Translations under genes and position numbers: made by a program
In this document: in pieces, positions 1 to 64,000 of the stretch
Position numbering within the stretch: the first letter of the stretch is position 1
Layout: every line of letters starts with the position of its first letter
The notes under the pieces: generated by a model
Seen by the model: the letters and a program-made list of their open reading frames with translations, nothing else
Databases searched by the model: none
What the model was told of the DNA's origin: nothing
From: a virus
DNA length: 64,000 nucleotides
IMG/VR virus record: IMGVR_UViG_3300024581_002111
Coordinates: 14,309-78,308 of that record
Strand: one strand, 5' to 3'

Positions 1-282
1 TAATGTGAGCAGTAAATCTTCTAAATCCTTTTCTGTGTTGTACACGATTATTTCGTCTACATATTTTACTGCACTCAATTGTATTTGTCTTTCTATGATA
101 CTTTGTACTGGAGGATTCTTCTCGCCAGGCCTATCCAGTGTAGGATCGTTTTGCAGTCCCACAATGAGAAAATCACAGTGGTGTTTAGCTTCTTCCAGCA
201 TGGTGATGTGTCCAGCATGTAGCAGATCAAATGTGCTACAAGTGAATCCTATTTTACCACAGTCTTTGTAATCTAATTTCAT
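1..282 (-). CDS. Cytidylyltransferase (TagD/RfaE-like HxGH nucleotidyltransferase), runs off the window start
   Basis: Own translation from ATG 282: MKLDYKDCGKIGFTCSTFDLLHAGHITMLEEAK...LIVGLQNDP...QSIIER...VKYVDEI. Absent from the track because no stop lies in the window. Confidence 0.85.
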   Translation of the reverse strand, partial: MKLDYKDCGKIGFTCSTFDLLHAGHITMLEEAKHHCDFLIVGLQNDPTLDRPGEKNPPVQSIIERQIQLSAVKYVDEIIVYNTEKDLEDLLLTL

Positions 283-986
283 GTTTCTCCTGTTTCCACA
301 GTTCTGCCAAATTCCCTGAATCTCAATTTCATCATCCAAAATGGTATTTCACTGAGATTTGTTGTGACGTCCCATTGTATGTTATCCGTTTGCACAGCAT
401 TCACTATTGCCAAACCAGGCTCAGGTACCAATGGTGGCAAGGACAGGTTATGGTATTTGAATCTCACCGAATCGTTTTCGAACATGGTAACATTCACAGC
501 GGCAATAACACTACCGCGGGGGGACATCTGTTTGTGTCCAGGTTCCATCACTTCCCATGCCGCTGTGGGAAACTCAGGAGTGCAACCTACTTGCGCCTGG
601 ATATCGCTTTCGTCTATGTGGTCGCACATTTTGTTATAAAAGCCCATGTTATCAAAACGCCTGACTTCCAGGTACTCGGCAACAGATAAAGGCAAATTCA
701 CAAGACTTGCTAATCTACTACATATATTTTTCAATATTTCATCTTGATAAAAACTTATACGCCAAGTATAGCACTGAAACGAAGAATTGTCAACTGATAA
801 TTCGGCAGTGTGATGTGCTTTGTTGATTTGTTGCTCGCAGTGATAAACCACGTAATTACATTCGTCGGTGGTCACATACCCTGGCAAATAATAAATACCG
901 GGTCTACTTGCGTATGTGAAAAAACCTACTTTTTGTTTTTCAGCTACGGTGGTATTCAAATGTTCTTCAATATTTGGTATAAGCAT
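279..986 (-). CDS. Prolyl-4-hydroxylase-like 2OG-Fe(II) fold protein, probably degenerate
   Basis: Start re-assigned to MLIPNIEE (986), downstream of the TATAAATA at 1004-1011. P4H-like layout (YLPGYVTTDEC...AEYLEVRRF) but no HxD...H triad. Confidence 0.45.
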   Translation of the reverse strand: MLIPNIEEHLNTTVAEKQKVGFFTYASRPGIYYLPGYVTTDECNYVVYHCEQQINKAHHTAELSVDNSSFQCYTWRISFYQDEILKNICSRLASLVNLPLSVAEYLEVRRFDNMGFYNKMCDHIDESDIQAQVGCTPEFPTAAWEVMEPGHKQMSPRGSVIAAVNVTMFENDSVRFKYHNLSLPPLVPEPGLAIVNAVQTDNIQWDVTTNLSEIPFWMMKLRFREFGRTVETGET

Positions 987-1003
987 GGAGTTTATTGAGT
1001 CTG

Positions 1004-1020
1004 TATTTATATGATAAATA
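1004..1020. promoter_or_regulatory. Back-to-back divergent T4-type late promoters
   Basis: TATTTATA 1004-1011 (TATAAATA on minus) and GATAAATA 1013-1020 (plus). Confidence 0.75.
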
Positions 1021-1054
1021 CTTATATCGAATACATCAGTGGGAGTAGCATTTA

Positions 1055-4000
1055 GTGGCACAGCATAAGGATTACGGACTTGTTGGCGTTGGTAACGATG
1101 TACAACTAGGCAAGCAGGGTCCAAGACTAAAGAATAACGGCGATGGCACACTCAGTGTCACAGATCTCAGCGGCGCAAATGGCACACAATTATCTGGTGC
1201 TAACGCAATAAATGCCGCAGATTTTGTAACCAAGGCACAGTTGGATGCACTTGCATCTGGTGCAGGCACCGATGGTTTTAATTTACAATTAGGTAATATC
1301 AACAGTCAAGGAGACGCAAGTTGGACTGACGGTGCTGTGCAAACTATCACCAATACTACTTCAGTATCGCAAGCAATTGACGACCTCAACGAAGCAATGG
1401 AAAATGTGCGTAACAACACATTTGTTAAAAGTGTTGATTTCACAGTGGACAACAGTGTAGGTGGTGCACCTTTGGTAAGCACACTCACAATAACCACAGT
1501 AGGTAATGCAGACCGTTATACAATTGACTGGGGCGACGGCGACACCACAACAGCCACCTCAGATTCAACTCCTACTCACACTTACACTGACAACACCAAT
1601 TCTCCATTTGATGTAACAGTGACAGCATTTAACAGCTCAGGTTCAGGCACAGGTTCAAGTGCAGACAAAGAAAAGGTAGACTTTATCACCTTGTACACTG
1701 GTGACCCTGAGGCGGATTTTGAATTCTATGCGGCTAACACAGGCGGCGCCGCTATCAATTACATAGACGATGGTGCTACAGTGTACTTCGACAACAACAC
1801 CACAAACACAAGTGGTGCTGATGTTGAATACACAATTAACTGGGGTGACAGCACACCAGATGCAAACGTAGCAAGTGACAGTGCAGACGGCGGTGTAGCA
1901 GGCAACAGATTAGCTCATGTGTTTACTACATCAACTGAACAAGAACAGTCATATACGGTGACTTTAACTTTAGATAGTCACAGTACTGCTGACCCAAGTG
2001 TTATACCAGACACAACTACAGCAGTGATAAAAGTATACGATACTCATACCCCAGAAATTGCACTAGATACAACTAATGTAATTAACGAAGATGCAACAAG
2101 TGGTGGTGTTGTAACATTTACAAACACCACCGAAAACACAATCGGCAGTTATGCCGATTACGGTATTCAATACAGATATAATTGGGGCGATGGAACCACT
2201 AACACAGTGAACGTGGGCACTGGCGCAGATGGCGACACTGGTCGCACAATCAATCACACTTATGCACTTAGTGGAGCTCAACAAGCGGCAGGCACAGGCG
2301 CTGACTTTACAGGTAACTTGGAAGTTATATCAAATCACACTGGATCACCATTTATCAGTTCAGACTTCACAGTGCACGTTGAACCAGACTTGAGAGCAGA
2401 AATCACTTCATCAAGTACAACATCAAGTTTAAAATCCAGCAACGACAGTATTAGAACTGTGTACAAAGGCACAGACTTATCAGGTACTAACCGTGCTGTT
2501 ATTACTGTAGACAACACCACATCACCAAGACAGAGTGGTGTGCAATATCAATACAGTTGGGGTGATGGCAGTGCCAATGTAACTGTAACAGAAGTCAATG
2601 CTCCTGTACCGCCAGATGCTGGTACAGTGTTAGGTGCAAACATAACTCACGATTACAGCAATGCCACAACAGGTAGCAAAACATTAACCATGCAGGCAAC
2701 AGGCACACTGGATATCACTGCACAAAGTTCCACAGTTTCACAAACAGTTGTAGTAGAAGATGTGCCGCCAGCACCGGCAGGTGTTAGCAGTAAGACACTT
2801 ACATTGAACACAACACCAGATCACGCAGGCTCAGCAAAACTAGCAAGTGGTGCTAATAATGCATGGAGAGGTGTTACTGCAGGCACAGATCTTGACAGCA
2901 ACACTGTGAGAAGATATGACGACACAGAAACTGTGAGAACCAATGCAATCACAGATGCATACAATGCCGCAAGCGGGACACTCAGTGCATTGGTTAATGG
3001 TGTTGCAGATGGTACCAAAACATTTACTACTGCAACAGGGGAAACAGGTACATTTAGTGCATTAGATATTTCCAGCGCAGGCGATGCACACAACGAAATT
3101 AGTTCAACAATATATCCAGAAAACTTTTACCAAGTGTTCTCAGCAAGAGTGAGCAGAAACATCACTGCCTTAGGCCATGGTGTCCACACATTTGCACTCA
3201 GTCATGATGCTACTGGCACAACTAACAATGTGTATGTGGTATATGATAATGTAAACAGTGTACCAACATTAGACATCAATGGTGCAAGTTTACAAGAAGA
3301 AACAAATGGTTCGCTGAGATATGTTAGTGGTATTCCATATTACAATTCAGGTAGCCCAACAGTTAAACTGGTAGGTGCTACAGTAACAAATCTAGTAGGC
3401 CAAGCATACAAAGACGACAGTGCTATATTCAACATCAGGAGCGGCACCAACACTGAAGGTTCAGGTACAGCAGTGGTGCAAAACAGTAGAAGTTATGCAC
3501 AAATAGATGGTGCTGTGTCAATGATGGATGGCAGTATTCCAACTGCTAACGTTGGTGTTGGCAGTGCTTACACATTAGGAAACATCAGCATCGACATTAA
3601 CAATAATAATTGTGTAGAGCCTATCAAGTTTACTATAGAAAACGTTGTGGGCACTAGTGCAGATTCAAATCAAACAGCAGAACAGATTCAAGTATGGGCA
3701 TCAGCACCAACCTTTGACGAGGGTGCTATTCCAGTAGCAGATGCACTAGGTGCAGGTTTTGATGACGACGGCAAGCGCATTACTGGCTTTGGCGGCAGTG
3801 CTGACACTCCTGTGTTTGATAACAGTGTGGACAACTACACAGCAAATGTGTGGAGTGGTGCAGAAACCATTGCTGGCACAGCAGAAGCAGTGAACAGATT
3901 CAACGTGCTGACTCATTATGATACAGATTTATCGAGCGGGTACCTACCAGTAGGACCCGACTTGAGCACAGGCAGAAGCGGTGCTCAATATTTTACTTTT

Positions 4001-4363
4001 GCATTCCGCAGAACCACAATGGCAAACTTTGATATCACACTGTCTGGCACAGTCAGTGGTGTGTGGATTGCGGCGCCAGGCACTGACATTGATAACACTT
4101 CAGGTTTAAATGGTTGGATACATGCAGGTACCACATACGGTGGTGCTGGCACACCTGGAAGCAACACTGGATCAGGTGGTAACGGAAGTGATGGTTGTGC
4201 ATTTACATCAGGTGATAGAATTATAGACGGTACTAGTTACAGTAACGATACATTCACAATGACACTTGGTGATCAAAACGCAACCAACAGCACAGGTAAT
4301 AACATACTTGTGCGAATTAAATTAGAGGACGGTGACAGTTTGACTGCACTGAGTATTAGTTAA
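1055..4363 (+). CDS. Large virion fibre/decoration protein with about four PKD (Ig-like) repeats
   Basis: Repeated Y-x-x-[DNS]WGD[GS]...H-x-[YF] motifs, G/T/S/A/N-rich beta composition, late promoter and GGGAG upstream. Confidence 0.75.
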   Translation: MAQHKDYGLVGVGNDVQLGKQGPRLKNNGDGTLSVTDLSGANGTQLSGANAINAADFVTKAQLDALASGAGTDGFNLQLGNINSQGDASWTDGAVQTITNTTSVSQAIDDLNEAMENVRNNTFVKSVDFTVDNSVGGAPLVSTLTITTVGNADRYTIDWGDGDTTTATSDSTPTHTYTDNTNSPFDVTVTAFNSSGSGTGSSADKEKVDFITLYTGDPEADFEFYAANTGGAAINYIDDGATVYFDNNTTNTSGADVEYTINWGDSTPDANVASDSADGGVAGNRLAHVFTTSTEQEQSYTVTLTLDSHSTADPSVIPDTTTAVIKVYDTHTPEIALDTTNVINEDATSGGVVTFTNTTENTIGSYADYGIQYRYNWGDGTTNTVNVGTGADGDTGRTINHTYALSGAQQAAGTGADFTGNLEVISNHTGSPFISSDFTVHVEPDLRAEITSSSTTSSLKSSNDSIRTVYKGTDLSGTNRAVITVDNTTSPRQSGVQYQYSWGDGSANVTVTEVNAPVPPDAGTVLGANITHDYSNATTGSKTLTMQATGTLDITAQSSTVSQTVVVEDVPPAPAGVSSKTLTLNTTPDHAGSAKLASGANNAWRGVTAGTDLDSNTVRRYDDTETVRTNAITDAYNAASGTLSALVNGVADGTKTFTTATGETGTFSALDISSAGDAHNEISSTIYPENFYQVFSARVSRNITALGHGVHTFALSHDATGTTNNVYVVYDNVNSVPTLDINGASLQEETNGSLRYVSGIPYYNSGSPTVKLVGATVTNLVGQAYKDDSAIFNIRSGTNTEGSGTAVVQNSRSYAQIDGAVSMMDGSIPTANVGVGSAYTLGNISIDINNNNCVEPIKFTIENVVGTSADSNQTAEQIQVWASAPTFDEGAIPVADALGAGFDDDGKRITGFGGSADTPVFDNSVDNYTANVWSGAETIAGTAEAVNRFNVLTHYDTDLSSGYLPVGPDLSTGRSGAQYFTFAFRRTTMANFDITLSGTVSGVWIAAPGTDIDNTSGLNGWIHAGTTYGGAGTPGSNTGSGGNGSDGCAFTSGDRIIDGTSYSNDTFTMTLGDQNATNSTGNNILVRIKLEDGDSLTALSIS

Positions 4364-5430
4364 TGGCTATATCTGATTCGCAAAAAATTGACTTATTGTG
4401 GAAAAAGGTTGGCTTTGGTAAAGCAAAGACAGATACCAACGACAATAAGAAAGCACCGAACGAAAGTATCAGCTCTGACTTTGTTGTAAAAACCAGTCAA
4501 ATATGGACACAATCGGATAACATACCTAGCGTGATACCAACTGCAAATTCCAGTATTGTCACAGTGTATTCAGATGCATTATCCAGCACTGTGCAGTGTG
4601 TGGAAGACACAACGTCAACAGCACACCGATCCTGGAAAACAAACCTCACAAATTGGATATCACCCAGTTTTGGTGCTACATATCAGTTGAAAGTTTATGC
4701 AAACGCATCTGGTGACAGTGCGCCACAAACCAATGCAACACAGTTATTCGAAACAGGCTCAGGCAATGATGACCAATGGTACTTTGATTATCAATCAGGC
4801 GTGTTACACTTTATTGGTGACAACTTGCCCTCTAGTATCAGTACCAGTACCAACAATGTAATATATGTAAGTGGTGCAAGATATGTTGGCGGAACAGGTT
4901 TAGGTGATGCAGTTGGTGCAAGCCAAACATATCGCAAAGCCACACTGTCTGATGCATTTTCAGATGCAACCATCAAAGAAGGCGATATAATTGAAGTAGC
5001 AAATGCTGGCGACGGCGAGTATGCTGTGTACATTGCTCGCACTGCTAATCCAAGTGGTACGGGTGATTTAACATTGATTAGTACCAGAGACAGTTCAGGC
5101 GCTGATGCACAAACATTAACTGCCACTGTTTATCATAATAGCGGTAATGTAACACTGGGCAACGTGAGCAGTAGCAGTAGACCATTGAGTGTGGTAGTAG
5201 ATGTTACACAAGCATTCGATGGTACCACCGTTATCACTGTAGGCGATGATGCTGATCCGTCAAGATTAATGAATGCACAATATGTAGATGTAGGTGAAGT
5301 ATTCACTTACGTGACCAATCCCAGTTATGTGTACACAGATTCAGTTGATGCCAACAACACTGTGAAAGTGTATGTTACACAAGGTAATTCAACTGTGGGC
5401 ACCGCAACTGTATTATTGAGCTACAGTTAA
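4363..5430 (+). CDS. Virion structural protein, coupled to the upstream fibre gene
   Basis: TAATG overlap. The C-terminal module (ITVGDDADPSRL...TQGNSTVGTATV) is shared with 29884 and 30502. Confidence 0.65.
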   Translation: MAISDSQKIDLLWKKVGFGKAKTDTNDNKKAPNESISSDFVVKTSQIWTQSDNIPSVIPTANSSIVTVYSDALSSTVQCVEDTTSTAHRSWKTNLTNWISPSFGATYQLKVYANASGDSAPQTNATQLFETGSGNDDQWYFDYQSGVLHFIGDNLPSSISTSTNNVIYVSGARYVGGTGLGDAVGASQTYRKATLSDAFSDATIKEGDIIEVANAGDGEYAVYIARTANPSGTGDLTLISTRDSSGADAQTLTATVYHNSGNVTLGNVSSSSRPLSVVVDVTQAFDGTTVITVGDDADPSRLMNAQYVDVGEVFTYVTNPSYVYTDSVDANNTVKVYVTQGNSTVGTATVLLSYS

Positions 5431-6096
5431 ATCTTCTAGAGTGTAACCTGTACAAATTTTAGGGAAACTGTTTGGCATCACAAATGGTCTCTGATATTTT
5501 GTACCAGTTTCTAAATCCTCAGTGTAAACTATTTCTATCTTTGGGTTGGCATTACACACTTCAGCTACCCATCTTATGTCATCGAACAATATGCGTCTAT
5601 ATCGAGGCAGACTGTGTGCAATCACATCACACCATGGTTTTTCCACTGTTATTTCATCTCCCTTGTGAATATATGTATACTTCACTGTGTTAAAATCGTT
5701 TAAATCCACAGGTGTCTCAAATTCGTCGTGCCAACTTGGCATCAACACGTCGTGATTTTTTTCTAATTGTCCGCATAGCTTTGTGAGCCAATAACTGCGT
5801 ACTTGTGCATTGAGGTCTTTACGCATAATGCAGTACACTTTATCTGCGTGTGCTAATAATGTGAGCAGAGGATTAGGTCTCACGTTGTCTTGGTCGGCGC
5901 ACTGATCATGGAATGGCATCAGCTTTACTACCCAGTTGTCAGTGTTTTGCAGTGAGTCTATCCTCTTACTTCTCATAGCAGGATGCACAGACTCGTGAAA
6001 ATATTCGTCTAGATTATCTATGCCATGTTGCATTGCTAACTGTTTGCAAAATTGTGTGCTACCAGTACGGTAAGTACTGAGAACTAATATTTTCAT
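5413..6096 (-). CDS. Sulfotransferase-like P-loop protein (paralog 1)
   Basis: N-terminal ILVLSTYRTGST PAPS-loop-like motif, WVVKLMP, RKDLNAQVRS. Confidence 0.55.
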   Translation of the reverse strand: MKILVLSTYRTGSTQFCKQLAMQHGIDNLDEYFHESVHPAMRSKRIDSLQNTDNWVVKLMPFHDQCADQDNVRPNPLLTLLAHADKVYCIMRKDLNAQVRSYWLTKLCGQLEKNHDVLMPSWHDEFETPVDLNDFNTVKYTYIHKGDEITVEKPWCDVIAHSLPRYRRILFDDIRWVAEVCNANPKIEIVYTEDLETGTKYQRPFVMPNSFPKICTGYTLEDLTVAQ

Positions 6097-6740
6097 TGTG
6101 TGTCCCTGGGAAATAGTTTTTCCAAATCTGTGTGTTGATTTCTAAAAGACTCTTGTGTGTATATCGGTTCCCATTCAAACCTCACAGGTCTTTTGTATTT
6201 TTTCTCTGGTTGCATGAAGTCTTCGGACCAAACAATTTTAGCAGGCTTGTCCAACATGTGATACATTGCACTCAAGCCTAACAAGTTGCTGTGTATAAAG
6301 ATTTCTATTTCTCTCCACAAGTTGCGAGTCTCTGGTGTGTCTGGAATGATCAATTCTTCTTCCCAGTTGTCGTGAAATTGTTGTGGGTTGCTTTCAACTG
6401 CTACTGCATAAGTTGCCACAAACAAACTGCGTATTTGTGCATTAGTATCCTTACGCAATAACACATGTATTTCGTCTGATGATTTTTCTAACTCTCTGAA
6501 CCACCCTTTGGGACGGTATGGACAGTATTCTGAAAGGTGCCCAGCATGCACTTTGATCACAGCATCACTGGGTCCAAAGTAGTGTCTGTACACAGTTCTA
6601 AATCCTATCTTTGCTTCGTCTGTGCACCCCCGGGTAAGCATAAAAGGTTCGCCTAAATTGATTAAACCATACTGTTGAGCAATGCTTTGTGTGTAGTAAT
6701 TGCTTGCACTGCGAGGCGAAGTGAGAATCATTATCTTCAT
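6093..6740 (-). CDS. Sulfotransferase-like P-loop protein (paralog 2)
   Basis: IMILTSPRSASN, NLGEPF, VIKVH, RKDTNAQIRS. Tandem paralog of 5413. Confidence 0.55.
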   Translation of the reverse strand: MKIMILTSPRSASNYYTQSIAQQYGLINLGEPFMLTRGCTDEAKIGFRTVYRHYFGPSDAVIKVHAGHLSEYCPYRPKGWFRELEKSSDEIHVLLRKDTNAQIRSLFVATYAVAVESNPQQFHDNWEEELIIPDTPETRNLWREIEIFIHSNLLGLSAMYHMLDKPAKIVWSEDFMQPEKKYKRPVRFEWEPIYTQESFRNQHTDLEKLFPRDTQ

Positions 6741-6745
6741 GCTGT

Positions 6746-6765
6746 TATTTATACTACCATAAATA
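6746..6765. promoter_or_regulatory. Back-to-back divergent late promoters
   Basis: TATAAATA on minus at 6746-6753, 5 nt before ATG 6740. CATAAATA on plus at 6758-6765. Confidence 0.75.
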
Positions 6766-6773
6766 CTGTTATA

Positions 6774-7232
6774 ATGATAAAGCGAATACCATTTGAATAC
6801 ATATACCCAATCTGGAAAGACAGACTGTGGCCTAGCAGATTAAGTGACATAGAAACTCACAGTGCACTTACCTGGCCATTTGAAGGAGAGCCAGACAGCA
6901 TTGACATGAACATATTCAACTATGAACCAACATTCTTTGGCATGTTTATGGACAGCAAATTAGTGGGCGTGAATTCAGGACACCGCACTTCTGATCATCA
7001 GTATCGCAGTAGAGGTATTTGGGTTGACCCAGAATACAGAATGCATGGCATTTCACAGCAGTTGTTCGCCGCAACTCAACAGCAAGCAATAGATGAACAG
7101 TGTGATATGATATGGAGTATTCCAAGAAAAACCGCCCTAAAGGCTTACACCAAGTTTGGCTTCAGCACAGTGGGCGATTACTTTGGTACAGAAACTGCAG
7201 ATGCAAACATCTACGTCAGCAAGTATATCTAG
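6774..7232 (+). CDS. GNAT-family N-acetyltransferase
   Basis: Start re-assigned to MIKRIPFE. Motif A RSRGIWVDPEYRMHGISQQL and AYTKFGF. Confidence 0.75.
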   Translation: MIKRIPFEYIYPIWKDRLWPSRLSDIETHSALTWPFEGEPDSIDMNIFNYEPTFFGMFMDSKLVGVNSGHRTSDHQYRSRGIWVDPEYRMHGISQQLFAATQQQAIDEQCDMIWSIPRKTALKAYTKFGFSTVGDYFGTETADANIYVSKYI

Positions 7233-7819
7233 CCGCTTGCCTGAGATTCTCTTGCTATTTTAGCTTCTGCCGCTTGACTTCTTCGAATAGCACGTTCTGC
7301 TGAGAAGTCCTTGAGATATTGAAGCATGGTGTCACAGTCTGATACCAAGAAAGGATCAGACTCGATGTTATCACCGTATCCCGGTTCAACAAAAATCTTC
7401 TCCACAATGTTATCAGTGATAACTGCAGAATATCTCCAACTGCGGAAACCAAATCCCAAATTGTCTTTGTCTACCAACATGCCCATTTTACGACTGAATT
7501 CACCTGAACCATCTGGCAGTGCTTTGACATTTTTGATGTCTAAACTTTTGAGCCATGCGTTCATTACGAAACTGTCGTTAACGCTTAGACAGTAAACTTC
7601 GTCTACATCCTCGGCAAGGATTTCTTTATAGTTCAATTCGTATCCTGGTAAATGTGTGCTAGAACATGTAGGTGTGAAAGCGCCTGGCAAAGAAAACAGT
7701 ACAACTCTTTTGCCTCGGAATAGATCCACTGAATTCACATCCTTCCATTCGAAACCTGGTGCTTGGTCCGATTCAACTCTGGTGTGGAAAACCACATCAG
7801 GTACATTTACATAAAACAT
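7229..7819 (-). CDS. Peroxiredoxin, Prx5/PGdx type
   Basis: LPGAFTPTCSSTHLPG, VNDSFVMNAW, PDGSGEF, GFRSWRYS. Confidence 0.92.
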   Translation of the reverse strand: MFYVNVPDVVFHTRVESDQAPGFEWKDVNSVDLFRGKRVVLFSLPGAFTPTCSSTHLPGYELNYKEILAEDVDEVYCLSVNDSFVMNAWLKSLDIKNVKALPDGSGEFSRKMGMLVDKDNLGFGFRSWRYSAVITDNIVEKIFVEPGYGDNIESDPFLVSDCDTMLQYLKDFSAERAIRRSQAAEAKIARESQASG

Positions 7820-7845
7820 TATTCACTCCTGTATTGTGTGTAGGG

Positions 7846-7853
7846 TATTTATA
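7846..7853 (-). promoter_or_regulatory. Late promoter for prx
   Basis: TATAAATA, followed by a leader containing AGGAG. Confidence 0.7.
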
Positions 7854-9054
7854 CCAACTTCATAAATGCTGACTTCAATTGTGAAACCAGCTCTCTGCAA
7901 TCATCTAAGTCATTATAAGGTGCTATACTAACACGCACAATGCCCTTGTTAGGCGAAATTCTATTGACCAAAGGGTGTGCACACACTTTGCCTGTGCGTA
8001 CTGCTACGCCGCTGTGTGCAAGCATTACGGCTATATCGTGACTGTGTCCTACAGTGGGCACAAAACTGAATATACTACGCGGTCCATGTGGATCTACTGT
8101 GTGGCAGTATAGTTTGCAGTTGGGCAAATCATCGAAGCCATAACTTAATAAATTAACAGCAACATCAACTTCCGCCTCTGCTATTTTGTTGTAGCCAACA
8201 TAATTGATTAATTCTGCCGCAACACCAAATCCCACAATACCAGCAATGTTGGGCGTACCTGGTTCGTGCTTGTCAACATTGTCTGCGTACACCACATCAT
8301 TGAATGAAACATGCTCTACTGCGCCGCCACCATATCGAATAGCAGTTAATTCTTCTGCATCAAATGCAGTGTACAGTGCACCAACGCCTGTGGGTCCGTA
8401 CATTTTATGTGCACTAAAACAAGCCCATTCAACAGGTGTGGCAGTTAAATCAATTTTTTCGTGTGCCACAGTCTGACAAAAGTCCACTGCAACACTGCAA
8501 CCATACTTGTGTGCTAAATCAGCCATGCTTTCCCAAGGTTGTGTGATGCCTGTTACATTGCTGGTAGCACAAAAACTTAACAGTGCACTGCCTTCACAAC
8601 TTGCTAAAACACTCTCAAGTTCATCAATGTTCACATAACCATTAAAGTCATTGATGGGAATAACTGCCAATTTGCCATTCTTTTCTGTTCTGCCTTGCAC
8701 TAACCAAGGAATAATATTTGCATTGTGTTCCGCCTCAGTGACAATTACCACGTCATAACTTTTACACCATTGTGCAATTCGATTCAAACTGTCAGTGGTA
8801 CCGGCTGTGAAAAACACATGCTTGCTGGGCACGTTGATGAGATCAGCTACCTGTTCACGTGCAACACTAACAGCATGTGTAGCAGTGTCAGTTAAAGTGT
8901 ATTCACCTCTGCCTGTGTTGGCACGATAAGTTTCATAGTACGCATTCATTGCATCCAGTACAGGCTGGGGAGTTTGACTGGTGCTGGCGCTGTCAAAGTA
9001 TCTGAGGTTAGGTAAATTTTGGAATATAGGAAACGAGTCTTTCCAAGTTAACAT
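7849..9054 (-). CDS. sufS: Group II (SufS/CsdA-type) cysteine desulfurase
   Basis: YFDSASTSQTP, EHNANIIPW, SAHKMYGPTGVG (PLP Lys), EPGTPNIAG, RTGKVCAHP (catalytic Cys). Confidence 0.9.
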   Translation of the reverse strand: MLTWKDSFPIFQNLPNLRYFDSASTSQTPQPVLDAMNAYYETYRANTGRGEYTLTDTATHAVSVAREQVADLINVPSKHVFFTAGTTDSLNRIAQWCKSYDVVIVTEAEHNANIIPWLVQGRTEKNGKLAVIPINDFNGYVNIDELESVLASCEGSALLSFCATSNVTGITQPWESMADLAHKYGCSVAVDFCQTVAHEKIDLTATPVEWACFSAHKMYGPTGVGALYTAFDAEELTAIRYGGGAVEHVSFNDVVYADNVDKHEPGTPNIAGIVGFGVAAELINYVGYNKIAEAEVDVAVNLLSYGFDDLPNCKLYCHTVDPHGPRSIFSFVPTVGHSHDIAVMLAHSGVAVRTGKVCAHPLVNRISPNKGIVRVSIAPYNDLDDCRELVSQLKSAFMKLV

Positions 9055-9055
9055 A

Positions 9056-9352
9056 TCATACGGGCTCTAAAATAATCTGTAATGGGTGCCCGCTGTGTCT
9101 AGCAACAATGGTCGATTCGTGTACTTTTTGTTCAGCAACTTCGTAACTGTAAGTACCAACTACTGCTTTGCCGTGTTCGTGTACTTCCATAGTGATATCC
9201 TGTGCACGTTCAATATCCTTGTTGAAAATTTCAATCAACAGATGTATCACAAATGCAACTGGAGTATAATCGTCATTCAAGAACACAACATTGTAACGCT
9301 GTGGGTATGCCAGTTTGGTCTGTGTTGTTGTTGCTGTTTGTGTTTTTGCCAT
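9056..9352 (-). CDS. clpS: ClpS N-end-rule adaptor
   Basis: VVFLNDDYTP, VHEHGKAVVG, YSYEVAEQK, HPLQ. Confidence 0.93.
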   Translation of the reverse strand: MAKTQTATTTQTKLAYPQRYNVVFLNDDYTPVAFVIHLLIEIFNKDIERAQDITMEVHEHGKAVVGTYSYEVAEQKVHESTIVARHSGHPLQIILEPV

Positions 9353-9370
9353 GTTGTCTTACCTGAAAGT

Positions 9371-9393
9371 TTGGGGGCATATTCTGCCCCCAA
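9371..9393. terminator. Perfect 9-bp GC hairpin between hsp20 and clpS (terminator or 5' stabiliser)
   Basis: TTGGGGGCA-tattc-TGCCCCCAA. The U-tail is weak. Confidence 0.5.
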
Positions 9394-9396
9394 GAT

Positions 9397-9404
9397 TATT
9401 TATA
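9397..9404 (-). promoter_or_regulatory. Late promoter for clpS
   Basis: TATAAATA. Confidence 0.7.
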
Positions 9405-9406
9405 TT

Positions 9407-9874
9407 CTAAGAGATCGAAATCTTCTTAGGCTTGGCTTCCTCTGGAACGTTCAAGAATAAAACAATCTTGAGTATGCCGTCTCTGAGGGTAGCTGTTTGT
9501 ACTTCCACGTGCTCTGCAAGTCTGAAAGTTCTCTGAAAGTTTCTTTCTGCAATGCCTTTGTGAATGTACTCTACAGTGGAGTTAACATCTTCTGCTAACA
9601 CCGCACTACGACCTTCCACTTTGAGATGCTTGTCTTCTACAGTGATTTCAATATCTTCCTGCGTGAAGCCTGCAACTGCAAGTGTGATCTCATACGTTTG
9701 AGCTTCGGTTTCTTTGTCGGTAACACGAGCAACATTATACGGAGGATATCCGCTTGCGCTGATGTTAACTGGATTGGTGAACATTTCGTCGAACAATCTG
9801 TCAAAGCCGACGCTCATTTTATATAGAGGTGAGTTTAAAAGGTCAGTGGTGACCCTGAGTTGTTTGCTTGTCAT
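9407..9874 (-). CDS. hsp20: Small heat-shock protein (IbpA-like Hsp20)
   Basis: VGFDRLFDEM, YPPYNV, LAVAGF, YIHKGIAERNF, LRDGIL...PEEAKPKKISI. Confidence 0.95.
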   Translation of the reverse strand: MTSKQLRVTTDLLNSPLYKMSVGFDRLFDEMFTNPVNISASGYPPYNVARVTDKETEAQTYEITLAVAGFTQEDIEITVEDKHLKVEGRSAVLAEDVNSTVEYIHKGIAERNFQRTFRLAEHVEVQTATLRDGILKIVLFLNVPEEAKPKKISIS

Positions 9875-9948
9875 AATAATCTCCTTAGTTAAGCAAGTTA
9901 TTTTAATGTAACATCTAGTAATACCCTATCGGCATATTACCTGTTACA
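9870..9948 (-). promoter_or_regulatory. ROSE-like RNA thermometer in the hsp20 5' UTR
   Basis: Minus strand AAUAACUUGCUU-AACU-AAGGAGAUUAUU-AUG: UUGCU pairs with the SD leaving a bulged G. An upstream long hairpin spans 9907-9948. Confidence 0.65.
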
Positions 9949-9952
9949 GTTT

Positions 9953-9960
9953 TATTTATC
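9953..9960 (-). promoter_or_regulatory. Late promoter for hsp20
   Basis: GATAAATA overlapping the stop of the upstream gene. Confidence 0.7.
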
Positions 9961-10264
9961 ACTCAACGAATAGGGCCTCATCCATTTTCTCGGCTTTTAA
10001 TCGAGTTTTAGGCAAGGTCCACACATGTTGAGCAACAAAATCTCTGTAGTCTGCATCTGTGTCAAACAGTGCAAACACCTGAATAGTCATACCCCATTGT
10101 TTTGGATCTTCGGGATATCTTACTTCAAATTCTACGTGGGCATCAGTATCTTCTGCCCACTGCCAATATGGCTTTAGTGTGTTGTGGATGCCATTTTCGG
10201 TCATCCATTCGTAGTCAGCATTGTCGCTTACCACACTGTCAATGATCTTATATTCTTTACGCAC
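9959..10264 (-). CDS. Hypothetical protein
   Basis: Operonic ORF overlapping its neighbours. Confidence 0.6.
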   Translation of the reverse strand: MRKEYKIIDSVVSDNADYEWMTENGIHNTLKPYWQWAEDTDAHVEFEVRYPEDPKQWGMTIQVFALFDTDADYRDFVAQHVWTLPKTRLKAEKMDEALFVE

Positions 10265-10646
10265 CTACTGCATACCTCAACAGTCCGCCAAACAACATCA
10301 GTGCAATCACACCGTTCAGCAGAATTAATGCACGGTCTTTCCACATGAATCCAACTGTCCACCAACCTACTGCACCAAGCCAACTGAGGAAAATATCCCA
10401 CACTTGAAATGGGTGCCCGAACAACATTGCGTCAGGTGTGTTACTAGCACGAATACTGATAGCCACCATCACGATACAACTGCTGATCCATTTGATCCAC
10501 CAACTGAGATCGCCCTTGGGTGTAGCACTTTTTACAATACGATTACTGTGCTTGATTTCAGCAACAGTGAATTCGGCTTTCTGTCCTTCGATTACTACAT
10601 TATCCAGCTTCTCTGAATCTGGAGTTACTTTTCTAACCACCGTCAA
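10257..10646 (-). CDS. Small multi-TM membrane protein (DUF6552-like, from recollection)
   Basis: SWWIKWISS...GWWTVGFMWKDRALILLN. Confidence 0.6.
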   Translation of the reverse strand: MTVVRKVTPDSEKLDNVVIEGQKAEFTVAEIKHSNRIVKSATPKGDLSWWIKWISSCIVMVAISIRASNTPDAMLFGHPFQVWDIFLSWLGAVGWWTVGFMWKDRALILLNGVIALMLFGGLLRYAVGA

Positions 10647-10908
10647 GTTCCTTCTCGGTTATGGTAGGCATTTTACTTGGTTCGAGGTTTCCCGATACCA
10701 CTTCACAACATAGAAAATCCGTGTTGTCTATCACCTGTCTTAGTTTACTATCTAACTTACTCCCATAGCTCAGTAGCTCATTGTTATACTCTAAGTCTAT
10801 AGTCAAAGTTGCTCTAATCTTTTTTGTTCTTTCCAAAAATCCTTTCCCAGCCATCCTCATATTTGGTTTGGCTTGTGTCTTTACGTCGAGCAGATCCTTT
10901 GCCACCAT
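10633..10908 (-). CDS. Hypothetical protein, true start probably downstream of 10908
   Basis: The C-terminal part overlaps the next gene. The 5' part overlaps the better ORF 10814-10990. Confidence 0.4.
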   Translation of the reverse strand: MVAKDLLDVKTQAKPNMRMAGKGFLERTKKIRATLTIDLEYNNELLSYGSKLDSKLRQVIDNTDFLCCEVVSGNLEPSKMPTITEKELDGG

Positions 10909-10990
10909 GCCAGCTTTTCAAATGCTCGGTACCGCTTGGTGGGTTACGATCAGTGCCCATTGAACCTTTGTGAGTCTTATCATCAGACAT
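10814..10990 (-). CDS. 58-aa small phage protein, GGKGS...W..IFGK type (not in track)
   Basis: MSDDKTHKGSMGTDRNPPSGTEHLKSWHGGKGSARRKDTSQTKYEDGWERIFGKNKKD. Start overlaps the MazG-like stop and has GGAG upstream. Confidence 0.7.
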   Translation of the reverse strand: MSDDKTHKGSMGTDRNPPSGTEHLKSWHGGKGSARRKDTSQTKYEDGWERIFGKNKKD

Positions 10991-11228
10991 CTATGTTACT
11001 CCACTTTTTCAATTTGTCACGCTTGAGTTGTTGACGATTGTATATATCTTCGTCGGTGTAATAACCGTGTTTTTTCAGAAGATCTAACATCAAATATACA
11101 TCGCCTATTTCTTCAACGAGATTGCGTAGATACTTTTTCTTGCCGCCGCTACGCATAACCTTACTGCATGCTTGCACCAGTTCACCACATTCTTCCATGG
11201 TGATGATCAGTATCTCTTCAGTTTTCAT
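10983..11228 (-). CDS. MazG-like nucleotide pyrophosphohydrolase
   Basis: TMEECGELVQACSK...LVEEIGDV. Confidence 0.8.
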   Translation of the reverse strand: MKTEEILIITMEECGELVQACSKVMRSGGKKKYLRNLVEEIGDVYLMLDLLKKHGYYTDEDIYNRQQLKRDKLKKWSNIDV

Positions 11229-11637
11229 CGTCTCTCAACTTGAGTTTTTCTAGGCTGAGTTTGTCTTTTGCACTCAGGATGTATGCACTTATTGACAGAA
11301 TAAAAATACCAGCAGTTTCGTACAATATGAATTCTGGTTGTGTGCCTTTGGTTGTGAGCACAATCATTCTGGTGAGTGCTGTGATAGCAATGATAATAGG
11401 CAGTGTAACTGGAATCCTGTGATCTTTGTAGAAAGCACCAACCATGCCTAAGATCTCTGCATAAATGAACAGCAAGAACAAATCAGCAAGCGCCATTTTA
11501 CCACTGGTGGTAAACATGTGCATGATGTCGTAGCCTGCGGCCCACACTGTGCCTGCTACAATGAACAGTAGCAGTGCTTTTTCCATGTGCATGATCACAC
11601 GATGCACACTGTCCTTAATCAACTTGTTATCAATCAT
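11218..11637 (-). CDS. psiE: Phosphate-starvation-inducible PsiE-like membrane protein
   Basis: LADLFLLFIYAEILGMV...RIPVTLPIIIAITALTRMIV. Confidence 0.85.
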   Translation of the reverse strand: MIDNKLIKDSVHRVIMHMEKALLLFIVAGTVWAAGYDIMHMFTTSGKMALADLFLLFIYAEILGMVGAFYKDHRIPVTLPIIIAITALTRMIVLTTKGTQPEFILYETAGIFILSISAYILSAKDKLSLEKLKLRDDEN

Positions 11638-11860
11638 TTTCTGACTCCCATTGATACAGTGCTTGGCTATATCCGACCTGCATCACACTGTACTCGTTTA
11701 GTTCTTCGCGATACTTGACAACTTCCTCGTACTGCTCTCTGGTCAAATCAACAATATCTTCAACTTCAAAATGTTCGCAGATGTGTTGCACAACATCGTC
11801 TATGATTTGATTTTCATAGTACTCTTCGTTCTTGTACATCCTGGGCCATTCATACAACAT
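11630..11860 (-). CDS. Acidic hypothetical protein
   Basis: Start re-assigned to MLYEWP, with GAGGAG 6 nt upstream. Confidence 0.6.
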   Translation of the reverse strand: MLYEWPRMYKNEEYYENQIIDDVVQHICEHFEVEDIVDLTREQYEEVVKYREELNEYSVMQVGYSQALYQWESEND

Positions 11861-12395
11861 CTGTATCTCCTCTATAAATTCTGATGTAGTCAGGTTCTCC
11901 ATTTGCTACAGTTTCGTGCCATTCGGTGTTAGCATTTTCGTCAGCACTGTCGCTGATGTATTTGTAACACTTGAACTCTACTCCGTGGAATTGACATGCT
12001 TTAGCAATAGCATACGCCTCCATGTCTACAACATCTGCTGGTATAGCCAAGTTAGGGTCACTTACAAAATTATCGCCTGTGCTACAAGTGTAGCCTTCGC
12101 CAATGCTGAGAACAACACCTTCCTCAAAAGGTGTTTGTCCTAAGTTGAACCCAAACTCGCAACACATCATATCACGTTGCACAAAGTTGTGCATTTGCAC
12201 AGTACCTTTTAGCCCTGGTGTGATACCACCAGCAGTTCCAAAGTTCCACACTGTTTCAGGCTTGTATTTCTGTATCACTGCACTGGCAGTGATTGCCGCA
12301 TTCACTTTGCCCACACCTGTGAAGAAAACATTGTCCCATGTTTTCATGCTGGGTGCTTCAGTGGGCAGTGCAATTAAAATGATTTCCTTCATCAA
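11850..12395 (-). CDS. mtnN: MTA/SAH nucleosidase (PNP_UDP_1 family)
   Basis: TGVGKVNAA, NFGTAGG, STGDNFV, VDMEAYAIA, KYISDSAD. Confidence 0.85.
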   Translation of the reverse strand: MMKEIILIALPTEAPSMKTWDNVFFTGVGKVNAAITASAVIQKYKPETVWNFGTAGGITPGLKGTVQMHNFVQRDMMCCEFGFNLGQTPFEEGVVLSIGEGYTCSTGDNFVSDPNLAIPADVVDMEAYAIAKACQFHGVEFKCYKYISDSADENANTEWHETVANGEPDYIRIYRGDTDVV

Positions 12396-12928
12396 TCTCC
12401 CTCGTACTCAACCAATGTTGCAACTGCATAACCGCTGTCGCGAATTAACTTACTGCCTCCTAAGTCCGGAAGGTCTATAATTGACAGCACCATGATATCG
12501 CTTTTGGGAATGTCAAATTCTTCATGCACTAAATCAGCACATGCTAATGCTGTACCTCCCGTTGCAATAAGATCATCAATAATAACCACGTTGCCTTCGA
12601 TGGGAGATATTTTTTGTAAATGAATTTCAGTTGAACCATATTCTAAATCAAATGCTTTACTCACAGTGTCGTTAGGCAGTTTGCCAGGCTTGCGAGCAGG
12701 AATAAAAGGAATCTTTAAATCCTTGCTCATGGGTGCACCAAAAATAAAACCTCTGCTTTCTATTGCTACCAAACAGTCTGCACGAAATCGATGTGCATGA
12801 AAACAGCACTGACTGATCACAGTGCCGAAGGCATCCGTGTCTTCGATCAAACTGGTGATGTCTCTGAACTGTACACCTGGAATAGGGAAGTCTGGTACAG
12901 TTCTAATAATGTCCTTTAAATATGTCAT
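12392..12928 (-). CDS. apt: Adenine phosphoribosyltransferase
   Basis: VPDFPIPGVQFRDIT, IESRGF, RKPGKLP, LEYG, IIDDLIATGGT. Confidence 0.95.
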   Translation of the reverse strand: MTYLKDIIRTVPDFPIPGVQFRDITSLIEDTDAFGTVISQCCFHAHRFRADCLVAIESRGFIFGAPMSKDLKIPFIPARKPGKLPNDTVSKAFDLEYGSTEIHLQKISPIEGNVVIIDDLIATGGTALACADLVHEEFDIPKSDIMVLSIIDLPDLGGSKLIRDSGYAVATLVEYEGD

Positions 12929-13359
12929 CGTCTCATCCTTGCAATGTCTTTGGCATGTTGATCATCTATCACAGGCACAGCATTACTCTTGTGCATGGTA
13001 GCAATACCTTTGATAAGAGTACCTGTGTATTTCTGTGGCTCGACCTTGCGACAACTGCCATTGTCAACGGGGTTGATTGGTGCACTAGGATAACGCTCAC
13101 GATGATCTTGATCACGTCTGTACACAGTGGTGTTTGTTTGTGCACGGAACGTGTGCTTGTCTATCTTCTTGCGACCAAAGCAGTAGTCCAAGTAATCATC
13201 AAATGATTCGTAACGCATGTCATGCATACCACGTTGTTTCATTTCTTTGTTGTGCTTGCGCCAGTTGTCCTGTAGCTCTGCCATGCGAGCTTTGGTGATC
13301 TTGGTCTTGCGCTTCTTGGTATTGATGGTGCTCAAGCCACGAGCAAGATGCATGGTCAT
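12925..13359 (-). CDS. Basic conserved T4-like protein (gp61.1-like C-terminus, from recollection)
   Basis: YTGTLIKGIATMHKSNAVPV...DIARMRR. Confidence 0.6.
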   Translation of the reverse strand: MTMHLARGLSTINTKKRKTKITKARMAELQDNWRKHNKEMKQRGMHDMRYESFDDYLDYCFGRKKIDKHTFRAQTNTTVYRRDQDHRERYPSAPINPVDNGSCRKVEPQKYTGTLIKGIATMHKSNAVPVIDDQHAKDIARMRR

Positions 13360-13613
13360 CGTTTGCCTCCCATTTCGCGAAAACTTCTTTCCATATCAAG
13401 TTCTTGTTGTATCTTCTTTGCCCTACGGTCACTGAGTATGTTATGTAATGCAAACAAACCCATCTCAGCACTGAACCACAGAGTGAGGAAACATATCAAT
13501 ATGATGGATTGATCAGTAGGATCTATGTCTGCTATCTTGGCCAATATCACATTGATGCAAAGTGCTGAAACAGCCACAGTTGCCAGAATTGTACTCACAC
13601 GCAATATATTCAT
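13356..13613 (-). CDS. Small two-TM membrane protein
   Basis: Two hydrophobic segments, directly behind a sigma70 promoter. Confidence 0.6.
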   Translation of the reverse strand: MNILRVSTILATVAVSALCINVILAKIADIDPTDQSIILICFLTLWFSAEMGLFALHNILSDRRAKKIQQELDMERSFREMGGKR

Positions 13614-13619
13614 ACAACA

Positions 13620-13647
13620 AGTATAGCAAACTATGTGCTGTTGTCAA
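13620..13647 (-). promoter_or_regulatory. sigma70-type early promoter
   Basis: TTGACA-N16-TATACT with TGn extension, 6 nt before ATG 13613. Confidence 0.75.
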
Positions 13648-13691
13648 GCGATTTTAGTGATTATTTTTTGTATATAAATCAGTGACTTACG

Positions 13692-14168
13692 TTACTGGGG
13701 AGGGTTATTATGCCCTAGCATGCTGTTATCTTTCTTCTGCATTTCCTCGACCCAGGTAGTTGTTCTGCCTGCTTTCTTTTCTTCCCAGTCTTGGATAGCA
13801 CGTTTGATGGAATCTTCTGCTAACACTGAACAGTGTATTTTGATAGGAGGTAATTCTAGTGCTTCAGCAATTTCTTTGTCTTTGATTTGCTTTGCTTCTT
13901 CGATGGTTTTGCCTTTGAGCATTTCCACAAACATACTGCTGGAAGCAATGGCACTACCACAACCGTATGTTTTAAATTTAACATCTAAAATTGTGTCAGT
14001 TTCGGGATCAAGTTTAAGATCTAATTTCATTACATCACCACATGCTGGGGCACCAGTCATACCCGTTGCCACTGTGGGGTCGTTAGGGTCAAATTTGCCA
14101 ACGCCATGAGCCGCTGGGTTATTGGTAACTTCCTCAAATCTTTTTACTACTTTTTCCGAATATGCCAT
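13692..14168 (-). CDS. iscU: IscU Fe-S scaffold
   Basis: Start MAYSEKVV with AGGAG. GAPACGDVMKL, FKTYGCGSAIASSS, LPPIKIHCSVLAED. Confidence 0.95.
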   Translation of the reverse strand: MAYSEKVVKRFEEVTNNPAAHGVGKFDPNDPTVATGMTGAPACGDVMKLDLKLDPETDTILDVKFKTYGCGSAIASSSMFVEMLKGKTIEEAKQIKDKEIAEALELPPIKIHCSVLAEDSIKRAIQDWEEKKAGRTTTWVEEMQKKDNSMLGHNNPPQ

Positions 14169-14185
14169 ATGTTTACTCCTGGTGA

Positions 14186-14335
14186 TTAAAAAGAATGGAT
14201 ATACAAGAACCAATTAATAAGTGCGATCAAACCTGCTTGCATGGTCACTGCTCCTAACACCACACAAGTGGGGAAAATTGCATTAGCCTTTGCAGGGTTG
14301 TCTTTGACCCATTGTTCAAGTTCCTTCTCTGTCAC
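14186..14335 (-). CDS. 49-aa single-TM protein (not in track)
   Basis: GTG start: MTEKELEQWVKDNPAKANAIFPTCVVLGAVTMQAGLIALINWFLYIHSF. Confidence 0.55.
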   Translation of the reverse strand: MTEKELEQWVKDNPAKANAIFPTCVVLGAVTMQAGLIALINWFLYIHSF

Positions 14336-14339
14336 ATCC

Positions 14340-15176
14340 TTATTTATCAAAGAATTTTTTAATGTGGGTGTATAAGTGATTTGCTATTGTTTTATGCCCT
14401 AATATAGAATAATGAATGTAGTCCACATGCGGCACCAAATGATATTGAGTCTGATTATGCTCATAGTCCTCATTTCTGTGTTCCGGCCAATAATCATTGA
14501 TAAACATATGATGTTTGCTAGAACCAGAGATTACTTCCACAGGAGAGTTATCTGGGTAATTGGTTTTCCACCAATCCAATATGGTATTTCCTGTGGCTTC
14601 CCACAGATACACATGTGGTATGTTGTGCTGTGCAAGAAACGCATCCAACATCAACCACTGAGTTGTAAAATACTCGTTGTCCATCTCTATATCTGAGCAG
14701 TAATTTTCTATTGCTGTGTGTAAGTTATGATCTTGTTCACAGAGTTGCCAGTCTTTGCTGTTCAGTTTGTATCGTGTGTAAATACCCCTGTTGGTCATAT
14801 CGATATTAGCAGTGTCTAAATTCTCGCTGTACCCCTCACCCATCAGTGACATTTCTTTTTCTCTGCGTATACCTACAGTATTAAAATGAGTCTGGGCCAT
14901 CTTACGTCCACTGCTGGTGCGACTCATCCAACTGCTGGCTAATTCCCTGCGTGTAACGTCAGTGAATTGTATAATCAACATGTCGGCATCAGTGAGTTCA
15001 CCATTGTGTACTGCATGCACAATTTGCCTGATACTGCGATAATTACTGCCGCCGCCGCCGGCTAGATGTACATAGTCATAGTTCATCTTTTCTGCAAGGT
15101 AATCGCCGTAACTGTGTGTGGTTTGTGTTCTATCTGCAATGCTACACCCAGCACTGAATACTCGTGGCTTACGCAT
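14340..15176 (-). CDS. SGNH/GDSL-like hydrolase or acyltransferase (paralog 1)
   Basis: AGCSIAD (block I), GGGSN (block II), HYSILGHKTIA (block V). Confidence 0.6.
   Translation of the reverse strand: MRKPRVFSAGCSIADRTQTTHSYGDYLAEKMNYDYVHLAGGGGSNYRSIRQIVHAVHNGELTDADMLIIQFTDVTRRELASSWMSRTSSGRKMAQTHFNTVGIRREKEMSLMGEGYSENLDTANIDMTNRGIYTRYKLNSKDWQLCEQDHNLHTAIENYCSDIEMDNEYFTTQWLMLDAFLAQHNIPHVYLWEATGNTILDWWKTNYPDNSPVEVISGSSKHHMFINDYWPEHRNEDYEHNQTQYHLVPHVDYIHYSILGHKTIANHLYTHIKKFFDK
14341..14348 (-). promoter_or_regulatory. Late promoter, 5 nt before GTG 14335
   Basis: GATAAATA-aggat-GTG. Confidence 0.65.
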
Positions 15177-15981
15177 AACTATGTTCCTTTATAAAATGTT
15201 CTAACAATTCAGCAATCTTCATGTGCCCAGTAATACTGAAATGAGAAAAATCTCCATTAACTGGATCGAGAGCGTAAGAGTTGCTGTCTAAATACCAAGC
15301 TGGAGCTCTGTACATGTCCCAGTGATTGCCAAGTACAAACTGATGTTTTACCATGCTGTTAATTTTATCCAACCACTGGCCACATATTTCTTCTTTGAAA
15401 GATTGGAAATTCCAAAACAGCATTAACTCGATGTTGTTAAAGTATAACAATGACTGCAAGCGCCATAAATCTAAATAGAAATTGTATTGATCAAGCTCTT
15501 CGATTACACCATATCTTTCTGTGTAAGTGTGATAAGTGGGGTCTGATGTGCCCTGTTGCCATCGATGACTTCCCATTTTAAAACGAGTAGTGTACACGTC
15601 ATTAACAACACAATCATAATGGGGATTGGTGTCAGGTATAAGTGTGCTGACTTTGTTTGGATCCTGCCTTTGACGTATTATGTCAAAGTCTGCTTTGCTC
15701 TTTTCTAAAAACTGCTTGCCCTTACGATGATAAGTCAGCCATGTGCTGGGTAGATCTCTGCGTGTGACCTCAGTGATTTGCCATATCACTGTGTCGCCGT
15801 CAGTGAGTTTGCCATCAATTAATGCCTCAGTGATGAGACGGACTGCACGTTGATTACTGCCACAGCCGCCCGAAAGATGCAGGTATTGCATGTTTAATGA
15901 TGAGCTTAGAAAATCGCCAAAACTGTGAGACACCTGTGTGCGATCAGAATAACTGCATCCTGCTACACACAGTGTGGACAT
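15169..15981 (-). CDS. SGNH/GDSL-like hydrolase or acyltransferase (paralog 2)
   Basis: AGCSYSD, GGCGSN, HFSITGHMKIA. Confidence 0.6.
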   Translation of the reverse strand: MSTLCVAGCSYSDRTQVSHSFGDFLSSSLNMQYLHLSGGCGSNQRAVRLITEALIDGKLTDGDTVIWQITEVTRRDLPSTWLTYHRKGKQFLEKSKADFDIIRQRQDPNKVSTLIPDTNPHYDCVVNDVYTTRFKMGSHRWQQGTSDPTYHTYTERYGVIEELDQYNFYLDLWRLQSLLYFNNIELMLFWNFQSFKEEICGQWLDKINSMVKHQFVLGNHWDMYRAPAWYLDSNSYALDPVNGDFSHFSITGHMKIAELLEHFIKEHSYA

Positions 15982-16415
15982 TAAGCAAAATCTCTCAACA
16001 TTTTGTTGATTTCAAATGCATGCTGTTCTTCTGCTTCAATTTGTCCGCGAGCATATTCTTCCAACATAACACTTGCATCAGTAACTTCTTCCATTAACTT
16101 TTTGTATGCAGACACAGCAAGACGCTCGTGTTCAAGGCTTTCTCTGAGTATTTGTGTTACACTGTGATCGTGCGATTCTTCGATAGGTGAGATACGCTGT
16201 GTTGGGTGCCCTTCGAAGCCTGTGATCAATTCGCCAGCATGCAGTGCATGTGCTAAACTTTCGTTGGCTTGTTCTTGCAAGAACTGCACAATGGGCAGTC
16301 TATAAGGACCAGTTACCATTAATGAACTGTGTGCATAACGCACAACGCCTGCCATTTCCAGTTCAATGATTTCATTTAATATTTCGCAAACTCGTTGTAC
16401 ATTTAGTTCTTTCAT
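15981..16415 (-). CDS. Bacterioferritin/ferritin-like protein
   Basis: Start re-assigned to MKELNV. ELEMAGVVRY, ESLAHA, LEHERLAV, EEQH di-iron-type ligands. Confidence 0.8.
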   Translation of the reverse strand: MKELNVQRVCEILNEIIELEMAGVVRYAHSSLMVTGPYRLPIVQFLQEQANESLAHALHAGELITGFEGHPTQRISPIEESHDHSVTQILRESLEHERLAVSAYKKLMEEVTDASVMLEEYARGQIEAEEQHAFEINKMLRDFA

Positions 16416-16422
16416 TTCCAAT

Positions 16423-17196
16423 TTACTCTCCGTTGTAGTACTCGAGGCGTTCAATGTCTTCTTCGTTGGTTTCCTCACCGTACTGAATTTCTATAATATG
16501 ACACGGCTCATCGAAAGGATTGTATGCTTGATGCCAGTCGCCTTGCTTCACATGAAAGAACCCGTCTTTCTGTATAGTGTGTATTTGATGTTGTTGTGGT
16601 GAACTAAAACTGTGTTTGATGTTGATCATGCCTTTGCTCACAAACCACATCTCACTGCGTTTGAAATGTCTTTGATAACTGATGCCTTTGCCGGGTTCAA
16701 TTACTAACTCTTTTACACGAACAACATCATCTTGAAACAAGTCTGAAAACTCGCCCCACACTCTGCGTTCAGTAGGGTACTGCCATTCTTTCAATATCCA
16801 ACTACTGCTGTTGGCTTTGTGGTCTCCGCCGACACTGAACACAAACTTGTATCCTTCGACAGCCATTTCGGGAATGTTGTCTTTGCCTCTGTCGCCGCCA
16901 TTGCAGAACACATATTCGTGTTCATGACCAAATGCATCGCGAACTTGGATGAGTCCCTGCGTTACACTACCATCTTTGTCATCTACACCATACACATTTG
17001 ATACCATGTGCATACGTTCAACAATGGTTGCACGTTCCTCAAAAGGCAAAAAAGGTCTGCCTTTCTTTCTTGTAAGCCATTCATCACTGTTAACAAGTAC
17101 AACCAACTTGTCACCGTGAGCGGCAGCCGATTCTAGTAAATTTATGTGACCAGAATGTAGCGGGTCGAATCCACCGCTTACGACTGCAATACGCAT
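16423..17196 (-). CDS. Cytidylyltransferase fused to a mannose-6-P-isomerase-type cupin
   Basis: SGGFDPLHSGH, CNGGDR. C-terminal RVWG...VKEL.I.PGKGISYQRHFKRSEMW...HQAYN...EIQYG...DIERL. Confidence 0.88.
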   Translation of the reverse strand: MRIAVVSGGFDPLHSGHINLLESAAAHGDKLVVLVNSDEWLTRKKGRPFLPFEERATIVERMHMVSNVYGVDDKDGSVTQGLIQVRDAFGHEHEYVFCNGGDRGKDNIPEMAVEGYKFVFSVGGDHKANSSSWILKEWQYPTERRVWGEFSDLFQDDVVRVKELVIEPGKGISYQRHFKRSEMWFVSKGMINIKHSFSSPQQHQIHTIQKDGFFHVKQGDWHQAYNPFDEPCHIIEIQYGEETNEEDIERLEYYNGE

Positions 17197-17601
17197 TTAA
17201 CGTAGGCCTGATTTACGCAAACGTGTAGCAACTGCATTCAACATATCTGAATGCTTTCTTCTTTTGCGCTTGCTTTTCATAAAAGAAATATCTGAGCTCA
17301 CCTGTACTGGAGCATCGCCGGTTGCTAATAATTTACGTTGTTCTCGCTGATGTCTCTTCACAGCAGAGTCCTTGGTTCTCTTCTTTTTAGCAGATGGCTT
17401 CTCGTAGTACTCTCGCTTGGCTAATTCCTTTTGCCTGTTGTCGTTCTCTAAGATTTTTTTGAGTCTACGCAATGCACCATTTACATCGTCGCCGCGGACA
17501 TAAACACTGGCACCACGAAACTCTTCTTTGGGCTCGTTAAACTTCTTTTTGTTTCTGTTGTTGAAGTTGCCTTTGTGCTTATTCCAATTGTTATTTTTCA
17601 T
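17197..17601 (-). CDS. rpsU: Ribosomal protein bS21 with basic N- and C-terminal extensions
   Basis: VYVRGDDVNGALRRLKK...KREYYEKPSAKKKR...AVKR. Start MKNN has GAGG and overlaps the clpX stop. Confidence 0.85.
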   Translation of the reverse strand: MKNNNWNKHKGNFNNRNKKKFNEPKEEFRGASVYVRGDDVNGALRRLKKILENDNRQKELAKREYYEKPSAKKKRTKDSAVKRHQREQRKLLATGDAPVQVSSDISFMKSKRKRRKHSDMLNAVATRLRKSGLR

Positions 17602-18868
17602 TGTTTCCTCTGTATAATTTGTAGTCTGTGTCGTCTTTGAATTTACCGTTTTCAAAGTGTAAAACAGGAACCACATTGTTTACTAAAGGATATTTATTAA
17701 ACACTACTTTATTGACTCCTTGTTTTCTGAGTTCAGGCGCACGATACATCACACTGATCAATGTATTCTCTAGGATGCCTTTTAGTCCTCTAGCACCTAA
17801 GTTGTTGTTGTGTGCTTGTTCAGCAACTTCATCTAAGAATTCATCTTCCAATACCAAATCAATCTCATCGTATTGCAACAATTCTTGATATTGAGATACC
17901 ACACTGTTTTCTACGCCATCTAATATCAAACGCAGTTGCGGTATATCCAAATAATCCAGCACAGCAATCACAGGCATTCTGCCTACCAACTCTGGTATCA
18001 GGCCGTAATCAGTTACGTCTTTGCTGTTTGCTTGCTGTAGAATATAATTTTTGCTGACGCCTTCTTGTTTGAGTTTAGATCCAAACCCAATTGAGCTTTT
18101 CTTATTCAATCTCTTTTTGATGACGTCTTCAAGGCCAACGAAAGCGCCGCCTAGAATAAACAGTATTTTGCTGGTGTCAAATTCTATGTAATCTTCAGAT
18201 GTGGTACGCTTGCCATTGTTGGATAAATGTGTTTTGATTTTTACCACAGATCCTTCAATTAAACGCAACAGTGCTTGTTGAACACCTTCGCCGCTGACAT
18301 CTCTGGTGCTGGTGTTGCTTTCCCCTCTGCGAGCTTTTTTGTCAACTTCGTCTATGTATACTATGCCAGTTTGCGCTTTTTCTACATTGTAGTCGGACAC
18401 ACTTAGTAATCGTTCTAGTACACTTTCTACGTCTTCGCCTACATATCCAGCTTCAGTCAATGTAGTGGCATCAGCAATAGCAAATGGTACATGCAACTTT
18501 TTTGCCAACGTTTTAGCAAACAGAGTTTTACCTGTACCTGTGGCACCAATTAATAACACATTGCTTTTGTCAATGGTTGACTCAGATTGTAACCTTTTAT
18601 AGTGATTGTATGTGCTGACTGCTAAAAGCTCTTTGGTGTTGTTGTGACCAATAATGTGACTATCGAGATGTTCTTTAATTTCTTGTGGTGTTGGTATGTT
18701 GCTTAAATCAAACTCGGTTTTGTTTTTTGAGGACTCTTCGACAACGATGTTGTAACTGAGCACAATACATTCGTTGCATATATAAACACTGGGTCCTGCT
18801 ATTAACTTGTCTACTTCGCTTCTGCTTTTGCCGCAGAAACTGCAATGTAGATTTTTATTGTCTGTCAT
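17591..18868 (-). CDS. clpX: ClpX AAA+ unfoldase
   Basis: CSFCGK..ICNEC Zn domain, [32 protein letters not shown] loop, GARGL. Confidence 0.95.
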
Positions 18869-18892
18869 GTGTTAATACCTTTGTGTATGTTA

Positions 18893-18900
18893 TATTTATC
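18893..18900 (-). promoter_or_regulatory. Late promoter for the clpX-rpsU operon
   Basis: GATAAATA. Confidence 0.7.
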
Positions 18901-19225
18901 TGGGCTTACCGGTATACTTGAGATTAGTAGAATCCTCATCATCGTCCACTGGTAGTGGCATTGCCCAGAACCCCATCTTTCCTCTTACTTCTTCCTCTGA
19001 TAACTTTTGTAACATATCAAGTATTTCTTCCTCTGACAGATCTTCTTTGTTCATTTCGCTTTGCGCCATTAATCTGGCGGCTTCGCTGAGATCGCCTGTC
19101 GCAGGTGTTTGCACACGGTCTGGTTGTTTATCCAACAACTCATATGCTTCTTTGAGTTTTTCCAGTGCGTGTGCGTATTTTGCATTCAATAAGTCAAATG
19201 CTTGTTTGATTTCATCAGCCTTCAT
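18896..19225 (-). CDS. Acidic helical hypothetical protein
   Basis: Operonic overlap with its neighbours. Confidence 0.6.
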   Translation of the reverse strand: MKADEIKQAFDLLNAKYAHALEKLKEAYELLDKQPDRVQTPATGDLSEAARLMAQSEMNKEDLSEEEILDMLQKLSEEEVRGKMGFWAMPLPVDDDEDSTNLKYTGKPR

Positions 19226-19454
19226 TGCTTTGTGTTCTGCCTAACACTTGTGCTTCTAGTTCGGCAATACGAGCGGGAGTGGATAAGTCGATGTCAATGT
19301 CTGCTTCAACCTCAACAATCTTCTCAACAATCTTCTCAACTTCTTTGGGCTTTTCGTCCAACTTATCCAGGGTGTTTAACAATAACTCTAGAGTGTTACC
19401 GTACCTGCCCCACAAGCCATCAAGTGCTTCTTTGATTTCTTTTTGGTTAGCCAT
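19215..19454 (-). CDS. Hypothetical protein with a VEKI repeat
   Basis: 12-bp tandem repeat encoding VEKIVEKIVE. Confidence 0.6.
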   Translation of the reverse strand: MANQKEIKEALDGLWGRYGNTLELLLNTLDKLDEKPKEVEKIVEKIVEVEADIDIDLSTPARIAELEAQVLGRTQSNEG

Positions 19455-20979
19455 TTAATTTCTCCTGTATGCGTTTTTCCAGCTCTAGTATTGCTGGCGG
19501 AACGCTTAAATCTAAGTCTGGTTCTTTTTTCTTGCGCGGCTTTCTTTTGGGTTTTACGCTAGAAGGTTTATCGACTTGCTGTGTAGAACTGTTGTCTCCA
19601 GTTGTCCCCACTTGTTGTAGGTGTGCACTGTCGTCTGTTGTATTCCGTCCTTTGGTAGAATTTTTACCGTTGTTTTTATCATCGGTCTGTCCAGCACTGG
19701 ATCCCCCATTGGGTGGGTTGGCATTGCTGGTGTTGCCGCTATCGGGTTTATTTCCGTCATCATCTGGTCCTGCCTTTTCTAAATTAATTCCATACCTCAG
19801 CAGTGTCTGGTTAGCCGCAATAACCAACATAACCGCCAGTGGGTCAAACACAAACACCAGCATCAGTATGAATACCTGTACTGCTTTGTCTAACAACTCT
19901 TGATCGTCACCACCAAACAATAATTGCGCCACATACTTGATAGGGCCTACTTCTTTTTCTAATGCACGAACTTCACGTTCTGCTTCAAACTTCTCGTCTT
20001 TGAGCAGTGCAATAGAATCATATATGGCATCGATCTGACTGTTGTAGTCATCAATTTGTGCCAGTTGTTCGTCTTGATTTTGTGCACTTTGGTTACGCAC
20101 ACGGTTTATTTCTGCATTGGCATTGTCAATTGTGGTTTGTGCTTGGCTTCTATATCTGTCGATTGCTTTCTGGAAAGTGCTGATATCTGCGTTTGCTTGT
20201 GTACGCAATGCTTGACGCTGTGTGTTTAGCTCTGCTTTCTGAGAGGCAATTTGATCACGTTCTGATTGTTGCGACTCACGCAACTGATTTGCTTGTGCAA
20301 CATAGTTAATGGTGTCTACTTCTGCACTTCTGAACAAACCACCCTGGTCGGTTTCAATAGTGGCAACACCTTTGTTGCGTAACTCATTTACTGCACGATC
20401 TAACTCTGTGAGTCTGGCATCCAGTTTGTTTTCTCTGACATCAAGTCCTTCTAGGTCAGCAGTTAGTTGTGCTCTCACACTGACAATTTGTTGCTGGTTA
20501 TAATCAATGTCGCCTTGTACCTGTTCCCAGGCACCATCTCTGATACTTTCTTGTTGGGATATATCAGTAGTAGATTGCAGGCCGCCTAATCCCGAAATAC
20601 GATCTTGCAGTATGCTGATCTTGTTTTCTTCTCGAGCAATTTGCCCGTCAATGCGCTCTACAATGGCAAACGCTTCACTGCTGACACCTGCCTGGTCTAA
20701 GTGTGCTTTAGACAGATAACCAAAGATACCCATGCTGGTTATGAGCATGAGCACAAGAACCGCGGCACTTAAATATGATTTTAATGCCAGTCCTGTACTT
20801 TCCCAGTACCTGTATAACCAACTTGCTGTGAGCAGTTTGCCCACTTCCAGTGTCCCGGCCATAACTGCAATAGGTAGTGCGGCCGCACTGAATATGGCCA
20901 TCAGTCCAGCAATGCTGAACCAAGCCGCAACGCCCGCTATTGTTAAAGCGGTTAAAAGTGTGAGTATTCCAAACCACAT
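19447..20979 (-). CDS. Membrane protein with N-terminal TMs, a long coiled coil and a further TM
   Basis: LEVGKLLTASWL, GIFGYLSKAH, about 280-aa heptad region, EVGPIKY, FVFDPLAVML. Confidence 0.8.
   Translation of the reverse strand: MWFGILTLLTALTIAGVAAWFSIAGLMAIFSAAALPIAVMAGTLEVGKLLTASWLYRYWESTGLALKSYLSAAVLVLMLITSMGIFGYLSKAHLDQAGVSSEAFAIVERIDGQIAREENKISILQDRISGLGGLQSTTDISQQESIRDGAWEQVQGDIDYNQQQIVSVRAQLTADLEGLDVRENKLDARLTELDRAVNELRNKGVATIETDQGGLFRSAEVDTINYVAQANQLRESQQSERDQIASQKAELNTQRQALRTQANADISTFQKAIDRYRSQAQTTIDNANAEINRVRNQSAQNQDEQLAQIDDYNSQIDAIYDSIALLKDEKFEAEREVRALEKEVGPIKYVAQLLFGGDDQELLDKAVQVFILMLVFVFDPLAVMLVIAANQTLLRYGINLEKAGPDDDGNKPDSGNTSNANPPNGGSSAGQTDDKNNGKNSTKGRNTTDDSAHLQQVGTTGDNSSTQQVDKPSSVKPKRKPRKKKEPDLDLSVPPAILELEKRIQEKLNG
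19554..19763 (-). CDS. Candidate nested gene in an alternative frame inside 19447-20979
   Basis: AGGA 5-6 nt upstream, genome-typical A-ending codons, protein-like MTEINPIAAT...TYNKWGQLE...SINLLA. Confidence 0.5.
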   Translation of the reverse strand: MMTEINPIAATPAMPTHPMGDPVLDRPMIKTTVKILPKDGIQQTTVHTYNKWGQLETTVLHSKSINLLA

Positions 20980-20984
20980 GCAAG

Positions 20985-20992
20985 TATTTATC
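20985..20992 (-). promoter_or_regulatory. Late promoter, 5 nt before ATG 20979
   Basis: GATAAATA-cttgc-ATG. Confidence 0.7.
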
Positions 20993-21033
20993 GTGAAATA
21001 GCTCTGAAATCAACAAATTTTGTATACCGATAC

Positions 21034-21041
21034 TATAAATA
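21034..21041 (+). promoter_or_regulatory. Late promoter, 5 nt before ATG 21047
   Basis: TATAAATA-tagcc-ATG. Confidence 0.7.
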
Positions 21042-21046
21042 TAGCC

Positions 21047-22276
21047 ATGAGACTGGAAAAAGTTACATTAAATTACAATGATTTTGCTTTCATCGACTGG
21101 TCAAGTATACATTCAGGTTCAACAGTAATAGATTTGTTTTGTAACGGAGAATTCTTGTGGGGCACTCGTGTGTTGGAAAAATTCCTCAAGTACGGTATTC
21201 GCATAGGAGAAAAATACGGTACTCGCGGTATCACAGTGCAAGACATGATGAACTCTGGTGCAGACACAAACACAGTTTACTGCATTTCTGTTGAGGCATT
21301 TACACGATTAAGCAACATAGATCGTTATATGCTGTTGACAAACTATATTGTGATGATATGTGACTTAGCCGAAGGTGGATTTCATTTTAGCGAATTGTTA
21401 GAAAAATACAATAGAAGATTAGACTCCTTTACAAAAGGTGAGCCTGTTAGGTGTTGTTTTGTGGGTACAACAGGCATGGAAAATTTCAACTTCATAAACG
21501 GAGTGAGAAACACCATCAACATACCATATTTTATGTTGTTGACATCCTGGGAGTGTCACAGTAAAGGGTTAATACCGGATCCTAAACAGTTCATGAAGCC
21601 AGTCAAATCAGCACTAATACCTGTGCACAAACCCAGAAAGCACAGAATCAAAATGTTAGCACAACTAGACTCAATGGGACTGTTAAATGTATGTGATTGG
21701 AGTTTGACAGTAGGCGGACCTGACAATAACGAATTAGGTGATTTTCGACACACACCCAATGTGAGTATAAGTAGGTTTGACTTCCTCAAAACAGATCCTG
21801 TGTGCAAAAGTTTTTATGAAAAATATCAACACCAACTGCCTAAGTCGTTGGTAGACAATGACATCACAGAGTTCAATGAGTGTATTCCTCTACCGGTACA
21901 ACTTGCTGGCAAGTATCAATGGTATGTGAGTTGTGAAACGTACACTCACATACAATTTATAACTGAAAAAACATATAAGGCATTCATGTGTGGGTTGCCG
22001 GTGTTGTTGGTTGCTGATGCTAACACTGCAAAGAGCTTTTCTGAATCCACCGGATTTCAATTACCTTATCATGAAAGATATGATACCGAAGGTATCAAAG
22101 ATTTAGATCACACTAGATTTAAAATCATAGCAGAACTGATAGCCGAGAATCCTGCTGTGCACAAAGACACAATCATGCACAATTTTAATTTGATTAACAA
22201 CATAGAATGGCAAGTGGTATCAGTAGTGCAACCGTTGGTAGAAATGTATGAATACTGCCCTAGTGAAGTGGGTTAA
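21047..22276 (+). CDS. Putative GT-B-like glycosyltransferase (FITEKT..F type)
   Basis: KPRKHR, CDWS, VSCETY..FITEKTYKAFMCGLP, GFQLP, HNFNL. Confidence 0.45.
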   Translation: MRLEKVTLNYNDFAFIDWSSIHSGSTVIDLFCNGEFLWGTRVLEKFLKYGIRIGEKYGTRGITVQDMMNSGADTNTVYCISVEAFTRLSNIDRYMLLTNYIVMICDLAEGGFHFSELLEKYNRRLDSFTKGEPVRCCFVGTTGMENFNFINGVRNTINIPYFMLLTSWECHSKGLIPDPKQFMKPVKSALIPVHKPRKHRIKMLAQLDSMGLLNVCDWSLTVGGPDNNELGDFRHTPNVSISRFDFLKTDPVCKSFYEKYQHQLPKSLVDNDITEFNECIPLPVQLAGKYQWYVSCETYTHIQFITEKTYKAFMCGLPVLLVADANTAKSFSESTGFQLPYHERYDTEGIKDLDHTRFKIIAELIAENPAVHKDTIMHNFNLINNIEWQVVSVVQPLVEMYEYCPSEVG

Positions 22277-22371
22277 GGCCCCCACTCGTCAGTGAGGAAA
22301 GCCTTAACATTCTAAACTCTCATCATATAGTATAGTATGCACTGTTATTGGCCGTCGCCAGGCAAACAGTG
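22272..22371. other. Two hairpins in a convergent intergenic region (bidirectional terminator or structured RNA)
   Basis: GTTAAGGC 22272-79 / GCCTTAAC 22301-08 and CACTGTT 22340-46 / AACAGTG 22365-71. Confidence 0.5.
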
Positions 22372-22379
22372 ACGCCTTG

Positions 22380-22829
22380 TTACCTTTCGTAGATTGCTGA
22401 GTTAGCACCATGCTCTGCACACTCGGCTCGCACACAATAACAACGATTGTTGGTCATGTCACGAACCAGTTTGTCTGCAAAGTTGAATGCATGCTCTGCG
22501 AACTTCTCTGCACCTACGCCGTGTAGGATAGAAAGCTCTGCTATGCCCTTTTCTTGAAGTTCCAGCAAATCCTCTAATTTAGGATCTGCCGCATCAACCA
22601 CAACTTTGTGATCAAATGTATCTTCTAACCACTGCTTGAGTGGTTTGAGCCCACCAAAGTCTACTGCCCAGTTTTTGTTGTCTAGTTCATCACAGCCAAA
22701 TGTGAATGTGAATGCCAAACTGTAACCATGCAATAAACTGCAATGCGAATGATCTGCATTGGGTTGACGAAACACAGCACTGAGCCCAATGTTGTGTCCG
22801 TAATGTTTTGTTGAGAAATACTGCCCCAT
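22380..22829 (-). CDS. queD: QueD/6-pyruvoyl-tetrahydropterin synthase-like protein
   Basis: HCSLLHGY, VDFGGLK, FDH, GAEKFAE, EHGANSA. Confidence 0.8.
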   Translation of the reverse strand: MGQYFSTKHYGHNIGLSAVFRQPNADHSHCSLLHGYSLAFTFTFGCDELDNKNWAVDFGGLKPLKQWLEDTFDHKVVVDAADPKLEDLLELQEKGIAELSILHGVGAEKFAEHAFNFADKLVRDMTNNRCYCVRAECAEHGANSAIYER

Positions 22830-22876
22830 TTTAGTCTCCTATAAGTTATAATAGAAGGCCACTTACAAGTGCGGAA

Positions 22877-22884
22877 TATTTATA
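22877..22884 (-). promoter_or_regulatory. Late promoter for queD
   Basis: TATAAATA. Confidence 0.6.
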
Positions 22885-22919
22885 GTGGGTCGATGCCTTG
22901 TATCCATCCACTTGAATAT

Positions 22920-22947
22920 ATTATACACACTATTTAGGCATTGTCAA
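22920..22947 (-). promoter_or_regulatory. sigma70-type promoter for queD
   Basis: TTGACA-N16-TATAAT. Confidence 0.75.
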
Positions 22948-22974
22948 CCAAAACTTGATTGATATTTCGGCACG

Positions 22975-23472
22975 TTATTTTTTCTTTTTGCCTTCCATCA
23001 GTTTGACAGCGGCGTCATAATCTTTTTTAGTAATCACTTTTTCACGAAGCAGTTTGTCTCTGTTCACAAGGTGTTTGGCTTGTATCTCTTCTTTACTACC
23101 ACCAAAGTATGCCACAGCATGGCCTTCTTCTACCAGCACATCAGTTACCATTCTCCAAGCATCATGTTTGTGATCGTAACACTCAAAGTCACCCAAGATA
23201 CGACCAAACTTACCTTTCATGTCTTCGCCATCTTTGCTAACTTGTGTTTTGAGGATTGGTCCGCTTTTGCCGCCAATCAACTGCTTGAGTCTTTCTTTTG
23301 CGGCAGTGCCAAACAATTTTTCTACTTTGTCTCTGGTTCTGCTTTCTGGTGTGTCTATGCCCATTATGCGTACACGCTCATCTTTAAGCCATACACCGAA
23401 TCCCAAATCAATATCCACATCCACTGTGTCGCCATCAACTACCCTGATAACTTTACATCTATATTCATACAT
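22975..23472 (-). CDS. Thermonuclease (SNase-like) family nuclease
   Basis: RVVDGDTVDV, RVRIMGIDTPESR, KFGRILG, EGHAVAY. Confidence 0.85.
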   Translation of the reverse strand: MYEYRCKVIRVVDGDTVDVDIDLGFGVWLKDERVRIMGIDTPESRTRDKVEKLFGTAAKERLKQLIGGKSGPILKTQVSKDGEDMKGKFGRILGDFECYDHKHDAWRMVTDVLVEEGHAVAYFGGSKEEIQAKHLVNRDKLLREKVITKKDYDAAVKLMEGKKKK

Positions 23473-24454
23473 CTAAATCAAACTCCTTTCTTGCTACAAG
23501 TCTGTAGCGTGTTACTATGTTTCTTATTTTGTTATTTATAAGTTCTCGAGATTCATTTGACATGCTGTTACCATTTCTTACCCACTCTAACAGTGCATGC
23601 AAGTATTCTTTTTCACTTACACTGTGTCCGCTCATTATATTATCGTGCGGTGAATAACATTCGTTAAACACGCTTTCTATGATCACACCCGAAACAGCAA
23701 TGTTGCTTGCCTTGTTAACTTGTTCTTTTTCAAGGTGCCGCAGTTGTTTGAATAATTTTCTATCTAAATCAAGATAATCTCGTAAGCCATCAGAGTTTCT
23801 GTTGATGTGAGTTTCTAGTACATATTTAAACTTGTCCATCACTGACAACAAAGTAGGATCTTTTGTATGTCTACCGTAACCGTCATCAACAGAATTATGT
23901 TTTGGTATTTTAAAATCTGGCGGTAGATTGTGCACAGATCTTATCCAGTTGTCGAGATTGTCGATGTACAACAGTTCTGTGTTTGCTAACTCCCAATACA
24001 ATATCCAGATCACCAACATCACACGCTGTGTGTGATTGTTGTTCAGCCCAAACAACCATCCAGATAATTTAAAGATTTGAAACACAAAATTTCTGTACCA
24101 CTCTGAATCTTTTTTCTTCCAAAATTCTGCTCTTTGTTCCCCGTTGGTGCTTTCCCATGCAAGTAGGTCTAAGTTCTCAATTATCAAATAATTGAAACCA
24201 CTTATGTAACGTTTTACAGGATCTCTGTACAGCAAAGTGGTTGTGTACTCTGCTGGTATTAACTTGCGTGTAGCTGATAAGTCCAGATAATTTTCATGAG
24301 AATCAGAAACAATCTGTTTCCAACCGACAATGTTTTCGTGTGCTTGAGTTTTAATAGATGATTTCCAATCTAGTAGATTAGAAATTGTGGTGCCGGCAAC
24401 CTTGGGGTGTGTGATGAGGGCTCGACGTAGCTGATGATTGATGAATATGTGCAT
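23465..24454 (-). CDS. Sulfotransferase-2-like protein
   Basis: THPKVAGTTI (5'-PSB-like) and YRDPVKRYISG (3'-PB-like). Confidence 0.55.
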   Translation of the reverse strand: MHIFINHQLRRALITHPKVAGTTISNLLDWKSSIKTQAHENIVGWKQIVSDSHENYLDLSATRKLIPAEYTTTLLYRDPVKRYISGFNYLIIENLDLLAWESTNGEQRAEFWKKKDSEWYRNFVFQIFKLSGWLFGLNNNHTQRVMLVIWILYWELANTELLYIDNLDNWIRSVHNLPPDFKIPKHNSVDDGYGRHTKDPTLLSVMDKFKYVLETHINRNSDGLRDYLDLDRKLFKQLRHLEKEQVNKASNIAVSGVIIESVFNECYSPHDNIMSGHSVSEKEYLHALLEWVRNGNSMSNESRELINNKIRNIVTRYRLVARKEFDLDV

Positions 24455-24459
24455 TCATG

Positions 24460-24467
24460 TATTTATA
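24460..24467 (-). promoter_or_regulatory. Late promoter, 5 nt before ATG 24454
   Basis: TATAAATA-catga-ATG. Confidence 0.7.
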
Positions 24468-24468
24468 C

Positions 24469-25110
24469 TCACATACGATGGAAACAGTGATTATCTATCT
24501 GAGCTACTTCTTCGTAGTGCACTGCCCATTGCGGGCTAGCCAAGTTAGGATTGTAATAGTGCGTTGCACCATTGGTGTTGTCTGGAATGAGTCCTCTGAT
24601 GGTTAACAATGCTACTTCCAAACTCTGTTGCCATGCTTGTAAATTTTGTTTGATTGGGTTACCTTTGCTGTCGGTTAGGTGTATGGTATCACTTTTGCCA
24701 TCGCAAAACCAAGTGAACTGACACTTCCACTTCACAGGTACTAATTTGTCGTGATTCTCCTTCCACCAGCGTGAATATATAGCCTGCTCAACTACACCGC
24801 ACACGGTATTAGGGAAACGTGCATTATTAACTCTGTTCATGGTAACACTGGCCACAGCAATTTTGCCCTGCATGCTTTCGCCACGTGCTTCAAAGTAAAT
24901 ATTTTTTGCAAGACAGTGAACTTGGTCAACATCCAGTCCTGCATATGGATCAACTGGTTCTGGTGGAACAATTTCTATTGGTTCTGCTGTCACGGTCACC
25001 TGTGCTAATTCTTCAACCGTGACAGTTGCGGTGGGATTGTTTTGAAAGCCTATGTTATATCCAACTATCACTACAATGATGCTGAATAAAATCGACAACA
25101 GGTGTCTCAT
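24469..25110 (-). CDS. SleB-like cell-wall hydrolase (Hydrolase_2) with N-terminal TM/signal
   Basis: CLAKNIYFEARGES, VASVTMNRV, FPNTVCGVV, CQFTW, GATHYY, IDNHCF. Confidence 0.9.
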   Translation of the reverse strand: MRHLLSILFSIIVVIVGYNIGFQNNPTATVTVEELAQVTVTAEPIEIVPPEPVDPYAGLDVDQVHCLAKNIYFEARGESMQGKIAVASVTMNRVNNARFPNTVCGVVEQAIYSRWWKENHDKLVPVKWKCQFTWFCDGKSDTIHLTDSKGNPIKQNLQAWQQSLEVALLTIRGLIPDNTNGATHYYNPNLASPQWAVHYEEVAQIDNHCFHRM

Positions 25111-25119
25111 AATAACTCC

Positions 25120-25407
25120 TTAGACTAGTTTAAGGTCTGTGGTGTTTTCTGTGTATGCTTTTGCGATTTCTTCGTCGGTAGAAACAAATGCTACCACCGT
25201 GTTTTTATTTAGTTTAACTGATGCACTTTGAGATGTCATCATCCAAGGAATGATGCCCATGCCCTTTGGGCCTTGTGCTATAGTGGCAGGCTTATCCACA
25301 CATAATTCTAGATCTGTCTCAGAATCGTAGCGACACAATACTTCTTCACCGCTGGTTAACTTTACTGTGATAATCGAGCCTTTTGTTAAAGGTTTTTTTA
25401 ATAACAT
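25120..25407 (-). CDS. Phage Sm-like fold protein (paralog 1)
   Basis: ITVKLTSGEEVL...KP...IPW...VKLNKNTVV...IAKAY matches the cyanophage Sm-like pattern as I recall it. Confidence 0.6.
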   Translation of the reverse strand: MLLKKPLTKGSIITVKLTSGEEVLCRYDSETDLELCVDKPATIAQGPKGMGIIPWMMTSQSASVKLNKNTVVAFVSTDEEIAKAYTENTTDLKLV

Positions 25408-25430
25408 GTGTTATTCCTCATTATTTAATA

Positions 25431-25459
25431 ATTATATACGCATTTAATTGGTTTGTCAA
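25431..25459 (-). promoter_or_regulatory. sigma70-type promoter
   Basis: TTGACA-N17-TATAAT. Confidence 0.8.
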
Positions 25460-25523
25460 TCAAAATTTGGTCTATTTTTGCCGTATTTTCTATGTATTTG
25501 ATGTAAGACTAGTAAATATTAGT

Positions 25524-25643
25524 ATGGACAGGCACAGTTCAGTCTAACAAAATAATAGAGAGTTGCGTCAATCTTAGAATACGCTATATAGTGCAAGAGC
25601 ACTGCAACTCGAACTGTCCAGAATATGACGTGTGGCGCCACAC
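25524..25643 (+). ncRNA. Candidate late-expressed structured ncRNA
   Basis: AGTAAATA at 25511-18. Nested stems UGGACAG/CUGUCCA, GAGUUGC/GCAACUC and AGUGC/GCACU, a 3' hairpin GUGUG/CACAC, and only a 7-codon ORF. Confidence 0.45.
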
Positions 25644-25650
25644 TAATTAT

Positions 25651-26436
25651 TTACAGAAATATAGTTTCTTGTACCTCAGGCAATTGACCAGACGCTAGGT
25701 CTTTCATAAGTGCTAATCTATCATGACTACCTCGACTTCCGTGTATGTGTATAGCAAGCACATCCTTTAAGTCTATGGTGCCATTGAACTGATTGTTGGT
25801 ATACTGTCCTCCAGGTGTATACGGGGAGTGTAGCATTTGATATGCTAGTGGTGCTCGCCAAAAGTCTCCCACATGTGGGCTTTGACTCCACATCATTGCA
25901 TTGTAAACTATCTGTTCCGAATCCCAACGTTCTGGGTTCCAGTTGTCCAGCATTTCAAAACCAATGTCCCAAACACTCTGCATCATTTTATAAGGATAGT
26001 ATCTGATGCCGCAATTGAAAAAATGATCAAAAGAAATGTTGTAGTGATCGCAATGTGTTCTTGGTGGATCGGTAAGATTGTACATGGAGAACAAGTAAGT
26101 GGGCTCAAACCAAGTCCACGGCTTCATGAACACCACGTCTAGATCAGCATACAGTATGTTGTTGCCTTCAGACCAGAGATCATGTATCTCATAGAAATTT
26201 TGTTTGAATACGTCTCTGATGTTGTCTGCTTGACCTCTGAACACAACCACATCATCTAAACCGACTATGTTTTTTTCAGCAGTTGCTACGCAGATTTTTT
26301 CCATCTCTGCGTAGTTTTCAACTAAGTTGTTTTCATGACTGCGATCGTTGTACCACTTGGTGTGATCAGTGATGGTATAATTTTTAAGAACCAGAATGTT
26401 CTTTTTTGGCTTCCACCAAGGCTTAAAACTTATCAT
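25651..26436 (-). CDS. GT-A glycosyltransferase (nucleotide-diphospho-sugar transferase-like)
   Basis: ILYADLDVVF (DxD), FNCGI, DSEQ, HIHGSRG. Confidence 0.7.
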   Translation of the reverse strand: MISFKPWWKPKKNILVLKNYTITDHTKWYNDRSHENNLVENYAEMEKICVATAEKNIVGLDDVVVFRGQADNIRDVFKQNFYEIHDLWSEGNNILYADLDVVFMKPWTWFEPTYLFSMYNLTDPPRTHCDHYNISFDHFFNCGIRYYPYKMMQSVWDIGFEMLDNWNPERWDSEQIVYNAMMWSQSPHVGDFWRAPLAYQMLHSPYTPGGQYTNNQFNGTIDLKDVLAIHIHGSRGSHDRLALMKDLASGQLPEVQETIFL

Positions 26437-27073
26437 CGTATTTCCAGATGTTGTATTTGCCAATTGTGGCTACTTTGCTGTAGTTCAATGGCGTTAGCAC
26501 ATCATCTGTACGGTCATCATCCTCATGCTCAACTTTTATGCACACAACTGGTCTGTACAATTTGATAATATCCACAGATCCATCGAGAACATAGACTTCA
26601 AACCCTTCTACATCAATTTTGATAAAGTCAACACTTTGTTCAAAGTTGATGTCGTTGTCAAGTCCGCCGTCTTGTGCTAAAAAATCATCTAGGCATACTT
26701 GTGTGATTTTGTCCTCTGTGGGTTGTCTGACAACTTTGCCAGCACCTGAGTCTTCCTCGTCGATGAGTAAATCTGCTGATCCAAATCGCGGTCCAATAGC
26801 CAATCCGTGGTGCTCAATGTTGGGCTTGCCTGCTAAGTTAGCGTCCAAGCATTTGTACACATCGGGTACTGCTTCAAATGCAATCACTCTGTCAAAGTTA
26901 CCACACAGACGCTTGCTCCAGAATCCAACGTGTGCGCCCACATCAACTGCCACACTAAACTCGTCCAGCAGTTCTAGTACCTGTCTGTATTCTTCGATTT
27001 CGTATAACGGCTTATCAATAAATGCTTGACAAGTATCTGGGATAAGCATGTCTGAATCTTCAATTTTTTTCAT
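26423..27073 (-). CDS. FkbM-family methyltransferase
   Basis: VDVGAHVGFWS, AFEAVP, FIKIDVEGFE. Confidence 0.9.
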   Translation of the reverse strand: MKKIEDSDMLIPDTCQAFIDKPLYEIEEYRQVLELLDEFSVAVDVGAHVGFWSKRLCGNFDRVIAFEAVPDVYKCLDANLAGKPNIEHHGLAIGPRFGSADLLIDEEDSGAGKVVRQPTEDKITQVCLDDFLAQDGGLDNDINFEQSVDFIKIDVEGFEVYVLDGSVDIIKLYRPVVCIKVEHEDDDRTDDVLTPLNYSKVATIGKYNIWKYDDKF

Positions 27074-27102
27074 GTGTGTTCCTGTGTATGTGTTCTGTAT
27101 GA

Positions 27103-27110
27103 TATTTATA
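27103..27110 (-). promoter_or_regulatory. Late promoter
   Basis: TATAAATA, leader with AGGA. Confidence 0.65.
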
Positions 27111-27117
27111 AATTGTG

Positions 27118-27807
27118 CTAGAAGTCTTTCTGGAAGAATGGTCTTGTTTTTATGTATGCTATGAGGTCGTAATCTTGTTTGCGATACTCTTGTTCAAACC
27201 AAATACGATTCTGAGGAGAAATTTCATAGGACTGCTTTATTAAAAACAAATCTCTGCTTCTGCGCTTGAAAGGATCTGTGGGCATTTCAATATCATAAAT
27301 TGATTTCATTGCTTTGTTCATGTTGTTGATGTGAAATGCACTGATAACACGATGTTCGTTTTGTTGAAATTCTCCCAAACTGCCCAACCAAAAACACATA
27401 CTAGCAGTGAGTTCAAATAGACCCGGAGTACAATCCTGTGTCTGGCCGCCTTCTCGGATATAGGTGAGAAATTCGTTTGGTGTTTTGCAACGGTCTAAAA
27501 TATCTTCTTCTAAACTGCTGTATGCCTTATAGCCAAAACCTTTTACATCTTTATACTTTGTTTTGCTTAACTCCTGTCTTGCTGGCATAGTAACACGTTC
27601 CCAGAATCCACTGCAAAATCTATCCCACGGGTGCCTCACTATAAAACATGCATTGTTCATGCGATCGAGCTTTTGATTGTGCCCAGCGTTTGGCATCTGT
27701 ATTTTTGGTTGAGGTTTTTGTTGCTTGTTGTGTTCGTCTATCACATATTTTAATGCAGTGCCGCCGGTTTTAGGAATGTGTAAGTAGTTATGCGTTTCCC
27801 TGATCAT
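27118..27807 (-). CDS. Sulfotransferase family 2 protein
   Basis: LHIPKTGGTAL, VRHPWDRFCSGF. Confidence 0.75.
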   Translation of the reverse strand: MIRETHNYLHIPKTGGTALKYVIDEHNKQQKPQPKIQMPNAGHNQKLDRMNNACFIVRHPWDRFCSGFWERVTMPARQELSKTKYKDVKGFGYKAYSSLEEDILDRCKTPNEFLTYIREGGQTQDCTPGLFELTASMCFWLGSLGEFQQNEHRVISAFHINNMNKAMKSIYDIEMPTDPFKRRSRDLFLIKQSYEISPQNRIWFEQEYRKQDYDLIAYIKTRPFFQKDF

Positions 27808-28409
27808 GCTGTTTGAACCTTTAAACTTTGTGTGCTATGGTTGCCCTTTACAACCATCCAACTGGGGTACGGATCACTGGTTACAAACAGTTCAAGATTG
27901 TGTTCATCAACTAACTGTGCCACAGCCTGAATTACGCCATACACATGACCTTTTTGAGGGTTACCGTTACAGTAATCATGTCCCGCTAAAATGCCGCCAT
28001 CTCGAATCTTAGGATACCAAAAATCAATATCATTACTACAACCAGTGTAGCTGTGGTCAGCATCCAGATAAACAATGTCCACACTGTTATCATCGAATTG
28101 CTGGCTGGCTTTTTCGCTGACGTCTCTGATCAGTGTATGTCCCGAGTCTTCCAGTTTGCGAGATACCTGTTCTGCAAGTTTATCAAGTTTTTCCTGAGAC
28201 CCAAACTCGTGCCCTGGGTTTGAATTCATGCCTGGAAAAAGACGCAAAGGATCAACAGCATAAAATTGCTTTGGCTGAAGTCTATGGATCATGACATCAG
28301 CAAAATAACCTTGGTAAGTTCCTACTTCGATTGCTGTGTGTATTGGTCCTAGATACTCTTTGATGGCTATCATTAATCCGACACGGTCGAATTTAAACCT
28401 GTGAGACAT
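27804..28409 (-). CDS. Class I SAM methyltransferase (Methyltransf_24-like)
   Basis: IEVGTYQG, VYLDADHSY, GGILAGHDY. Confidence 0.85.
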   Translation of the reverse strand: MSHRFKFDRVGLMIAIKEYLGPIHTAIEVGTYQGYFADVMIHRLQPKQFYAVDPLRLFPGMNSNPGHEFGSQEKLDKLAEQVSRKLEDSGHTLIRDVSEKASQQFDDNSVDIVYLDADHSYTGCSNDIDFWYPKIRDGGILAGHDYCNGNPQKGHVYGVIQAVAQLVDEHNLELFVTSDPYPSWMVVKGNHSTQSLKVQTA

Positions 28410-28433
28410 ACATACTCCAAATTGCTTTTGTTG

Positions 28434-28441
28434 TATTTATA
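28434..28441 (-). promoter_or_regulatory. Late promoter
   Basis: TATAAATA, leader with GGAG. Confidence 0.65.
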
Positions 28442-28451
28442 AGGTTTTAGA

Positions 28452-29507
28452 CTATGCAACAAGAGTTAATGAATTTGCCATTGCTTGTTCGTAAAGTTGT
28501 TGGCTAGCCAAGTTCTTAGCCTTAGCCTCGCACTGAATGTCGAACTGTGGCCAAAAGCTGAGAGCCCATGCATTAACATCTGCATTGGGGAAATAGTCTG
28601 AATGTGCTCTCAGTTTTTGTTTCTTATGACCTTGTTCAAGAAGTCCCACGATATCATGCATGCCAGTGTGGGTATCATCACCAGCAGGTAGATGCTCGTC
28701 GCGACTGTAACTGTAATGCATAGCAGGGCGAACTCCACGCCAGCTGTCGATAACCGCTTTAACTCTGTCATCCTTGGGTTGTATGTATTCTTCATCTCGA
28801 ATCCAGTGGTGGTGTATGTCTAACACCAGAGCCACATGCTCCTTTAGTTTGAGAGACTCGTCTAAACCCCAACACATCTCGTCGTTTTCTATGGTAATAG
28901 TATTTAGTGCCTCGGGACTGAGTTTAGGCAATGCTTTGATGATACCTTCGGCACCTTGCCTACCTGAGATATGCACATTGATCTTGAAGTCTTGGAACTG
29001 TTTGCCATAGCCCATCCAACGAGCCATGTTCACATGATATTCAAATTCGTCAATACTGCGTTCTACAATATCTGGCTTATCGCTAGCAAGAACACAAAAC
29101 TGCCCGGGGTGAAAACTAACACGAACATCAAGATCACGAGCGGCCTGGCCCACCAAGGCGAAGCCTCGTTCAAGCTCTTTAACCACTGTAGGATCTTCCC
29201 ACATGTAACGCCAAGTCGGCTCTGTTGCCATAGGGATTTGATTACTGCCAAGTCTTACCATCCTTCTGTTTTCGGGTAACCCGCCAACGTATTTAACCAA
29301 ATTGAGTGCACTTTGCATGTTGTGTGTGACAATATCCAACATGCGTTGTTCAGCAACACTCTTGTCTTGTCTGTTCATCCAGGCCACAGTGGTCTGCTTC
29401 TCTGTGAAATTTTGTTGTATTTCTTTGAGAACTTTTGGCTTTTGCGTCTGATCAGGGTCTAGGTACTTGCAACAAAAACCTAACCGTTGAATAGTTTGAT
29501 CAAACAT
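28452..29507 (-). CDS. uvsE: UV-damage endonuclease UvsE/UVDE
   Basis: RLGS, SFHPGQF, IENDE, LDIHHHW, AHSD, CEAKAKN. Confidence 0.92.
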   Translation of the reverse strand: MFDQTIQRLGFCCKYLDPDQTQKPKVLKEIQQNFTEKQTTVAWMNRQDKSVAEQRMLDIVTHNMQSALNLVKYVGGLPENRRMVRLGSNQIPMATEPTWRYMWEDPTVVKELERGFALVGQAARDLDVRVSFHPGQFCVLASDKPDIVERSIDEFEYHVNMARWMGYGKQFQDFKINVHISGRQGAEGIIKALPKLSPEALNTITIENDEMCWGLDESLKLKEHVALVLDIHHHWIRDEEYIQPKDDRVKAVIDSWRGVRPAMHYSYSRDEHLPAGDDTHTGMHDIVGLLEQGHKKQKLRAHSDYFPNADVNAWALSFWPQFDIQCEAKAKNLASQQLYEQAMANSLTLVA

Positions 29508-29509
29508 GT

Positions 29510-29797
29510 TTACTCCTTGGGTATCTTGTGCTTAAATAAATTTAATGCAGAGTTTACACTATCTGCTACGTTGTTGTCAACCTCGAGCTCACTGATGGGT
29601 ATAACAGGCAACACTACTGCATTTAGGATAAATATTAAATGTTGCGTCAGTTCGGGCACAGTTTTATCTGCTACAGCAACAGGCGTTCGATCAAAGTCAA
29701 TAACCTCACCTAGGTCATTGGTGTACACACGGTGTATTGCAACCGTGTTATCTTTGTGTTGTATTACTCGATACAGTGATATGCCAGTGTCAATCAT
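29510..29797 (-). CDS. Conserved phage hypothetical protein
   Basis: YRVI...IHRVY...PV...EL...LPVI pattern, directly behind a sigma70 promoter. Confidence 0.6.
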   Translation of the reverse strand: MIDTGISLYRVIQHKDNTVAIHRVYTNDLGEVIDFDRTPVAVADKTVPELTQHLIFILNAVVLPVIPISELEVDNNVADSVNSALNLFKHKIPKE

Positions 29798-29803
29798 AAT
29801 GTA

Positions 29804-29831
29804 ATTATACGATATTTATAAACATTGTCAA
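29804..29831 (-). promoter_or_regulatory. sigma70-type promoter with TATAAATA in its spacer
   Basis: TTGACA-N16-TATAAT, 6 nt before ATG 29797. Confidence 0.75.
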
Positions 29832-29841
29832 GCACTTATTT

Positions 29842-29849
29842 GATAAATA
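29842..29849 (+). promoter_or_regulatory. Late promoter for the virion operon
   Basis: GATAAATA. Confidence 0.7.
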
Positions 29850-29883
29850 GTTGTGTATTAACGCTCACAGTATGGAGATTACA

Positions 29884-30489
29884 ATGGCCACAGTAAAAAA
29901 ATACAATCTAGCCGGGCTTAACGCAAATGTTGAGTTAGGCAAAAGAGGATCTTATATCACAGGTACTGCCAACGAAGTTGGTTTTTACGCTAACGGCGGT
30001 GCTTTACAAAAACTTAGAATTGCAAACGCTACCGTGTCAACTGAAGCAATCACAAAAGCTCAGTTAGATGCAGTGTCAGCAGACTTACTACAGCATGTCA
30101 CAGTCGACTTCGACTACAACAGCGGTAGCAGTAACATTGCAACAGTTAGTGCAGGCACAAGAGTTATCAGTGTAACAGTTGATATCCCAAGTGCATGGAC
30201 TGCTCCAAACAACACAGGCACTTACATTGAAGTAGGTGATGCCTCGAATGGTTCACGCTTTATTCGTTCACAAGACGTAGACGTATTAAAAGTAGGTCAG
30301 TACCATTCACAATACCAATATGAATATTCAGCAGAAGGTGTGCTTTCATTAGACATCACACAAGGCAGTGCTAGTGCAGGCACAGGCACAGTCAGTGTTG
30401 TGTTAGCAAGTGACAGTATTTCTGTAACAGATTACGGTTCAATCACAGCATCACAAAACAGCAACAGCGATCTCGGTAACATTAGTTAA
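29884..30489 (+). CDS. Virion decoration-like protein
   Basis: Start MATVKKY with GGAG. Carries the VELGK.G...ITKAQLDA module and a beta-sandwich-like C module. Confidence 0.65.
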   Translation: MATVKKYNLAGLNANVELGKRGSYITGTANEVGFYANGGALQKLRIANATVSTEAITKAQLDAVSADLLQHVTVDFDYNSGSSNIATVSAGTRVISVTVDIPSAWTAPNNTGTYIEVGDASNGSRFIRSQDVDVLKVGQYHSQYQYEYSAEGVLSLDITQGSASAGTGTVSVVLASDSISVTDYGSITASQNSNSDLGNIS

Positions 30490-30501
30490 TAGGAGTATAC
30501 A

Positions 30502-31053
30502 ATGGTAGATTCAGTAAAACAATATGGTACTGCTGGCGTTGGCGCAACTGTTGAATTAGGCAAAGGTGGTAACAAAATTGTTGGCGGTGCCAGCAATGTA
30601 CAGTTACAAAAAGCCGATGGTTCATTACAGACTGCTAAAATTGCAAATGCTACTTCGGTAGCACATGCTGTTACCAAGGCACAATTTGAAGCGGCAACAG
30701 GTACCAGAGTACAAAGCATATCAGAAACTGTTACGTTTGATGGCGGTAACCAATTTCTGTTCACGGTACCAGCAAATTCAAAAATTCTCAGCACCATGAT
30801 TGAGAAAACAAGTGGTAACTGGCTGAACTACACCAGCAACACAAACATTGTTGTAGGTGATGTTTCAGATCCAGATAGATTGTTTGGCATTGGTTTTACA
30901 CCCGATGGAACACAATATATCGATGAAACTAATCACGTGTACACAGCCGAAACTGAACTTTATGCAAATGTAACAGCAGGCGGTGCTACAACAGGTTCAG
31001 CAACTGTGAGAATCATGTTGAGTGGTTCAGAAGTAGATCAGACAGCACCATAA
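30502..31053 (+). CDS. Virion decoration-like protein, paralog of 29884
   Basis: VELGKGG...VTKAQFEA, VGDVSDPDRL, GGATTGSATV. Confidence 0.65.
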   Translation: MVDSVKQYGTAGVGATVELGKGGNKIVGGASNVQLQKADGSLQTAKIANATSVAHAVTKAQFEAATGTRVQSISETVTFDGGNQFLFTVPANSKILSTMIEKTSGNWLNYTSNTNIVVGDVSDPDRLFGIGFTPDGTQYIDETNHVYTAETELYANVTAGGATTGSATVRIMLSGSEVDQTAP

Positions 31054-31066
31054 AAAGGCACAGTAA

Positions 31067-32329
31067 ATGAAGATTTTGGAAGTAGGAACAGATTGGGATA
31101 ATCTCGATTGGGGTAACATGAGCAAAGCAGAGTTCAAGCGCAAAGAGCTTGAATGGGAATTGCGTCATGAAAAAGATACTGTGGAACAGGGTCCTTTCTA
31201 TGTTTACTCTGGAAAGGACTCAAACTCCAAGCGTTTAATCAAAGCCAAGGATGGTGTCCCTTTCCGTTTCTCTACCAAGCAGTCAGCATACAAGGCCATA
31301 GACAAAATGAGAGCAAAGCCTTTTAACAAAGGCAAAGAATTTTGGATCAGCACAAAGATGGAAGAAGCCGGCAAGTACGGCAATCCAGAAAAAGGTGTGC
31401 AAGTTCGAACCACACAAAAACCCAAAAAACACAAGCCAGTAACTGGTCACCAGAGTCCGCATCCAATGCAGGGAAAACTGGTCGGTGAAGCAGACGAGCC
31501 AAAAGATAAAAGTGCTAGAGCTAAATTAGATCTTAATTTAAGAGACCGAGGACACAAAGTAGAACCAGACAAGAAAAAAGCGTTAAAGAAAGGCGAAGTC
31601 AAACATCGTAAAAGTCTGTACCAAGAAATGATAGACTTGGAAGAAGGACCATTGGTTCTGAATCGTGACTCTGATTTAAGAGGCATGTTAGACACCATAC
31701 TGAAAAGTTGGTTATCACAAGGCGACCATTCAGACGAAGAATATGCTCGATTACTAAAAGCAATGGGTTACCGCATGGAAAAGACCGGCAACCGCACAAC
31801 ACTGATCAAGGAAGCCGCAATGCGTGACTGTCCTTGTTGTGACGGCGGCAAAGGTGCTTGTTCACACGGTAAAGTCAAGTGTGGTACATGCAATGGCACA
31901 GGCAAGGTGCCAGCAGATTTTGAAACAGAAGAATTTCCCTTAGAAGAAGCGCCGGGTGCTATTCGCAAGGGCATAGCCGCAGTTGCCATAATTGCAAGTT
32001 TATGGGGTGTCAACAATAACATGGCACAAAAAGCATATGATGCTAGTCCACAACTGCAAAAGCTCACAGCATATCTCGAAGTAGCAAAACAGCACAACGA
32101 TCAGCGCATGATTGATCAACTTGAACAACGTATAGAAAATCACAAGTTACGCCTAGATTTAGGCAAAGGTGATGTGATGGGTAAGGACGGACGTCCTATT
32201 AACGTTGTTTACGACAAAGACGTTGACGAAGCAAAACAACGTTTAGATCCTAAGTGCTGGAAGGGCTATAAAAAACAGGGTACTAAAATGAAAGGCGGAG
32301 TTAGAGTAAATAACTGTGTACCTAAGTAA
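31067..32329 (+). CDS. Modular internal-head-type protein
   Basis: Modules separated by hydrophobic-x-E sites, DnaJ-like CxxCxGxG motifs, terminal CWKGY..GxKxKG..VNNCVPK. Confidence 0.6.
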   Translation: MKILEVGTDWDNLDWGNMSKAEFKRKELEWELRHEKDTVEQGPFYVYSGKDSNSKRLIKAKDGVPFRFSTKQSAYKAIDKMRAKPFNKGKEFWISTKMEEAGKYGNPEKGVQVRTTQKPKKHKPVTGHQSPHPMQGKLVGEADEPKDKSARAKLDLNLRDRGHKVEPDKKKALKKGEVKHRKSLYQEMIDLEEGPLVLNRDSDLRGMLDTILKSWLSQGDHSDEEYARLLKAMGYRMEKTGNRTTLIKEAAMRDCPCCDGGKGACSHGKVKCGTCNGTGKVPADFETEEFPLEEAPGAIRKGIAAVAIIASLWGVNNNMAQKAYDASPQLQKLTAYLEVAKQHNDQRMIDQLEQRIENHKLRLDLGKGDVMGKDGRPINVVYDKDVDEAKQRLDPKCWKGYKKQGTKMKGGVRVNNCVPK

Positions 32330-32355
32330 TTAGAGTACTTTTATAAGGAGAAATT

Positions 32356-32544
32356 ATGAATTATTTAATGATTGCAAAAGATTGGATTAAAGCAAGACTA
32401 GCAGAAAGAACATCATGGGACGGTGGCGTCATCATTGGTGTTAGTCTTCTTGCTTTAGCGGCAAGTCCGTTAATCAAGTGGGCAGCCTGGGGCGGCCTAG
32501 CATACGGAGCATGGACATTGTGGAAAGCAGAATCCGCAAAGTAA
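32356..32544 (+). CDS. Small two-TM membrane protein (holin-like)
   Basis: AAGGAG SD. WIKARLAERTSWDG followed by two TM segments. Confidence 0.65.
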   Translation: MNYLMIAKDWIKARLAERTSWDGGVIIGVSLLALAASPLIKWAAWGGLAYGAWTLWKAESAK

Positions 32545-32930
32545 TTTCATTTACCTTTCTCACTGCACTGCTGTTAATACCAGGGTGCAGTGATTATTCC
32601 TCAACCGGCAAAGACGGTTACAAGTTCGAAGAAAAAGAATACGAAAAACTAGACATAGAAGTCAGTATAATAGTTTTACAAAATCAAGCAGAATTCAACA
32701 AGCAAGCCAAAATTTGGGCACCGGGCGTAGAAGGCCTACAAGCATTTGGCAGACTCCAACCTAAACTTAATCGATGCATCATATATGTAAAAGATCCCGA
32801 TTGGCAGTATCATCCTGAGTGGATGGGGCACGAACTGGCACACTGCATCTGGGGCAGATGGCATCAAGGTATCAATGCAAAGCAAGCCGCACAAGGTCAC
32901 AGACCTGAAACAGTTAAACCAAACAAATAA
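32511..32930 (+). CDS. Predicted lipoprotein with an HExxH motif
   Basis: LLLIPG-C lipobox-like site, MGHELAHCIWG. Start uncertain (32511 or 32520). Confidence 0.55.
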   Translation: MDIVESRIRKVISFTFLTALLLIPGCSDYSSTGKDGYKFEEKEYEKLDIEVSIIVLQNQAEFNKQAKIWAPGVEGLQAFGRLQPKLNRCIIYVKDPDWQYHPEWMGHELAHCIWGRWHQGINAKQAAQGHRPETVKPNK

Positions 32931-32966
32931 CACTGGTAAATAGACACATCAAAAAGGAGACACACA

Positions 32967-33110
32967 ATGGCTAAAGCAATCGGTGCATTCGCTAACAAAC
33001 ATGACGGAATCAAAAAAGGCACATCAATTGGTCGCAGACCAAAAAGCATGAGCACAATGAACAAGTCCAAGAAGCGAGGCTATAAAAAATATCGCGGGCA
33101 GGGAAAATAA
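32967..33110 (+). CDS. 47-aa highly basic protein ending KKYRGQGK (not in track)
   Basis: GGTAAATA at 32935-42 and AAGGAGA upstream. MAKAIGAFANKHDGIKKGTSIGRRPKSMSTMNKSKKRGYKKYRGQGK. Confidence 0.85.
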   Translation: MAKAIGAFANKHDGIKKGTSIGRRPKSMSTMNKSKKRGYKKYRGQGK

Positions 33111-33118
33111 TCTTTTCT

Positions 33119-33126
33119 GATAAATA
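33119..33126 (+). promoter_or_regulatory. Late promoter
   Basis: GATAAATA. Confidence 0.7.
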
Positions 33127-33151
33127 CTAACATACAGTTAGGAAGAAGATT

Positions 33152-34072
33152 ATGAAGATTTCAGATTTCTCTGAGAAGATAGATCTAAAAAAAGCAGACA
33201 TGGGCGATGTAGTAACAGACTTTTACAAGTCTGATGCTCCACAGTTCATTGGCAAAAGCAAAAAGAAAAGACGACAAATGGCTATTGCGGCCAAGTTGTC
33301 TGCTAACGAGTCTACAGGTGATCTACACGATAGATTATACGATTTGGAAGCCGCACTGAGAAGTGCTAGAGAAATCACAAAGCAAATCAAATACGCTGAC
33401 ACCCACATGACTGTAATTGGTGAACTAGAAGCACTAGCAGAAAAAGTTGGCCTCAAGTTAGACGACTATGATGTGCGTCAAGTTTATCAAGCAAACAACA
33501 ATTTAGAAAGTGCTGTATACGAATTAGAAGCCGCTTTTGAAGAAGCAATCAGAGATATCCAAAACCAAATTGACGATGCCGAATATGAAGAGAGCGCACC
33601 CGAAGGTCCATATCCAAGCCAGATGAGCGATGCAGAACTAGCAGATTATATTGGTGCTAGTGAAGAGGAAGTTCGTGCAGACAGAGAAGGCGCAGAAGAA
33701 GTTGCAAACGACAAGAGTCGCGATTATATGCACGAAGAAGACGAATCAACGTTTGAGTGCGACGATGAGTTTTTTGAAGCCTTTGGATGGATTGAAGATA
33801 ATTTAGAAGAAGCAGAATACAGAGGACGCAAAGTCAAACTTAACAAGCCTATGCAAGGCGATGTTAAAAAATTCAAAGTGTATGTGAAAGATCCTAAAAC
33901 TGGCAATGTGAAAAAAGTAAACTTTGGTCACGGCGGTAGCAGTGTCAAAGGCAAAGCAATGAAGATTCGTAAAAACAATCCTAAGGCTCGCAAGAGTTTC
34001 CGTGCTAGACACAACTGCGATAATCCAGGGCCAAAAACAAAGGCACGTTACTGGTCTTGTAGGAAGTGGTAG
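33152..34072 (+). CDS. Modular internal-head-type protein with DUF6321-like basic C-terminus (from recollection)
   Basis: SDAPQF.GKSK..R..MAIAA module and KFKVYVKDPKTGNVKKVNFG...SFRARHNC...ARYWSC. Confidence 0.65.
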   Translation: MKISDFSEKIDLKKADMGDVVTDFYKSDAPQFIGKSKKKRRQMAIAAKLSANESTGDLHDRLYDLEAALRSAREITKQIKYADTHMTVIGELEALAEKVGLKLDDYDVRQVYQANNNLESAVYELEAAFEEAIRDIQNQIDDAEYEESAPEGPYPSQMSDAELADYIGASEEEVRADREGAEEVANDKSRDYMHEEDESTFECDDEFFEAFGWIEDNLEEAEYRGRKVKLNKPMQGDVKKFKVYVKDPKTGNVKKVNFGHGGSSVKGKAMKIRKNNPKARKSFRARHNCDNPGPKTKARYWSCRKW

Positions 34073-34090
34073 TATAGAAGGTTAGGTAGT

Positions 34091-34723
34091 ATGAAACTAG
34101 CCATCACAGACAACCAATTTTCTCCGCAAGCATACATCACAAAGCCCTTATTTGACGAAGAAGTTTTAGGTTGGAGTATGAAATACTTTGACAAAGACGG
34201 ATTCGAAATCAATCACCTCGAACAGGTGTACTACAAAAATTCAAAAATAGACATCAGCCAGGAACATCTGTTTCACGTAGCCAATCACGTTGACTGGATT
34301 GTGGATACAGAAAAATCTGATATGGGTTGTGTTGTGGATCACAGCATGATCAGCACACGTTGGGCATTTGACGGCGAAGCAAAAGAGCAACTTATCAGAC
34401 TCAGTGAACAAAAACCCACACTGAATAAACTGTTAGCCATACGTCCTAAGTGGGGCATAGACTTCAGTTTAGACTATGTGTACCCTGGTGGATGCATGGA
34501 ACTGTTTCACATTGAAGCAGACTACTGGACTTACGAAGAGGCAGTAGAAGGCAAACTCAAAGCAGAAGAATTGATCATGAACACCGACTGGCACACACAA
34601 GCAGTAAGAGTGCAACAGAAGAAAAATTCTTGGCAACACCTTAATGCAGATGATCAAGCAGACTGGAAAGCACAGTTCTTTGGCTGGAACAGAGCATTCG
34701 ATAACTACAAAGTGTTCTCATAA
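34091..34723 (+). CDS. Hypothetical protein
   Basis: Long ORF with typical codon usage, containing RPKWGIDFSLDY. Confidence 0.65.
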   Translation: MKLAITDNQFSPQAYITKPLFDEEVLGWSMKYFDKDGFEINHLEQVYYKNSKIDISQEHLFHVANHVDWIVDTEKSDMGCVVDHSMISTRWAFDGEAKEQLIRLSEQKPTLNKLLAIRPKWGIDFSLDYVYPGGCMELFHIEADYWTYEEAVEGKLKAEELIMNTDWHTQAVRVQQKKNSWQHLNADDQADWKAQFFGWNRAFDNYKVFS

Positions 34724-34728
34724 ATGCA

Positions 34729-34736
34729 AATAAATA
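34729..34736 (+). promoter_or_regulatory. Late promoter, 5 nt before ATG 34742
   Basis: AATAAATA-gttgc-ATG. Confidence 0.55.
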
Positions 34737-34741
34737 GTTGC

Positions 34742-35269
34742 ATGCATGTACAACAACTAGAATCAAAAATCAATCACAGCAAACTTATCGATGACTTCAA
34801 AGCATTGAATGAAAATGTTTTGTTTGATCCAATTACTGGTCAAATCAGTATAACCAGTATCGAAGGCGACAACGATTGGACCTGCAGTGTGGGAAAAATA
34901 CACATGCTGAAAAAGCCAGAGAAATTTTATTGTGTGCTGAACAAAATGTTAGCGGGCAGTGAATTTGAAAAAGTTGTTAAAGCGTACCCAGAATTTTATC
35001 GCTGGAGATTAATGCAGTTGGGTCCTCGACAAATTTACAGCATACACAGTGACAGTAATGGCAATGGCAAGAAAAACAAAAGACTGCACATACCATTGGT
35101 GTCTAATCCCAACTGCTATATGATGTTTATAGATGACGACATCACAAAGCCCACCATGTATCATTTAGACGTGGGTAAAGTTTACGAAGTAAACACAACC
35201 GGCAGACACACTGCATTTAATTGCGGAATACACAACAGAGTACATCTCGTAGGAGTTAGATATGAATAG
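34742..35269 (+). CDS. Asp/Asn beta-hydroxylase-like 2OG-Fe(II) dioxygenase
   Basis: RWRLMQL, IHSD, RLHIPL, HTAFN, RVHLVG. Alternative start at 34724. Confidence 0.75.
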   Translation: MHVQQLESKINHSKLIDDFKALNENVLFDPITGQISITSIEGDNDWTCSVGKIHMLKKPEKFYCVLNKMLAGSEFEKVVKAYPEFYRWRLMQLGPRQIYSIHSDSNGNGKKNKRLHIPLVSNPNCYMMFIDDDITKPTMYHLDVGKVYEVNTTGRHTAFNCGIHNRVHLVGVRYE

Positions 35270-35831
35270 GATTGGTATTACAGGGCACACACAAGGTATT
35301 GGTGAGGCACTGACTAAACTGTACACAGAAGCAGGGCACGAAGTTTTAGGTTTTTCTCGAACAAATCATTATGACATCATGACTGAGGAAGGCCGAGATA
35401 AAATAATTGCACACCATACAGACTGTGACATTTTTATCAACAACGCATTTGCTGACCAACATCAAATCACACTGTTCCATGCTTTTTACAATCACTGGCG
35501 TTACGATAATACAAAAACCATTGTTAACATTAACAGTCGTGCAAAATACGGACCTATTGCTGGCAGAGAGTACAGCATGGTGAAAAAAATGTTGCACAAG
35601 GAATGGGTAAAGATTTTAGAGGACCACGGTGATAGAAAATGTCGTATCATCAATATCAACCCAGGATATGTAGACACACAGATGGTGAGACATCCTCTTG
35701 CAAAGACATACGGATTTGAACACGACATAATGAAACCAGAAGTGTTAGCGGGCTTTGTGAAGTTTGCAACAGACCAGCCTCAACAAATAGAAATAGGCGA
35801 TTTTGGAGTATGGCATACTACTCTCGGTTAA
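35262..35831 (+). CDS. Short-chain dehydrogenase/reductase
   Basis: ITGHTQGIG, FINNA, VNINS, YSMVK (YxxxK), INPGYVDT. Confidence 0.85.
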   Translation: MNRIGITGHTQGIGEALTKLYTEAGHEVLGFSRTNHYDIMTEEGRDKIIAHHTDCDIFINNAFADQHQITLFHAFYNHWRYDNTKTIVNINSRAKYGPIAGREYSMVKKMLHKEWVKILEDHGDRKCRIININPGYVDTQMVRHPLAKTYGFEHDIMKPEVLAGFVKFATDQPQQIEIGDFGVWHTTLG

Positions 35832-35833
35832 AT

Positions 35834-35841
35834 GATAAATA
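35834..35841 (+). promoter_or_regulatory. Late promoter, 5 nt before ATG 35847
   Basis: GATAAATA-ctact-ATG. Confidence 0.7.
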
Positions 35842-35846
35842 CTACT

Positions 35847-37424
35847 ATGAAGAAGGTAGTACTATACCCAGGTAGATTCCAACCAATGCTTCCGCATCAT
35901 GCAGAAGTATACAAACACCTTGTAGCACAGTTTCCAGACGCTGACGTTTATGTAGCAACTTCTAACAAAGTTGAAATGCCCAAGTCGCCGTTTGATGCCA
36001 GAGAAAAGTCTGCAATCATGACGCAGTTACATGACATACCAGCAGACAAAATTCTCATTGTGCGTAGCCCATACAATGCTAGAGAATACGAATCTGTGTT
36101 TGACATGGATAACACCGTTGCTATTTTTGCTGTGGGTGGCAAGGACATGGAAGATGATCCTCGCTTCAGTTTCAAACCCAAAAAGGACGGAAGCCCAAGT
36201 TACCTTCAGAAGATAAATACAATTAGTGACGGCGAAATGCCAATGACCCAAAGAGGGTATGTGTACAGTGCGCCTACTGTGAGCAACGGAGATGAGGCGG
36301 CGAGTGCAAGTGCATTTAGAAACAGTATTTCTAGTGCACCTGATCTTGACAGTGCTAAAAAAGTTTTCACTGACACATTTGGCAAGTTCGACGAAAAAGT
36401 ATTTACGCTAGTATATGATAAAATAACGGGAACTAACATGAGCGAATCATTAGACATTTTAAGACAGTTAGCAGGAATTAGTGAGGCTCCTGTTGATTTC
36501 AAACCAGGCAAAGGCAAAATGGACTACGAGCCAAAGATCAGCCGCAAGGATCAAGCAGACGCTGACTCAAGACCAGAGAAAGCGGCATCAAGCAATCCAG
36601 ATACTGCAACGTTCACAGACATAGCACCAGATGCTATGATCAGTGTTGACACCGGCAAACCCATCAACAGCAAAGGTCGTTTCAACAGCATGGCTAACAT
36701 GGTGCCAGCAGACCAAGATCCAAATGATCCTCAAGTGAAAAAAGAACTGTTTATCAAGCTCATGGCCAAGTCACCATCGTTCCTGTTAGGTGAAATCAAT
36801 GCACGATTAGGCACAGACGATGAGAGTTTGGCAGCCAGTGATAGATTAAGTGCTATCATGAAGCGTGTGGAAGGCGGTAGCATCATGGACTTGCCCGAAG
36901 ACGATCGTCAATGGACAATGAAGTTAGTCAAAAATGCACTGTTAAACATGGAGTTGCACAGAGCAGACACAGGCGACCAAGAAGAGTTTGGTGAGCCTGA
37001 TCCAGAAGAAAATATGCCAGAAGAAAGTGTTGATTTCGACGATATCCGTGGCGAGTACGGTATTGAAGAAGAAGCAGACAATTATGTTGAGCAGTATGAT
37101 TGGGCATGCGAAAAATGTGGACACACTAACACATTTGGGATGACTCAACAAGAAGCAGACGAATATATCAAAAACTGGGAGAGTGAAAATCCAGAAGAAG
37201 TTAAAGATGGACAATCAGGTGAGTCTCAGTTAGACTGGAACATGAATGTTATCGGTCCCGATAGCATGATGCACCAAGACGAAAAATGTAGCAACTGCGG
37301 TGCACCTGTTGAAGATGCAAAGGAAGACGAAGCAGAAGAAACAGTTGAACAGGCTGTGGAAAGCACAACAGATAACGCACTGAATGCGGCATTAGCAGAA
37401 CTAAGAAGTTTAGCAGGATTATAA
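35847..37424 (+). CDS. Cytidylyltransferase-like domain fused to acidic internal-head modules and a Zn ribbon
   Basis: YPGRFQPMLPHH, SPFD..EK, VGGKD, SASAFR, then LRQLAGISEA, CEKC...CSNC, LRSLAGL. Confidence 0.7.
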   Translation: MKKVVLYPGRFQPMLPHHAEVYKHLVAQFPDADVYVATSNKVEMPKSPFDAREKSAIMTQLHDIPADKILIVRSPYNAREYESVFDMDNTVAIFAVGGKDMEDDPRFSFKPKKDGSPSYLQKINTISDGEMPMTQRGYVYSAPTVSNGDEAASASAFRNSISSAPDLDSAKKVFTDTFGKFDEKVFTLVYDKITGTNMSESLDILRQLAGISEAPVDFKPGKGKMDYEPKISRKDQADADSRPEKAASSNPDTATFTDIAPDAMISVDTGKPINSKGRFNSMANMVPADQDPNDPQVKKELFIKLMAKSPSFLLGEINARLGTDDESLAASDRLSAIMKRVEGGSIMDLPEDDRQWTMKLVKNALLNMELHRADTGDQEEFGEPDPEENMPEESVDFDDIRGEYGIEEEADNYVEQYDWACEKCGHTNTFGMTQQEADEYIKNWESENPEEVKDGQSGESQLDWNMNVIGPDSMMHQDEKCSNCGAPVEDAKEDEAEETVEQAVESTTDNALNAALAELRSLAGL

Positions 37425-37426
37425 TC

Positions 37427-37963
37427 ATGAATGACATGCGTAAATTAATGGAAACTGTTGCTCCTCTGTTTGAGGATTACGACCCTAAGCTGATTAAAAT
37501 GCTTGCTGACTTTGAAAGAAACTGTGAGGAATACAGATACTATGGCGACACTGATGTTGTTACCATAGACAAGTTACTCAAAGCAGGCAGAGCAGAAGAC
37601 GCCGCAGAAGAAATGGCGGGTGCAATGTCAGATCAAGATGGCGGCAGTGACAAGTTTGATCACATTTACGACATGGCCAAAGACGCTGTAGATGATTACA
37701 TGCATCAAGAACCTGCAATGGCAGAACAGTCAGTATCCGAAAGCAACGTAGAAGCTATAGAAGAATTAGAAAACATCCTAGATGAACTTGAGCGTTTAGG
37801 TGAGCAAGCAAGATATGCTGTACGCAGTATTTCACGTGAAGCAGAACAACAGTTAAGTGCATACGGTGCATTTGATTTTGGTAGCAGTTCTAACCAATAT
37901 GATGTGACCTTAGCAAGTTTCTTAGACGATGCACAAAGTGGAAGTTACGATGAACGAGATTGA
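37427..37963 (+). CDS. Acidic internal-head-type protein
   Basis: MNDMRKLMET...LFED, very D/E-rich. Confidence 0.6.
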   Translation: MNDMRKLMETVAPLFEDYDPKLIKMLADFERNCEEYRYYGDTDVVTIDKLLKAGRAEDAAEEMAGAMSDQDGGSDKFDHIYDMAKDAVDDYMHQEPAMAEQSVSESNVEAIEELENILDELERLGEQARYAVRSISREAEQQLSAYGAFDFGSSSNQYDVTLASFLDDAQSGSYDERD

Positions 37964-38297
37964 TAGATTACAACAGTTAGCAGGCATAGTAACACAAATT
38001 TCAGAGGATGAAGGTTCTGTTGAAAAAGTAGCAGTGGGCCACGTTGACGACGAGCGAGATATGTTACGCAAAGAAATCTATCAAATGGGCACATACTGTG
38101 TTGAGCTGTTCAAAATGGTCAGTGACTTACCAGAAGGTGCTGACTTCCCACATTGGTGGCAATCAAAATTAGTGAAAGCAAGCGAGTACATTGGTGCCGC
38201 AAAACATTACTTAGAAAACGAAATTGAAGTGCCTGATCAGGCTCCAGAAGTACCGCCAGAGATTGCTGACGACAACGACCCTAGCGGCGTTAGTTAA
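37950..38297 (+). CDS. Acidic internal-head-type protein
   Basis: Start MNEIDRLQQLAGI, then VGHVDDE...FPHWWQSKL...KHYLE. Confidence 0.6.
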   Translation: MNEIDRLQQLAGIVTQISEDEGSVEKVAVGHVDDERDMLRKEIYQMGTYCVELFKMVSDLPEGADFPHWWQSKLVKASEYIGAAKHYLENEIEVPDQAPEVPPEIADDNDPSGVS

Positions 38298-39144
38298 GCC
38301 ACTCCGTATTTTCAACTAGATCATTTGCATACTCAGGCCAAAAGCGTCCTGCTCTTGGACCGCCGTTACATTTACCGTCCGATTCCCCGGGCACTTTGAT
38401 CCACAAGAATGCATCACATAGTTCATCGCCTGTGTTGGTTGTAGGTGGATTACCTAAGGCTCTACCGGGTGGGTTGCACCAATCATTACCGTAAGGTCCA
38501 ACGCCATTACGACTAGTGTCTATCACAAAATGCTTGTACTTGGTATACTCTGCAACACGTTTACTCCAGGCCATACTCTCTTGTGTGGTTCTAAAATTGC
38601 TTACATTAACACTGAACCCACGCACAAACTTGTTGCCCACTTTGTCTAGCAACTTGCCTGCTGTCTCTGGATCTAACCAATTACTGTGCCCAACATCGAT
38701 GTATATACGGGCCTTACAACGCTCTGTAAGCACCCACAGCGCATTTTTCATAAGACTAAGGCGTTGTTCTGCCTCTTCCTTATCAAGCAGTGTGCTGTGT
38801 GGTATAGCATCAGGTTCAAATATGATTATTAGTTCTCTGTCGCCTATTGCATAAGCAATGCTTTCTAACCAAATCAAATAATTATCTTTGCTTTTAGCAC
38901 CGCCCTTGCTGTAGTGTCCCATATCCCGATTGGGCATGTTGTACAGTACCAGCACAGGAAGTTTGTCACCACAACGTTGCAGTAACCTACCGAGGCTTTT
39001 GTGAACTGTGCTACAACTGCCTTTGCCGTTTCTCTCACCATACCAAAATGCCATTGGTTGCTCAAAAATTTTGCTCACCAACGGATATTTTAGTTTGTGA
39101 TCTTTGACCCGGTCAAAGTCATTAACCCAAAAGGGATAATCCAT
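38290..39144 (-). CDS. GH6 endoglucanase (cellulase family 6), catalytic domain only
   Basis: YNMPNRD, IFEPDAI, YIDVGHSNW, GFSVNVSNF, IDTSRNG, WCNPPGRALG, WIKVPGESDG.C, AGRFW. Confidence 0.92.
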   Translation of the reverse strand: MDYPFWVNDFDRVKDHKLKYPLVSKIFEQPMAFWYGERNGKGSCSTVHKSLGRLLQRCGDKLPVLVLYNMPNRDMGHYSKGGAKSKDNYLIWLESIAYAIGDRELIIIFEPDAIPHSTLLDKEEAEQRLSLMKNALWVLTERCKARIYIDVGHSNWLDPETAGKLLDKVGNKFVRGFSVNVSNFRTTQESMAWSKRVAEYTKYKHFVIDTSRNGVGPYGNDWCNPPGRALGNPPTTNTGDELCDAFLWIKVPGESDGKCNGGPRAGRFWPEYANDLVENTEWLN

Positions 39145-39145
39145 A

Positions 39146-39883
39146 TCAGTATACTGTGTGTATGTTATCTATTGTGAGAGGCATCTCATTTTCAGTTGGA
39201 TATGTGTATTGATTACGCAATTTTGGCATAGTTGGCTTGTCCCACAAACCCTGTTTGCATTTTTCAATAGTCATTGAGTCAATGCCTGCTAATGCCATTT
39301 CATCATAATCGCTGAGAATGTAACCCATACTGCGTGGTTGCATCATGCAGGGTTGTGGTACCATTGCCCAAACACCATCTTCAGCATCTTTGTTATAATG
39401 GCCGTTGTAGTATGTATCGTTAGTAGGTAGTAATTTGTAGACTGTGATTCCGCCGTCGGGAGTCAAAAATTGTGGCACAGGCAACAAAACATTTGTGTCA
39501 TTGTTGTAGTTGATTAATGCCATGTCGCCACCTTCTAATTGTAGTTGGCTTCGTTGCATGTGATCTAGATATTCACCGTTGCGACCTATTCCCATTTGTC
39601 TGTTTTCTAATCTACCAGTTTTATGGTCAACTGCTTCTCTGGTATCATCGGGTTGAAAGTATCCATAAATTTCTCCCCACTGTTCGCTGATCCATTCTTT
39701 TTCAAATATCTGCCAATGGTCAGGTGAGATATAAGTTTCTTCACCCTTGTAAACTTTTGTGTAGCCTTTGCTACCGCCTTCGTGAGCATAGTAGACACAT
39801 TTTCCGTCTGCTAGGCTACATTTTAATTCTTTGGTATTGCAGTCAAAATGCCAGCTCAATACTAAGTGTGGTTTGTCGCTCAT
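39146..39883 (-). CDS. Hypothetical protein
   Basis: Operonic between def and the GH6 gene. Confidence 0.6.
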   Translation of the reverse strand: MSDKPHLVLSWHFDCNTKELKCSLADGKCVYYAHEGGSKGYTKVYKGEETYISPDHWQIFEKEWISEQWGEIYGYFQPDDTREAVDHKTGRLENRQMGIGRNGEYLDHMQRSQLQLEGGDMALINYNNDTNVLLPVPQFLTPDGGITVYKLLPTNDTYYNGHYNKDAEDGVWAMVPQPCMMQPRSMGYILSDYDEMALAGIDSMTIEKCKQGLWDKPTMPKLRNQYTYPTENEMPLTIDNIHTVY

Positions 39884-40521
39884 TAATCTCTCCCAATATT
39901 CCTTAATTGTTTAATTCTCTTTTGTTGTTTTTCCATTGCTCTACGCAATTTAAAATCACTAGCATCATCGATAAACAGTTTGCCCTCAAGATGATCGTAT
40001 TCGTGCAAGAAGCAACGTGCATCCATACCATCCATCCAGGTCTCAACCACAGTGGTTCCGTCTGTTTTTATATATCTTACTTTGACTCTTTCGGGTCTAG
40101 TAATGTTCATGAACAGCAAAGGGAAACTTAAACAGCCTTCCTCTATCACTGCCTTGCCTTCTACTTCTAATATTTCAGGTTTGTAAATACCAATCTCGCC
40201 AAGGTGGCTGTGATTCATCACAAACATTCTATAACTGCTACCTACTTGAGGAGCGGCGAGACCGATACCAAAGCGGTTTTGCATGAGTTCGCACATTTCA
40301 CGTTCGCGTTGATACCAGTCTACATTGCCGCTGAATGGGTCCGTAGTAGCACGTTTCTTTAAGATTGGGTGCTTGGGTTCAACCAGTGCACAGTTCCACT
40401 CCTCGACTAGAGTAGTACCCAATGATACCGATTCAGAACTTGTATACTTAGCGTATGGATTATATGCTTTTGTTCTTGTAGGTTGTTCTACAATGTTTAT
40501 GTTTGTTGCTTCGTGTTCCAT
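39883..40521 (-). CDS. def: Peptide deformylase
   Basis: GIGLAAPQVG, EGCLSFP, HEYDHLEG. Confidence 0.95.
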   Translation of the reverse strand: MEHEATNINIVEQPTRTKAYNPYAKYTSSESVSLGTTLVEEWNCALVEPKHPILKKRATTDPFSGNVDWYQREREMCELMQNRFGIGLAAPQVGSSYRMFVMNHSHLGEIGIYKPEILEVEGKAVIEEGCLSFPLLFMNITRPERVKVRYIKTDGTTVVETWMDGMDARCFLHEYDHLEGKLFIDDASDFKLRRAMEKQQKRIKQLRNIGRD

Positions 40522-40526
40522 ACTAC

Positions 40527-40534
40527 TATTTATG
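40527..40534 (-). promoter_or_regulatory. Late promoter, 5 nt before ATG 40521
   Basis: CATAAATA-gtagt-ATG. Confidence 0.7.
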
Positions 40535-40826
40535 CAGTATGCTTACAGTTGCCTCTAAATTTGAAGCCGGGACAAGTGCATTTGCCGTCCTCAATGTAAT
40601 ACACTTTGCCATTACTGCCTTGCACAGTAACAACTCCAGCAGGAAGTTCTTCAGGACGCTCACCAATTTTAATAAACTTGCGGCGAGCTTTGCTGAAGCC
40701 TTTGAGAGGATTTTTAAACACAGTGTCGTTGTGTTGCACAAGATGCCCTGCGCCATTCACGTGATAAATGCCATTGGTTACAGGGTACTTGCCCCATTCT
40801 GTCACTTCTTGTAGTATATCAATCAT
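40530..40826 (-). CDS. SWIM zinc-finger protein
   Basis: CTCPGFKFRGNCKH. Start re-assigned to MIDILQE (ATGA overlap). Confidence 0.75.
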   Translation of the reverse strand: MIDILQEVTEWGKYPVTNGIYHVNGAGHLVQHNDTVFKNPLKGFSKARRKFIKIGERPEELPAGVVTVQGSNGKVYYIEDGKCTCPGFKFRGNCKHTA

Positions 40827-40981
40827 GCTATTAATAATCCTAACCAAATAAAGAAATGTCCAATCCAGGACATCAACACAATAAACAACAAAAAGAAAAG
40901 ACAAAATTTAAAAAACTGCTCAACTAATCCTGATTTGAACAGTATATAAATGATTGCAAGTACACCAATTAACTCTAACAT
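40823..40981 (-). CDS. Small hydrophobic membrane protein
   Basis: MLELIGVLAIIYILF..., almost entirely hydrophobic. Confidence 0.55.
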   Translation of the reverse strand: MLELIGVLAIIYILFKSGLVEQFFKFCLFFLLFIVLMSWIGHFFIWLGLLIA

Positions 40982-40985
40982 ACCA

Positions 40986-41525
40986 TCACCAGCTAATTGT
41001 AGGGCGTGTGTCGCCCTTGCCGTTCCAGTGAATACTGCACCCACATTCTTCGATGATAGGAATAATTGCTTTTAGATTAGCAACACCTTCTTTGCTACCA
41101 TCAAAACAGAATGTGCTGTCAGTTTGTTCTTCTGGTGTGTAGCACACAAAGCCTGCAACACTTTGATCCATGCCTTCTAGTTCTTCCAGCAAGTGACTGA
41201 TATTGTATTTTTCAAACAGCTCATTTACTGCATTAGTGTGACCGTCTTCTACGGCTTCGCGAGCATCTTCAAACTCTTCAAAAAAGTCATCAATGTCATC
41301 TTCGTTTTCACCGTTATCATCCATGTAATCAGCGACAACATCGTACAAATCAAACTCACAGTCCTGGCTATGGTTGAACAGCACTTTGGAAAAGTCAATG
41401 TCAGTACCGTCTTCGAACTCGTATGGTAACTCGCCCCATGCACAGCTCTGACAGCAGGGCAAGTTCCACCCTACATACCAACCTTCTTCACGCAACCGTT
41501 GTTGCAGTTTTCGAAAGCCATTCAT
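40986..41525 (-). CDS. Hypothetical protein with a CCQSC motif and an acidic insert
   Basis: NLPCCQSCAW. TAATG overlap with the HD gene. Confidence 0.6.
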   Translation of the reverse strand: MNGFRKLQQRLREEGWYVGWNLPCCQSCAWGELPYEFEDGTDIDFSKVLFNHSQDCEFDLYDVVADYMDDNGENEDDIDDFFEEFEDAREAVEDGHTNAVNELFEKYNISHLLEELEGMDQSVAGFVCYTPEEQTDSTFCFDGSKEGVANLKAIIPIIEECGCSIHWNGKGDTRPTISW

Positions 41526-42025
41526 TACCATAGTTCCTTCATCTGAGTTCTAGCACGATTCCATAGGATAGGATCAGCATCGATTAATAGGTTAAGTGAA
41601 AACCATTTCTCATGCTTGTACACTTCCCAAAATCTAGGATCATGTTTGTAGATGTCAGCAGTGTTATCAATGAGGTCAGCAACTTTAATAGTTTGTGCTT
41701 CTGCTGGACCACGTGCATAGTGAAAGGCATCTAACTCTTTACGCCTTTTTCTATTGCCATCTTCTGGCTTGCTGATGTCTGTGAGGTACTCTACATACAT
41801 ACCAACCACAGTGCCAAACTCATCGCAAATGTCCTGGATAGTCGTATCAGTATCTTCGACTACATCGTGCAACAGAGCCGCGGCTACCATCTCTTCGGTG
41901 TGTCCGGGCAAACCCTTTATCAATTCTGCAACTGCAATAGGGTGCTCAATATAGGGGACACCAGTGTACTTGCGTACCTGGTCCCCGTGAGCGTTGGTTG
42001 CAAATTGTAGTGCCCGTTGATACAT
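41525..42025 (-). CDS. HD-domain phosphohydrolase, Mesh1/small-alarmone-hydrolase-like
   Basis: AHGDQVRKYTGVPYIEHP, ALLHDVVEDT, IKVADLIDN. Confidence 0.85.
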   Translation of the reverse strand: MYQRALQFATNAHGDQVRKYTGVPYIEHPIAVAELIKGLPGHTEEMVAAALLHDVVEDTDTTIQDICDEFGTVVGMYVEYLTDISKPEDGNRKRRKELDAFHYARGPAEAQTIKVADLIDNTADIYKHDPRFWEVYKHEKWFSLNLLIDADPILWNRARTQMKELW

Positions 42026-42366
42026 TAATCTAACCTTGAACCTGCGTAAGCAGTAAAACCATACTTGGTGAGCACATCAGCAAATGCTCGTGCACCAGTT
42101 TCTTTGACGTCGATGCTTTGACCGCCGTACCAATTGTCCCACTGACTGAAAGTACGAGTGTAGTCTTGGCGTACACCCAACTGCTTGAGCAAACGACCTA
42201 ACTTGGTGTTGCCTGCAATTTTCTTGTCTTGGAACTTGTAAATGTTAACCCAAGCAAAGCCACACATTGGGCTTTCGCCGTGCTTAACAATATGTTGAGA
42301 ACTTGCATTCTTGGCCGCTTGTTGGGCTTCTAAAAGAATGTCTTCGAGTTGATCTACTGTAAACAT
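42025..42366 (-). CDS. Early hypothetical protein
   Basis: CGFAWVNI...QSIDVKE...FADVL, behind the promoter-leader cassette. Confidence 0.65.
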   Translation of the reverse strand: MFTVDQLEDILLEAQQAAKNASSQHIVKHGESPMCGFAWVNIYKFQDKKIAGNTKLGRLLKQLGVRQDYTRTFSQWDNWYGGQSIDVKETGARAFADVLTKYGFTAYAGSRLD

Positions 42367-42425
42367 TTTCTACTCCTGATTCCTAACTAACAATACAATT
42401 ATAGCACTGGGTGCTGATTTGTCAA
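42367..42425 (-). promoter_or_regulatory. Early promoter-leader cassette, copy A
   Basis: TTGACA-N16-TATAAT-tg-TATTGTTAGTTAGGAA-tca-GGAGTAGAAA. Confidence 0.85.
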
Positions 42426-42429
42426 CCTT

Positions 42430-42804
42430 TTAGGCTGACAGTTTGATGCCAGTGTTGTGAAGTTTCTTGAAACCCATTCCAGCAACTTCGTACATGTCGC
42501 CTTCAACGACCATCATGTCCATCACGCTGGTTGATCGTGCACCGTACACAGTACCGTCTTTGCCTACAGGGTATTCGCCGATGAATTCAACAGCAGAGTT
42601 GAAATCGGGATTCTCGTGGATCATACCATTGAACTCAAACGTCTCACCTTTACTCCATGAGCCGTTGATGTTGTTGGTGTATCTGAAAGCAAACTCCATC
42701 GCTTCGTCCACATTGTCTGTGGGAGCGTCTACGATTGCTACAGGGGTGTAATCCGCTGTCTCACGCGGATCAAGTGTTTCTCTGTGGTATACTTTTACTT
42801 GCAT
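42430..42804 (-). CDS. Early hypothetical protein
   Basis: RSTSVMDMMVV...YEVAGMGF, behind cassette copy B. Confidence 0.65.
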   Translation of the reverse strand: MQVKVYHRETLDPRETADYTPVAIVDAPTDNVDEAMEFAFRYTNNINGSWSKGETFEFNGMIHENPDFNSAVEFIGEYPVGKDGTVYGARSTSVMDMMVVEGDMYEVAGMGFKKLHNTGIKLSA

Positions 42805-42864
42805 ATTTCTACTCCGTTTTCCTAACTAACAATATTAGTATAGCAAAAGGGGCAGAAAAGTCAA
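42805..42864 (-). promoter_or_regulatory. Early promoter-leader cassette, copy B
   Basis: TTGACT-N16-TATACT-aa-TATTGTTAGTTAGGAA-aac-GGAGTAGAAA. Confidence 0.85.
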
Positions 42865-42892
42865 CCGTTTGGGGGTGCTGTAAGTGCTTGAT

Positions 42893-43639
42893 TTACTTGG
42901 ATTTTGTGATTTTTTTGTCTGAAACCAGCATTTCTGCCCACTTGATCATGCCATAATACGTCAGATCTAAGGGTCCAAAACGTGGATTATTGGGCTTCCA
43001 GTGGTGGTTTGCGTGGTACAATTCGCCCATCCAGGGTATAGCAAGTAGCCAATTATTGCGTGGCTTCAACTCTGGTGTATGCCCTAATAGGTTCAGGCCC
43101 ACTTGATATAGGTAAGATATTGCTATCAATGACACCAGTAACTCCCAACCAAATGCGTACACAAAGCCTGCTTGGAGCACTAGAGCAGTTTCCCAATACC
43201 ATTTTGCCTGTGCTTGATACAGTGGACTTCTCAACATCCATTTAGGTATGTGCTTCATAGGCGGAGTATGATTGAACACACAGAAGTTCTCCCAAATGCT
43301 TTTTACCCAACCGTGTGGATCACCCTCTTGATCAGTGTGCTTGTGATGGCTGAGGTGCACAGCGGCCCATCCCATTGCGGGTTGATTCAGCATGAGAGTT
43401 GTACTGCCCATCAAGAATACTTCTAGCCATTTGGGCATACGCCAACTGCGGTGTGAACAATATCTGTGTAAATATCCGCTGGTGGTGAATCCTGTGAACA
43501 CAGTGGCACACACAAACAGCGTGAGTAACTCTAGTGGTGTATAATGAAACACACTGAGATACCCAAACAGGGCACTGCATGCAAAAAAGATTGTTGTGTG
43601 AAGTGGGCCGTTGTGTTTACCAAATAATTTAAATAGCAT
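42893..43639 (-). CDS. Membrane fatty-acid desaturase (delta-9/DesC-like)
   Basis: His boxes HRYCSH, HLSHHKH and HANHH, plus DPH and TM segments. Confidence 0.88.
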   Translation of the reverse strand: MLFKLFGKHNGPLHTTIFFACSALFGYLSVFHYTPLELLTLFVCATVFTGFTTSGYLHRYCSHRSWRMPKWLEVFLMGSTTLMLNQPAMGWAAVHLSHHKHTDQEGDPHGWVKSIWENFCVFNHTPPMKHIPKWMLRSPLYQAQAKWYWETALVLQAGFVYAFGWELLVSLIAISYLYQVGLNLLGHTPELKPRNNWLLAIPWMGELYHANHHWKPNNPRFGPLDLTYYGMIKWAEMLVSDKKITKSK

Positions 43640-43836
43640 TATGTATCCGCTTTGACGAATTCAATCTCACCGTTTTTTAACTTCTTGTACTTGAGAAATC
43701 CTTCAGCCATAAGCATGGACACACTGAGATCAGCACCTTTCTTGACACCAAATTTAAAACCAAACCAGATGCCGATTGCTGTTCCTACTGCGTAGGGTAT
43801 TAGAATCATTTCCAAAATGTAATCTCCATAGTTCAC
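43639..43836 (-). CDS. Small single-TM protein
   Basis: YAVGTAIGIWFG...L.AEGF.KY. Late promoter CATAAATA at 43859-66. Confidence 0.6.
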   Translation of the reverse strand: MNYGDYILEMILIPYAVGTAIGIWFGFKFGVKKGADLSVSMLMAEGFLKYKKLKNGEIEFVKADT

Positions 43837-43878
43837 AAATGCTTATAGCATTATAAACTATTTATGCATTTGTGTCAA

Positions 43879-45471
43879 CTAGAACAAACAGATCTCTGGA
43901 TCGTCGTTGTCGCCAATCAATCCGTCCATCCTCATGTTCAACGAATTAGAGAACACTGCACTGTGTTCAATTTCATGCAACTGACTCATTGTCCATCTAG
44001 TGCGTCGCAGTGTTTCGACGTTGTCAGTGGGCGGGGGCTGGTTCTCTATTGGCTCTAAACAAAAACATCCACCTTCTGTGCCAAACTTAACTGCCTGTCC
44101 TGCGTATTCGCCTGCGCTATCAGGGTAATAGCATGTGAGACTTTTGTCTGAGAATCTACCAGTTGGTAAATCAGCATAGCTCATGATAGTGCCGTATCCG
44201 CCCCAGATACCTTCGTAGGCAGGATTATCTTTTTGAGGATTATATCCCGGTATGTTATATCCAAATGAGTACTCGAATATTCCAGATTGGTTAGCATCTT
44301 GCCATTCGTGTTGTGCACCTAACAAGTGTCCCACTTCGTGTGCAAACGTTTCGTGTGCCCGCTGATAATAGCGTGTGTTCTCTGCTTCTTGAAATACACT
44401 GTTATGGAAACACTGTGTGATACCTCTGGTTTTTGTGATGCCTTGGGTAGCATCGAGACTGGCAACACCACAAGCAATAGGTTCTGGTTCTCTTTGCTTG
44501 AATAAGAATGCAATGTCAGCATTAGCGTTTCTCTGCCAAGTGTCTATGCCATTGAACTCATAACGCCCGTTGAAGAAGGCAGAGTACTGTCTGTATAGAT
44601 CGCCGGGCGCAACTTCTACCATCACAATATCAGCTACACGCAATCTCACACCAGTTCTAGATACTGCATATATGTGATTTGCTTCAAAGATTTGCCTGTC
44701 CACAAATGCTTCCACAGACATACCACCACGCTCTTCCTCAGTCATCTTAGTGTCAAACACAATCAATATGTCAACGATAGCAGTACCTGGGAAGCCTTCC
44801 TCATAAGGGAAGCCTACATCTGTGATAGTTTTGATACCGTCGCAGGTCATGTAGTCATAACGTGGATCACCGGTATCAGTAGGATCACTTGGACACTCTG
44901 GTGGCTTTTCCATTTGAACAAAGCAGGTCTGATCTATGTGTGTGGTACGTTCTGTGTATGTGCCACCTTCGCCGTCAGCATAGTCTTGAAACCTGTCCTC
45001 ACCTAATGCATGGTTGATGCTGTCTAACAGTTGTAGGAATCTATCTTCTGGTAAACTTCTACCACAGTATGATTCACCAATTGGTGTTCCTGCGGGTGCA
45101 AATTGAGGAGGTTCGTAACCACATACTTCTTCATTTTCTTCATCATATGCATATACTTCTCCACCAGTGCCGTCGGCTGTGACAGTTACTAGGGTGTATT
45201 CATCACAGTACTCGTCGAGTATTGTGCCTTCCACTGGAGGTGCAACATATCCACATTGTGACGAGTTTGTTGTTTGTTGTGTTGTTGAGCCGCCATTGCC
45301 ATCGGCGATGTCTTGAATCAGTGTTGTGCCATCGCAGGATTCTGATAACACTGTGCCTTGTGAAGGATTGCTTGGTACTACTACAGTTGGTGTGTTAGGC
45401 TCTGAGGATCCCCCTCCCCCGCAACTTGAAATTGCTATAGCCAGAATAAGTGTGTATATGTATTTCATCAT
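43879..45471 (-). CDS. Lipoprotein metzincin (M12/reprolysin-like) with three Cys-paired repeats
   Basis: Lipobox AISS-C, GT.L...C...ADG.GG...C repeats, HEVGHLLGAQH, Met-turn GTIMSY. Confidence 0.85.
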   Translation of the reverse strand: MMKYIYTLILAIAISSCGGGGSSEPNTPTVVVPSNPSQGTVLSESCDGTTLIQDIADGNGGSTTQQTTNSSQCGYVAPPVEGTILDEYCDEYTLVTVTADGTGGEVYAYDEENEEVCGYEPPQFAPAGTPIGESYCGRSLPEDRFLQLLDSINHALGEDRFQDYADGEGGTYTERTTHIDQTCFVQMEKPPECPSDPTDTGDPRYDYMTCDGIKTITDVGFPYEEGFPGTAIVDILIVFDTKMTEEERGGMSVEAFVDRQIFEANHIYAVSRTGVRLRVADIVMVEVAPGDLYRQYSAFFNGRYEFNGIDTWQRNANADIAFLFKQREPEPIACGVASLDATQGITKTRGITQCFHNSVFQEAENTRYYQRAHETFAHEVGHLLGAQHEWQDANQSGIFEYSFGYNIPGYNPQKDNPAYEGIWGGYGTIMSYADLPTGRFSDKSLTCYYPDSAGEYAGQAVKFGTEGGCFCLEPIENQPPPTDNVETLRRTRWTMSQLHEIEHSAVFSNSLNMRMDGLIGDNDDPEICLF

Positions 45472-45537
45472 GTCTCCGTGTGTACATCTTAATCACAACG
45501 AGTGCATGATACCGCCATAAGTCCACTCTTGTATAAT

Positions 45538-45545
45538 TATTTATC
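45538..45545 (-). promoter_or_regulatory. Late promoter for the lipoprotein protease
   Basis: GATAAATA. Confidence 0.65.
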
Positions 45546-45814
45546 TATGAGCCGCTTCGGGTGTAAGCGTCTACCAATTCTTCTCCTTTCAGTCTTTTTC
45601 CAAATGTGTGTATTAGTTTGCCGTCTTGCCAGCGTTCAATGACACCGCAACAATAAGTTATATCAGTTACCATACCTTTTTTTGTGTCTTGTGGCCTATC
45701 GTCATACCACATTGAACTCAATGAGTGCAAATGAAGATCACTGATCTTTCTGCCCCATTCTTCTGCTTGTAATCTTATTTTTTGTCTTTCGACTGCACTG
45801 CTATATTCTGTCAT
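45545..45814 (-). CDS. Hypothetical protein
   Basis: ATGA overlap with the exonuclease gene. Confidence 0.55.
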   Translation of the reverse strand: MTEYSSAVERQKIRLQAEEWGRKISDLHLHSLSSMWYDDRPQDTKKGMVTDITYCCGVIERWQDGKLIHTFGKRLKGEELVDAYTRSGS

Positions 45815-46350
45815 CTTTCGTTTACATCAAAATGATCAAATGTCTGCTGTACACACACTGCTTGATAATAAGCATCTGCGTCAGCACTGTGTAAGTTCTG
45901 TTGAATGGCTTTGCGAGGATCTGCAGGCATCATGTTAAAGATAGTTCTGCAATCCATGATTTGCCAAAACGCCCAGCCTCTGTGATGGTCAAACTGTTTG
46001 AATAGATGTTCTAATATAACCATGTCAAATTGAGGACCTTGACACCAAATTTTATCCACGCCTACAAGGTACTTGTTTAACTCTGACATAAATTGTTTCA
46101 GAGGTATTCTGCCATCTTCTGAGAACGCTTCGTCACGAATATGTGCTGGCTGTTTTGCCCACCATTCAAGTGTGCTTTCTAACACACTGCGCTCTGCAGT
46201 CATTTGTTCATCAGCACTGGGCCTCCACAGTGTCTTGGCATGTGGTTCTGCATGATTATAAGGATTGAACTTTACTGCACCCACACTGAGTACAACACAG
46301 TCAGGTTCTGTGCCCAGTGTTTCTATGTCAATCATTGCGTGTGTAGCCAT
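45811..46350 (-). CDS. DEDD 3'-5' exo(ribo)nuclease (Rv2179c-like)
   Basis: MIDIETLG, WCQGPQFD, IMDCRT, HSADAD. Start MATHAM with GGAG. Confidence 0.85.
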   Translation of the reverse strand: MATHAMIDIETLGTEPDCVVLSVGAVKFNPYNHAEPHAKTLWRPSADEQMTAERSVLESTLEWWAKQPAHIRDEAFSEDGRIPLKQFMSELNKYLVGVDKIWCQGPQFDMVILEHLFKQFDHHRGWAFWQIMDCRTIFNMMPADPRKAIQQNLHSADADAYYQAVCVQQTFDHFDVNER

Positions 46351-46381
46351 TAAAATACTCCGTAGAGCTAACAATTATGTT

Positions 46382-46410
46382 ATTATAAGGTATATTCTAG
46401 GCTTTGTCAA
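46382..46410 (-). promoter_or_regulatory. sigma70-type promoter
   Basis: TTGACA-N17-TATAAT. Confidence 0.8.
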
Positions 46411-47107
46411 GTATAATTTCGGCGAGATCTGCGGCTACTTGTGCACAGGCACGTTTGCCCATGTGACCGCAAGGCGTTTGAGGGAAATGACTATGCACTA
46501 TGCTGGTGTCATACATGTTATCTAACCCCACAGTGTCCCATTCTACTGGATTCTGTTGATGTACTTCTAGTTGAGAGTTTGGAATAATTGCATGAACAAG
46601 GCACTTGACTTTGGGCTTGATGAATAGTTCGATGTGATTCATATACAGTAATGTGTGTAACTCTGACTCATAGTCATTCCAGTGATCTCGATAGTAGTCC
46701 ATTACACTAGCATCATCATCCATCCATGTTCCGTATGCTTTTATTTTGTTGTTCCAGTATTCTCCAGTTTGCCTGGGCTCCCAAACAAACTTATCCAGTT
46801 GTAAAGGCTCAGGCCAATGTTTTATCTGGCATGTTCTACTGTGATGTGACCACATCACTACCACAACATCAGTGGGTAAAAATGCAGTGTTGAGCATGGT
46901 GTTCCAAATTTCTTTGTTACTAGCACCCAGTGAGCCTGCGTTGATTGTTTGAGTCGAATTTAAACGTTTGCCTAACCAAGCAGGCCAACTGTATTCGCTA
47001 GGCACACAATGTACAAAAGGATTGCCGTCTTCGTCTTCTTGATCTAGCGCATCGGGTAGCCCGTGGCCAAATGTAAAACTGTCGCCGAAGCACAGTAGTC
47101 GACTCAT
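46397..47107 (-). CDS. SGNH/GDSL-like protein (third copy)
   Basis: FGDSFTFGHG, LGASN, VMWSHHSR, CGHMG. Confidence 0.65.
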   Translation of the reverse strand: MSRLLCFGDSFTFGHGLPDALDQEDEDGNPFVHCVPSEYSWPAWLGKRLNSTQTINAGSLGASNKEIWNTMLNTAFLPTDVVVVMWSHHSRTCQIKHWPEPLQLDKFVWEPRQTGEYWNNKIKAYGTWMDDDASVMDYYRDHWNDYESELHTLLYMNHIELFIKPKVKCLVHAIIPNSQLEVHQQNPVEWDTVGLDNMYDTSIVHSHFPQTPCGHMGKRACAQVAADLAEIILDKA

Positions 47108-47955
47108 AGTGTTAGTGTCTCGTCGTCACTGATTTTTGAATTGTTTATGCTGTCAAGTTGACCAGCACCTTTTACTCCGCCTTGCCAAACCATTTTTTCA
47201 AATGGATCTTGTTTACCTGCTTGTACTTTATCCCACCAATCACTGTGTTGACCAATCTTGTCCAAGAACCAAGCAATCTTAAATGCACTGCGTACACGAG
47301 CTTGTTGCATATCGGGGTGACCAAAATCTCTAGGATCGTCTGGATTGCCCTCCATGTACTTGCGATTGCGGAATGTGTCGTCGTCATTATTGCCTGTGAT
47401 ATCTGCACGATCATGCAAGAATTCTACATCAATACGCTCAAAAATATCCAGCATGTATGCAATATGACTTAACCAAGCATCGTTCTGTGCATTGATACTG
47501 AGATGGTCCATCAAGCGGAACCAGTCCATTGGCACAATAGGGAAGATAGCATACGGGTGACCGTCGTGATTATCTTTGGGTGCTAACAGTTTGAACTGAC
47601 CATTATAACTTTCAATCACATCGTCCCAATTTTCAGTGAGCATGATGCCATCATCGTTCCAAAACATCAGCCAGTCACCATTTGCGTTTGTGGCTAGTGT
47701 GTTAACGTATGTGTGTAAGTTTTCGTAACCCAATGGTTTAAAAATGTTTGCTCTGCACTCAACTGCATGCTCTTTCATTAACGGAGCAACATTTTGTTCA
47801 ATGTACTCTTTGATACCATCATCATCGTCGTCGATGCCCAAAAGAAATTCCAATCTTGTGGGGTCAGAAGCAGTGTCCAATAAACTGTTTAAACTTTTTA
47901 GTAATGCTTCTCTTCTTCCCCTAGTGGGCAATAATATTGATATTGTGGTACTCAT
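47104..47955 (-). CDS. GT2-like glycosyltransferase
   Basis: LLPTRGR, GIDDDD, MFWNDD, FPIV, NDAW. Confidence 0.8.
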   Translation of the reverse strand: MSTTISILLPTRGRREALLKSLNSLLDTASDPTRLEFLLGIDDDDDGIKEYIEQNVAPLMKEHAVECRANIFKPLGYENLHTYVNTLATNANGDWLMFWNDDGIMLTENWDDVIESYNGQFKLLAPKDNHDGHPYAIFPIVPMDWFRLMDHLSINAQNDAWLSHIAYMLDIFERIDVEFLHDRADITGNNDDDTFRNRKYMEGNPDDPRDFGHPDMQQARVRSAFKIAWFLDKIGQHSDWWDKVQAGKQDPFEKMVWQGGVKGAGQLDSINNSKISDDETLTL

Positions 47956-48851
47956 TTTGCTGGCTCGTCCCCTGTGAATAATTTTCTAATGTTGCCTCTG
48001 AATGTGTAATGTCCAACATGGTTTAGTGCAGTTCTTGGGTCTAAGTAAATTTGTCCGCCCATGTTTTGCCAGCGTCTACAGAACGTGTAGTCTTCGCTTA
48101 GATATCTTCTGCTTTCAGGATCGATGATGCCGTCAAACAGAGCATACATGTATGGTTCAAATTTCATGTCAACATTAATATCATTTACATATTTTGTCTC
48201 AGGGTGTGCATCAAACATTTTTTGAATCACTTCACGCTGAATACACATAAATCCTGTGCCAGCATCTTTGAGTCTGACCAAATTGTCAACAATCTGAACC
48301 TGCGGTGTGCGGTTTCCGTTTTCGTCTGTGAGGTGATCAAAGTTTACCACATAGTTTGAACTGTGGCCTTCGATGGTGCTTTCATTCTCTTCTGGATTAT
48401 TTCGTGATGCATTGATAATGCTGGTCCAGTTAATGGCTTTTTTGGGATAAGCGCCAACCACAACTGGCTTGTCGTATGCTACCATACGCAACAAGTCTTC
48501 AGGGTTAAACTCAATGTCGGCGTCAATGAAGAACAGGTGTGTTGCTTCTTTGTTCTCCATAAAGAAACTGGTGAGTGTGTTTCTGCCTCTGGTAATAAGG
48601 CTTTCATTTGCTAATGTGCTGATAGTAAAAGGAATGTCGTACTTGTTGCACATGATGGCCAAACGCATCATGCTACGAAAGTATGGTTCGCCAATTTGTC
48701 CACCATAGCAAGGTGTTGCAATAAAAATGTGCTTTTGTCTCAATAGGCCAACGGGCACTTCAATCTTAGCATCCAATAACTGATGTAAAACGTCTTGTTT
48801 AGGAGGTGCGCTAGTAGTTGATTGCTTCTTGGTGGATTTTTTCTTTGCCAT
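47952..48851 (-). CDS. GT-A glycosyltransferase-like protein
   Basis: Start MAKKK. IATPCYGG, ESLITRGRN, FIDADI, AGTGFMCI, SEDYTFC. Confidence 0.8.
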   Translation of the reverse strand: MAKKKSTKKQSTTSAPPKQDVLHQLLDAKIEVPVGLLRQKHIFIATPCYGGQIGEPYFRSMMRLAIMCNKYDIPFTISTLANESLITRGRNTLTSFFMENKEATHLFFIDADIEFNPEDLLRMVAYDKPVVVGAYPKKAINWTSIINASRNNPEENESTIEGHSSNYVVNFDHLTDENGNRTPQVQIVDNLVRLKDAGTGFMCIQREVIQKMFDAHPETKYVNDINVDMKFEPYMYALFDGIIDPESRRYLSEDYTFCRRWQNMGGQIYLDPRTALNHVGHYTFRGNIRKLFTGDEPAK

Positions 48852-48898
48852 GTGTAATGTGTTCCTGTGTAAAATACTGTTACATGTACTTATATAAT

Positions 48899-48974
48899 TG
48901 GAGCGGGAAACCGGGTTCGAACCGGCGACCTCAACCTTGGCAAGGTTGCGCTCTACCAACTGAGCTATTCCCGC
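48899..48974 (-). tRNA. trnG: tRNA-Gly(GCC)
   Basis: GCGGGAA.../TTCCCGC-T-CCA, anticodon loop TT-GCC-AA, TTCGA T-loop, 76 nt. Confidence 0.97.
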
Positions 48975-48979
48975 AAAAC

Positions 48980-49055
48980 TGGTGGAGCTGATAGGGATCG
49001 AACCTACGACCTACTGGATGCAAACCAGTCGCTCTCCCAACTGAGCTACAGCCCC
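48980..49055 (-). tRNA. trnA: tRNA-Ala(UGC)
   Basis: GGGGCTG acceptor with G3:U70, loop TT-TGC-AT, encoded CCA. Confidence 0.97.
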
Positions 49056-49062
49056 CAAATCT

Positions 49063-49138
<76 letters not shown>

Positions 49139-49146
49139 ACTGATAT

Positions 49147-49154
49147 TATTTACT
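49147..49154 (-). promoter_or_regulatory. Late-type promoter of the tRNA cluster
   Basis: AGTAAATA, 8 nt before the 5' end of tRNA-Thr. Confidence 0.55.
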
Positions 49155-49191
49155 TGTGGGTGGGAAGTTTAAGCGATAAAAATGGTTATTA

Positions 49192-49359
49192 TTATCGCTC
49201 ATTGAAAGGTTTTTTAGAAACAAACTCGTTGAGACGTTCTGCTTCTTTGAGTACATCTTCTGTGGTGGGCATTTCTTCAGGATTTTTTGCTTTCTTCTGC
49301 AATATTTCCCTCGCCTCCTTGACAAGGTCCAACCTAATTTCGTATGGTGTTTTAGACAT
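49192..49359 (-). CDS. 55-aa conserved T4-like small protein (not in track)
   Basis: MSKTPYEIRLDLVKEAREIL...MPTTEDVLKEAERLNEFVS. CATAAATA at 49409-16. Confidence 0.8.
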   Translation of the reverse strand: MSKTPYEIRLDLVKEAREILQKKAKNPEEMPTTEDVLKEAERLNEFVSKKPFNER

Positions 49360-49482
49360 CTTTATTAAATCCTATGCAAATGTGAAGTTTAATATTTGCT
49401 ACACAGTGTATTTATGATTTATTCATTATTTCGTTATAACGAGTTTTATGTTATATAAATATTTTTACTAACCGGAGAAAGG

Positions 49483-49695
49483 ATGCCAATAAAATTTAGC
49501 CCATCACAGAAAAAATTTATCAAAGGAAAGAAGAATAATTTCCAGTACGATCACGATTATATCAAATTAAAGCCCACACAAGAACTCATAAAATACATAA
49601 ATGAGGGACACAAACCTAAAGTAAAAAGAAAATGCAGAGTCGAGTTAGACCGTCGCGGTGTTAAGTTGGTGTGGGTTCCAAAAACGGTCGACTAA
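49483..49695 (+). CDS. Small basic late protein
   Basis: TATAAATA at 49454-61 and GGAG. Contains KPKVKRKCRVELDRRG. Confidence 0.75.
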   Translation: MPIKFSPSQKKFIKGKKNNFQYDHDYIKLKPTQELIKYINEGHKPKVKRKCRVELDRRGVKLVWVPKTVD

Positions 49696-50037
49696 CTTGT
49701 ACTGAGATTCGTAGGGTTCTTGTTCACAGTCAACCACAGCCTCTTTGAGAATATGTTGCTTTGCATGCACAAGTTCATGTGCTAGTGTAACTACCACTTC
49801 ATTGTAACCAAATTCTATGTATTCTCCAGAAACACTATTTCCTTTGGCTAATTCTATCACAATATGTTCGTGATCCCCCCAACAAAAACCCATCTGTCCG
49901 CCTATATCTTTTTTCACACGAACTTCTATGTCAACATCGTGCGTGACATCTCCGCAGAAATCATACAACACATCATAACAAAACTGTTCAAGTTTTCTTT
50001 TGTTTCTGATTTGTCCGCTTAAAAAAATGTATATCAT
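49645..50037 (-). CDS. HExxH zincin-like protein
   Basis: TLAHELVHAKQ...EPYE. Confidence 0.7.
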   Translation of the reverse strand: MIYIFLSGQIRNKRKLEQFCYDVLYDFCGDVTHDVDIEVRVKKDIGGQMGFCWGDHEHIVIELAKGNSVSGEYIEFGYNEVVVTLAHELVHAKQHILKEAVVDCEQEPYESQYKLVDRFWNPHQLNTATV

Positions 50038-50038
50038 G

Positions 50039-51136
50039 TTACCAATTGAAACTGTATGTGTTGGTAGCAGTTAATGTTAAGTCAGCAACACCTTCAGTGA
50101 GCTGTTGTTCTATTTGATTTATATCAGCGCCAACTATGGTGGTATTTGTTTTTCTAAATTTGTTTTCTTTTTCGTCTACCAATGTGGGTGTTGCCCAATC
50201 TGTAGAAAAAATATTTTTCATAAGTGGGTGTCTATAACGCAAATCGAATTCGTCATAGTTGCCTGTTTGGCTTGCTAGGTACATGTTCAAAGTCTCAAAT
50301 CCGGTTTGCTTGTGCATTGGCGGTAAAAACACAAAATCATCATCTACACTGGTATAGTATTTGATCTTGTACTGTGTTAAACTTGATTTCAGGGCATCTA
50401 TGTTCACGACGTGGTGTACACATTTGTGCTGTTGCATAACTGTGAGGTTATGCATATAAGCTAAGTAAAGTATTTCCGGTGACGTCCAAAAAGGATCTCT
50501 TATTACATCAATGCCATTGTGTATGTGTAGATATTCAAAAGGCGCATAATGCGTGAACACAAAGTAAGTGGGAACAGCATTGTTCCAATGCATAGCATCG
50601 GGATTATTACTCTGCACACCTGGAACACTAGTCATCTTGATATTACCCTGTTCATCTCGACCTACTGCCGGGACTTCGCCTCCCAATAACAGTGTGCCTT
50701 GTATGTGTTGTGAGTTTTTGATTGCTGCCAGTTGTGCACTGATGTGCGGACTTGTGCTTCTATAATTTTGCATGTAATCACGTAACTCTCTGTCGAGCAA
50801 TGGTTGTAAATCAAAGTCTTCTATTACATGATCCATACCCAACAGTTCGCACAACTTTTGTGCTGTGGCTATGTCCTGCCCGTTTACAACCGAATTCCCC
50901 CACATATATCTGAATGTTACTGCTGATGCACTGTCAGCATATTTTTTAGCAACATTAGCACTGAATTGACTATCTAATCCGCCACTAAGGGCCACAGTGA
51001 TATGACCTCTGTTGGAAAAACGTTCAGCTAATGCGTCACTAAGTAAAGTTTTTGTTGGCGTTACATTCAATGTGACTTCGCCTGTTGTGTAATTTGCTTC
51101 GGCAATGCCTTCTTGAATAGACAGGATATCTTCCAT
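50039..51136 (-). CDS. PP-loop (asparagine-synthase-like) protein
   Basis: VALSGGLDSQF, LGGE, RDPFW, HKQTGFE. Confidence 0.6.
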   Translation of the reverse strand: MEDILSIQEGIAEANYTTGEVTLNVTPTKTLLSDALAERFSNRGHITVALSGGLDSQFSANVAKKYADSASAVTFRYMWGNSVVNGQDIATAQKLCELLGMDHVIEDFDLQPLLDRELRDYMQNYRSTSPHISAQLAAIKNSQHIQGTLLLGGEVPAVGRDEQGNIKMTSVPGVQSNNPDAMHWNNAVPTYFVFTHYAPFEYLHIHNGIDVIRDPFWTSPEILYLAYMHNLTVMQQHKCVHHVVNIDALKSSLTQYKIKYYTSVDDDFVFLPPMHKQTGFETLNMYLASQTGNYDEFDLRYRHPLMKNIFSTDWATPTLVDEKENKFRKTNTTIVGADINQIEQQLTEGVADLTLTATNTYSFNW

Positions 51137-51228
51137 AAATAGTTATACTCTCTGAAATTTGTACACAAATACTTATGTGCAGTGAGGGCTGTATGATCGT
51201 TATTGTGGTTAGAAAAGTTGCCCATTAA

Positions 51229-51236
51229 GATAAATA
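51229..51236 (+). promoter_or_regulatory. Late promoter for the subtilase-PAAR pair
   Basis: GATAAATA. A second CATAAATAGTTATA copy lies at about 51134. Confidence 0.7.
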
Positions 51237-51275
51237 GTTATATCAGAAACAAACAACTCAAGCGGAGTATATAAA

Positions 51276-52796
51276 ATGGCACGATATTTAGTATCAATGA
51301 ACAGCGCCGATGACGCCACAGCGCAGGCGGCTATCACAGGAGCCGGGGCAACAGTTGAATCCACGTTGAATTTTGGTTTAACGTATGAGATCGAAGCTAC
51401 CCCAGAGCAGTTATCTGCTATCACTGACGTTGCAGTCAGCGAAGCAAAAGACACCACACTTAGTGTTTCACTACAAACAACCGTATGGAGTGGAGATCAC
51501 CTAGATTACTCACTACACCCAACAGGGCTAGGTTCATGGGATCCAAACCTCACCGGTAGTGGAAAAACTGTATATTTGGTTGACACAGGTATTTCTGTTA
51601 GTCACCAGGAATTTGCAGGAGCAACTATAACAAACTGTTGGAGTAACTTCAGCGATGATGATGCTATTCCTAACTATGATGATGCAGTAGGACATGGCAC
51701 AGCAGTTGCTAGTATGATAGTTGGTCAAAATATTGGTACTGCTAAAGATGCACATTTGAGAAATGTTAAGATGTTTAACAGTGCAAGTGGTAACATCACA
51801 GTAGGCGAAATCATCAGCGGGCTTGACGCTGTGCTAGCTGACCACATTACATCACAATCGGATGTTAAAGTTGTTTGTTTACCTTGGAACTTAACCAAGA
51901 ATGACTTTGTTGATGCTAAAGTAAGAGAAATGAATGCTTCCAATTTGGTTGTTGTGGCGGCTGCCGGTAACGACGGTGTTGATGTTAACACTGTTTCACC
52001 AGCTGGCGTTGACAACATCATCACTGTTGGATCATATGATTATGACTTACAGGTAACAGCATTCACTAATGCTCCGCGTCAAAGCGCACCTTCTTTTGTT
52101 AACTACGGTGCAGAACTTGATATTTTTGCGCCAGGTGTAGGTATAACAGTAGCCGACAGCACTAACGATGAAGAGTATGTTACAAGTTCTGGTACAAGTT
52201 TATCAGCAGGTATTGTTGCTGGTATAGCAACACATTATATTGGTAGAAATTCTAGCTGGAGTTCATCAGAAGTCAAAGAAACTATGTTGCTGAAAGGTCA
52301 CGCACTTGGTGTTAAGTACTTGATATTTGATGAGGCTGATCCATCTGTTGATTATTCAGGTGTGTACAAAGCTGTTATCACTACCGAAAACAAAAATCCA
52401 AAAATTCTTGCTACAATAGGATCTGGTCGACTTGCTAACGTATCGTTGAATCAAAGCCAAACAATCAACCTTGGTATTAACAGTGATGCAACAGACTTAT
52501 CAGTGTTAGACTTCGCTCCTACTCCACCATGGATTTCAGCAAATGTCTCCACAGGAGATGTCACAATTGACACCAATGGCGTTGATGCAAGTTTAGCACC
52601 TGGTATTTACTTGTTTGCAATTCGTGGCCAAGTCAACGGCATGATCAAAGTAGAAGAATACAGCGTTGGTCTTTACAACGCCGACGAGTCAGAATTAAAC
52701 GTTGACTCAGCAAACGTTTCAAGTTTCTACTACGACACTGACAACACTGAATACGACGAAGTGCTAAACTATCAAATCAGTACACAAAAGCCTTAA
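51276..52796 (+). CDS. Subtilase (S8) serine protease with an I9-like prodomain and a C-terminal beta domain
   Basis: LVDTGI (Asp), GHGTAVAS (His), AAGND, SGTSLSAG (Ser). No signal peptide. Confidence 0.93.
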   Translation: MARYLVSMNSADDATAQAAITGAGATVESTLNFGLTYEIEATPEQLSAITDVAVSEAKDTTLSVSLQTTVWSGDHLDYSLHPTGLGSWDPNLTGSGKTVYLVDTGISVSHQEFAGATITNCWSNFSDDDAIPNYDDAVGHGTAVASMIVGQNIGTAKDAHLRNVKMFNSASGNITVGEIISGLDAVLADHITSQSDVKVVCLPWNLTKNDFVDAKVREMNASNLVVVAAAGNDGVDVNTVSPAGVDNIITVGSYDYDLQVTAFTNAPRQSAPSFVNYGAELDIFAPGVGITVADSTNDEEYVTSSGTSLSAGIVAGIATHYIGRNSSWSSSEVKETMLLKGHALGVKYLIFDEADPSVDYSGVYKAVITTENKNPKILATIGSGRLANVSLNQSQTINLGINSDATDLSVLDFAPTPPWISANVSTGDVTIDTNGVDASLAPGIYLFAIRGQVNGMIKVEEYSVGLYNADESELNVDSANVSSFYYDTDNTEYDEVLNYQISTQKP

Positions 52797-53071
52797 TGTT
52801 TGGAGTCAGTAAAGTAGGTGTATCAATGGCAGGGCCTGGTCTTTGTGTTGGACCAGGCGCTGTTACAGTTTTAGTAGAAGGAATGCCGTGTGCTCTTTTA
52901 GGAGATAAAATCCTACCGCACGGTGAACCACCTCATGCATCAGCAGTAATTGTAAGCAATGTCAGTAAAACTGTGCTGGCACAAGGCATATTCATCAGTA
53001 GAGATACCAGTTTAGCAACCTGCATGCACCCAATGAAGATGGGTGCGGCCACAGTTAAAAATTTAGCCTAA
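52796..53071 (+). CDS. PAAR (gp5.4-like) spike-tip protein
   Basis: TVLVEG.P..LLGD..LPH..PPH...TV..QG..SR....CMH. TAATG overlap. Confidence 0.8.
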   Translation: MFGVSKVGVSMAGPGLCVGPGAVTVLVEGMPCALLGDKILPHGEPPHASAVIVSNVSKTVLAQGIFISRDTSLATCMHPMKMGAATVKNLA

Positions 53072-54123
53072 TCCACAAAATAACTTTGTGTATCTCGATT
53101 TTCTAAAAATTCTTTATTAAACATTTGAGCATAATACAGCATCTTTAGTTTGTAAGTTTCATAAGGCTTAAAGTTCTGCACAGTTCTGTTATTAGCAGTC
53201 CAGTCAGGCGAAAGCATGTTAATGAACATGGAGTACTGTTCGCTGTTGGTTGTAACATGCCCTGTGGGTGTGATATGATAATCTAATAGATCAATATTAA
53301 ATTGTTGATCTAAAGTTTCGTATTCATGTAATCTAGAAACCATTGGTCGTTCTAGTACACTTCTGCCTTCTATGCGTTTGATGTATGTACGGAGACTTTT
53401 ATAGTTTTCTAATCGGCGTGTTAACGGCACAGGCTCTAAGTTGCTGTATTCTTCTTTGAGGTCATGGAATTGATTAATTTCATTGATGCTACCATAGTTA
53501 ATATCCAGCATGTCAGTTTCTAGGTCGTGCGGGATAACATCATATAACCAGTTGCCGTGCTGATCGATAATACAGGAACCTTCTACATCATTTTTGATAC
53601 CCGGAGTAAACTTTATTTTGATATTGCGTTTTTTGCAAAAGCGCAGTATATTAGGAACTTGGTGTTTGTTGTGCTCGTAAACAAAAAACTCCACCATTGC
53701 ATTGCTTTTGATATCGTTTAACAATCCAGCAACGTCTCCCCATTTAACCCCTTGAAATATCTTACCGCACATATCTCTATAACCATCTAAGTAAACATGC
53801 AACATACTTTTATGTGTCTTTATCATGTTTGCTAAACGTAAATCGATCATACCATAAGTTGTAACAGTGAGGCCACTGCCCACCAATTTAGATATGCGTG
53901 TTACATCAGGCCACAGTGCGGCATCACCGTACGCACTTTTAAGATATATGGGTCTATCGAATAGGAAAAAGCCTTCACTGATGCTGTCTAGTGCATGTAA
54001 TACTTTTTCTAATGGAATGTCTACTTCAGGATATGTTCGCTTGCCCCAGCGATGCATAATCCACTGACCTTGTGCACTCAGTGGATTGTATATGTTATTT
54101 CTTGTGGTAGGATCAATTATCAC
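53068..54123 (-). CDS. Degenerate radical-SAM-like protein
   Basis: YGDA..WP, LDG, GVKW, FFVYEHNKHQV resemble the phage radical-SAM core, but there is no CxxxCxxC. Confidence 0.4.
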   Translation of the reverse strand: MIIDPTTRNNIYNPLSAQGQWIMHRWGKRTYPEVDIPLEKVLHALDSISEGFFLFDRPIYLKSAYGDAALWPDVTRISKLVGSGLTVTTYGMIDLRLANMIKTHKSMLHVYLDGYRDMCGKIFQGVKWGDVAGLLNDIKSNAMVEFFVYEHNKHQVPNILRFCKKRNIKIKFTPGIKNDVEGSCIIDQHGNWLYDVIPHDLETDMLDINYGSINEINQFHDLKEEYSNLEPVPLTRRLENYKSLRTYIKRIEGRSVLERPMVSRLHEYETLDQQFNIDLLDYHITPTGHVTTNSEQYSMFINMLSPDWTANNRTVQNFKPYETYKLKMLYYAQMFNKEFLENRDTQSYFVD

Positions 54124-54434
54124 TCTGCTTCTTCGTCAACGATGGTTGGAGGTAATCTATCCTTTAGTATACCAGTGTAATCGCTGGCGCTCTCAGGAAG
54201 TGTTTTAGTGACAAACAGCAGGCTGTCCATCCTCACTGTGATCATCTCGGCTTTCGCTGAAAAGCAGACAGGTCCAATAATAACATCAGGACCGTTAATT
54301 AAAACTGCCATCGGCTCTTTGAGTGTGAGCATTTTGTTATCACTGTCAACAGATGCCAATGTGGCAATTAATTCATCGCCGGTGATTGTTTTGATTGTAA
54401 CAATCTTGCCAGCTAATTCTTCTATGTCGTACAT
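54120..54434 (-). CDS. Phage Sm-like fold protein (paralog 2)
   Basis: IVTIKTITGDELIA...LKEP...SDY. Confidence 0.55.
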   Translation of the reverse strand: MYDIEELAGKIVTIKTITGDELIATLASVDSDNKMLTLKEPMAVLINGPDVIIGPVCFSAKAEMITVRMDSLLFVTKTLPESASDYTGILKDRLPPTIVDEEAE

Positions 54435-54712
54435 CAAATAGTTCCTAGTGTGCTGGTGTCTACTGTGTTTTTCTCAACTAAGATTTTTAAATCTTCCGGA
54501 CCAATTGCTTTCATACCTGTGTATCCGCCTTCTAAGCATTCGCCATTGATATACACCTGGGGCATTGTTCTATGCCCTTCGCTGATAATAAATTCGTATG
54601 CGTCAGAATCATTCTCGATGTTGACTTCCTCAAACGGTATGTCGTATGTTTTACACATGGTTTTTGCTTGAATGCAATAACTGCAATTATTCTTTGAATA
54701 AATCTTTAACAT
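54434..54712 (-). CDS. Glutaredoxin
   Basis: CSYC, TMPQVY, GGYT, adjacent to nrdB. Confidence 0.9.
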   Translation of the reverse strand: MLKIYSKNNCSYCIQAKTMCKTYDIPFEEVNIENDSDAYEFIISEGHRTMPQVYINGECLEGGYTGMKAIGPEDLKILVEKNTVDTSTLGTI

Positions 54713-54713
54713 A

Positions 54714-55796
54714 TTATAAACTAAGTCCTTTAAATGTGTCTTCTGTTACGTCTTGTTTGGTTCCGCCAATAACATAAGACGATATTTCTGTTTCCTGTGG
54801 AGCAACCTGTACTTCGCTACCCCTAATCCATTTTTCTGTCCAAGGTAAAGGATTGCTTGCACTCACGCTGTATGGTGCAGTTAGTCCTACTGCTCGCATA
54901 CGCTTGGCACCGATCCACATCACATACTGCTTGAGTAGATCGCTGTTCAATCCAATCATTGAACCATCTTTGAACAAATAATCAGCCCAGGCTTTCTCTT
55001 GCTCAATTGCGCTCATAAACAACTCTATACTCTGGTTCTCACACTCTTCTTTAATCTTAGCAAAGTCTGTATCGTCCTGTGGTAACAACTTCAACATTTG
55101 CTGTGTGCTTGCCATGTGTACATTTTCGTCTCTGGCTATAAGTTTAATTATCTTGGCATTGCCTTCCATTTTCTTTAATTCGGCAAAAGCCCAACTACAT
55201 GCAAACGACACATAGAAACGAACACCCTCTAGGATATTCACACTCATTAAACACATCCACAGTGCTTTTTTGTGTTCGTATGTACCGTGATCTTTATGCT
55301 TGGGATTGTTCATTTCAATCAGTTTGTCATAGTATTCAGTAATACTGTTACTGCAACTAACAATCTCGTTAATGTCTAACATTTCGTCAAACACTTTGCT
55401 TGGGTCAGAATACACGTTTCTGATGATGTGTGTATAACTTCTGCTGTGAATGGTTTCGCTAAATGCCCAGGTTTCAATCCAAGTTTCTAGCTCAGGTAGA
55501 CTCACAATAGGCAACAGTGCAAGGTTTGGTGAACGTCCTTGCACACTGTCTAACAGTATCTGTCTTTTTAAATTACTGCTGAAAATATGCTTTTCGTGTT
55601 CTGTGAGATCTCGGAAGTCTTTGGTGTCTCTGCTGATATCCACTTCTTCGGGACGCCAAAAGAAACCCAACTGCTTGTCAGTGAGCTTGTCAAACTGCCT
55701 ATATTTTAATGTATCATAACGCTGTACATTTACTTCTCCATCGAAGAACATCTTCGACGTGACGTGATCTCGCTTGTCAGTGTTAAAAACTGTCAT
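54714..55796 (-). CDS. nrdB: Ribonucleotide reductase class Ia beta subunit
   Basis: FFWRPEEVD, LLDSVQG, ETIHSRSY, EGVRFYVSF, RDENVH, APQETEI. Confidence 0.97.
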   Translation of the reverse strand: MTVFNTDKRDHVTSKMFFDGEVNVQRYDTLKYRQFDKLTDKQLGFFWRPEEVDISRDTKDFRDLTEHEKHIFSSNLKRQILLDSVQGRSPNLALLPIVSLPELETWIETWAFSETIHSRSYTHIIRNVYSDPSKVFDEMLDINEIVSCSNSITEYYDKLIEMNNPKHKDHGTYEHKKALWMCLMSVNILEGVRFYVSFACSWAFAELKKMEGNAKIIKLIARDENVHMASTQQMLKLLPQDDTDFAKIKEECENQSIELFMSAIEQEKAWADYLFKDGSMIGLNSDLLKQYVMWIGAKRMRAVGLTAPYSVSASNPLPWTEKWIRGSEVQVAPQETEISSYVIGGTKQDVTEDTFKGLSL

Positions 55797-55805
55797 TAAT
55801 TATCC

Positions 55806-58118
55806 TTAAATTTTGCAACTGTCACAGTCGTCGTCATCCATAACGCTTGATACTGTGTTAACTTGAATGTCTTTTTTTACTTCTTCTTTGTGGACGTCAA
55901 TTTCACCTTGTCCATCAAATGTGTTGTTGTAGTATAACTGTTTGCCACCATATTTATAAAACATGATTAAGTGTTGTAGTAGAACACTCATTGGAACTTT
56001 TTCGTCTTCAAAGTGTTCTGGATTATACGAAGTGTTCACCGATATTCCTTGGTCAATGTACTTCTGTAACACAGCACAAATTTTCAAGTAACCTTCAGGT
56101 GACTTTTGATCCCACAACAAATCATACTTGTTTTTAAGTTTAGCATATTGTGGTACTACTTGCTTGAGTACACCGTGTTTGCTTTGCTTGATGCTTACAT
56201 AACTGCGTGGTGGCTCAATGCCGTTTGTGCTGTTTGAAATCTGTGCACTTGTTTCCGCAGGCATCAGTGCCATCAATGTGCTGTTTCTAATACCTGTTTC
56301 TTTTAACTGTTTACGCAAACCTGCCCAATCCATGCGCTCTTGATGAGGCACTAATTCGTCTACATCCTTCTTGTATGTTTGGTTAGGAGTAATACCATGA
56401 CCGTACTTGGTTTCCATTAACCCAGAAATAGCACCTTTCTCTACTGCTAGGTCAGCACTGGCTTTGATCAAATAATAACTCCATGCTTCTGCCCACTCGT
56501 CGACAAGTTCCAAGTTAGGATCCTGATAGTTTGTGTCATTTTTAGCCAACCAAAACGCAAAGTTGATAATACCAATGCCCAATGGTCTGCGTTTCATTGT
56601 GGCGAGCTCTGCGGCTAACACTGGGTACTTTTGGTAGTCTAGCAGTGCGTCTAAGCCCCTTACAGCAAGTTCGCAAGGCTTTGCAAAGTCTTGTGGTGTC
56701 TTGATCTTACCCCAGTTAATTGCGCTTAGTGTACACAGTGCAATCTCACCTTCCTCATCATTTGCATGATTAAGAGGCGTAGTCGGCAAATCAATTTCGC
56801 AACACAGATTACTCATACGCACAGGCGCAACTTCTGGAATAAAAGAACCATGATCATTAGCGTGATCAACATTCATTAAATATACTCGACCTGTGTCTTT
56901 GCGTTCTTGTACAAACGCACTGAACAGCTCAACTGCTTTCATGGTCTTTTTGCGTAGGCGTGTGTTACGTTCTGCTGTTTCGTAAAGCTCTTTGAAACGG
57001 TCTTGGTCTGCGTAGAATGCATCATATAGTCCTGGCACGTCATGCGGCGAGAACAATGTGATATCTCCGCCACTGAGCAATCTCTCGTACATGAGCTTGT
57101 TAAACTGTACACCATAGTCCATATGTCGCACACGATTTTCTTCTGTGCCTTTGTTATTCTTGAGAACCAACATGTCCTCAATTTCATAATGCCAAATTGG
57201 ATAGTACAATGTAGCGGCTCCGCCTCTTACACCACCTTGGCTACAGCTCTTTACGGCACTTTGAAAAAGTTTGTAAAAAGGAATAACGCCAGTGTGTGTA
57301 GCATCTCCACTTCTGATAGGTGATCCAATAGCTCTGATTTTTCCTGCACCAATTCCGATACCTGCCTTTTGACTCACATACTTAACAATACTAGATGTGG
57401 TAGCATTAATACTGTCCAAACTATCATCGCTCTCAATAAGAACACAACTGGAGAACTGTCTTTGAGGAGTTCGTACCCCAGCCATAACAGGAGTAGGCAA
57501 ACTGATATAGTGTTGACTAACAGCATCGTAATAATCCTTTACAGTTTGTAGTCTGGTTTCTTCAGGGTATTCTGAGAACAGTGTCATTGCAATCAACATG
57601 TATGCAACCTGAGGTGTTTCAAAGATCTCACCAGTTGACCTGTTTTGTACTAGATACTTGCCACGGAACTGCTCCATTGCCGCATACGTTAGACTTTCGT
57701 CACGCACATGATCGATATATCCATTGAGTTCATTGATTTCCAGCTCAGTGTACTTTTCTACTATGTCAGCATCGTAGAAGCCCTGCTTGATATTTTTGTT
57801 AATAATAGTCTGCAGGTGAGGTGGTTCAAATGAACCATACACTGCTTTTCTCAAGTGGTAGTTGATTAGTCTTCCAGCAACAAACTGATAATTTGGTGTT
57901 TCTTCTGTGGTGAGGTCTGCCGCACTCTTGATTAATGTTTCCTGGATATCACTGCTGGTAATACCATTATAAAACTGTATGTGGCTTTTGATTTCGACTT
58001 CACTAGCACTTACACCGGATATGCCATCACACGCATGAAAGACGACTTTGTGCAGTTTATCTAAAATAAGCTCTTCTTTAGTGCCGTCTCGTTTGGTGAT
58101 TAGAATTTGTTTTGACAT
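55806..58118 (-). CDS. nrdA: Ribonucleotide reductase class Ia alpha subunit with ATP cone
   Basis: TKRDG, SLPTPVM, FSSCVL, QGGVRGG, SNLCCEI, MPAETS, terminal CDSCKI. Confidence 0.98.
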   Translation of the reverse strand: MSKQILITKRDGTKEELILDKLHKVVFHACDGISGVSASEVEIKSHIQFYNGITSSDIQETLIKSAADLTTEETPNYQFVAGRLINYHLRKAVYGSFEPPHLQTIINKNIKQGFYDADIVEKYTELEINELNGYIDHVRDESLTYAAMEQFRGKYLVQNRSTGEIFETPQVAYMLIAMTLFSEYPEETRLQTVKDYYDAVSQHYISLPTPVMAGVRTPQRQFSSCVLIESDDSLDSINATTSSIVKYVSQKAGIGIGAGKIRAIGSPIRSGDATHTGVIPFYKLFQSAVKSCSQGGVRGGAATLYYPIWHYEIEDMLVLKNNKGTEENRVRHMDYGVQFNKLMYERLLSGGDITLFSPHDVPGLYDAFYADQDRFKELYETAERNTRLRKKTMKAVELFSAFVQERKDTGRVYLMNVDHANDHGSFIPEVAPVRMSNLCCEIDLPTTPLNHANDEEGEIALCTLSAINWGKIKTPQDFAKPCELAVRGLDALLDYQKYPVLAAELATMKRRPLGIGIINFAFWLAKNDTNYQDPNLELVDEWAEAWSYYLIKASADLAVEKGAISGLMETKYGHGITPNQTYKKDVDELVPHQERMDWAGLRKQLKETGIRNSTLMALMPAETSAQISNSTNGIEPPRSYVSIKQSKHGVLKQVVPQYAKLKNKYDLLWDQKSPEGYLKICAVLQKYIDQGISVNTSYNPEHFEDEKVPMSVLLQHLIMFYKYGGKQLYYNNTFDGQGEIDVHKEEVKKDIQVNTVSSVMDDDDCDSCKI

Positions 58119-58152
58119 GTAGATTTATCCTGTGTGTTTGTCCGTCCAAAGT

Positions 58153-58181
58153 ATTGTACGCTCTAGTATTTAGTTTGTCAA
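58153..58181 (-). promoter_or_regulatory. sigma70-type promoter for nrdAB
   Basis: TTGACA-N17-TACAAT with CTAAATA in the spacer. Confidence 0.65.
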
Positions 58182-58621
58182 CCAAAAAGTTTATCTGGTG
58201 TTATTATGGCTGTAGAGAATTGTACACTGTTTTGTTTGACAAACTCTTCAGATACAATCTCGCCCGGTAGGAAGTTGTAACACTTGTGATCATGCACAAG
58301 AACTGCTCCGTCACAACCAGTTATGTTATTACTTACCATTGAAAATTGCAATTCACTAGAGTTTATGAATCCTAAATTGTGAAGGGTAGCAGTCAATACC
58401 AGTGTTAAACCAGTTTGACAAAAGTATCCGTTAGACACAATATCAAACACACTGGGCCAGTCGCGTGGTGTGTAGTAATCTATATAGCGACTTTGAATTT
58501 TTACGTCAGCAAATGCTTGAACAACATCTAGTTCTGTGGTGTGTTGATCTACGCTGTGACGAAATTTCCGCCAGGCCTGTAGTCTCTCGTTAGAGCTCTG
58601 AGTAGGTGTAAACATCGGCAA
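58178..58621 (-). CDS. Conserved hypothetical protein of the structural core
   Basis: ERLQAWRKFR...DWPSVFDIV..GYFC..G..L. Confidence 0.65.
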   Translation of the reverse strand: MPMFTPTQSSNERLQAWRKFRHSVDQHTTELDVVQAFADVKIQSRYIDYYTPRDWPSVFDIVSNGYFCQTGLTLVLTATLHNLGFINSSELQFSMVSNNITGCDGAVLVHDHKCYNFLPGEIVSEEFVKQNSVQFSTAIITPDKLFG

Positions 58622-58623
58622 AC

Positions 58624-61600
58624 TTATTCAGCTGACCAGCGTTCGGTCACATATTTTACACGCAGATTAACATTGAGGTTATGCGTGGTGTATGTGTTGG
58701 TTCCGCTAATATTTTGGACAAGTTGGTCGTCTACTAATCGTATCTCAATCATGCCAGCAGGGCTAAGTACTGCTTTGAACTTGGGTTCTACTACTGGGTC
58801 ACCGTGCGACACTTCGTGTATGCTGGTAAAGTTATCTGCAAACAACACAGAATTGGTTTGGTCTGTAAAATCAGGATTTGATGATATCATCCATGTTCCT
58901 GTACGCAAATACTTGGAGCCTGTGCCTGTGGTGTGTTGCATGCTGTAAGTTGCTTTAAACACATTATATTGGCCTGTGGGGTCAAACTCTGCTAGCACAC
59001 GATTACCTCTATCACTTTGAGAAATTACAAACTCGTCCATTGTGACGTATGTTGTAATCTTGTTACCAAATGATGCTAATTCTCTGGTTGATAATTCAAT
59101 GTTGTTTTTGAGATTAACTAATCCTCTAGAGCCTCGCTCTGAATCTAGTAATTTATCGTATAAACTGTTACCATACACATTGTTCACAATGCTGTTAAAT
59201 ATGCCGGCTTCTTCTCTGCTGGCAAACAGAATTTCGTCAAACGTGTTATCGATAGTTAAGCTGTATGGATCTGAGAACTGATTACTTTGTACTGCTAAGT
59301 TAGCATACAGAGGACCCATGGGATAAGCATTAGATATCAAGTTTACCTGTCGATTATTAACCAATCCATTTAACCATTGCTCAAACTTTGCTTTCACAGT
59401 GTTGTTTTGTCTATCATAAAAACCAGGAGTTAGTCCCAGTCTATTCAACGTGGGTGTTGTTTTATCTTCAAACAATGTGAATTCTAATCCGCCGACACCA
59501 ACACTGCTGTAAGCAGGACGTTGTGATACATAGAGTGCATTTTTATTACCGTCGTTCTGTGGTATCCATTCTAACTTGGGGAATATCTGTTCTTGAACTA
59601 ATGTGCCGTTAATCTCAACCAAGTTTCTATTCACTGTAGCAAGTACTTCGTTAAAATGTGTTGCACTGCTGAGATCTATGTTTAAAACAGGCACAACTTC
59701 AAATGCACCAGCAGGATATTGATCAAGCGCAGTAGGAGCAATACCTGTATCTCCGGCAGCCACTAGACCACCAGTTCCTTGTTCTGCCATCAATAAATCA
59801 CCCGATGACATGTTACCTGGTCTGTTGATTACAAAGAATGTATCTGGCGTTATGTACGCTGACCCGGTGTTGATGTCATAATCGTTAGTGGGGAACACAC
59901 TACCTGTGCTGATCTGCACATTTGTAGTGCCGCCGCTTTTGATGCCGTGGTCTTCAGAAAAAATTTGCAAGGTTGTGTTGATTGCACCACTGTTGTTGCC
60001 GTGGTTCACAAACTTGATGCCGCTGTTTGTGATTGCGCCATTGACTGCTGTGATGTTTGCGTTTCCTGACAACAAGTAATCGGTACCCTCGTCGCCCACA
60101 CGCACATCGAAATAACCTTTACCTGATTCTATAACTTTTAGTATTCTATCGTCCATGGCAGCCGCATTAGTATCGGCACCTGACGTAGCATCGCCGAATC
60201 GTATCCAGTCCCCAACTTTTATTTGATCAGATGTAATGCTTGGAGTGGTTACTCTCAGTTCTGTGACCGTTGGATTGTTGTTTTGATACTTGTTGCCCTG
60301 TATGCCTGGTTTCAGTGCTACGTTTGCTCCTCTGCCTAATACAAACGGCAACATTGGCATGGATAGTGTTATGGTAGATCCACTTACACCTCCTACGGGG
60401 AATAAACTTCTATGGAAATATTCATCTTCATACAGTGACGAGCCCACTAATAAAACATGGTCGTATTTGTAATCGCCTGCTGTGAGAGCTGTAACAAACC
60501 GCTCAGGGTCACCAGACATTTCCACAGTGTATGTTTCGCCGTTGCTGATAGTGGATACGTTAGTTGTTGCATATCTCTCATCGTCTCTGGCAATATACAA
60601 GTTACCCAATGGGTTATTAACACTGTCAATTGTGGTGGTTGCTACATTTGCACCATCTGCTGTGGCGGCAATATGTATTAAATCCATACCAATAAAACCA
60701 AACCCTGTTCCTCTACTGAGTCGAATGTTTTCTGTTTTGAATCTTTTATATTCAGGTAATACACCATTTGTTGCCGGCCATAGTTCGTCATTTTGATAAA
60801 AACTTGGATGCTGTACATAAGCAGAAACGTTGCCCTTCATAGTACCGGACTGTATGCCGTTTATTGCCGCAATAACATTTGCATTACTGTAGTATGTCAT
60901 TGTAACTTCGTCACGCACACTCGGAGCACTTCTGAAGTTAATCACATGAGATCCTAATGCATTTGTGTTTGATGCATCAATTGCAAAGTCTGTGGATGAT
61001 GACGGACCAATACGTGTGGCATCTGTTTCTGGATTGATTTGTACGCCCGTCTTGTACACTGTTACATCAGTGGACTTAAATGTCTGGCCAGTAAATATGT
61101 TTTTGATTCCGTTAGGAATAAACGAAACTGAAGTGCCTGATGGTATACTAGTTAAACTTCTATCAATGGTCACATTGTAGTCAGTGCCATTTGAGTTCTT
61201 GACCACATTAGTTACACGTGGTCTATCGGTGAACCCGTCAATAGTGACTTCGTCTGTGACACGAATATTACCGAGACTGTCTTGTCCGGCTACCTGGCTT
61301 ACTACCATGGTCAACGAACCGGCGCTTTTTGTTGAGGCCAGTGTAGACGAAACTGTGTTAGTGACAGCAGGAGAGAACACAGTATAGTCGCTGGAAATTG
61401 GCACAGACTGAGATATGCCTGAACTGATTATGCTTCTAGCATCAGTTGGATGTAATGTTTGTTGGCTAGATACACCATCGAATTGACCTTGTACTATTTT
61501 AAAAGTAGGGACACTGAATGCAACAACATTGTTATTAGCAATACTGCGAACATGTTCTTTTGCACTAAGTGTATTTTCGTAGTAACTAATGCTGTGATAA

Positions 61601-61758
61601 TCAGCCGCGGTAGGATTATTTGGATCTCCACCAATGTATAGTTGTCTACTGTCCGTTGCTAAACCTAGTTCACCAGGTCTCAACGGCTGAGGTAAATCTT
61701 GTTTTAAACCTCTGCGATGTTGTATTCTAGATACGATTGTATTGTCATTTTCTGCCAC
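58624..61758 (-). CDS. Large tail/baseplate-associated protein with an Mtd-N-like N-terminus
   Basis: SRIQHRRG...LRPGELGLATDSRQLYIG, beta-rich body. Confidence 0.75.
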   Translation of the reverse strand: MAENDNTIVSRIQHRRGLKQDLPQPLRPGELGLATDSRQLYIGGDPNNPTAADYHSISYYENTLSAKEHVRSIANNNVVAFSVPTFKIVQGQFDGVSSQQTLHPTDARSIISSGISQSVPISSDYTVFSPAVTNTVSSTLASTKSAGSLTMVVSQVAGQDSLGNIRVTDEVTIDGFTDRPRVTNVVKNSNGTDYNVTIDRSLTSIPSGTSVSFIPNGIKNIFTGQTFKSTDVTVYKTGVQINPETDATRIGPSSSTDFAIDASNTNALGSHVINFRSAPSVRDEVTMTYYSNANVIAAINGIQSGTMKGNVSAYVQHPSFYQNDELWPATNGVLPEYKRFKTENIRLSRGTGFGFIGMDLIHIAATADGANVATTTIDSVNNPLGNLYIARDDERYATTNVSTISNGETYTVEMSGDPERFVTALTAGDYKYDHVLLVGSSLYEDEYFHRSLFPVGGVSGSTITLSMPMLPFVLGRGANVALKPGIQGNKYQNNNPTVTELRVTTPSITSDQIKVGDWIRFGDATSGADTNAAAMDDRILKVIESGKGYFDVRVGDEGTDYLLSGNANITAVNGAITNSGIKFVNHGNNSGAINTTLQIFSEDHGIKSGGTTNVQISTGSVFPTNDYDINTGSAYITPDTFFVINRPGNMSSGDLLMAEQGTGGLVAAGDTGIAPTALDQYPAGAFEVVPVLNIDLSSATHFNEVLATVNRNLVEINGTLVQEQIFPKLEWIPQNDGNKNALYVSQRPAYSSVGVGGLEFTLFEDKTTPTLNRLGLTPGFYDRQNNTVKAKFEQWLNGLVNNRQVNLISNAYPMGPLYANLAVQSNQFSDPYSLTIDNTFDEILFASREEAGIFNSIVNNVYGNSLYDKLLDSERGSRGLVNLKNNIELSTRELASFGNKITTYVTMDEFVISQSDRGNRVLAEFDPTGQYNVFKATYSMQHTTGTGSKYLRTGTWMISSNPDFTDQTNSVLFADNFTSIHEVSHGDPVVEPKFKAVLSPAGMIEIRLVDDQLVQNISGTNTYTTHNLNVNLRVKYVTERWSAE

Positions 61759-61790
61759 TGTTAAGTCTCCTGAACTTAACAGTATTTATC
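61757..61790 (-). promoter_or_regulatory. Late promoter overlapping a 10-bp RBS/start-occluding hairpin
   Basis: GATAAATA at 61783-90. Minus strand ACUGUUAAGU-UCAGGAG-ACUUAACAGU covers the GUG start. Confidence 0.7.
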
Positions 61791-61801
61791 ACATTTAGCA
61801 A

Positions 61802-62473
61802 CTAAACTTTATTGTAATAATCTGCTAAACGATCAGCCCACTTATGACAATAAAAATCAAACTCGTCGCCTTCGATCACAAAGTCAGCATATTCCCCTTC
61901 TCTGTCTACCATTAATATTGCAACTTGTTTGATGTCAGATCCAAACATTTCGTTGTGTGCTAGTGCGTATGCACAGCCTTGTAAAAAGTAATCTTCGATC
62001 CACTCACGCTTCTTGATCTTTTTAGCAGTCTTGAAGTCAATGATGCTGGGTACTCCATTGAACATGCCAATAGCATCAGATGTGCCGGCATACAAACCTT
62101 CAGCAATCAGTCCGACTTCTACTCCCCAAATTTCGTCTACTTGGCTGAGACCATCGGTAACCATTCTGTCTACCATGCGCTTTGCCATGATGCTGACTAA
62201 ATTATTTCCTTTTACTTGCCACTCTTCGCCGAGCACAAATTTTTCTAAACTGTTGTGTACCTTAGTTCCTAACCCAGCACTCTCTGTTGATATGCGCTGT
62301 GCTTCTGCTTCGCCTACACGTTTGCGCCAAGCGATAAGTGCAGTCTTATCGCCTGTTTTATCAAGTACTGTGGTTACACTAGGCACAGGGTTATCGTCTA
62401 AGCCAACATATTGTCTGCCGGCATCAGTTTGTACTCTGCGTAATTTTGGATAATCGTATTTTTGAATTAGCAT
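61802..62473 (-). CDS. PD-(D/E)xK exonuclease
   Basis: PSVTTVL, GTKVH, EVGL, YAGTSD, IIDFKT, YFLQGCAYA. Start re-assigned to MLIQKY. Confidence 0.85.
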   Translation of the reverse strand: MLIQKYDYPKLRRVQTDAGRQYVGLDDNPVPSVTTVLDKTGDKTALIAWRKRVGEAEAQRISTESAGLGTKVHNSLEKFVLGEEWQVKGNNLVSIMAKRMVDRMVTDGLSQVDEIWGVEVGLIAEGLYAGTSDAIGMFNGVPSIIDFKTAKKIKKREWIEDYFLQGCAYALAHNEMFGSDIKQVAILMVDREGEYADFVIEGDEFDFYCHKWADRLADYYNKV

Positions 62474-62479
62474 CAAAAC

Positions 62480-62507
62480 ATTATACATTAATTATGTACA
62501 ATGTCAA
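62480..62507 (-). promoter_or_regulatory. sigma70-type promoter, 6 nt before ATG 62473
   Basis: TTGACA-N16-TATAAT. Confidence 0.75.
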
Positions 62508-62514
62508 GTGTTTT

Positions 62515-62835
62515 TTACCAAGCAATATTCCACACAAGTGTGTCTGTGGTTGTTGGGTTTTGTGTTATTTTGACAGCATAGCCCAAGTCTTTAAAGTACT
62601 TGAATACATAATTAACTTGATCTGCTTTTGTACGATCTGAGGTAATGTCGAAGTATGCATTATAAAATGCATTGCTGTTTGTCATTGTGGTGCCTGTACT
62701 GACGTTTGCATACAATACACCAGAGTCAACGTTTGCTAACACTGCACTTTCTATTGCACGAACTTCGCCGTGAATTACCACGTTGTTTCTAGTATCTTTT
62801 CTAGCGGTTGCCGCATTAACAAATACACTTGCCAT
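62515..62835 (-). CDS. Conserved structural-core hypothetical protein
   Basis: F.NA..AR...IH.EVRAIE...FKDLGY...W.IAW. Confidence 0.65.
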   Translation of the reverse strand: MASVFVNAATARKDTRNNVVIHGEVRAIESAVLANVDSGVLYANVSTGTTMTNSNAFYNAYFDITSDRTKADQVNYVFKYFKDLGYAVKITQNPTTTDTLVWNIAW

Positions 62836-63167
62836 TATAAGTCTGCCTTGATATCCTGCATTGCTTGGCTACCTGCAAGGTCGCCTACATCTACTGTTGC
62901 ATCTGGGTCTGTGTCTATGTCTGCTGGTAGTTCGCTAGCCGGAATAATCTCTTGTGCATTAACACTGCTAGCAAAACCACTTTTATCTACTGCTTGTATT
63001 AATTCGTCTACGGAAGTTGTATAGCCTTGCTTTGCAAGCATGGTTGCAAAACGCTCAGTGGAAATCTTTTTGATATCCCTGGACATCAACTGGCTGAGTA
63101 AGTCTTGCACAGCCTGCACAAGTTCCTCAGCGTAGTTTTCTCGCAATACTACTTCTCTGATTAACAT
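62835..63167 (-). CDS. Acidic head-associated hypothetical protein
   Basis: MLIREVVLRE..., terminal A.QAM.D. Confidence 0.6.
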   Translation of the reverse strand: MLIREVVLRENYAEELVQAVQDLLSQLMSRDIKKISTERFATMLAKQGYTTSVDELIQAVDKSGFASSVNAQEIIPASELPADIDTDPDATVDVGDLAGSQAMQDIKADL

Positions 63168-64000
63168 TTAAATTTCTGCTCTACCTAATGGTTCGTCATC
63201 TGCGCCAGTTTCTGCTGGCAAAGTGCTGTCTAACTCGTCGCCCATTGGGTCTGCATCTAGGCCGCCTAAATCATCGCCGCCTAAATCATCTGCACCAAGT
63301 TCGCCAGTGTCGCCTAAGCCACCAGCCATTTCCTCGCCGCTTAAACTGCCCACTTGCTGATCCAATCCTGCTTTAACATTTTTGCATGCTTCCAAGTGAC
63401 CTTGTAATAATCCAGCAGTGCTGTCAGAGAACGCTTGTGCTTGACTTGCGCCCATCTCTGCTCTCATTTGATCAGCAATAGCAGGAAGATCCTTGTTCAT
63501 CATATCTGAAATACGCTCGATTTGACTTTGGATGTCGTCTGCTAATGCACGAACAGCCATAACAACTTCTGCTTGCTCTACATCAACTTCTTCAGTGATT
63601 AACTCTGCAAGTACGTCATCAAACATGCTTTCTTTTTTAGGTTGCTTCTTCTCGTCTGAAGTATCGCCTGACACTTTATAGGTTTTACCATCTACTTCAA
63701 ACTCTTTTTCGCCAGCATCAATAGCGGCTTTTCTTGCACCAGTAAATTTGTTCTGTTCTGCAATTTTGCGACCAAACATTTGGATACCTGCAACCAACGC
63801 ATCTTCTTCAAGACCGTTGAGGAATCCTACAACTGCATCACGACTCTTACCAGTAATTTCAGCAAACTGTTCTAATTTCTCTTCAATAGCATCGTAGCTG
63901 TCTAAACCTTCTAGTTCAACGCCAACTTCTTTAGCAAGTTCTGCTAACAGTCTGTCGCCTAAGTCTGTGGTTGGGCCTTCTACCATGCCTTCTTCGCTCA
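63168..64000 (-). CDS. Putative prohead core/scaffold-type acidic protein, 5' end beyond the window
   Basis: Frame is open to the window edge. ITEEVDVEQAEVVMA...DDIQ, GEKEFEVDGKTYKV, acidic G/D/L tail. Confidence 0.6.
   Translation of the reverse strand, partial: SEEGMVEGPTTDLGDRLLAELAKEVGVELEGLDSYDAIEEKLEQFAEITGKSRDAVVGFLNGLEEDALVAGIQMFGRKIAEQNKFTGARKAAIDAGEKEFEVDGKTYKVSGDTSDEKKQPKKESMFDDVLAELITEEVDVEQAEVVMAVRALADDIQSQIERISDMMNKDLPAIADQMRAEMGASQAQAFSDSTAGLLQGHLEACKNVKAGLDQQVGSLSGEEMAGGLGDTGELGADDLGGDDLGGLDADPMGDELDSTLPAETGADDEPLGRAEI
63261..63290. repeat. 15-bp tandem repeat (two copies) encoding DDLGG
   Basis: gccgcctaaatcatc x2. Confidence 0.9.

Follow-up and report, generated by a model that had tools for sequence, protein, structure and literature searches.

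Introduction

The closest described counterpart of the locus analysed here is the embedded Rz/Rz1 spanin architecture of phages, which has been reviewed together with its possible origin by stop loss and extension of one gene through the gene downstream of it (PMC6139136). Among the embedded spanin families of that survey, none was found to have both embedded and stand-alone members, and the o-spanin is marked by an outer-membrane lipoprotein signal with a lipobox cysteine (PMC6139136). Viral overlapping genes offer a second point of comparison. In two reviews of such genes (PMC8227390, PMC3494269), two frames of the same strand are maintained, one product being ordered and the other disordered or of low complexity, and the new frame is usually born inside an older gene.

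The present analysis concerns a stretch of 64,000 nucleotides (hereafter, the window) of an 82-kb IMG/VR virus record with a CheckV completeness of 24%. The contig of a relative is 340 kb long and 91% complete; for this reason, we regard the source as an uncultured giant phage. Positions 19554-19763 of the window very probably code for a real protein of their own, in the +1 frame of the stretch where a phage membrane-protein gene encodes a disordered linker. This reading follows from conservation of the nested frame, frame-specific selection, and the existence of stand-alone homologues. The arrangement is of a known kind; what is new is an undescribed family of small proteins (50–79 residues) that has both embedded and stand-alone members.

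The resemblance to lambda Rz/Rz1 lies in the architecture: the small gene is wholly contained in the +1 frame of a membrane-protein gene with a long helical or coiled-coil region, has an internal start (putative in the present case), and is overlooked by gene callers. The products differ. The small protein lacks both a signal peptide and a lipobox, and none of 21 sequences contains a cysteine (0/21); the absence of cysteine rules out an Rz1-type lipoprotein. Likewise, the i-spanin is a protein of about 150 residues with a single N-terminal anchor and a periplasmic coiled coil, whereas the host protein described here has 510 residues and several hydrophobic segments, one of which follows the helical region and is itself followed by a linker and a tail. 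Compared with viral overprinting, the locus likewise combines two maintained same-strand frames with one ordered and one disordered or low-complexity product, but the direction described as usual appears to be inverted, the small embedded gene having the wider distribution and the large host gene the disordered frame that appears to be newer.

Results

The host gene and the nested reading frame

The features of the locus discussed below are as follows.

19447-20979, minus strand: host gene, 510 codons, at the head of a run of minus-strand genes
19555-19770, minus strand: host-frame linker, host residues 404–475, G/D/N/S/T-rich and of low complexity, the dual-coded spacer
19450-19554, minus strand: host C-terminal tail, residues 476–510, charged, encoded in the host frame only and without a Met of its own
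19554-19763, minus strand: very probable nested gene, 69 codons from the ATG at 19763, in frame +1 of the host (offset 1216 nt) and wholly inside it
19779-19781, minus strand: nested-frame TAG stop lying 5 codons before the first ATG, formed by host TTA-GAA (Leu-Glu of an NLEK motif)
19768-19771, minus strand: Shine-Dalgarno-like AGGA, 4 nt before the ATG at 19763 and 7 nt before the ATG at 19760
19572-19682, minus strand: part of the nested gene coding for a predicted β-sheet, residues 28–64
19554-19556, minus strand: stop codon TAA of the nested gene
19215-19454, minus strand: next gene, 79 codons, a KPKEVEKIVE-type tail module
18896-19225, minus strand: following gene, 109 codons

The host protein contains hydrophobic segments at residues 1–47, 62–92, and 360–394, the last of which is preceded by a long polar stretch that is probably a coiled coil. 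No above-threshold match to it was found in Pfam, PHROG, or NCBIfam. Its N-terminal membrane domain occurs also in cultured jumbo and T4-like phages, e.g., in Pelagibacter phage Mosig. The linker stands apart from the rest of the protein in composition: hydrophobic residues make up 5.6% of residues 404–475 versus 29.6% of the whole host protein.

The first of the two small genes downstream (19215-19454) matches in blastp searches the tail regions of the host-gene homologues at loci L005, L036, and L033; in some relatives, the KPKEVEKIVE-type module belongs to the host-gene homologue. The second (18896-19225) is 57% identical to residues 557–647 of the L033 protein (E 2.5e-28), and its counterpart is fused to the host-gene homologue in L023, L033, and L036, giving proteins of about 630–670 residues. 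Farther downstream lie clpX and then a bS21 gene. The neighbourhood in the window thus consists of tail-module genes, clpX, and bS21, with no evident lysis cassette; in Mosig, the host-gene homologue follows a gene annotated as a “putative glucosaminidase.” A 65-residue gene downstream of the Mosig homologue is unrelated to the small protein.

The nested ORF has a second ATG at 19760, which would give 68 codons and which aligns with the conserved Met of the relatives. The AGGA lies within the host codons for K-A-G-P, and the TAG at 19779-19781 cuts the nested frame off from the upstream sequence. The initial annotation, which had described a 69-codon same-strand ORF nested in 19447-20979 with an AGGA just upstream, was correct in coordinates and frame. 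Its description of the host frame at this place as a low-complexity linker that gives way to a sensible C-terminus also agrees with the composition given above and with the conservation of the tail that follows.

Chance expectation and codon usage

From the window sequence alone, the nested ORF is not above chance. Synonymous codons of the host gene were resampled so that the encoded protein stayed the same; 23% of the resamplings produced a +1 ORF of 69 or more codons starting with ATG, and 55% produced one of 60 or more. An open +1 frame is expected here because the linker is almost devoid of Leu, Ile, Val, and Met codons able to create +1 stops. The ATGs of the nested ORF are supplied by host Asp-Asp codons (GAT GAT), and the +1 stops that bound the ORF arise from host TTA-GAA and GTA-AAA. 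The genome, moreover, carries other nested ORFs of 60–82 codons that look like noise. It is the comparative evidence alone that lifts the ORF at 19554-19763 above chance.

Codon usage does not separate the two frames in the manner first supposed, namely with genome-typical codons in the nested frame and atypical ones in the host frame. Neither frame is typical, and the nested one is the worse: its mean ln RSCU (−0.116) falls at the 0.4th percentile of 272 genome windows, each of 69 codons, and that of the host frame in the overlap (−0.032) at the 2nd percentile. The nested frame uses the rare codons ACG, CCG, GCG, and TCG. The need for a stop-free host frame would limit the choice of nested third positions (ACT before GAA would create a host TGA), and avoidance of host-frame stops would account for the rare NCG codons. 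Atypical codons in both frames are what dual coding predicts; they do not tell which frame is real or which is older.

Conservation and frame-specific selection in relatives

A scan of viral contigs yielded 41 loci with homologues of the host gene at 49–74% identity. These loci fall into two linker types: class A, with a long low-complexity linker, and class B, in which a +1 ORF is absent and the linker is short, with a conserved host-frame motif of its own (F-E-E-Q-x-R-x-x-Y-G-D-N-M-P-D). All class A relatives have a +1 frame free of stops over 60–76 codons, with the SD-like site, the ATG, and the stop in matching positions and the same TAG stop upstream of the ATG. The nested ORF is retained in 16 distinct relatives, five of the nested copies having been added by a metagenome scan. 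AGGA, AAGGAG, or a similar sequence lies 5–8 nt before the aligned ATG in all 12 relatives whose upstream bases were inspected. It should be noted that the conserved host motif K-x-G-P also forces these bases, so that their conservation is not independent evidence.

Within the overlap, nearly all of the pairs compared share more amino acids in the nested frame than in the host frame (identities of 99% versus 80% for L010/L019, 65% versus 46% for the window and L004, and 71% versus 42% for L004/L005). The periodicity of nucleotide variation is shifted accordingly. In the host flanks, i.e., the N-terminal part and the tail, host position 3 is the most variable (0.45–0.59), whereas in the overlap the most variable position is host position 1, which is position 3 of the nested frame. 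Thus, in the closely related trio L010/L016/L019, variability at host positions 1/2/3 is 0.129/0.008/0.024 in the overlap versus 0.039/0.019/0.152 in the N-terminal part.

Selection was quantified in three clusters by an OLGenie-style count, in which each difference is classed by its effect in both frames. The nested-frame omega is 0.41 (95% CI 0.30–0.54), 0.02 (0–0.08), and 0.45 (0.28–0.72), and the host-frame omega in the overlap of the same clusters is 0.81 (0.59–1.14), 0.18 (from only six differences), and 0.98, all of these values being approximate because pairs within a cluster share phylogenetic history and the p-distances carry no correction.

The host frame, for its part, has no stops in any of the nested relatives scored (15/15), and the 510-codon ORF of the window is likewise uninterrupted. 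Beyond the overlap, relatives conserve the host tail, whose third positions vary to a normal extent (0.36/0.19/0.49 at host positions 1/2/3). The absence of stops in nested copies together with the host-frame periodicity of the tail indicates that the host frame is maintained and read through. Both frames are therefore kept by selection across the relatives, the nested frame as judged by its omega and periodicity and the host frame by its freedom from stops.

Stand-alone homologues

Homologues of the small gene occur outside any host gene at five stand-alone sites in other uncultured phages (L048, L059, L060/L061, L062, and L065), where the operon context is that of ordinary genes. At L048, the homologue (67 codons; 50% identity across 66 residues) begins with a GTG that overlaps the stop codon of an IscU/NifU_N gene. 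The L059 homologue lies in a T4-like phage downstream of the gp44/gp62 clamp-loader genes, between regA (PF01818, E 1e-45) and a JmjC-like gene, with junctions TAATG and ATGA. In the frame equivalent to that of the host gene, the five stand-alone copies contain 3–9 stops, versus none in nested copies. The host linker motif D-D-S-V-H-L-Q-Q-V-G, which has the look of a conserved one, is found also in the untranslated host-equivalent frame of L048, which makes this motif a by-product of the conserved small-protein sequence Q-Q-T-T-V-Y-T-Y-N-K-W-G.

A profile of the family matches the phage’s own genome with E 5e-33 and the stand-alone L048 with E 4.6e-32. A profile search of 1.8 billion representative proteins returned 13 small proteins of 50–79 residues (E 9e-18 to 9.5e-4), as well as many RHS-repeat proteins in which the motif region was matched repeatedly. 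No homologue was found in GenBank phages (cultured) by tblastn with the nested and stand-alone peptides. No second copy was found in the 82-kb record, the 340-kb relative, or three class B fragments, the latter being only 27–32% complete, which makes the negative result for them weak evidence.

The initial annotation had proposed a real nested gene with about 210 nt of dual coding, to be checked by a search for free-standing homologues and by frame-specific dN/dS analysis, and to be doubted if the frame proved interrupted in close relatives. The homologue search was positive (five stand-alone copies and 13 small representatives), the substitution analysis points to purifying selection in the nested frame (omega 0.02–0.45), and no class A relative has the frame interrupted. 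The proposal is thus strongly supported by conservation, by selection specific to the nested frame, and by the stand-alone homologues.

The small protein

The 21 nested and stand-alone sequences are 60–77 residues long and mildly hydrophilic, without a hydrophobic N-terminal segment. The N-terminal part of about 27 residues is variable, rich in Pro, Thr, and Ala, and predicted to be disordered. For the remainder, AlphaFold2 predicts three antiparallel strands (residues 28–36, 41–49, and 55–64). The same sheet was predicted with 10 and with 26 aligned sequences, with a mean pLDDT of 74.5 and 79.4, respectively, and a pLDDT of 85–89 and 88–93 over residues 31–60. The sheet contains the motif Y-x-Y-[ND]-x-x-G-x-L, in which Y49 and G53 are invariant among 26 sequences.

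This motif is the point of resemblance to the RHS/YD repeat (PF05593), whose core is the same Y-x-Y-[ND]-x-x-G-x-L in a β-hairpin. The difference lies in number: one motif per protein of about 65 residues in the present family versus a tandem array that builds a shell. The PF05593 cut-off of 22 bits was reached by no member of the family; the best score was that of the L010 peptide (17.5 bits, E 0.0054), and the window peptide gave no hit. No significant family was found for the small protein in Pfam, PHROGs, or NCBIfam. Foldseek comparison of the model with PDB and BFVD gave no match at E ≤ 0.001, and the best Z in a VIA-align comparison with 48,161 chains was 4.4, with nothing above background. 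The predicted β-meander thus gives no functional lead. That the protein is a soluble partner or modulator of the co-expressed membrane protein is a working guess, and in our opinion a rather doubtful one.

Discussion

Proposed expression of the two frames and alternatives to dual coding

We envisage that ribosomes initiating at the host ATG (20979) would read frame 0 across the linker into the conserved tail, and that other ribosomes would start on the same mRNA at the internal SD-like site and ATG (19763 or 19760) to make a protein of 68–69 residues. This product would consist of a disordered, Pro/Thr/Ala-rich N-terminal half and a C-terminal three-stranded sheet with a single YD/RHS-repeat-like motif. 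In the overlap, selection would act on the small-protein sequence, and the host frame would be held mainly open and hydrophilic, being otherwise nearly neutral. Independent initiation and production of both products is what the sequences of the locus and its relatives suggest.

Other explanations of the open +1 frame have to be weighed against this one, and each appears very improbable. The ORF could be fortuitous, a hydrophilic linker preventing +1 stops and GAT GAT providing ATGs in a frame that is never translated. The recodings described above, in which an ORF of this length arose in 23% of cases, the similar nested ORFs of 60–82 codons elsewhere in the genome, and the atypical codon usage of the nested frame are all in keeping with such an accident. 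Against it stand the higher identity of the +1 frame in relatives, its third-position periodicity and omega of 0.02–0.45, and the existence of homologues that are stand-alone genes in other phages; nor is the conservation likely to be an alignment artefact of recent ancestry, since the host proteins are only 49–74% identical. We consider a chance ORF the least probable of the explanations discussed here.

Scarcely more probable is programmed frameshifting out of the host frame, which would produce a host isoform ending in the β-domain. An ORF that shares the strand of the host gene, lies inside its mRNA, and is in the +1 frame is compatible with such a mechanism, as is the want of a separate promoter signal for the nested ORF (a promoter and terminator scan found fewer sites than in shuffled controls). 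In every relative, however, a conserved +1 stop precedes the conserved ATG by just 5–9 codons, and the stand-alone homologues start at the aligned Met and are of equal length; these two observations make frameshifting unlikely. A similarly small probability attaches to the view that there is no true dual coding, the locus being composed of an N-terminal membrane gene and a separate tail with the host-frame linker untranslated. The host-frame omega near 1 in the overlap could be read in this way, and tail modules at this locus do occur both fused and split among relatives. The contrast between stop-free nested copies and stop-laden stand-alone copies in the host frame speaks against it, as does the tail of the window, which lacks a Met of its own and yet is conserved with host-frame periodicity. 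We therefore retain the reading of 19554-19763 as an embedded gene within a host frame that is probably itself translated.

Origin of the embedded arrangement

The initial annotation held that the small gene is the older of the two and that the large gene extended through it. The first part of this proposal is favoured. The small gene is an ordinary gene in unrelated phages, including T4-like ones, and the host linker sequence shows no independent conservation; the breadth of its distribution suggests that the small-gene frame is the older one and that the host linker frame was overprinted across it. With moderate confidence, then, we consider capture of the small gene into the linker the probable route, birth within the linker being the less probable one. 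The second part, extension of the large gene through the small one, is not demonstrated. Class B relatives and the outgroup (L039–L042), all of which are without the small gene, have P-S-A-V-D-D-A-A, the motif of the host tail, and the small gene accordingly sits between two ancestral parts of the host gene. Fusion by read-through is nevertheless plausible at this locus, as the tail modules are split in the window and fused in L023, L033, and L036.

The distribution of the small gene among host genes is patchy. In the tree built from the N-terminal part of the host, class A and class B loci intermingle; the branches with good support require two or more changes, and the best tree has five. L005, for instance, groups with L010/L012 by its N-terminal part and with L004 and the window by its peptide. 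This conflict between the host N-terminal tree and the peptide tree points to recombination of the linker cassette, together with losses. A second embedding position is seen in L063, where the small gene is embedded after P-S-A-V-D-D-A-A and not before it.

The reverse direction, de novo overprinting in the linker followed by escape to stand-alone sites, with the YD resemblance being convergent, has a lower though by no means negligible probability. It would fit the peptide tree, in which stand-alone copies are placed among nested ones (L048 with L051/L004, support 94/81) and the midpoint root has nested copies on either side, and it would also fit the stand-alone L065 copy, whose terminal ...LLA-TAA bases are identical to those of the window copy. 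The peptides behind that tree, about 65 residues long, are too short and divergent to root it or to decide the direction; it is poorly resolved, and its well-supported branches force only one change. Escape from the linker is harder to reconcile with the L059/L060/L062 group in T4-like phages, which has a conserved N-terminal motif of its own, and with the outgroup and the many ingroup host genes that have no nested gene. The profile similarity to RHS repeats, moreover, suggests descent from an existing fold. Capture of an older gene thus remains the preferred reading.

A further scenario, which we offer tentatively and do not consider the likeliest, gives the small β-protein the role that Rz1 has towards Rz, namely that of a partner dedicated to the membrane protein. 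In this scenario, the family would have alternated repeatedly between embedded and stand-alone existence, its distribution being patchy and recombining and its embedding positions numbering at least two.

Significance

Outside the spanins and small viruses, few fully nested same-strand genes with support from frame-specific selection have, to our knowledge, been described; such ORFs are discarded by gene callers. The gene at 19554-19763 is of the sort that annotation misses, and it adds an undescribed small-protein family of uncultured phages. One and the same family is found here both embedded and as an ordinary gene, which opens the origin of the embedded architecture to comparative study, as was not possible for the embedded families of the spanin survey (PMC6139136). 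The locus also illustrates a general rule, that disordered linkers of large proteins are permissive sites for a second reading frame. If the scenario of a dedicated partner and repeated moves is true, the family would provide a natural system for studying how embedded genes arise, the likely route being the capture of an older gene into a disordered linker.

Linker cassettes and embedding positions

In relatives of the membrane-protein gene (the host gene) that lack the nested gene (L007, L014, L018, L020, L036 and L037), the linker is short and contains a conserved host-frame motif of its own, -F-E-E-Q-x-R-x-x-Y-G-D-N-M-P-D-, so that the linker occurs as one of two alternative cassettes. Linker types with and without the nested gene are intermixed on the tree of the host-gene N-terminal part. 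In L063:2-541, a contig that stops short of this N-terminal part, the small gene is embedded 3' of the tail motif -P-S-A-V-D-D-A-A-, not 5' of it; this locus is a second embedding position for the small gene within the same host-gene family.

The window genome contains further nested ORFs:

42893-43639, 55806-58118, 47104-47955 (-): long ORFs enclosing nested ORFs of 80–82 codons on the same strand

The translations of these nested ORFs are Cys/His-rich and look like noise.

Tail modules

Two small genes lie downstream of the host gene:

18896-19454 (-): two small genes, of 79 and 109 codons

In L023, L033 and L036 (from position 3001), the host-gene homologue and both of these genes form a single ORF of ~630–670 codons. 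The fused-tail match to the 109-codon window gene in L033 spans residues 557–647 (57% identity, E 2.5e-28). Splitting and fusion of tail modules at the host-gene locus is recurrent.

Genomic neighbors and a possible role of the membrane protein

Two genes resembling a separated spanin pair lie 5' of the stand-alone small gene in L065 (1396-2271). The product of the first (159 residues) combines an N-terminal anchor with a coiled coil; that of the second (130 residues) carries a lipobox-like signal, L-A-G-C. A Pfam match is lacking for both. In L048, the stand-alone small gene follows an IscU-type gene (2615-3004), the product of which shares 56% identity with the window phage's own IscU (window ~13773-14168); apart from IscU, the two loci are not syntenic.

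Among host-gene homologues in cultured phages, the nearest is Mosig_00157 (326 residues; Pelagibacter phage Mosig, MT647606; locus L070 789-2421). It is immediately preceded by a "putative glucosaminidase", an adjacency hinting that the membrane-protein family serves lysis or has an envelope-related function.

Follow-up and report, generated by a model that had tools for sequence, protein, structure and literature searches.

The locus considered here raises the question of whether the gap between two viral genes, one encoding a small Sm-like protein (c2) and the other located at 25651-26463, harbors an RNA gene and, if so, how this RNA might act. The gap belongs to a stretch of 64,000 nucleotides (positions 14,309 to 78,308 of the IMG/VR record IMGVR_UViG_3300024581_002111), referred to as the window. 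A preliminary description of the sequence had proposed a structured RNA gene devoid of an open reading frame and belonging to no recognized family, to be checked by an Infernal/Rfam scan and by a search for covariation in related phages. All the sequence features named in this description were recovered at their positions. The Rfam 15 scan (4227 models) returned no match over 25300-25800, even at E ≤ 10, in line with the failure to recognize a family by eye; over the entire window, it returned three tRNAs only and nothing at the element. Seven loci harboring other variants of the element gave no Rfam match at E ≤ 1. No open frame was conserved within the element, with stop-free stretches of at most 25-50 codons whatever the frame. 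With neither a family match nor a conserved frame, the proposal of an ORF-less RNA gene outside the catalogued families was upheld.

Pattern searches yielded 45, 64, and 57 matches corresponding to 60 distinct elements, and four additional elements were obtained with a covariance model. The 64 homologs that were fetched (62 distinct sequences) all originated from uncultured phage contigs and metagenomes. The covariance model detected a single copy of the element in the window. The 145-nt stretch folded better than shuffled sequences on both strands (z = -2.9 and -2.8). The RNA was confined to phages, being absent from the cultured phages and from the approximately 185,000 prokaryote genomes that were searched: blastn queries consisting of the window region or of a consensus-like member returned only chance matches in cultured phages, and the pattern scan of 185,579 prokaryote species provided no accepted copy. 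The sole prokaryote match was rejected as a chance occurrence, as it was located inside a coding region and scored 13.5 bits with the covariance model.

The segment 25511-25652 of the + strand is probably an independent, conserved, and folded small RNA gene defining a previously uncatalogued family. Its independence as a transcription unit is supported by the location of both flanking genes on the opposite strand and by the sigma-70 promoter that separates it from c2. It is about equally probable that this family belongs to a clade of uncultured jumbo phages (about 350 kb) from aquatic environments. The RNA is sharply defined, since it is small and displays a visible promoter, four helices with strong covariation support, and a terminator. 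Giant phages are increasingly found to carry many structured RNAs of unexplained role.

Table 1. Features of the putative RNA gene and of the adjacent Sm-like gene (window coordinates).
Feature	Position	Strand	Remark
Promoter-like box AGTAAATA, core TAAATA	25511..25518	+	TAAATA invariant in homologs
Predicted transcription start	25524..25525	+	Inferred; 6-7 nt past the box (A25524)
P1, 5' strand UGGACAG	25525..25531	+	Pairs with 25614-25620
P1b, 5' strand GUU	25537..25539	+	Pairs with 25606-25608; A25536 can give a fourth pair
Junction GUCUAAC, then variable A/U-rich linker	25540..25564	+	GUCUAAC near-invariant
P2 hairpin GCGU (25565-68) / ACGC (25581-84), 12-nt loop CAAUCUUAGAAU	25565..25584	+	
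Junction UAUA, within CUA.AUAG	25585..25588	+	
P3 hairpin UAGUGC-AAGA-GCACUG	25589..25604	+	
P1b, 3' strand AAC	25606..25608	+	
P1, 3' strand CUGUCCA	25614..25620	+	
A/U-rich single-stranded linker	25621..25629	+	Sequence and length vary across homologs
Perfect palindrome GTGTGGCGCCACAC, putative bidirectional terminator hairpin	25630..25643	.	Common to converging gene 25651-26463
U-rich tail UAAUUAUUU, predicted 3' end region	25644..25652	+	Terminator scan; tail imperfect
Sm-like gene c2, 95 aa	25120..25407	-	Divergent from RNA gene
Perfect sigma-70 consensus promoter of Sm-like gene, TTGACA-17-TATAAT	25431..25459	-	12/12 matches

Fold and covariation

The search for covariation revealed compensatory changes in the homologs. 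In the homolog alignment, canonical pairs occupied 93.6% of the cells of the four modeled helices, in comparison to 23-44% for controls in which the partner strand was slid. Changes on both sides of a pair were found in 57 cells versus 14 in shuffled alignments, and the covariation score was 0.208 versus 0.092; none of the 500 shuffles reached the observed value in either case. The closing stem P1, already identified in the preliminary description, was paired in 96.5% of the cells, with pairs reading GC/UA/GU, GC/AU/GU, and AU/GU across homologs. P1b was the weakest helix (86.8% of cells paired), with alignment pair 31-114 present as GC (23 sequences), UA (17), or AU (8) and pair 32-113 as UA (49) or GC (5). 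P2 (GCGU/ACGC), which had been missed by the preliminary description, was paired in 100% of the cells. Its second pair occurred in all four Watson-Crick forms (CG 49, GC 6, AU 4, and UA 3) and its third pair flipped (GC 58, CG 4). The hairpin AGUGC-AAGA-GCACU (25590-25603), which had been noticed previously and corresponds to P3, was conserved in nearly all homologs, with stems (GUGC/GCAC, GUAGC/GCUGC, GUUC/GAAC, GAAG/CUUC, and GCAG/CUGC) that differed among groups and retained complementarity. The U·G/U-A pairs of P3 varied on the purine side only, and some of the P3 loops are GAAA tetraloops when read on the + strand.

Conserved nucleotides were also found between the helices. The 12-nt loop of P2 was near-invariant (C..UCUUAG.AU), its core UCUUAG.A. 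being almost invariant, as were the junction strands GUCUAAC, CUA.AUAG, and CAA. The GUCUAAC strand was kept in most sequences and followed by a variable linker, often U-rich, such as AAUGUUUUUUG in the largest group. CUA-N-AUAG was fixed in the 60 sequences of the alignment, which had been gathered with patterns requiring this very motif, and two of the four sequences subsequently found with the covariance model depart from it (CUAGAAUAG). Comparison of the homologous sequences shows that the predicted RNA folds as a compact multi-helix junction comprising P1, P1b, and the hairpins P2 and P3.

Other pairings of the preliminary description did not extend to the family. The nested stem GAGUUGC (25560-66) / GCAACUC (25604-10) was detected only in the window and in its closest relative (L101), and overlaps P2, the best-supported helix, by 2 nt. 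The short stem UCUA (25543-46) / UAGA (25556-59) lies within the variable linker and was not conserved. An extension of the latter idea, involving pairing of GUCUAAC with the UCUUAG loop, was rejected because the variants GUUCGAC and GUCCACC were uncompensated. The alternative register ACAGUUC (25534-40) / GAACUGU (25611-17), which had been considered suggestive of a switch, involves bases that hardly vary and is missing in one group of homologs (L005). Finally, the second, reverse-pointing box TGTAAATA (25655-48), thought to allow an antisense partner, was absent from the homologs and overlaps the stop codon of the neighboring gene; no antisense partner is indicated.

Promoter box and 3' end

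The TAAATA core was invariant in the 64 homologs and its spacing to P1, which begins 6-7 nt after the AGTAAATA box, varied by at most 1 nt. Related boxes were found elsewhere in the genome. In the source phage and in three relatives, a NNTAAATA box ends 7-8 nt ahead of the mature 5' ends of tRNAs. ATAAATA boxes were enriched (34 observed, versus about 22 expected) and are mostly intergenic and located just upstream of genes, with 5 nt between the box and the ATG for leaderless ATG codons. The spacing to leaderless ATGs and to tRNA 5' ends was used to predict the transcription start reported in Table 1. As anticipated by the preliminary description, the late-type box predicts a start site at the onset of the closing stem: transcription would be initiated 6-7 nt downstream from the TAAATA core, at the first base of P1. 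More generally, the phages of this clade may drive the synthesis of stable RNAs, including tRNAs, from late-type TAAATA boxes placed in such a way that the transcript would start at the mature 5' end or 1-2 bases from it.

Late promoters of the T4 type consist of a -10 element like TATAAATA, depend upon gp55 late in infection, do not require a -35 element, and direct initiation about 6-7 nt downstream. The element resembles these promoters since its TAAATA core is not associated with a -35 element, and the source phage harbors ATAAATA boxes just upstream of many genes, with the same core and the same spacing at tRNAs. As a difference from the T4 type, the second position of the box of the element is G or T (once C) rather than the A that precedes protein genes. 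This replacement of the first A of ATAAATA was observed in all 64 members, whereas the promoters of protein genes contain A (NATAAATA); the boxes of tRNA genes have A, G, T, or C at this position. The strength and timing of the box are uncertain because G or T stands where gene promoters have A.

The 3' hairpin identified in the preliminary description (25630-43) was also conserved across homologs, as a perfect palindrome of 10-24 nt in 54 of the 62 sequences. The center of the palindrome was GGCGCC in 40 sequences, and its flanks covaried. This palindrome is intergenic and is the only one centered on GGCGCC among the 14 long palindromes of the window. The hairpin was scored as terminator-like on the + strand by the terminator scan. 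The T content was similar on both sides of the palindrome. Intrinsic terminators combine a G+C-rich hairpin with a U tract located behind it; here, the hairpin is strong, and the U-tracts following it were short and interrupted, with a mean longest run of about 3 on both strands. Transcription would end at this hairpin, which would also terminate the converging gene, leading to a product of about 130 nt.

Strand and mode of action

The + strand is favored because G·U pairs outnumber A·C pairs in the helices. Read on this strand, the helices contained 76 G·U or U·G versus 8 A·C or C·A combinations (15 versus 0 for P1 plus P2), from few events, as most counts came from related sequences and from P3, whose register the model had set; two G·U pairs were present in P1 of a group of loci (L179-L184). 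The RNAalifold consensus energy was -24.6 for the + strand and -22.3 for the minus strand, on which P3 was lost. Single-sequence folding energies did not favor the + strand (mean of -19.9 versus -20.8 for the minus strand), which was the more stable in only 18 of the 62 sequences.

It is improbable that the minus strand is the functional one. In this case, the element would be either a structured 3' untranslated region belonging to gene 25651-26463 or a leader transcribed by read-through ahead of the Sm-like gene, and would affect the stability, termination, or translation of the mRNA in cis. Both flanking genes sit on the minus strand, Watson-Crick covariation is strand-neutral, and single-sequence energies are slightly better on this strand. 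In addition, a metatranscriptome contig (25550-25712, depth of 3.6) runs from the interior of the element across the terminator hairpin into gene 25651-26463. This contig carries no strand information and could result from read-through on either side or from carried-over DNA. It was obtained from one of three public RNA runs (X18, X19, and X20) in which the stretch is represented to a small extent; all three covered portions of gene 25651-26463 at a depth of 2-4, with contigs that lack strand and end information and speak neither for nor against a discrete transcript. The minus-strand reading is opposed by the excess of G·U pairs, by the inability of P3 to form in the consensus fold, and by the location of the element, on this strand, downstream from the terminator hairpin and upstream from a perfect promoter. 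This sigma-70 promoter is conserved in the nearest relatives, and a transcript initiated there would exclude the element because the promoter sits between the element and c2. The minus-strand reading also leaves the invariant TAAATA, at its fixed spacing, without a role. Furthermore, the element survives the replacement of the upstream gene, located on the side away from c2, by a different gene in locus L047 and the insertion of a small ORF in L179-L184, where the RNA retains its box and is co-oriented with the inserted ORF. A riboswitch or cis-regulatory leader, which would belong to the 5' untranslated region of a co-oriented gene, was rejected on both strands. On the + strand, the terminator comes after the element, and beyond it lies a gene in antisense orientation; on the minus strand, the element is preceded by the terminator and separated from the next gene by the perfect promoter.

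Conservation at the DNA level, the gap being a shared control region with operators, promoter elements, and a bidirectional terminator in the absence of any functional RNA, would account for the perfect sigma-70 promoter, the palindromic terminator, and the often GGCGCC-centered perfect DNA palindrome of the 3' hairpin. This reading is nevertheless very hard to reconcile with pairs located 90 nt apart that change on both sides and stay complementary in four helices. One pair is present in all four Watson-Crick forms, unlike the behavior of protein-binding sites, variation restricted to purines opposite U (U·G/U-A) is a hallmark of RNA, and the flanks of the palindrome covary, as in a hairpin. 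Transcription of the + strand into a classical base-pairing sRNA is unlikely, but deserves consideration. According to this proposal, translation of host or phage mRNAs would be blocked or tuned by pairing of their Shine-Dalgarno-like sequences (CUAAGAGGGA) with the pyrimidine-rich P2 loop, which reads UCCCUCUUAG in most members; an Sm/Hfq-type chaperone might assist. The loop is indeed single-stranded, near-invariant, and C/U-rich, the promoter, seed, A/U-rich stretch, and terminator are arranged as in Hfq-dependent sRNAs, and an Sm-like gene adjoins. However, the window and four other lineages have CAAU instead of the CCUC part of the loop, so that only UCUUAG is constant, and conservation is spread across several junction strands rather than concentrated in one seed. 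No outstanding complement was found in the translation start regions of the window (best duplex of -9.8 kcal/mol for the loop with RNAduplex), pairing with the start region of c2 showed no excess (-12.5 versus -11.4 for shuffled sequences), and extended complements to the P2 loop or to the junction strand were not found elsewhere in the window.

Our best guess is that the + strand transcript is a trans-acting RNA or an RNP scaffold. Instead of regulating in cis, it would present a folded surface for recognition in trans. The conserved single-stranded segments, which are many, short, and scattered, are more typical of an RNA that binds a protein or adopts a tertiary fold than of a simple seed-pairing sRNA.

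The Sm-like neighbor and known RNAs

A c2-type ORF was present within 1.1 kb in 72 of the 73 loci harboring the element, the RNA being divergent from the Sm-like gene. PHROG and Pfam scans of the neighboring genes revealed no RNA-related function except that of c2. The profile of c2 matched the PDB entry 3BY7 over nearly its full length (E = 1.9e-7, about 21% identity). Its score for Pfam Sm_like (PF16243) was 14.2 bits (E = 0.052), below the gathering cut-off of 29.4. The AlphaFold model of c2 (pLDDT of 76) comprises five β strands followed by a C-terminal helix. Foldseek searches with this model identified 3BY7 as the best match (TM of 0.69/0.79), followed by archaeal and eukaryotic Sm/LSm proteins, with a probability of 1.00. 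As modeled, c2 adopts the Sm/LSm fold, with a five-stranded bent β sheet matching solved Sm/LSm structures. The structure of 3BY7 (Das et al., 2009, as cited in PMC3710371 and PMC12152347) contains five β strands and a C-terminal helix according to the statements on this entry in PMC12152347, as does the model of c2.

The window also encodes a paralog of c2 (54120-54437). The closest relatives of c2 in cultured phages were found only in Methylophilales phages (27% identity). In more distant phages, c2-type genes are fused to a glutaredoxin gene and no such RNA is present upstream. In contrast to this fused gene of most other phages, c2 stands alone, under the control of a sigma-70 consensus promoter and beside the RNA gene. 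In the distant c2-type set, the strict core of the element was found in 7 of the 77 distinct loci, and, according to the covariance model, 11 of the 80 fetched loci contained the RNA, including 4 in which it lies behind a small inserted ORF. The link between the RNA and the Sm-like protein appears as synteny within one clade, and the constant placement of the RNA beside a relocated copy of the Sm-like gene points to an RNA-protein pair amenable to direct testing.

The leading candidate partner of the RNA would be the adjacent Sm-like protein. By analogy, the A/U-rich linkers located beside P2 and before the terminator hairpin may resemble Sm/Hfq binding sites. We take 3BY7 to represent a pentameric phage Sm-like type belonging to a large ocean-phage family. 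This family has had a crystal structure since 2008 and, to our knowledge, neither a known ligand nor a known function. It is conceivable, albeit rather unlikely, that the RNA is dedicated to the pentameric Sm-like protein, with which it would form a viral Sm-RNA particle, a phage 'snRNP'. The same low expectation applies to an action of this particle, late in infection, on the RNA metabolism or translation of the host or the phage. If true, this proposal would provide the first cognate RNA and a first functional handle for the ocean-phage Sm-like family.

Bacterial sRNAs that depend on Hfq or Sm proteins consist of a promoter, a seed, an A/U-rich site, and an intrinsic terminator with a U tail. 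The element is similar to these sRNAs with respect to its size (about 100-130 nt), its own promoter-like box and terminator hairpin, its A/U-rich single-stranded stretches next to stem-loops, its exposed C/U-rich loop, and the Sm-fold protein encoded beside it. It differs from them by conserved nucleotides that are spread over a multi-helix junction and by a poor U tail, and no target was found in the window. In contrast to Hfq systems, the neighboring protein is presumably of the pentameric phage Sm-like type (3BY7), a candidate RNA binder. The stand-alone structured RNAs of phages and marine metagenomes, reportedly described by Weinberg et al. in 2010, include manA (RF01745), GOLLD (RF01998), and ROOL (RF03087). 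The element matches none of the three in sequence or structure and is far smaller than GOLLD or ROOL. It resembles them in being ORF-less, conserved by covariation, and present in large phages, with short helices surrounding highly conserved junction and loop nucleotides. In contrast to these RNAs, it has its own late-type promoter box, with transcription predicted to start where the closing stem begins.

Homologs and consensus fold of the element

The stretch flagged in the preliminary description as a candidate structured RNA lies within a 243-nt gap separating two minus-strand genes, c3 and c2, and all motifs reported for it were found in place. A search with the c2 protein yielded eight related loci, in which the gap upstream of c2 aligned to the window far above the expectation from the 55–61% identity of the neighboring proteins. 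Further copies came from DNA pattern scans of viral and metagenome contigs, leaving 60 distinct elements once chance matches in coding regions were discarded. A covariance model, R1, detected an additional divergent group (loci L179–L184), and realignment with R1 provided an alignment, A5, of 64 sequences (62 distinct). R1 had one match in the window (25510–25660, plus strand, 116.7 bits). The element was found neither among 50,697 cultured phage records nor in 185,579 prokaryote species (one genome each); a lone prokaryote pattern match, inside a gene and scoring 13.5 bits with R1, was dismissed. In agreement with the reported lack of a known family, Rfam 15 had no match over 25300–25800, even at E ≤ 10, and returned three tRNAs and nothing else for the entire window.

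The 145-nt stretch folded more stably than its shuffles on both strands (z about −2.9). Comparison of the aligned sequences supports four predicted helices, P1, P1b, P2, and P3 (see table), in which 93.6% of the cells were canonical versus 23–44% with slid partners. Covariation, which had been named as a check, was present: 57 cells displayed two-sided changes versus 14 in shuffles, and none of 500 shuffles attained the observed value, although this count overstates independence because the sequences are related. Sequence independence is required neither by the slid controls nor by the four-way variation in P2. The third P2 pair was GC in 58 homologs and CG in 4, and P1 was extended to GUUGGACAG/CUGU(N)CCAAC in one clade. 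The single strands between helices were strongly conserved (GUCUAAC, the P2 loop C(CC/AA)UCUUAG.AU, CUA.AUAG, and CAA). The proposal of a stand-alone structured RNA was upheld. Of the fold initially drawn, P1, the 3' hairpin, and P3, whose stems differ among groups, were retained, whereas P1b and P2, the latter having an invariant loop, had been overlooked. The GAGUUGC/GCAACUC helix occurred only in the window and one related locus, L101, and clashes with P2; conservation was likewise lacking for the UCUA/UAGA stem, for the register suggested to switch, and for the second box along with its antisense partner. Extra or alternative junction pairings, such as GAGUU/AACUC, are possible in some lineages, including the window; the detailed pairing at the junction is provisional.

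Features of the locus and related sites (window positions)
Feature	Position	Strand	Remarks
P1	25525-31 / 25614-20	+	96.5% of cells paired; pair types GC/UA/GU, GC/AU/GU, AU/GU
P1b	25537-39 / 25606-08	+	one pair GC 23, UA 17, AU 8; another UA 49, GC 5
P2	25565-68 / 25581-84	+	100% paired; second pair CG 49, GC 6, AU 4, UA 3
P3	25589-25604	+	group-specific stems GUGC/GCAC, GUAGC/GCUGC, GUUC/GAAC, GAAG/CUUC, GCAG/CUGC
3' hairpin	25630-43	both	GTGTGGCGCCACAC; perfect palindrome
c3	25651-26463	-	270 aa; no family match
c2	25120-25407	-	95 aa
c2 sigma-70 promoter	25431-25459	-	12/12 consensus, TTGACA-17-TATAAT; kept in nearest relatives
SleB-type cell-wall hydrolase	24469-25110	-	next after c2
tRNA-Thr box	49147-49153	-	AGTAAATA, at -8; tRNA-Thr gene 49063-49138
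Second Sm-like paralogue	54120-54437	-	105 aa, divergent; closes nrdA-nrdB-glutaredoxin operon

Since Watson-Crick covariation is strand-blind, other evidence was used to assign the strand. The modeled helices contained 76 G·U or U·G cells versus 8 A·C or C·A cells (15 versus 0 for P1 plus P2), P1 had two G·U pairs in L179–L184, and the base of P3 varied on the purine side only, opposite U. P3 was lost from the minus-strand consensus fold (−24.6 for the plus strand versus −22.3 for the minus strand), and several members had GAAA P3 loops when read on the plus strand. On that strand, an invariant TAAATA is located at a fixed distance upstream of P1; the box-to-stem geometry of the preliminary description was correct. 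Viewed on the minus strand, the element would be downstream of a predicted terminator hairpin and upstream of the perfect sigma-70 promoter at 25459–25431, which would keep it out of the c2 transcript. The L179–L184 sub-clade has a small inserted ORF, oriented like the RNA, that separates the RNA from c2; the RNA retains its own box there. Against the plus strand, single-sequence folding energies showed no preference for it. On balance, the plus strand is quite probably the functional one. In L179–L184, c2 occupies 1201–1485 and the RNA about 600–760; the small ORF, upstream of c2 on the opposite strand, has its own CTTAAATA box and an AGGAGG ribosome site.

Predicted transcript boundaries

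The window contains 34 copies of ATAAATA versus about 22 expected, mostly intergenic, on the correct strand, and 5–80 nt upstream of a gene, several being exactly 5 nt ahead of ATG. This pattern would fit putative NATAAATA late promoters. The box of the RNA element is [G/T]TAAATA. In this phage and three relatives, tRNA genes heading clusters are preceded by NNTAAATA, with A, G, T, or C at the second position, ending 7–8 nt before the mature 5' end. At this spacing, the TAAATA core therefore serves genes for stable RNAs within the clade. The RNA, putatively late, would start at about 25524–25525, at the foot of P1. By the same spacing, cluster-heading tRNAs would be transcribed from late-type promoters with a leader of 0–2 nt, which is unusual and raises the question of whether these tRNAs need RNase P. 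Such boxes precede cluster-heading tRNA genes in loci L145, L147, L152, L153, and L155, as well as the tRNA-Thr gene of the window. Separately, the 220-nt gap preceding gene 33152 contains another intergenic GTAAATA, at 32936–32942 (plus strand), with AAGGAG downstream of it; this box may drive a small ORF missed by gene calling.

At the site of the 3' hairpin, 54 of 62 homologs harbored a perfect palindrome (10–24 nt in the length table), upholding the hairpin initially proposed; its flanks covaried. The center was GGCGCC in 40 of the 62 and GGCC-type in most others; the window has 14 long palindromes, and only this intergenic one was centered on GGCGCC. We read it as a predicted bidirectional terminator common to the RNA and the converging c3. 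T content was alike on both flanks, and the 3' end is approximate because the U tracts are weak. The palindrome runs through the center of the hairpin, making the loop self-complementary, which would allow the same hairpin on both strands or loop-loop dimerization of the RNA. Three metatranscriptome runs contained small parts of the stretch as strandless contigs of depth 2–4; each run covered c3 in part, and one run covered 25550–25712.

Phage and gene neighborhood

CheckV completeness was 24% for the 82-kb IMG/VR contig containing the window and 25–27% for three related contigs of 86–98 kb, one of which carries 32 tRNA genes. The RNR large subunit was nearest to those of XaC1, GAP32, and Munch, jumbo phages of roughly 350 kb. 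These estimates and this affinity place the element in uncultured jumbo phages with a size of about 350 kb. The gene order c3, RNA, c2, cell-wall hydrolase is conserved. The surrounding minus-strand block (23465–27807) is likely devoted to glycan modification; it includes two sulfotransferase-like genes, an FkbM-type methyltransferase, and c3, with the kind of DLD motif usually seen in nucleotide-sugar transferases.

Proposed mode of action and the Sm-like neighbor

Scattered around the short covarying helices, invariant nucleotides occur in the loop as well as in the strands of the junction. The main alternative mechanism would be base pairing, with the C/U-rich P2 loop annealing to SD-like sites, but no complementary site stood out in the window or in the start region of c2, and the invariant nucleotides are dispersed, unlike a linear seed. 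Judged from the alignment, conservation looks more like that of a folded recognition surface. Because of this scattering, we favor an RNA that would act in trans while bound to protein, and c2 would be the first candidate partner.

A divergent c2-type ORF was located within 1.1 kb in 72 of the 73 element loci having enough flank. The converse fails: c2-type genes of more distant phages are fused behind a glutaredoxin gene, the strict RNA core was upstream of c2 in only 7 of 77 distinct loci of c2-type genes, and R1 detected the RNA in 11 of 80 fetched loci, behind a small inserted ORF in 4 of the 11. The second Sm-like paralogue of the window matched the c2 profile (hhalign probability of 94.9%, E = 4.5e-8) and, weakly, Pfam LSM12_LSM. 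In more distant phages, its operon slot is taken by a c2-type gene translationally coupled to glutaredoxin. Thus, one Sm-like copy appears to have relocated beside the RNA gene in this clade and gained its own consensus promoter, a synteny suggestive of a link between the RNA and c2. The perfect promoter implies a predicted strong early expression of c2 by the host polymerase.

The c2 product is an Sm-like protein. Its profile matched PDB 3BY7 (E = 1.9e-7), described as a pentamer that is Sm-like, comes putatively from a cyanophage, and has no known function (PMC3710371, PMC12152347). The AlphaFold model of c2 (pLDDT 76) comprises five strands and a C-terminal helix, and its best structural match was again 3BY7, followed by Sm/LSm proteins.
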